NCBI GenBank assembly: GCA_029974275.1
Contig: JARKSN010000219.1
Span: forward strand, 1 to 19,561
Reading direction: 5' to 3'
Length of the DNA: 19,561 bases
From: Candidatus Hydrogenedentota bacterium
GTDB lineage: Bacteria > Hydrogenedentota > Hydrogenedentia > Hydrogenedentales > SLHB01
Shown: piece by piece, positions 1-19,561 of the stretch
How positions within the stretch are numbered: position 1 is the first letter of the stretch
Layout of the letters: every line of letters starts with the position of its first letter
Notes under the pieces: generated by a model
Seen by the model: the letters and a program-made list of their open reading frames with translations, nothing else
The model's database searches: none
What the model was told of the DNA's origin: nothing
Position numbers and translations under genes: made by a program

Positions 1-15
1 AACGCCTTCAAGGAA

Positions 16-2118
16 ATGGACGACGTCCTTATCGAGATCGGCGTCGAGGAATTGCCTCACCACGACGTGAAAGAGGCCCTCGCCCAAGCGCCCGCCCTTG
101 CGGAAAAACTCCTCGATGACGCGGGCCTGCCCCACGGCGACGTCACGGTGCACGTTTCGCCGCGCCGCATCGCTGTCATCGTGAAGGACGTGCCCGCGCG
201 TCAACAGGACGTCCTGCGCGAAATGCGCGGCCCCAAGCGCGCTGCCGCAAAAACGCCCGACGGCGAATGGGCGGTCGCGGCGAGCAAGTTTGCACAGGCG
301 AACGGCGCCACGACGGAGGACATCTACTTCAACGACGTCAGCGGCGTCGAGTATTGCTTCGTGAAGATGCACCAGAAGGGCCGTCACATCAGCGACTTGC
401 TGCCGCAGGTGACGATGGGTCTTATCAAGGGCCTGCGCTTCGGCAAATCGATGGGCTGGGAAGACACCACCGTGACCTTCTCGCGCCCGGTGCGTTGGCT
501 GGTGGCGCTGCACGGGGCCAGCGCTGTGCCGGTCGCATGGAAATTGCGCGAAGGCAATGAGATCGGCGTGGAGCGTTATCTCGATTCCGGGCGTGTGACC
601 TATGGCCACCGTCGTCTCGCGCCTGGCGCAGTGGAAATCGCCGATGCGCGCGACTACGCACGTTTGTTGCGTGAACACTATGTGTTGGCCGACCGCGATG
701 AGCGGATGGCCGCCCTGCGCGAACGCGTCCAGAAGGTCTGCGCGGAACTCGACCTGCACACGTCGGCGGAAGACGAAGACGTGATGGACGAGATCTGCGA
801 CATCACCGAATGGCCCGAGCCGATCCTCTGCGAAATCCCGGAAGAAGCCCTCGTGCTGCCCGAGGAAATCATCATCACGCCGATGAAAGTGCATCAGCGT
901 TACATCCCATTGCGCACCCCCGACGGCAAGCTAAGCCGCAACTTCCTCGCGGTCGCGAACGGCGAGCACACCGAAGAAGGCCGCGCCATTATCCGCCAAG
1001 GCAACGAACGCGTCCTCAACGCGCGTCTGCGCGACGCCCGCTATTTCTGGGACACCGACACCAAACACTCGCTTGCGTTCTTCGCGGAAAAATTGACTAC
1101 GGTGATGTTCCACCAAAAACTCGGCACGCTTGCCGACAAGGTCGCCCGCATCAAGAATCTGTATGCGGCGTTGAAGCCGTATCTCCCCAAGGTGAACGAC
1201 GCCGAGATGGCACAGGCGATCGCGCTGATGAAGGCCGATCTTGCCACGCAAATGGTGTTCGAATTCTCCTCGCTCGAAGGCATCGTCGGCATGCTGTACG
1301 CCCGCAAGGAAGGGCTGCCTGAGCATATCGCGCGCGCGATCTTCGAGCATCGCCTGCCGCGCTACAGCGGCGACGCACTGCCCGGCGACAAGCTTGGCGC
1401 GGTGGCGGGTCTCCTCGATCGCCTCGACACGCTCGCGGGCTATTTCGGCATCGGCGTGCGCGTGAAAGGCACGAGCGACCCCTTCGGCCTGCGCCGCAAC
1501 GCGCTGGCTGTCCTGTCCGTCATTCGCGAACACCACATCGACGCGGAATTGGACCTGCTAATCGGCACGGCCATCGAACAATACGGCGCGCTCGTCGCCG
1601 ATCCCGCGCAGACCGCGTCGGACATCGCCACGTTTTTCATGGATCGCCTCAGCGCCATGACGCGCGACGAAGGCGTGGCGTACGACCGCGTCGCGGCAGC
1701 CTTGGCATCGCATGGACAACGCCCCTTGCGATTCCGCGCCTGCCTGGATGTCCTCACGGCGTTGGACGAGGAAAAGGTCCAAATGATCGCCGAGCAGGCA
1801 AAACGCCTCGTGCGCATCATCAGGGAAAAAACCGACCGCGTCGATCCCGCGCTCCTCGAAGATGCCGAAAAAGCCCTCTATGCCAAGTGCAGCGATCGTA
1901 GTCAGGCCCTCCAGCAATGGGTCGCGCGCCGAGAGTTCACGCAGGCCTTCGACGAACTCAACGTGTGGGCGCCGGTCATCGCGAAGTATTTTGAAGACGT
2001 CATGGTGAACGCCCAGGACGACACGCTGCGTCGCAATCGTCACTCGCTGCTCCAAATGACGCTCGATGCCATCCGAACCGTGGCCGACATGACCGCAATC
2101 GAAAAGCGCGAGGTATAG
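16..2118 (+). CDS. glyS: Glycyl-tRNA synthetase beta subunit (5' end may lie outside the window; possibly the beta half of a fused GlyQS)
   Basis: Motifs IEIGVEELP, SPRRIAV, FSRPVRWLVAL, GNERVLNARLRDARYFW, KADLATQMVFEF, SDPFGLRR and C-terminal VMVNAQDDTLRRNR. The frame is open from base 1 to the ATG at 16. Confidence 0.95.
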   Translation: MDDVLIEIGVEELPHHDVKEALAQAPALAEKLLDDAGLPHGDVTVHVSPRRIAVIVKDVPARQQDVLREMRGPKRAAAKTPDGEWAVAASKFAQANGATTEDIYFNDVSGVEYCFVKMHQKGRHISDLLPQVTMGLIKGLRFGKSMGWEDTTVTFSRPVRWLVALHGASAVPVAWKLREGNEIGVERYLDSGRVTYGHRRLAPGAVEIADARDYARLLREHYVLADRDERMAALRERVQKVCAELDLHTSAEDEDVMDEICDITEWPEPILCEIPEEALVLPEEIIITPMKVHQRYIPLRTPDGKLSRNFLAVANGEHTEEGRAIIRQGNERVLNARLRDARYFWDTDTKHSLAFFAEKLTTVMFHQKLGTLADKVARIKNLYAALKPYLPKVNDAEMAQAIALMKADLATQMVFEFSSLEGIVGMLYARKEGLPEHIARAIFEHRLPRYSGDALPGDKLGAVAGLLDRLDTLAGYFGIGVRVKGTSDPFGLRRNALAVLSVIREHHIDAELDLLIGTAIEQYGALVADPAQTASDIATFFMDRLSAMTRDEGVAYDRVAAALASHGQRPLRFRACLDVLTALDEEKVQMIAEQAKRLVRIIREKTDRVDPALLEDAEKALYAKCSDRSQALQQWVARREFTQAFDELNVWAPVIAKYFEDVMVNAQDDTLRRNRHSLLQMTLDAIRTVADMTAIEKREV

Positions 2119-2154
2119 TCCGGTTTGCATTTTCGCATTGAGGGGTGAAAGACG

Positions 2155-3204
2155 GTGAGCCCGAAGAAGACTCGAAAGACCCAGCCGCCCACCCGTCAAC
2201 GCCGGTGGCACGCCGCCGATGCGACCTTCAGCGGAGAGCGTCGCCGGGAACGCAGCATGCGCCCCGAGGAAGGCTTCGCCGAGGCCGCGCAGGCATGCTT
2301 CGGGACGAATATCCAAACGAACGGCGTGGTCGTCTCCCCGTACGGCGTGTTGGCTTTCGTGAAAATCGGCGCCGTAGAGCGGCTGTGCGGCGTTGACGAC
2401 GCGCTGGTCGTGGGCAAGAATTCCGTATTGGCTCCCGGAGACGCCGTGCAGGTCGCGTTCGAAGGCGACAAGCCCTTCGTGCGCGGCGTTGCGACGCGCC
2501 GCACATGGCTGAGCCGGCTCGCCATAGGCCGCGTGCAAGAACAAGTCATTGCGGCCAACGTCGACGTCCTGCTCATCGTCACCGCCGCCGCGCAGCCCGC
2601 GTTCAAACGCGGACTCGTGGACCGATTTCTGATTGCCGCCCAGCATGGAGGCGTCGAGCCGGCGCTGTGCATCAACAAGATTGATCTCACCGGCGGCGTC
2701 ATCCCCGAGGCCGCTCGAACTTACCAAGAAACCGGCTTGCCAGTCTATTTGACATCCTGCACGACCCGGGAAGGCGTTCCGGACCTATGGCGCAGTCTCC
2801 GCGGCAAACGGGCCGTATTCGCCGGTCACAGCGGCGTAGGAAAGTCATCGCTCATCAACGCCTACGCCCCCGAACTCGCAATCGCCACCCAGACCATCAG
2901 CAACAGCAACGAAAAAGGAAAACACACCACCACCCAATCCCGCATTTATTCCTTGCCGGGCGGCATCCAGGTCATCGACACGCCCGGCATCCGTCAACTG
3001 GGCCTTTGGGGCGTCTCCAAGGAAGAATTGCACCACTATTTCCCCGAGATGGAACGCTTAGCCGGAAACTGCCGCTTCCGGAATTGCTCCCATGTGCACG
3101 AACCCGGCTGCTCGGTTCTCGAAGCGCTGGAAAGCGGCGAGCTCTCTCGGTTACGCTATGCCTCGTATCTCCGGATACGAGAGAGCCTCGATCCTGTCCG
3201 GTGA
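2155..3204 (+). CDS. rsgA: Ribosome small subunit-dependent GTPase A (circularly permuted GTPase)
   Basis: IAANVD, NKID (G4), GHSGVGKSS (G1), GKHTTT (G2), DTPG (G3) and Zn finger CRFRNCSHVHEPGC. GTG start with GAGGGG about 9 nt upstream. Confidence 0.95.
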   Translation: MSPKKTRKTQPPTRQRRWHAADATFSGERRRERSMRPEEGFAEAAQACFGTNIQTNGVVVSPYGVLAFVKIGAVERLCGVDDALVVGKNSVLAPGDAVQVAFEGDKPFVRGVATRRTWLSRLAIGRVQEQVIAANVDVLLIVTAAAQPAFKRGLVDRFLIAAQHGGVEPALCINKIDLTGGVIPEAARTYQETGLPVYLTSCTTREGVPDLWRSLRGKRAVFAGHSGVGKSSLINAYAPELAIATQTISNSNEKGKHTTTQSRIYSLPGGIQVIDTPGIRQLGLWGVSKEELHHYFPEMERLAGNCRFRNCSHVHEPGCSVLEALESGELSRLRYASYLRIRESLDPVR

Positions 3205-3242
3205 ACCTGCAACGACGCGGGCTTTCTCGGCAAGGGTTTGTG

Positions 3243-3248
3243 TATAAT
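3243..3248 (+). promoter_or_regulatory. Putative sigma70 -10 element for the response regulator gene
   Basis: Perfect TATAAT in a GC-rich intergenic gap, 40 nt upstream of ATG 3289. RBS TAAGGA at 3274-3279. No convincing -35. Confidence 0.5.
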
Positions 3249-3288
3249 GGCGCTGGACGCTGGGATGCCATCATAAGGATTATCGCGC

Positions 3289-4221
3289 ATGAGTAAGGTT
3301 CTGCTTGTGGATGACGACGTGGATTTAGCCGAACTGGTCAAGACAAAGCTGGCCGCCGAAGGGCATCAGGTCATGACCATCCATTCGGGGGAAGGGGCGT
3401 TCGAGCTGGCAAAACAGGTCAAGCCCCATATCGCCCTGCTCGACATCATGCTTCCCGGCGTGACGGGATACCAGATTTGCCGTCGAATCCGTAAAGACCC
3501 GGAACTCTACCGCACCGCCATTCTTATTTTGACGGCTTTGGGCGAAGAGCCAGAAGTTCTCCACGGCCTTGAACAAGGCGCGGACGATTACCTGGCAAAG
3601 CCCTTCAAGCTCGACTATCTCATGGAAAAAATTCAGTCCTTGAACACCCTTTTGGAATCCATCGAGCGCCGGAATCCAGTGACCCAACTCCCCGGCACCG
3701 ACGCCATCAAACGCGAAATCAATCATCGCCTGGCGCGCGGCATGGCGATCGCCGCGTGTTACATCGACGTCTGCAGCTTCAAAGGATACTGCGCCGTCTA
3801 CAATCAACAGGGGCAACGGCATGTCTTGGAATTCATGGGCGCAATGCTCCGCCAACTTGCGCGCGATATGGGCATTTACGAAAGCTTCATCGCCCATCTT
3901 GGCGGTGAACATTTCGTGGTGCTGCTGAATCTGGAAGACTACGAACGGTACTGCGGCACACTGATGATGACGTTTGACCGAAACGTCCGCCAATTCTACT
4001 CCGAAAAGGAACTCGCCCAAGGGTACATCGTCGCCGTCGACAAACACGGCCGCGAAGTGCGATGCCCCTTGATGGCGCTCTCCATCGGCGTGGCGCATAC
4101 GCAATACCGGCAATACAAAAGCGCCAAAAAAATGTTCGAAGTATTGGCCCAGACCCGCCAAAAGGCCCAGCCAGACGGCAAAAGCGTCATGTTTGTCGAC
4201 CGGCGCCGTTCCGATCGGTAA
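3289..4221 (+). CDS. Response regulator receiver domain + degenerate GGDEF-like domain
   Basis: Receiver: VLLVDDD, LLDIMLP (phospho-Asp), ILTA, GADDYLAKPF. Output domain: NPVTQLPG, YIDVCSFK, AHLGGEHFVV, LSIGVA. Confidence 0.88.
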   Translation: MSKVLLVDDDVDLAELVKTKLAAEGHQVMTIHSGEGAFELAKQVKPHIALLDIMLPGVTGYQICRRIRKDPELYRTAILILTALGEEPEVLHGLEQGADDYLAKPFKLDYLMEKIQSLNTLLESIERRNPVTQLPGTDAIKREINHRLARGMAIAACYIDVCSFKGYCAVYNQQGQRHVLEFMGAMLRQLARDMGIYESFIAHLGGEHFVVLLNLEDYERYCGTLMMTFDRNVRQFYSEKELAQGYIVAVDKHGREVRCPLMALSIGVAHTQYRQYKSAKKMFEVLAQTRQKAQPDGKSVMFVDRRRSDR

Positions 4222-4229
4222 GCGCCCCC

Positions 4230-4670
4230 ATGGCCAGGCTTCTCCGCCTTCTCGCCGCGTTCTGTTGCATCGCAGGAGCGACGGCGTGCGCCCCAAGCGC
4301 GCCATCCGCGGAATTGACGGAACGCATCGCCCAGAGCCGCCCCCAGTGGCGGAACTACCAAGAAGACATCAAAGGTCAGATCGGCGCCGCATTGGCAGCG
4401 GAGTGGGAGGGGGCGCCCGTCGCCTTCCTGCAGGAAGACGCATCGCTGACTGTGCTGTTCGAAATATCCGGTCCCTGGAGCGCGCGCGATGCCGCCATGC
4501 CGGTCCTCATACGCGATCCCGCCGGACATGTGCTGCAAAACGAATCCGCCCGCCGTCAGGGAAACCGGGTGGCGTATGCGTTCTCCCTTCCAAGCGGAGC
4601 TTCCGGACCGCTGCCTTGGGTGGATGTACAATATCCTCACGGACAAAAAAGGCTGACAAACGCCCAGTAA
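4230..4670 (+). CDS. Hypothetical lipoprotein (146 aa)
   Basis: ATG 8 nt after the upstream stop. MARLLRLLAAFCCIAGATA-C has a basic N-region, hydrophobic core and lipobox-like ATAC, followed by a Pro/Ser/Ala linker. Start re-called from 4062 to 4230. Confidence 0.7.
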   Translation: MARLLRLLAAFCCIAGATACAPSAPSAELTERIAQSRPQWRNYQEDIKGQIGAALAAEWEGAPVAFLQEDASLTVLFEISGPWSARDAAMPVLIRDPAGHVLQNESARRQGNRVAYAFSLPSGASGPLPWVDVQYPHGQKRLTNAQ

Positions 4671-4738
4671 CCCACCCCCTCCAACGACTTTTCCGGCAGA
4701 ACCAGGGCAGGCGCCTGGAGTGGAATGGTCGATGAAAA

Positions 4739-4945
4739 CGCCCCTCGGTCAATTCCCCGCGAATGTTACGCTTCGTTCACATTTCCGCCATGGCCGTGTC
4801 ACCTAAACAAGGTACCGTATAGATACCACGAGGGCAATGGAGCCCCTGGGACTCCAAAGGGAAAACCCTAAGAGTCAGCCAACCCAGGCAGCCCTGTTCC
4901 CTCGTGGTTGGTTGTGAAAAGGGCATACCGTCTAACCGGGGGGTG
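4739..4945 (+). ncRNA. Candidate structured non-coding RNA of unrecognised family
   Basis: Nested complementary segments: 4825-4834/4899-4908 (10 bp perfect), 4845-4850/4883-4888, 4850-4854/4872-4876 and 4858-4861/4866-4869. Possible closing helix 4739-4749/4935-4945 (11 bp with 2 G-U). Lies between two convergent genes. Confidence 0.4.
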
Positions 4946-4948
4946 GCG

Positions 4949-4982
4949 CGGGCCCTCGACCTCCAGAAAGGTCGAGGGCCCG
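4949..4982. terminator. Perfect 14-bp GC-rich hairpin, possible bidirectional terminator or 3' stabiliser
   Basis: CGGGCCCTCGACCT-ccagaa-AGGTCGAGGGCCCG, 25 nt past the stop of the - strand gene at 5008. No U-tract on either side. Confidence 0.55.
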
Positions 4983-5007
4983 ATTCGTATGCAGACGTAG
5001 AGACAGC

Positions 5008-5694
5008 CTATTCGGCGAAGTGAAGATAGCCGAAGCGATCCGGCTGATGGAACTCAAATTTCTCGCCGATGGAAGACCAGGAACCCCAGTGCGGATGGGA
5101 ATTCTCGACGGCGCATTTGTTGAAGTTGGCGCGCCAGGTTTGCCCGGCGACCTTTCCGAGAGGGCCCATGTAGGCCTCGAACACTGCAAAGGGAATGAAA
5201 TATTCGAGATGCCACGTACACGGATCGGCAATTTCGGGATCAACCCGACGCGGCATTGTGCCAAATAATCGCACGGTGCGGCCGATTTCCTCGGATACCC
5301 GCTCGTATTGCTCAAAAGCATCGTCCTTGCGGGTGGGATCGACAATGTACTGCAACAAAAGACTCCCGCCGCAATTCATCTCGAAATTCATGTAACCTTT
5401 TTCAGGCTTTGGTTTTACGAAAAACTCGACGCAAGCGTCCTTGTACACGTGGCTCTGGTATTCCGTGTGCGTGCAGCGGACGTACCGGTCCTCCACGCGG
5501 AAAATTCCGTAAATGCCATCGTCATCGTAAACCGATTTCGCGTGCACCACGGGGTGATGGTCGCTGCTGGCCGCATGGTAGTGCGTCACGGCGAGCGGCT
5601 CCACGCTCTTCCACGCCGGCCCGTCCCATTGGCCATCCAAGCCCGGCTTCGTCGGCGCCCGGCGAATCGTGTATTCAGGCAACTCTAGCGACAT
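5008..5694 (-). CDS. Carbohydrate-binding family 9-like (DOMON-like) protein, no signal peptide
   Basis: LDGQWDGPAW, YDDDGIYGIF, VYKDACVEFF, YMNFEMNCGG, WHLEYFIPF, WRANFNKC and FHQPDRFG resemble CBM9-like sugar-binding proteins. RBS AGGGGAG in the 14-nt gap after the GH38 stop. Confidence 0.8.
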   Translation of the reverse strand: MSLELPEYTIRRAPTKPGLDGQWDGPAWKSVEPLAVTHYHAASSDHHPVVHAKSVYDDDGIYGIFRVEDRYVRCTHTEYQSHVYKDACVEFFVKPKPEKGYMNFEMNCGGSLLLQYIVDPTRKDDAFEQYERVSEEIGRTVRLFGTMPRRVDPEIADPCTWHLEYFIPFAVFEAYMGPLGKVAGQTWRANFNKCAVENSHPHWGSWSSIGEKFEFHQPDRFGYLHFAE

Positions 5695-5708
5695 CAGCTT
5701 GCTCCCCT

Positions 5709-8510
5709 TTACTCCACTTCGAATTCGACCGCCATGATCTTGCCCTTGGGCACGGTCACGGAGACGTTGTTTTTGGTCACCTTCAGTTTATCGCCGCGTT
5801 CCTCGGCCAAGTTCACCAGGTAAGCGGCCTTGACTTCAAAGCCTGCGCTCAAGGTCGTTCGCACTTCCTTGCTCGTGGGATTGAAAAAACGCACGAGCAG
5901 CGTGTCGCGGTCTTCCATTTTTTTCACGGCGCTGAGGACAACGTTCGGCCCCTCTATGGACAGGAAGCCCCGGTCGGGTTCGAAACAGCCTTCCTGCTTG
6001 CCAAACTGGCAGGCGCGCATCGGGGCATTGAAAGCTAGCGCCGCGTCGTAAAGACGCGCCTCGGTCCACAGGCCTTCGTGCGGCATCAGCGCGTAGCGGA
6101 AGGTGAAAGAGCGCAACGACTGCGAGCTCTCATCGCCGGGATACTCCATCCACAAGCGGTTGTCACACGGAATGCGCATCCGCACGCCGCGCACCAGGCC
6201 CATCGCCATCGTCGTGTTGTCGTCGTGTTCGAGGACTTCATAGTCCTTCGCGGCATCCAACAACACGCCAAGTCCGTTACGCCCATCGCTGAGATCGAAC
6301 CACAACTGGGCGGGATGACGCGCGAGTTCGTTGCCGCGCAGTTCGCCGTTGACGCTTGGTGTGATCGGGAATTCCGTCACCGAGAAACTGCCCTCGGCCC
6401 AGGTCTTCTTCGCGGCAAGCCCCGTCGGGAACGCGACCTTGACGTAATGGTCGCGCGCCGTGTTTTCAAGCGTCGTAACGACTTCGAGCGCGGGCGAACC
6501 CTTGCGCAACGTGACGGTCACCTTGATGGGCATGTCCACGCGCACGTCCGATCGCTTTTCCTTGGACCAATCGAACTCGGCGGGGATGCGCCACGTCATC
6601 TTGATGTCGAACACCACCGCCAACGGCCCGTTCACGCGCACCGCGACTTCCGCAGGCAGGCCAATGGTGTTGAGCATGGCATCGTCGCCGGGCGTCGCGG
6701 ACATCCACATGTTGCCGATGTCGCCCTGGTCCATAAAGTAGTTGAGGCGCGTATAGGTGTGATTGGTGTCGTTGTCCGTCACATCCAACGTGCCGTCCGG
6801 GTTGATTTTGACGCGGATGAATTCGTTCTCGGCGCAATTCGGCCCGGCCAACATGTTCTCCGCAAGAATGCGCGGCGGATCCCAGTCCTCGTGCGGATAG
6901 GGGTACTCGTTCTTCTGCGACCACTTCAGCTTGAAGACCTTGTAGCCCAAGGCCGGGACGTCCTCGGCCATGAAATAAACGTGCACCTTCGTGCTATAGA
7001 ACGGCATGTTGCGACTGCGCGGGTGATAGATGCCGGCGCGCGTCGATTTGCGTTCGGCTTCCTGCACGACGACCGCATGGCCGTCGAGGTCTTCGATGAT
7101 GAGGTGGTTGAGCTTGACGGTCGCGGGCACGTCCACAAACGCCTCGATGACTTCACTGCGGTCGAAGGAACTCGGGTTATGCACCGCGAGGAAGTACTCG
7201 CAGTCCTCGATGCCGCTCGTGTCGATCTCCTTGGTGATGTTCTGCAAGCCGCGTCGGACCAGTCCTTGGCCGACGACATGCGCCTGCTTCAACCGCGCGA
7301 TTTCACCTTCGCCAAGAGTCACGGGACCGAGGCCGTGCATCGAGTCGTGGGCGTGACTCTGGAACAAGAGCTTCCAGGCCTTGTCAAGATAGGTCTTCGG
7401 GAATTGCTCGATGCCGTGCAGCCACGCAAACGTCGACAACGGTTCCGCCCACCGCAGCAACGTGTTCTCGGCGTGGCTGTTCTCGGTAGGGATCTCGGGA
7501 TGGATCGTGAACACATCGGTATGGATCGCGCCAACCGGACCATCGCGCATCGGCCCACTGACGACATCGAGGTCTTTGCGCCCCTTCATGCCCGCGCGCA
7601 TTTCTTCGAGGTAGGCCGCCAAGGTGCTGTGGCGCACGTCGTACTTGTCGCCGTACTGCTTCTGAATTTCCCTGATGTACTCGGAGGTCATCGGGTGCGG
7701 CTCGGTGAAATCGGTGCCTTCGAAGAAAAGCAACGAGTTGGGCACGGCCGTGCCTTCGACCGTCTTCAGCGTGCGCTCCATGCCGTTCTCGACATTGGCG
7801 GGATAGAACGAGGTCTCGGGGTCGAGGATGTCATAGAACCAGCCGTGGTTGTCGGGGTCGGCGGTGTGGAATATCTTGCCCATTTCGCCCCAGTGGTATT
7901 GCCAGTCCTTATGCCACTGATCGCGGTCGTAGACGATGGGGATGTGACCCGCGAAGAAGAAGTTCCAGCGCGCTTCACGGCCCAACCGCGACGCGAACGC
8001 CCGCGTGCCGTCCGGCGCTTCCCAAAAGAACTCGGGATACTTCGTGCGCTTCGGGTCCATGTACTTGTAGAAGATGATCGTGTCGATGCCAAAGTCCGCA
8101 TATATCTGCGGCAATTGGGCGATTTGGCCGAAGGAAAAGACGTTGTAGCCGCACATCAACGGCGTGCCGAATTCCGACGCCATGCGCATGCCGTACGCCA
8201 AATTGCGCACGACCGACTCGCCGTTGATCGGCGCGCAATCGGGGAGCGTGAACCACGGCCCGATCTCGAGGCGGCCGTCCTGCACCAGTTTGACGATCTC
8301 GTCGCGACGCTCGGGACGGATTTCAAGATAGTCGTCAATCAGCGTCATTTGCCCATCCATCATGAACGACGCGAAGTTGGGATCGTCCTCAAAAATATCC
8401 AGCAGATGATCGATGCAATCCACCAGACGCATCCGCGTCCGCTCGAACTCCCAGCGGAATTCGCGGTCCCAGTGGGTATAACTCACGATATGAATACGCG
8501 GCTTTGCCAT
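5709..8510 (-). CDS. GH38 alpha-mannosidase-fold protein (MngB-like), atypical active site
   Basis: THWDRE, MDGQ, IGPWFTLPD, GESVVRNL, EFFWEAPDGT, EGTD, QSHAHDS and C-terminal LSAVKKMED..LLVRFFNP..VNLAEE. RBS GGAGG 8 nt upstream. No signal peptide. Confidence 0.88.
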   Translation of the reverse strand: MAKPRIHIVSYTHWDREFRWEFERTRMRLVDCIDHLLDIFEDDPNFASFMMDGQMTLIDDYLEIRPERRDEIVKLVQDGRLEIGPWFTLPDCAPINGESVVRNLAYGMRMASEFGTPLMCGYNVFSFGQIAQLPQIYADFGIDTIIFYKYMDPKRTKYPEFFWEAPDGTRAFASRLGREARWNFFFAGHIPIVYDRDQWHKDWQYHWGEMGKIFHTADPDNHGWFYDILDPETSFYPANVENGMERTLKTVEGTAVPNSLLFFEGTDFTEPHPMTSEYIREIQKQYGDKYDVRHSTLAAYLEEMRAGMKGRKDLDVVSGPMRDGPVGAIHTDVFTIHPEIPTENSHAENTLLRWAEPLSTFAWLHGIEQFPKTYLDKAWKLLFQSHAHDSMHGLGPVTLGEGEIARLKQAHVVGQGLVRRGLQNITKEIDTSGIEDCEYFLAVHNPSSFDRSEVIEAFVDVPATVKLNHLIIEDLDGHAVVVQEAERKSTRAGIYHPRSRNMPFYSTKVHVYFMAEDVPALGYKVFKLKWSQKNEYPYPHEDWDPPRILAENMLAGPNCAENEFIRVKINPDGTLDVTDNDTNHTYTRLNYFMDQGDIGNMWMSATPGDDAMLNTIGLPAEVAVRVNGPLAVVFDIKMTWRIPAEFDWSKEKRSDVRVDMPIKVTVTLRKGSPALEVVTTLENTARDHYVKVAFPTGLAAKKTWAEGSFSVTEFPITPSVNGELRGNELARHPAQLWFDLSDGRNGLGVLLDAAKDYEVLEHDDNTTMAMGLVRGVRMRIPCDNRLWMEYPGDESSQSLRSFTFRYALMPHEGLWTEARLYDAALAFNAPMRACQFGKQEGCFEPDRGFLSIEGPNVVLSAVKKMEDRDTLLVRFFNPTSKEVRTTLSAGFEVKAAYLVNLAEERGDKLKVTKNNVSVTVPKGKIMAVEFEVE

Positions 8511-8536
8511 CGGAATGTCCTCCCTCGTTCTCGTCT

Positions 8537-9922
8537 TTAACGCAACAACGACTCGGGCAAGAATACCCGGTGTTTCAACATCACTTCGGGCACGCCGCCG
8601 TAGGCGACGTGCGTGGCGGCGTTGAAGGCATGGCCCTTCGTTTCAGGGAACGGAAGCGCACAGCACACAGGGATGCCCGCGGCCCGGATCGCGATGGTCC
8701 CGGATTCGCTGTCCTCGAAACCCACGACCTTGTTGAAGTCGGCGGGCGCAATCCCCATTTGGTGCAGCGCCAACGAATACAGATCCCGGTGCGGCTTGAG
8801 GCGTATCTCGCTCGAATCGCTGGCCGTGATGAAACCGTCGTAGTAGTTCTTGTAGTCCGCGAACTGCTCGCACAGAAACAGCCGCTTTTCGGCGGGCACG
8901 TCCCACGTCTTGATTTCCTCGACCAACACGCGGAACACCTCGCTCAACACGATGTTCGCCTCGTAGTGAATCGACGAGGTCACAATCGACACCGCCAACG
9001 GGCGGTCCTTGAAGTACTTCGCCAACTTCGCGAGATTGGGGCGCAACGCGTCGATCTCGGCCTTGGACTCGCCGATGGACACGAGGTAGTCCGCGAGGAT
9101 CGGGTAACAGGCATCGGCACAATCGTCGAGCCAACCCTTAATCAAGGCAAGAAAAACGCCTATGCCATGCATCGGTTCGATTAGGTGTTTGTCGGCGCTG
9201 CCGAGAATGGCCTTGGCGAACTCCGCACCTTCCCCTTTTGCGAGATGGGCAAGGATGAAATGGTAGCGTTGGTAGTAGATGTCGACTGCCGCGCGCACGA
9301 TGCTCGTGACATCGTTGAACGGCAGACGCGGCGCATAGTGCGCGGTCACTTGTGCAATCGCCTCGCGCGCACACGTGCTGTCCAGGTCTGCGGCCTTGGT
9401 CAACTGCACGAAACGCTCGTCGCGCATCATGTCGCCGATGCCCAGCGCATACAGATTGCTCGCAACCTCGCGGCGACGTCCCGGATCGGCGGCGTGGCCC
9501 ACCGTCCATGCGGCCGCATAAACGAGAAAGGATTGCAACGCCGACGCCTGGATGTCAGCCTGGTACGTGCGAATGAGGTATTCGACATGCTTGGTCGTGC
9601 TGTTGCCAATGATGTGCGGATAGTCGCGCTCGCGGTCCAGTCCCGCCCACGCCGTATCATGCTCGCGCCCGGTGATCCGGCGCACCATCATCTCGAGCGA
9701 ATGCAGGCACAACGGCTCGGTCGTCGTCGTCGTGCCGTCCATGTCCATGACCGCCCCGAGGATACCCTCCGACAATGCTTCAGCGCGCGGCGCCAGGGGA
9801 TAAATATCATACGGCGGATATACGTAACCGGGGTTCTCGACGACGGCATATTCGTCGCCGAAACGCGAAATCAGCTCGATCGCGCCGGATAGGTCGGTGT
9901 ATTTAGGTATTGGATTGGTCAT
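8537..9922 (-). CDS. HAD-superfamily phosphatase/mutase (beta-PGM-like motifs) with very large cap, 461 aa
   Basis: Motif I DMDGT, motif II IVTSS, motif III KPHRDLY, motif IV GFEDSESG. Start re-called to ATG 9922 (GGGGAG upstream); the longer ORF would overlap ppnP. Confidence 0.82.
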   Translation of the reverse strand: MTNPIPKYTDLSGAIELISRFGDEYAVVENPGYVYPPYDIYPLAPRAEALSEGILGAVMDMDGTTTTTEPLCLHSLEMMVRRITGREHDTAWAGLDRERDYPHIIGNSTTKHVEYLIRTYQADIQASALQSFLVYAAAWTVGHAADPGRRREVASNLYALGIGDMMRDERFVQLTKAADLDSTCAREAIAQVTAHYAPRLPFNDVTSIVRAAVDIYYQRYHFILAHLAKGEGAEFAKAILGSADKHLIEPMHGIGVFLALIKGWLDDCADACYPILADYLVSIGESKAEIDALRPNLAKLAKYFKDRPLAVSIVTSSIHYEANIVLSEVFRVLVEEIKTWDVPAEKRLFLCEQFADYKNYYDGFITASDSSEIRLKPHRDLYSLALHQMGIAPADFNKVVGFEDSESGTIAIRAAGIPVCCALPFPETKGHAFNAATHVAYGGVPEVMLKHRVFLPESLLR

Positions 9923-10048
9923 CTCGCTCTCTCCCCATCGCATCATTCGCCCAACAGGTCCGGGGCGCCGCGCCCCGATCAAGCCACGGGCGCGAATTGT
10001 ACCTAATCGCCGCTCAGCGATAAAGAGGAGAAAAGGCGATCGTTTCGG

Positions 10049-10077
10049 TTGTCGCCTCTGGGGAATTTGGGTATCAT
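10049..10077 (+). promoter_or_regulatory. Putative sigma70 promoter for ppnP
   Basis: TTGTCG (10049-10054), 17-nt spacer, TATCAT (10072-10077). RBS AGGAGA at 10113-10118. Confidence 0.55.
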
Positions 10078-10124
10078 GCCTCCCCACAACCCTGGAGGAT
10101 GGGTCGCAACACAGGAGAATCGTC

Positions 10125-10454
10125 ATGACGCACCCAACGCCCCTGGAATTCGCCGCTGTCACTGCCGTATGCAAGGCGAACATCTATTTCGATGGAAACG
10201 TCGTCAGCCACACGGTGAAGTTCGCCGATGGCTCTAAAAAGACCCTGGGACTCATCTATCCAGGATCCTACGAGTTCCGCACCGGCGCGCCCGAGCGCAT
10301 GGAAATCATCGCGGGAACCTGCCGCGCAAAACTTTCGGACACGACCGACTGGACCGTCTACCCAGCCGGCGCATTTTTCGATGTGCCCGGCGATTCCTCC
10401 TTCGAGATTGCAGTGGATGACGGCATCGTGGAATACGTTTGTTCCTTTCAGTAA
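10125..10454 (+). CDS. ppnP: Pyrimidine/purine nucleoside phosphorylase (YaiE/DUF1255 cupin)
   Basis: KANIYFDGNVVSHTVKFADGSKKTLGLIYPGSYEFRTGAPERMEI...F.VPGDSSF...YVCSF is the family signature. Start re-called to ATG 10125 after AGGAGA. Confidence 0.92.
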   Translation: MTHPTPLEFAAVTAVCKANIYFDGNVVSHTVKFADGSKKTLGLIYPGSYEFRTGAPERMEIIAGTCRAKLSDTTDWTVYPAGAFFDVPGDSSFEIAVDDGIVEYVCSFQ

Positions 10455-10499
10455 ATCCAGCGGACGTCCCGCGTTCCAACCATGCAAGGAAGAGAGAGC

Positions 10500-11591
10500 A
10501 TGAAAACGATCCCCTTCTGGCGGCAAATGGCGGCATTGCGCGACGGAGACGCCTTCGGCTTTTCAAACGGCGGATGGGCATACGACGCCTATCCCGAGTT
10601 GGAAACCCTGGATGCGGGCCGGGCCATGACCATCGCCGACATTGAAGGCCCCGCCGTCATCAACCGCATACACTGCACCCGTCACTTCGTGAAGCCTCCC
10701 TCCGCGGAGGAGGGGCAATCCGAAGAACTCGATGCCCTGTGCGGCCGGGGCATTATCTTTGAAGTGTATTACAATGGCGAAGCGACGCCTGCCGTGCGGG
10801 TCCCTCTCGCCGATTTTTTCGCGGACGGCTGCTGCGGGCGCGCCCTGCACTTCTCGTCGCCGTTTCTGGAAAAATCGCTGGAATCCTACAACTGCCATAT
10901 TCCCATGCCCTTTGCAGGATCCGCCCGCGTGGTTTTGTGCAACGAGACGCCTCACAACTTCATGAATTACAGCTTTGTCGAGTTCGAGCGGTTGTCTGCA
11001 TGGGACCCGGAACTCGGCTACTTTCATGCAACATGGCGGCGATGGGCTTTCCCTTTGTCATTCGCGAGCGACGAAATGTTTTGGCGCGTCGAAGGACGCG
11101 GCCATCTCGTAGGGAGATCCTGGAGCGTGGCCACGGATGAAACTCTATTTCCCGAGTTCGGATTCGTGATGGAGGGGAACAACCAAGTCCTCATCGATGG
11201 CGCAGCGGCTCCCCGCGCGGATTATCTCGGCTCGGAAGATTCATTCGGGTTTGCATGGGGGTTTCGCGGCGTGTTTTCGGGACATCGCAGCGGCATCAAC
11301 TTTGTGCGTCAAAAAGGTCCCGCGTTGCTCAGTCTGTACGAGTTCCGGGACGTAAACGCCATTCCGTTCAATTCCTCCCTGGAATGGCGCGTAAATTGGT
11401 TGCACGAGCTCCGCGGCGATCAGGCAGTTCGCGAACTCATTGGGGAGCGCAACGCCGCAGGAGGTTGCTGGGTCGATTACGCAACCACGCACTACTGGTA
11501 TCAGCAGCGCGTCGGATATCCGCACGTTCCGCTTCCGCCGCTTGAAGAACGCGTCAAGACCGTATTGCGCCAAAATCCGGCGCAGCCATAG
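10500..11591 (+). CDS. DUF2961 / glycoside hydrolase family 172-like protein
   Basis: IADIEGPAVINRIHCT, VRVPLADFF, YNCHIPMPF, YFHATWRR, EGRGHLVG, MEGNNQVLIDG, GSEDSFGFAWG, IPFNSSL and YWYQ. ATG 10500 with AAGGA upstream. No signal peptide. Confidence 0.82.
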   Translation: MKTIPFWRQMAALRDGDAFGFSNGGWAYDAYPELETLDAGRAMTIADIEGPAVINRIHCTRHFVKPPSAEEGQSEELDALCGRGIIFEVYYNGEATPAVRVPLADFFADGCCGRALHFSSPFLEKSLESYNCHIPMPFAGSARVVLCNETPHNFMNYSFVEFERLSAWDPELGYFHATWRRWAFPLSFASDEMFWRVEGRGHLVGRSWSVATDETLFPEFGFVMEGNNQVLIDGAAAPRADYLGSEDSFGFAWGFRGVFSGHRSGINFVRQKGPALLSLYEFRDVNAIPFNSSLEWRVNWLHELRGDQAVRELIGERNAAGGCWVDYATTHYWYQQRVGYPHVPLPPLEERVKTVLRQNPAQP

Positions 11592-11620
11592 CCGCGCTGT
11601 CGCTGCGATGGCGCTTCGGC

Positions 11621-14539
11621 TCACCAAAATATGTATTTCAGGAACGTCGCCTTGCTCGCGGCATCGAGTTCGTCAAAATCGACGATCTCATAGCGATTGT
11701 CGTCGATATCAAAAATAATGCGGCCGTTTACGCCGCCTTCCTGCACGCTTTCGCGCTGCCAACGACGCGTGAGAAACTCGATCTCTCCCTTGTCCGTAGC
11801 AACATGCCACACCAAGAAGCCCATGTTGTCCTTGTTCTCGCGAATGCTGTTGATGCTCTCGATATAATGGATGAAATAGCGCTTGCCCAACTCGTGCTCG
11901 ACAGCCAGACGGGAACTAGGGGCAAGCTCTTTCAACCGGCGAATCATTCCAATCTGGTGGTGTTCAAGCGCCGAGGCGCCCGTCCACAGTGCAATGAATT
12001 CCCGCGGACGCGACACCGGAAAACACCGGTACGCGCGGACCTGGTCGTAGCTTTCGCCTTCGTACACCACGCGCATGCCGCCCTCATCGAGCGAATAGAT
12101 GTGGAGAGCTTTCGGATCCAAATAACGCATGCGCGGCACGATGCTGTTGCGGACGGGCTTCGCCGGTTGCGTGCGCAATGCCTTGGCCTTGGCCTGCTCG
12201 GCCCTATCCAGGTCGTCCAACGACTTCAGGTTGTCGATGTTGTCGGCGCTCTGCCCGCTAAGCTGCGACTGAATGTCCACGAGCTTCTTATAGATGCCCT
12301 TTTGCGCGATCAACTCCTCGTGCGTGCCTTGCTCGCGGATAATGCCTTCCTCGAAAACAAGGATGCGGTCACAATTCTGCAAGGTCGAAAGTCGGTGAGC
12401 GATGGCGATGGTCGTACGGCCAAGACTCAAGGCCTCCAATGCCCGCTGAATCTCGCGCTCCGCGATGGTGTCCACGCTCGACGTCGCCTCGTCCAAAATC
12501 AACACGTGTGGATTGTGCACCAACGCGCGCGCAATGGCGACACGCTGGCGCTCGCCGCCGGACAATCCGGACCCGCCTTCGCCCAGGCGCGAATCGTAGC
12601 CATCGTGATTGCGCGTAATGAACATGTGCGCATTCGCCTGAAGCGCCGCATCGAGAATGGCCTCGGGCGCCACATCCGGATTGCCGTACGAGATGTTCTC
12701 CGCAATCGTCCCGCGGAAAAGAAAGGGGTCCTGCGCCACGATGCCCACCTGACGCCGCAGACAGGATTTGCGAATGCGCCGGATATCGATGTTGTCAATG
12801 GTAATGCCGCCCTCGCTAGGCTCGTAAAAACGCATCATCAGGCTCACCGTCGTGGATTTGCCGCAGCCGCTATGCCCCACGATGCCGATCATCTCTCCGG
12901 GACGGATTTGGAAACTGATATCGTGCAGCACAGGAATGTGCCGGTCATATCCGAAAGTGACATTCTTGAACTCAATCCCCCCGTGAATCTCGAAGTCGAC
13001 CATGTCCGGCGTCTCCTGGAATTCGGGGTCTTGGTCGAGCACCTCGAAGACGCGGTGAGCCTGCGTGGTGAACTGGGTGAACCATGTCGACATCTGGGTC
13101 AGCGAGTTCAACGGCCCATAAAACATGCCCAAATATCCCAGAAACGCCAGGAGTTCGCCCATGGACATGTTCCCGGTCTTGTGAACGATGGCCAAGCCGC
13201 CGATCAGCCAGATGGGGAAACTTCCGAGCTGAAACACAAAACCCATCGTGGGATAAAAAATCGCCGAGGGCAATCCGACGTTCAGGCCCGCATCCCGAAA
13301 ACGTCCGCTGAACTTCGCAAAACGGGCCTGCTCGCGCTTCTCCTGTGCGAATGCCTTGACCACGCGGACGCCGGACAAGGCCGCGTGCAGGTTGTTATTG
13401 AGATCGGAACGCGTAGTCCAGTATTTGCGCCAGAGCGGCACGATATGCCTGTAGAACCAGACCGTGAACGCCATGACAAAGGGAGCGGGCAGACACGCCC
13501 AGAGCGCCAGTTGCCAGCTAGTGCCAAACATGAACACCACGGTCCCCAGCAGTAAAAGCATCTGGAACCCGAAACCAGACGTGAGCTGGTTGATGAACCC
13601 CTGCAGCGCCTCGATATCCTGCGAACAGCGGGTCATGAGCTGCCCAACGGGGTGAATGTCATGGTAGCGGACCGCCATGTCCTGAAGCTTCTGAAACACG
13701 TCGCGGCGCAGGTCATACCCCATTCGATTGTTGATGCGCGACGCGATGAGTTCACGCAAAATGCTGACGCCGGCCCCCAACAAGGCAGTGACCGCCAACA
13801 ACGCGATAAGCAGCCACAGCCAATGAGTCCGCGCTTCCGGGCTATTGTCCTGAATCCCCACCGCCTGCGAAATGAGGGCGAACCACACCGGCGTGATTTG
13901 GCTCTCGTTGAGAACATTGTCGACCAGCACCTTGACCAATTGCTGCGGCACCAACATCGAAAAAATGGTGAGGACGACCAAGACCATGCCCGCCAGGATC
14001 GTCGGCCAATACTGCTTCGTGCGCAGCAGAAAGCGGAAAAACACCGTGCCCCGGCGCACCTTCGCATGGGGAGAGTCCAAACTGCTCTTCAGGGAGGCAT
14101 CCTCGTCCAGCGGCTCATCCTTGGCCAGGACAGGCAACTGCTTCCCCTCGGCTAGGGATTTGATCGTCGCCGCCACCTTCGCGAATTTCTCGGCATACTT
14201 GTTGGAAAAACGAATGAACTCCTCATACATGCCATTCGTCTTGATCTCGATGAAACCCGACCCAACGCGCGTGTCCGTTCGCGCGCTGTCGACCCCCTCC
14301 AAGGCTTCCTCTTTCAGCAAAAACGCCTGGTCCTCTTCCTCGTCGAGCATGTATACAAGGATATGCGTGGCCGTCACCACGACCCAGGATTCGGAGTACT
14401 CGCCGGCAATGTCGAGATCGGTGTCGGTGGCGACAAGGACTTGGTCCCCGCGGATGCCGCGCGCGACAAGGTCCTTCTCGATAAGTTCCGGCAATGGACG
14501 GCGGATGGATAACGATGAAGACGCTTCTTGGTCTGTCAT
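11621..14539 (-). CDS. ABC exporter (N-terminal soluble domain + TMD + NBD) fused to a C-terminal DUF1854-like domain
   Basis: About 6 hydrophobic helices, VVKAFAQE, Walker A GHSGCGKST, Q-loop VAQDPFLF, LSGGERQR, LILDEATS and AHRLST. The tail RAYRCFPVS..IGMI..ELGKRYF..WHVATDKG..DIDDNRYEI.DFDELD resembles DUF1854. Confidence 0.88.
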   Translation of the reverse strand: MTDQEASSSLSIRRPLPELIEKDLVARGIRGDQVLVATDTDLDIAGEYSESWVVVTATHILVYMLDEEEDQAFLLKEEALEGVDSARTDTRVGSGFIEIKTNGMYEEFIRFSNKYAEKFAKVAATIKSLAEGKQLPVLAKDEPLDEDASLKSSLDSPHAKVRRGTVFFRFLLRTKQYWPTILAGMVLVVLTIFSMLVPQQLVKVLVDNVLNESQITPVWFALISQAVGIQDNSPEARTHWLWLLIALLAVTALLGAGVSILRELIASRINNRMGYDLRRDVFQKLQDMAVRYHDIHPVGQLMTRCSQDIEALQGFINQLTSGFGFQMLLLLGTVVFMFGTSWQLALWACLPAPFVMAFTVWFYRHIVPLWRKYWTTRSDLNNNLHAALSGVRVVKAFAQEKREQARFAKFSGRFRDAGLNVGLPSAIFYPTMGFVFQLGSFPIWLIGGLAIVHKTGNMSMGELLAFLGYLGMFYGPLNSLTQMSTWFTQFTTQAHRVFEVLDQDPEFQETPDMVDFEIHGGIEFKNVTFGYDRHIPVLHDISFQIRPGEMIGIVGHSGCGKSTTVSLMMRFYEPSEGGITIDNIDIRRIRKSCLRRQVGIVAQDPFLFRGTIAENISYGNPDVAPEAILDAALQANAHMFITRNHDGYDSRLGEGGSGLSGGERQRVAIARALVHNPHVLILDEATSSVDTIAEREIQRALEALSLGRTTIAIAHRLSTLQNCDRILVFEEGIIREQGTHEELIAQKGIYKKLVDIQSQLSGQSADNIDNLKSLDDLDRAEQAKAKALRTQPAKPVRNSIVPRMRYLDPKALHIYSLDEGGMRVVYEGESYDQVRAYRCFPVSRPREFIALWTGASALEHHQIGMIRRLKELAPSSRLAVEHELGKRYFIHYIESINSIRENKDNMGFLVWHVATDKGEIEFLTRRWQRESVQEGGVNGRIIFDIDDNRYEIVDFDELDAASKATFLKYIFW

Positions 14540-14702
14540 GATAGTATAGTGGCTATTTGTTTGTTAGGGTGGGGCGTACTTGGGCGGCCTTATTGCCGGA
14601 ACATCTCTGGATATCCCATCACATGGGCAAAAAGTTTCCCGTTCCTTTTTCCGGAATACGATGCACGGCGAGATGCTACTCCCGATCCTCCGCAATGTCA
14701 AA

Positions 14703-15659
14703 TCACGCGGAAGTCCCATCGGAAGCGCGGGAAGCGCCCCGCCGCGCGCACCTGTCGGCCCACTCGGCCTCGAGGCGGGGGCGCGCTTTCCAACGGCGAT
14801 GCGCCCACAGCCACTGTTCCGGATGACGGCGCACGACGGCTTCAACAGCGTCCTGACAACGCTGGCAATTCACCTCGAAATCGCCGAGCAGATCATCCGT
14901 TCGAACCATTTCGACGGCAGGACTGAACTCCATGACGTACGTGCCATCGGACTGGCGAACCATCGACGCGACGTGAATGGGCGATCCGGCGCGGACCGCC
15001 GTCACCATGGGCGCGATGGTGCCCCAACAGGGATGGCCGAAAAAACGCACGGGAACGCCTGCTTCGCGCGGGCTCTGGTCAATCAGAATGCCTACCACGC
15101 ACCCCTCCTGGAGCAAACGAACCACCTCGCGCCCCGCGCCTTCCTTGGGAAGGGTGATGACTCCATTCGCGCGACGGGTCGTGTCGACAAATGCATTCAG
15201 GCGAGGAGCATCAAGAGGACGCACCACCCCGACAAAGGGAAACCCGTGCCCGGTCAAGACCGATCCCATCCACTCCCAGTTCCCGATGTGCCCGCCAATC
15301 AAAAGAAGGCCGCGCTTCGCGTCGAGGCGTTCCAGGCCCTTCAGCACGACCTGCTGGCGCAGAAATTCGCCGCGTAATTGGCGGATTCGCGCAAACTCCG
15401 CGGCGACAATGCCGATGTTGCTCGCCGCTTGCCGGGCGATCCGCCGCTTCTCCCGGGGGGAAACACTATCCCCAAACGCCAAATCGAGATTGGCCAGACT
15501 AATCCGGCGCACTCGCGGCGCCGCATAGTACGACAACGCCCCAAGCGCATTTCCAATGGCCCGAGCGACAGGGAGGGGGAACGCGGCGGTCAGGCGGCAG
15601 AAACCGATGGAAACCACGGACACAATCCAGTCCCGGAAAAGCCCGCGCCGCCCCGCCAT
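14703..15659 (-). CDS. LpxL/HtrB-family lipid acyltransferase
   Basis: ANLDLAF, GHIGNWE (HX4E), GILIDQ, VRFFG and HPEQWLWAHRRWK. Start re-called to ATG 15659, 2 nt after the upstream stop. Confidence 0.88.
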   Translation of the reverse strand: MAGRRGLFRDWIVSVVSIGFCRLTAAFPLPVARAIGNALGALSYYAAPRVRRISLANLDLAFGDSVSPREKRRIARQAASNIGIVAAEFARIRQLRGEFLRQQVVLKGLERLDAKRGLLLIGGHIGNWEWMGSVLTGHGFPFVGVVRPLDAPRLNAFVDTTRRANGVITLPKEGAGREVVRLLQEGCVVGILIDQSPREAGVPVRFFGHPCWGTIAPMVTAVRAGSPIHVASMVRQSDGTYVMEFSPAVEMVRTDDLLGDFEVNCQRCQDAVEAVVRRHPEQWLWAHRRWKARPRLEAEWADRCARRGASRASDGTSA

Positions 15660-15661
15660 GG

Positions 15662-17026
15662 TTAGGCTTCCAGCGCGATCGGAACGCCCAGCTCCGGCAC
15701 AAACCGCCGAGCGTCTCCCGGACAGTTCGCACACATCCACGCGGTGGCCTCGGAATCGCCGTGGATGAACACGATGTTCTTGGGATGGAGCTGGTCCACA
15801 AGGCGGCACAAATCTTCCCGGGGAGCATGCGCACTGAAATCAAACTGCTTCACGTTCTCAATCTCAATCTTAACCGGCCTGCCCGTCAGTTCAAACGCGA
15901 AGGAATCGCCCGGCTTGGCGTGCAATAGCTTATGCCCGAGCGTGTCGGGGTCCAAATAGCCGACGAAGAAAATGCCGTGACGCTTGTCGCGCACCATTTC
16001 CTGGGCAATCATCGCCGACGGCGTGTTTTCGATCATCATGCCCGAGGTCGCCACGATGATGCAGGGCTTGCGCAATAGGTCCCGCGTCACCGCACGCTCC
16101 CAGACATCGCCAATACGGGCAAACTGACTTAGCGGCCGCAGCGTCGTCCCCGGACGAAAAAAATGTTCGTGTCTCGCATAAATTTCGTAGATCGCCCGAC
16201 CAAGACCGGATGCATACACCGGAACATCCGGGACGAGACCGCTCTCCTGGAGGCGCGCGATGATATTCAGCAGTTCCTGGGTCCGCCCAAGGGCAAACGA
16301 CGGAATGAGCACACAACCGTTCCCCTTGAGCACGCGAGAAATTTCGCGGCTCAACTGCATCACTTCCTCTTCGTACGTAGCGCGCCCCGACAAATCCTTC
16401 GCGCACCGCGTGCATTCGATCACCAAAGTGTCCGGCTGAAACCCGGGCGGCAACGGCGAAAACGCCGTCATCAGCTCTTGATGGGTCATCGAAACATCCC
16501 CGGTGTAAAACAAAGTATGCCCCGGGGCCTTCACCACAATGCTGGCGCTGCCCAACACATGCCCAGCCTGATGAAAGCAGACCCGAAACGGACTGTTCCA
16601 CGTCGGAGCGAACTCCTCGCCGAAATCCATGCCGTACATGCTGCGCAACAGCTCATCCACCTCTGCATGCGTATAGAGCGGATAATCCGGAATGCCGCGT
16701 TCGAGCGCCATCGTGCCCATGACCGACACGCTGTTGTGGAGCATACGATCAAGAATTTTGACGGTTGGCCCCGTCGCATAGCAGGCCGCTTCGGGGCATT
16801 GGCGCAAAAACAAAGGAAGAGCGCCGCAATGATCGATGTGGGAATGGGATATCAGCGCCGCTTGCGGGGGAGTCGTAATATGACGAAACGCCGGCAACGA
16901 CTCCAATCCCTCTTTCTTGGGATGCGTCCCGCAATCGATGAGCAGAGCTGCGTTGCCGAAAGAAACTACATAACTATTCGCGCCAATCTCGGCGCCGCCC
17001 AAGGCAGTGAACGAAAGTGTACTCAA
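15662..17026 (-). CDS. MBL-fold / beta-CASP ribonuclease (YSH1/CPSF73-like bacterial group)
   Basis: [62 protein letters not shown] and IHGD. TTG start preceded by GGAGGGA. Confidence 0.88.
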
Positions 17027-17166
17027 AGCATCCCTCCAGGGAGACGCATTGTAGGGAGACCCTGAATATATGTCAAGCCGAGTTGCCCCAACACAGGCAT
17101 AAGCGATATGATCCCGCCCGACTGTCTCGTCGCAACCGCATTAACCAATCGGGAAGGATGCTTGCC

Positions 17167-19446
17167 ATGGCTTTCGACATCGACATGATTCACCGGACCT
17201 ATGCGAATCTCGCGGGGCGAATCGCGGCGGCGCGCCATGCCGTGGGGCGGCCGTTGTCCTTCACGGAAAAAGCGCTGTATGCCCACTTGTACGACGGGGA
17301 AGCAAAAAACGCGTACAACCGAGGCGTTTCGTATGTGGATTTTGCGCCCGACCGCGTGGCGATGCAGGACGCGACGGCCCAAATGGCGTTGCTGCAATTC
17401 ATGTCGGCGGGCAAGGCGAAGACGGCCGTCCCGACGACGGTGCACTGTGACCACCTTATCCTCGCGGAAGTCGGCGCAAAACAGGATCTGCTGAACGCGC
17501 TGACCTCGAACGAGGAGGTCTACAATTTCCTGTCATCCGTCTCCAACAAGTACGGCATCGGCTTCTGGAAACCCGGCGCAGGCATCATCCACCAGGTCGT
17601 GCTCGAAAACTACGCATTTCCCGGCGGCATGATGATCGGCACGGATTCGCACACGCCGAACGCCGGTGGACTGGGCATGATCGCCATCGGCGTGGGCGGC
17701 GCCGACGCGGTGGACGTCATGGCCGGGATGGCGTGGGAGCTGAAGTTCCCGAAGATCATCGGCGTGAAACTCACCGGCAAACTGAGCGGCTGGGCGTCGG
17801 CCAAAGACGTAATCTTGAAAGTCGCGGGCATTCTGACCGTCAAGGGCGGGACGGGCGCGATTCTCGAATACTTCGGACCCGGCGCGGAGTCCCTTTCCTG
17901 CACGGGCAAGGGAACGATCTGCAACATGGGCGCGGAAATCGGCGCGACGACATCGGTGTTCGCCTTCGACGAATCGATGGCGCGCTATCTGCACTCGACA
18001 TCGCGGCAGGATGTGGCCAACGCCGCGATCAACGTCGCGGAACACCTCAAGGGAGATCCCGAGGTATATGCCGATCCCGAAAAATACTTCGATCAGGTGA
18101 TTGAGATTAACCTGTCCGAATTGGAGCCGCACATCAACGGCCCCTTCACGCCGGATTTGGCCTGGCCGTTGTCGGAATTCGCGGCTGCTGTCAAGAAAAA
18201 CGACTGGCCCGCGAAATTGGAGGTCGGCTTGATCGGTTCGTGCACCAACTCTTCCTATGAAGACATCGACCGCGCCGCGTCGCTGGCAAAACAAGCGGCG
18301 GCGAAAGGCCTGAAAGCGAAGTCGGAATTCACGGTCACGCCAGGGTCTGAGATGGTGCGGTACACGACCGAGCGCGACGGACAGCTCGCCGCATTCGAAG
18401 AAATCGGCGGCGTAGTGTTGGCAAACGCCTGCGGCCCATGCATCGGCCAGTGGAAGCGCCACACCGACGATCCCGCGAAGCGAAACTCGATCATCACCTC
18501 CTTCAACCGCAACTTCGCGAAACGCAACGACGGCAATCCGAACACGCACGCATTTGTGGCGTCGCCGGAGATTGTGACGGCGCTGGCGCTCGCGGGCGAT
18601 ATCACGTTCAACCCGATGACAGACGCCATCGAGAACGCGCGCGGCGAAAAGGTGAAGCTCGATCCGCCGCAGGGCGACGAACTGCCGAGCAAGGGCTTCG
18701 ACGTCAAAGACCCAGGCTATCAGGAACCGGCAGCGGACGGCAGCGCTGTGCAGGTCGTCGTCAAACCGGACTCCAAACGCCTTCAGTTGCTCGAATCGTT
18801 TCCAGCATGGGAAGGCGCAGACTTGAAAGGAATGCGTCTTTTGCTGAAAGCCAAAGGAAAATGCACGACGGACCACATCTCGATGGCAGGGCCGTGGCTG
18901 CGCTTCCGTGGGCACCTGGACAATATCTCGGATAACTGCTTCATCGGCGCGATCAATGCCTTCAACGGCGAGGCAAACAAGGTCAAAAACCAGTTCACCG
19001 GCAAATACGGCGAAGTCCCGAAGGTGCAACGCGCATACAAGGCCGCGGGCATCGGCACGGTAGTCGTCGGCGACGAAAACTACGGCGAGGGATCCTCGCG
19101 CGAACATGCCGCGATGGAACCGCGTTTCCTGGGCGTGCGCGCGATTCTGGCGCGCTCCTTCGCGCGCATTCACGAAACCAATCTCAAGAAACAGGGCATG
19201 CTCGCATTGACCTTCGCCGACAAGGCCGACTATGACAAAATACAGGAAGATGATTTGATCGATATCGTGGGCTTGACCGAATTCGCGCCGGGCGCCCCGC
19301 TGACCATTGTGCTGCACCACGCCGACGGCTCGACGGACGCGTTCAAGGCCAACCACACCTACAACGACGGACAGATTGAGTGGTTCAAGGCCGGCAGCGC
19401 ATTGAATTTGATTAAGCAAGGCAACGCAGATAAAACCAATATATAA
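17167..19446 (+). CDS. Aconitate hydratase (mitochondrial-like single-chain type)
   Basis: [63 protein letters not shown] and [13 protein letters not shown] 17167 with GGAAGGA 8 nt upstream. Confidence 0.95.
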
Positions 19447-19478
19447 TCGGACCTTTATAGGACCTGCAAGGAGAACCC

Positions 19479-19561
19479 ATGTCTCATGGCGCACGTAAAT
19501 GGCGCTTTTGCGAGCACGATCGCGTGCGGGCATCGGAACTTGCCGAGCGCCTGGGCATCCC
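19479..19561 (+). CDS. Partial CDS running off the window, probably the N-terminus of ssDNA exonuclease RecJ
   Basis: AAGGAGA RBS, then MSHGARKWRFCEHDRVRASELAERLGI. The pattern K/R-W...D...LA..LGI resembles RecJ N-termini, but only 27 codons are visible. Confidence 0.5.
   Translation, partial: MSHGARKWRFCEHDRVRASELAERLGI

Follow-up and report, generated by a model that had tools for sequence, protein, structure and literature searches.

What can a protein of GH38, a textbook retaining glycosidase family with Golgi mannosidase II and lysosomal mannosidase among its members, do once phenylalanine stands in the place of its catalytic nucleophile? The question is raised by one gene in the 19,561-nucleotide stretch of a Candidatus Hydrogenedentota contig that we analyzed (the window; Table 1). 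As the preliminary description of this DNA had stated, its 933-aa frame is intact and follows a strong ribosome-binding site. Translation shows no internal stop, and the ribosome-binding site is GGGAGG, 8 nt from the ATG. Pfam assigns the GH38 N, middle, C and C2 domains to the product (PF01074, E = 2e-31; PF07748, E = 9e-15; PF17677, E = 2e-12), with PF09261 scoring under the cut-off, and its AF2 model (pLDDT 93.7) matches 5KBP/2WYI with TM values of 0.84-0.89 (Foldseek, E = 1e-73), so that domains and overall fold both place the 933-aa protein in GH38. The catalytic domain runs from residue 6 on and a signal peptide is absent, as predicted for a cytoplasmic GH38-fold protein. The ESM Atlas and cluster names gave nothing specific on it. 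None of the 19 listed runs that hold the sequence is an RNA run.

Table 1. Features of the GH38-like locus, in window coordinates
Feature	Position	Strand	Basis or remark
GH38-like gene, 933 aa (P0001)	5709..8510	-	Translation without internal stop
RBS GGGAGG of GH38-like gene	8519..8524	-	8 nt before ATG
Motif GYNVFSFGQ, residues 121-129, in place of the GH38 nucleophile motif	8124..8150	-	Translation and alignment
F125, codon TTT, nucleophile/fourth Zn ligand position (D125 of SpGH38)	8136..8138	-	Alignment
H13-W-D15, retained metal ligands	8466..8474	-	H13 in 114/116, D15 in 113/116 Asp-less sequences
H388-D389 (H351/D352 of SpGH38), metal ligand and sugar-binding Asp	7344..7349	-	Alignment
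D267 (D232 of SpGH38), retained general acid/base	7710..7712	-	D in 114/116 Asp-less, 33/34 Asp-type
R181, codon CGC, at the place of Y192 of SpGH38	7968..7970	-	R in 110/116 Asp-less vs Y in 31/34 Asp-type
R19, codon CGC, beside sugar-stacking residue 18	8454..8456	-	R in 87/116 Asp-less vs Y in 33/34 Asp-type
R175, codon CGG, third clade-enriched Arg	7986..7988	-	R in 91/116 Asp-less; variable in Asp type
Clade-specific segment, residues about 179-230	7821..7976	-	About 45 residues missing from most Asp-type GH38
HAD-IA phosphotransferase gene, 461 aa from ATG at 9922	8537..9922	-	Open frame extends to 10183
CBM9_2-like ORF, 228 aa	5008..5694	-	Starts 15 nt past the GH38 stop; PF16011, E = 3e-33

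The segment GYNVFSFG aligns without gaps to GY-F-P-D-T-F-G of E. faecalis GH38 (3LVT/5KBP) and of Streptococcus pyogenes SpGH38 (2WYH) (phmmer against PDB chains), and the numbering of the query equals that of SpGH38 across residues 1-154. Since the SpGH38 paper names D125 as both nucleophile and Zn ligand, this equal numbering places F125 at the nucleophile position, and the Asp that doubles as the fourth metal ligand in GH38 is missing. Translation confirms the previously reported reading of GYNVFSFGQ, with F125 encoded by TTT at 8138-8136. It had also been argued that a sequencing error was unlikely, and we can discard one: the codon at 8136-8138 is unchanged in contigs (spanning 8131-8151) of four independent metagenome runs from four studies, one identical to the window and three with a variant strain that has 15 differences in 7900-8520, 14 of them synonymous. 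Nor is the residue a chance occurrence, because position 125 is Phe in 118, Tyr in one and Asp in none of the 119 close homologues whose sequence spans it.

The same loss extends well beyond these homologues. Asp is absent from position 125 in 116 of 150 aligned sequences, which have F, T, C, S, A or N instead; Phe is the commonest (75/116), and along the tree of this alignment the residue changes at least 28 times. A single clade with 97% support holds 113 of the 116. We searched the alignment columns of the Asp-less clade for a stand-in acid and found no clade-specific conserved Asp or Glu. The absence of Asp in all 119 close homologues, the 113-member clade and the lack of a replacement acid in the alignment together support the earlier idea of a GH38 subfamily unable to use the classical Asp-nucleophile retaining mechanism. 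As judged from these sequences, loss of the Asp is a property of a large, deep GH38 branch and not of one protein.

The other catalytic residues of GH38, namely three metal ligands (His, Asp, His) and the acid/base Asp, are all present. H13, D15, D267, H388 and D389 are each kept in at least 113 of the 116 Asp-less members, and they are kept in the Asp type too. According to the SpGH38 paper, the equivalents of H13 and D15 are Zn ligands, D232 is the acid/base and D352 binds the sugar. The preliminary description had listed H13-W-D15, HAHD (residues 386-389) and EGTD (residues 264-267) as retained, and the query has all three; the altered pocket that it described is also found, with F18 for W18 (DREF for DREW), K149 for R149 (FYKY) and Y11 for H11. 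Conservation of the five residues, together with the 14 synonymous changes among 15 strain differences in 7900-8520, indicates that the active site is under selection, a substitution pattern by which the catalytic domain is under strong purifying selection. Such selection fits a binding protein too and is not decisive.

The vacated position is accompanied by new basic residues. Asp-type sequences combine D125 with Y19 and Y181, and Asp-less sequences combine a variable residue 125 with R19, R181 and R175; position 181 is Lys in four further Asp-less sequences beyond those with Arg, and three Asp-type sisters of the Asp-less clade keep D, Y and Y. By alignment, H/R215 is a further clade-specific basic position. 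According to the SpGH38 paper, the carboxylate of the nucleophile is hydrogen-bonded by Y192 and R149, and R149 also contacts the sugar O6. The Y192 position is R181 in the query, so an Arg now stands where the partner of the carboxylate stood, and in this subfamily R181 and K149 take the place of the Tyr and Arg that hydrogen-bond and ionize the nucleophile in GH38. From the alignment we infer that R19, R175 and R181 face the vacated nucleophile site. Relative to solved GH38s the query has ~45 extra residues after residue 184; the HMM alignment to 3LVT/2WYH is interrupted at profile positions 179-237, and no solved structure aligns to the segment.

On the same strand, 26 nt upstream of the GH38-like gene, lies a HAD-IA phosphotransferase gene (PF00702/PF13419). 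Its product has the complete set of HAD-IA motifs, with D60-x-D62-G-T as motif I (DxDxT), T315 as motif II (Thr/Ser), K376 as motif III (Lys) and E403-D404 as the acidic pair of motif IV, all invariant among 52 sequences. The partner is found at 36 of 56 related loci; where the GH38-like gene is fully flanked, by at least 1.5 kb on both sides (n = 28), it is present in 22, at most 300 bp away in 15, and absent in six. The paired loci belong to Hydrogenedentota, Clostridia, Verrucomicrobiota and Planctomycetota, four phyla in all. Placement of the HAD gene differs among them (upstream, downstream or convergent); the HAD start and the GH38 stop often overlap, with translational coupling at many loci. 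The nearest solved relatives are sugar-phosphate phosphatases and β-phosphoglucomutases, and the fold matches fit mutase and phosphatase alike; against TIGR01990/TIGR02009 the protein scores 20.6-30.1 bits, below the cut-offs of 189.4 and 153.35. Compared with β-phosphoglucomutase it is ~2-fold longer, has a much larger helical cap and presumably lacks the distal-phosphate residues. Long open frames around the HAD homologue in G020 and G077 were considered as fusions and rejected, because they contain no additional Pfam domain.

The CBM9_2-like ORF may be co-transcribed with the GH38-like gene. We rejected it as a member of the system, as it lies beside none of the 56 related loci (tblastn), and likewise a GH172 gene, found beside one of the 56. 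The GH38-HAD pair often stands alone amid housekeeping genes, and a kinase or PTS gene is absent nearby; one locus (L039) adds a phosphomannose isomerase, some have ABC sugar importers, AraC/LacI regulators and other glycosidases, and at three an Asp-less GH38 adjoins a canonical Ams1-type mannosidase. The hosts are anaerobic organisms of gut, rumen, digester and wastewater. The genome of the window encodes five GH38-like paralogues and a single HAD copy; the four other paralogues are Phe-type without a HAD neighbor, and two paralogues lie beside GT4 glycosyltransferases. Among 135 genomes from the same phylum, 52 carry the HAD family and 91 carry GH38-like genes (E ≤ 1e-100; mostly Asp-less paralogues among the matches listed), and the two do not co-track. 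The contexts of paralogues at 44 loci, 40 from same-phylum genomes and four from the genome of the window, are mostly unrelated singletons. Recurrent neighbors there are sulfatases (8 of 44 loci), a GSU2086-family protein, a GmhA-like SIS protein and prepilin-type proteins, and none of these pointed to a substrate.

An anion-dependent mechanism is favored by the Arg residues gained (two or three) and by the conserved HAD phosphotransferase neighbor, which suggest that the choice is narrowed in that direction, though not settled. On our preferred reading, the protein would be a working cytoplasmic enzyme of a large, old GH38 branch, the anion phosphate and the reaction phosphorolysis: an anion-binding site would replace the nucleophile and inorganic phosphate would attack the sugar, a phosphorylase reading to which we assign a probability of roughly 0.3. 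With equal reserve, the window's orthologue could be the first natural GH38 glycoside phosphorylase, in a branch that has turned nucleophile-free and anion-dependent. Exchange of an anionic set, the nucleophile Asp and two flanking Tyr, for a neutral residue and two or three Arg would give rise to an anion pocket beside the anomeric carbon and the three-ligand metal site. There, R181, K149, R19 and perhaps the metal would hold the phosphate that attacks C1 of an α-mannoside-type glycoside inside the cell, with D267 as proton donor to the leaving group. The product would be a sugar 1-phosphate, of β configuration if the attack is direct and possibly β-mannose 1-phosphate, which the adjacent HAD-IA phosphotransferase would process.

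A cytoplasmic location and a linked sugar-phosphate enzyme, both typical of phosphorylases, are found here in the missing signal peptide and in the HAD gene at 22 of 28 loci. Because the protein has no signal peptide and no kinase or PTS gene lies nearby, the phosphate ester would have to arise within the GH38-HAD pair. The anaerobic habitats of the hosts also suggest a phosphorylase, as ATP-saving phosphorolysis is common in anaerobes. The proposed logic, cytoplasmic phosphate cleavage followed by a HAD-IA step, is that of GH65 phosphorylase operons (maltose, trehalose, kojibiose), where β-phosphoglucomutase of the HAD type is the usual partner of the inverting α-glucoside phosphorylases; GH65, however, has an unrelated fold and is natively inverting, whereas the query is a retaining scaffold minus its nucleophile. 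Several points speak against phosphorolysis. Phe is bulkier than Asp, and room for phosphate may be lacking at position 125; in engineered nucleophile-rescue enzymes, Gly, Ser or Ala serves best (PMC8819650). The HAD partner, with scores far below the β-phosphoglucomutase cut-offs, may be a plain phosphatase, in which case phosphorolysis would be energetically pointless. Six of the 28 fully flanked loci and the four Phe-type paralogues do without a HAD gene, and the families fail to co-track in the 135 genomes.

The Arg gains (R19, R175 and R181) would also fit a hydrolase whose glycoside substrate is anionic, for instance a phosphoglycerate-type solute or a mannoside of the 6-phospho, sulfo or uronic type, a reading we regard as doubtful. 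Substrate charge near O6 and the nucleophile region would repel an Asp and be bound by K149, R181 and R19; water or a group of the substrate itself would attack, and the HAD protein, which resembles a phosphatase more than a mutase, would dephosphorylate either the glycoside ahead of cleavage or the product that follows from it. In SpGH38, R149 touches both O6 and the nucleophile, so a C6 anion would sit at that spot. The sulfatases at 8 of the 44 paralogue loci would fit different anions for different paralogues, but sulfatases are plentiful in these phyla and their adjacency may be due to chance. The top curated family of the query is the E. coli MngB-type mannosylglycerate hydrolase model (NCBIfam NF007331, E = 4e-118), and JGI labels several homologues as mannosylglycerate hydrolase; at 395.5 bits against a cut-off of 1138, the query is no equivalog. 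The MngB family has the classical Asp nucleophile; that its E. coli member acts on a 6-phospho substrate favors this reading, and that it does so with its Asp kept speaks against it. No PTS or kinase gene recurs beside the pair to make a phosphorylated substrate, and a further nucleophile would still be required. Hydrolysis of a neutral α-mannoside without a protein nucleophile is less probable in our view: metal-bound water would act with inversion, as in the Ca-dependent GH47/GH92 mannosidases, or a metal-activated 2-OH would give a 1,2-anhydro sugar, as in GH99. The retained ligands H13, D15 and H388, the O2/O3-binding D389 and the three loci shared with an Ams1-type mannosidase would suit it, as would the free variation of residue 125 (F/T/C/S/A/N, at least 28 changes), which is expected of a chemically idle side chain. 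The GH38 metal binds two swainsonine hydroxyls that mimic mannose O2 and O3, according to the SpGH38 paper. Such a hydrolase leaves unexplained why two or three Arg were gained in step with the Asp loss and why the HAD neighbor is conserved.

We consider it quite improbable that the protein is a front-face (SNi-like) glycosyl-transfer enzyme or natural 'glycosynthase', for which we know of no natural GH38 precedent. Residue 125, aromatic or small, would shield an oxocarbenium-like state while a phosphorylated acceptor receives the sugar of an activated donor, which could be a sugar 1-phosphate. The HAD phosphatase would then render the transfer irreversible, an arrangement known from two-step compatible-solute pathways. 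A glycosyl-transfer enzyme paired with a HAD phosphatase is the standard layout of osmolyte synthesis, the GH38-HAD pair often stands alone amid housekeeping genes, and two of this genome's paralogues have GT4 glycosyltransferases as neighbors; some loci nevertheless look catabolic, with their importers, regulators and glycosidases, and interchange of Phe, Thr, Ser and Ala is at odds with a strict aromatic shield. As described in PMC8819650, nucleophile mutation turned a retaining glycosidase into an SNi synthase, and glycosynthases are nucleophile mutants as well. A non-catalytic sugar-binding protein, its metal-dependent pocket kept for sensing or sequestering a glycoside, has similarly slim prospects. 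Preservation of the acid/base D267 in 114 of 116 sequences and of a 930-aa four-domain architecture throughout a deep clade argues against a pseudoenzyme, as do the five paralogues within one genome and the translational coupling to an enzyme gene at many loci. Its appeal is that nucleophile loss is a classic route to lectin-like glycosidase relatives and that a metal site may be retained for binding alone.

The query has the same five-domain fold as the bacterial cytoplasmic retaining α-mannosidases E. faecalis GH38 (3LVT/5KBP) and SpGH38 (2WYH/2WYI); sequence matches to the two reach E = 5e-85 and 5e-67, at 23-25% identity. It shares with SpGH38 H13, D15, H388 (H351), D389 (D352), D267 (D232), an aromatic residue at 18 and F127, and differs from it by F for D125, R181 for Y192, R19 for Y19, K149 for R149 and W602 for Y574. 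Glycosidases that work without a carboxylate nucleophile rely on 2-OH participation (GH99), metal-assisted inversion (GH47/GH92) or, for the anionic substrates of sialidases, Tyr and an Arg triad; to our knowledge, no natural GH38 is among them. These enzymes, along with glycosynthases and SNi synthases, share features with the query, such as a metal on O2/O3, an Arg cluster toward an anion or a neutral nucleophile position, but the former have folds other than that of GH38 and the latter are laboratory mutants. Our search of full-text literature, with subscription journals outside its scope, found no paper on the Asp-less GH38 clade or on a GH38 phosphorylase.

Automatic annotation names all GH38 members α-mannosidase or mannosylglycerate hydrolase. 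Of the 150 closest representatives of 50%-identity clusters in our search, roughly two thirds nonetheless lack the residue on which this chemistry rests, and selection maintains the remainder of their active site. Provided that they are active, these proteins would use a mechanism new to GH38, whether phosphorolysis, metal-water or neighboring-group catalysis or substrate assistance. They may also act on substrates new to the family, in uncultured anaerobes that abound in guts, rumens and digesters, and 'mannosidase' capacity predicted from CAZyme content would then be incorrect for many metagenomes. As a natural nucleophile-free scaffold, the protein would be of interest for engineering glycosynthases and phosphorylases for glycoside synthesis. 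Should the phosphorylase reading be true, the pair would represent a new route of α-mannoside catabolism in anaerobes, with a dedicated, undescribed HAD enzyme.

P0001, the GH38-fold protein of the window, carries a phenylalanine at the position that aligns with the catalytic nucleophile of its closest structurally characterized relatives. The window spans an entire 19,561-bp contig of a genome of 4.38 Mb in 342 contigs. In Pfam, P0001 scores above the cut-offs for three GH38 domains (N-terminal, C-terminal and C2) and below that for the middle domain, and a phmmer search of all PDB chains returned the E. faecalis GH38 (3LVT/5KBP) with E = 5e-85 and the S. pyogenes α-mannosidase SpGH38 (2WYH) with E = 5e-67. 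These alignments set GYNVFSFG, without gaps, against GY-F-P-D-T-F-G of 3LVT/5KBP and 2WYH, and over residues 1–154 the numbering of P0001 and SpGH38 is identical. The SpGH38 report (PMC2815779) names H13, D15, D125 and H351 as zinc ligands, D125 as the nucleophile, D232 as the acid/base, W18 and F127 as stacking residues, and R149 and Y192 as hydrogen-bonding partners of the nucleophile. Because the alignment is gapless and the numbering is shared with SpGH38, F125 occupies the position of D125, both nucleophile and fourth metal ligand. The Phe that the preliminary description had placed here is thus confirmed, as is its intact 933-aa reading frame with a ribosome-binding site, and the residues it listed as retained (H13-W-D15, HAHD at 386–389, and EGTD with D267) or altered (F18 for W18, K149 for R149 and Y11 for H11) are all correct.

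The stretch from 5000 to 10200 is present in wastewater, digester and activated-sludge metagenome DNA runs from 15 studies. We compared strains over 7900–8520 in contigs of four runs from four studies, one of which matches the window exactly; in the other three, a variant strain differs by 15 substitutions. The F125 codon is hit by none of these and is unchanged in all four, and it is not a sequencing error, which had already been considered unlikely. Fourteen of the substitutions are synonymous, and therefore this part of the P0001 gene is under purifying selection in nature.

Features of the window and GH38-like genes elsewhere in its genome (G000)
Feature	Position	Strand	Remarks
Response regulator	3289-4221	+	receiver domain; GGDEF match partial, sub-threshold
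CBM9_2-like ORF (PF16011)	5008-5694	-	228 aa; starts 15 nt past GH38 stop; own GGGGAG site
GH38-like gene P0001	5709-8510	-	933 residues; no internal stops in translation
Motif GYNVFSFGQ, residues 121-129	8150-8124; F125 codon (TTT) 8138-8136	-	
Ribosome-binding site GGGAGG	8 nt 5' of P0001 ATG	-	8524-8519
HAD gene	8537-9922	-	461 aa from ATG 9922; 26 nt upstream of GH38-like gene, same strand
DUF2961 (GH172-type) gene	10482-11591	+	divergent from HAD/GH38 pair
ABC exporter with C-terminal DUF1854 domain	11621-14539	-	972 aa
Phe-type paralogue L067	C268:90373-93300		
Phe-type paralogue L068	C298:23870-26746		
Phe-type paralogue L069	C191:59560-62352		
Phe-type paralogue L070	C167:30653-33445		
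Canonical Asp-type GH38 gene	C204:20453-23266		

Loss of the Asp extends far beyond this genome. A word-indexed search with P0001 gave 120 homologues (51–99% identity) in MAGs of Hydrogenedentota, Armatimonadota, Lentisphaerota, Clostridia, Planctomycetota and Verrucomicrobiota. Their motifs read GYNVFSFG (113), GYSVFSFG (3), GYDIFSFG, GHNVFSFG and GYSVYSFG (1 each), with one fragment lacking the region, so that the check proposed earlier for clade-wide loss finds Asp at position 125 in none of the 119 that cover it. HMMER, run exhaustively against 1.84 billion cluster representatives, returned 2,213 proteins at E ≤ 1e-30, and a motif scan of the best 150 of these gave D 52, F 39, T 12, S 4, C 4, A 4, N 3 and G 1, with the motif missing in 31. 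We then aligned 150 sequences, comprising 29 of the subfamily of P0001 (itself included), 87 other Asp-less and 34 Asp-type proteins, in which column 125 reads F 75, D 34, T 18, C 7, S 6, A 4, N 3, and Y, R and G once each. On a FastTree tree built without that column, Asp versus non-Asp needs just two changes, and 113 Asp-less sequences form a single clade with 97% local support; the other three, together with one Asp-type sequence, lie at the unresolved base. The Asp thus disappeared about once, at a deep point of the family tree. The side chain that took its place is not itself conserved, since residue 125 changes at least 28 times within the clade. In the genome of the window, five paralogues are of the Phe type and at least one gene is canonical, reading GYVPDPFG. 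The four besides P0001 are 33–36% identical to it; GT4 glycosyltransferase genes directly adjoin those on C268 and C191, and a GH92 gene lies near that on C298. In three other genomes (G132, G109 and G128; loci L080, L084 and L108), an Asp-less gene and a gene for a canonical α-mannosidase of the Ams1 type (GH38, 1044–1073 aa) form a tandem, an arrangement that suggests that the two cooperate on mannosides.

The remainder of the active site is conserved to a similar degree in the Asp type and in the 116 Asp-less sequences, the latter keeping H13 in 114, D15 in 113, D267 in 114, H388 in 115 and D389 in 114; position 149 is Arg or Lys in 110 of them. Other positions switch together with D125. 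Position 19 is Tyr in 33 of 34 Asp-type sequences and Arg in 87 of the 116, position 181 goes from Tyr (31/34) to Arg (110/116) or Lys (4), and position 175, variable in the Asp type, is Arg in 91; position 129 changes from His (30/34) to Gln (106/116), 268 from His (33/34) to Phe, Ser, Thr or Gln, and 602 from Tyr (33/34) to Trp (96/116). An Asn two residues beyond column 181 is common to both types, and SpGH38 A189 aligns with G177 of P0001 in agreement with this placement; column 181 therefore corresponds to Y192, the Tyr hydrogen-bonded to the nucleophile in SpGH38. The three sister sequences of the clade that are of the Asp type (P0203, P0208 and P0221) still have the Asp and both tyrosines, whereas R19 and K181 are already present in its basal members of the Ser type. 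As read from these columns, an anionic set of one Asp and two tyrosines has given way to a neutral side chain plus two or three arginines, alongside a three-ligand metal site. Column statistics over the 116 revealed no clade-specific Asp or Glu conserved at 75% or above; the best acidic candidate is D218 (74/116), inside an insert of about 45 residues that is specific to the clade, and position 215 is His or Arg in 105.

The AF2 model of P0001, built from an 80-sequence alignment, has a pLDDT of 93.7 and a pTM of 0.93. Its top Foldseek matches are 5KBP, 2WYI and 2WYH (TM 0.84–0.89, 23–25% identity), followed by Ams1, Bl_Man38 and Golgi mannosidase II, including entries titled as D204A nucleophile and D341N acid/base mutants; the Asp-less clade has no solved structure.

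The longest frame of the adjacent HAD gene (8537–10183, minus strand) encodes 548 aa. Orthologues and the ribosome-binding site GGGGAGAG place the start at ATG 9922, so the longer frame probably overcalls it by 87 codons. Long frames also arise here from high G+C, for example an 820-aa antisense ORF (6078–8540, plus strand) over the GH38 gene. The motifs D60-x-D62-G-T, T315, K376 and E403-D404 are invariant across 52 aligned homologues, and in the AF2 model (pLDDT 92.7) a very large cap made up entirely of helices sits on a Rossmann-type core. The nearest solved folds and sequences, weak throughout, are CbbY, the MtlD mannitol-1-phosphate phosphatase domain, TM1254, YniC and β-phosphoglucomutases, and the protein scores below the β-phosphoglucomutase model cut-offs. 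The HAD HMM finds exactly one strong copy in this genome. Within the phylum, one family has the 460-aa, enlarged-cap HAD type in 23 of its 23 genomes, usually a long way from any GH38 gene, and this type probably has a general, undescribed role.

Among 56 loci of close GH38-like relatives, the HAD HMM finds the gene in 36. MAGs of Victivallis and of Anaerocolumna also carry related genes. Where a near-full GH38 gene has at least 1.5 kb on each side (28 loci), the HAD gene lies within 300 bp in 15 and 0.6–6.6 kb away in 7, and is absent from 6 (L002, L003, L005, L006, L023 and L041). In the window, L001, L038 and L039 it lies upstream of the GH38 gene. In many Clostridia it comes downstream, its start overlapping the GH38 stop, and in L017 the two genes converge; in L018 and L047, it comes after a second Asp-less GH38 gene, of the Thr type. 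In two Clostridia loci (L028:10808-13432 and L032:11795-14428), a third GH38-like kind, some 875 aa long and composed of a GH38 N domain, DUF5054 and GH38 C2, lies between or beside the Phe-type GH38 and HAD genes. Some loci look catabolic, with a solute-binding protein, ABC permeases, AraC or LacI regulators, GH127-like, GH2, GH4 and GH42-like genes, an AGE-type epimerase and a GDSL esterase, and L039 has a phosphomannose isomerase gene; in many Clostridia the pair stands alone amid pyrimidine, purine, aromatic amino-acid or sporulation genes.

The GH38–HAD dependence is one-sided. Of 135 genomes from the phylum, 52 contain the HAD family and 91 contain GH38-like genes matching at E ≤ 1e-100 (mostly, among the matches listed, Asp-less paralogues), and the presence of one does not follow that of the other. 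Orthologues of P0001 (≥56% identity) are confined to four of these genomes; the HAD gene is adjacent in G117 and G102 and on a separate contig in G118, and the scan found no HAD match in G092. The four other GH38 paralogues of the window's genome have no HAD neighbor. As for the other genes of the window, the CBM9_2-like ORF recurs in none of the 56 related loci and a DUF2961 homologue in one (L002). The ABC exporter scores 509 bits, below the 880-bit cut-off, against its top NCBIfam model, ‘cyanophycin metabolism-associated ABC transporter’, and the response regulator may be a degenerate diguanylate cyclase.

We argue that P0001 is predicted to be an active enzyme because the acid/base and metal site are conserved, the gene is under selection, its paralogues have expanded and it is coupled to an operon partner; binding only is, beside this evidence, quite improbable. 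We further argue that the coupled Arg gains would be the signature of an anion pocket rather than of decay. Since these gains accompany Asp loss, an anion may sit in the region that the Asp vacated, and the conserved DxDxT-type HAD neighbor points to phosphate for the window orthologue. Our leading, tentative reading (probability roughly 0.3) is a phosphorylase, in which inorganic phosphate would attack the sugar as an external nucleophile in place of the lost Asp and the product would pass to the HAD enzyme. However, the Phe at 125 is bulky, the HAD partner looks phosphatase-like rather than mutase-like, and many Asp-less GH38 genes have no HAD neighbor. The anion could instead belong to the substrate, a phosphorylated or otherwise anionic glycoside hydrolyzed by a non-classical route, which we regard as a possible and only slightly less probable account. 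Cleavage of a neutral mannoside through a metal-bound water or through 2-OH participation is unlikely, and we give little credence to front-face transfer or synthesis.

By sequence and fold P0001 belongs to GH38, and its sequence predicts that it fails the family's defining mechanistic feature. Nor is it an equivalog of the mannosylglycerate hydrolase MngB, scoring 395 bits against a cut-off of 1138. In full-text searches of the literature outside subscription journals, neither a GH38 phosphorylase nor a GH38 clade lacking the Asp is described; one review (PMC8819650) describes engineered analogues only, namely glycosynthases, an SNi synthase obtained by mutating the nucleophile, and glycosidases converted into phosphorylases. 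The Asp-less clade is large and annotated as mannosidase everywhere, and its chemistry is directly testable.
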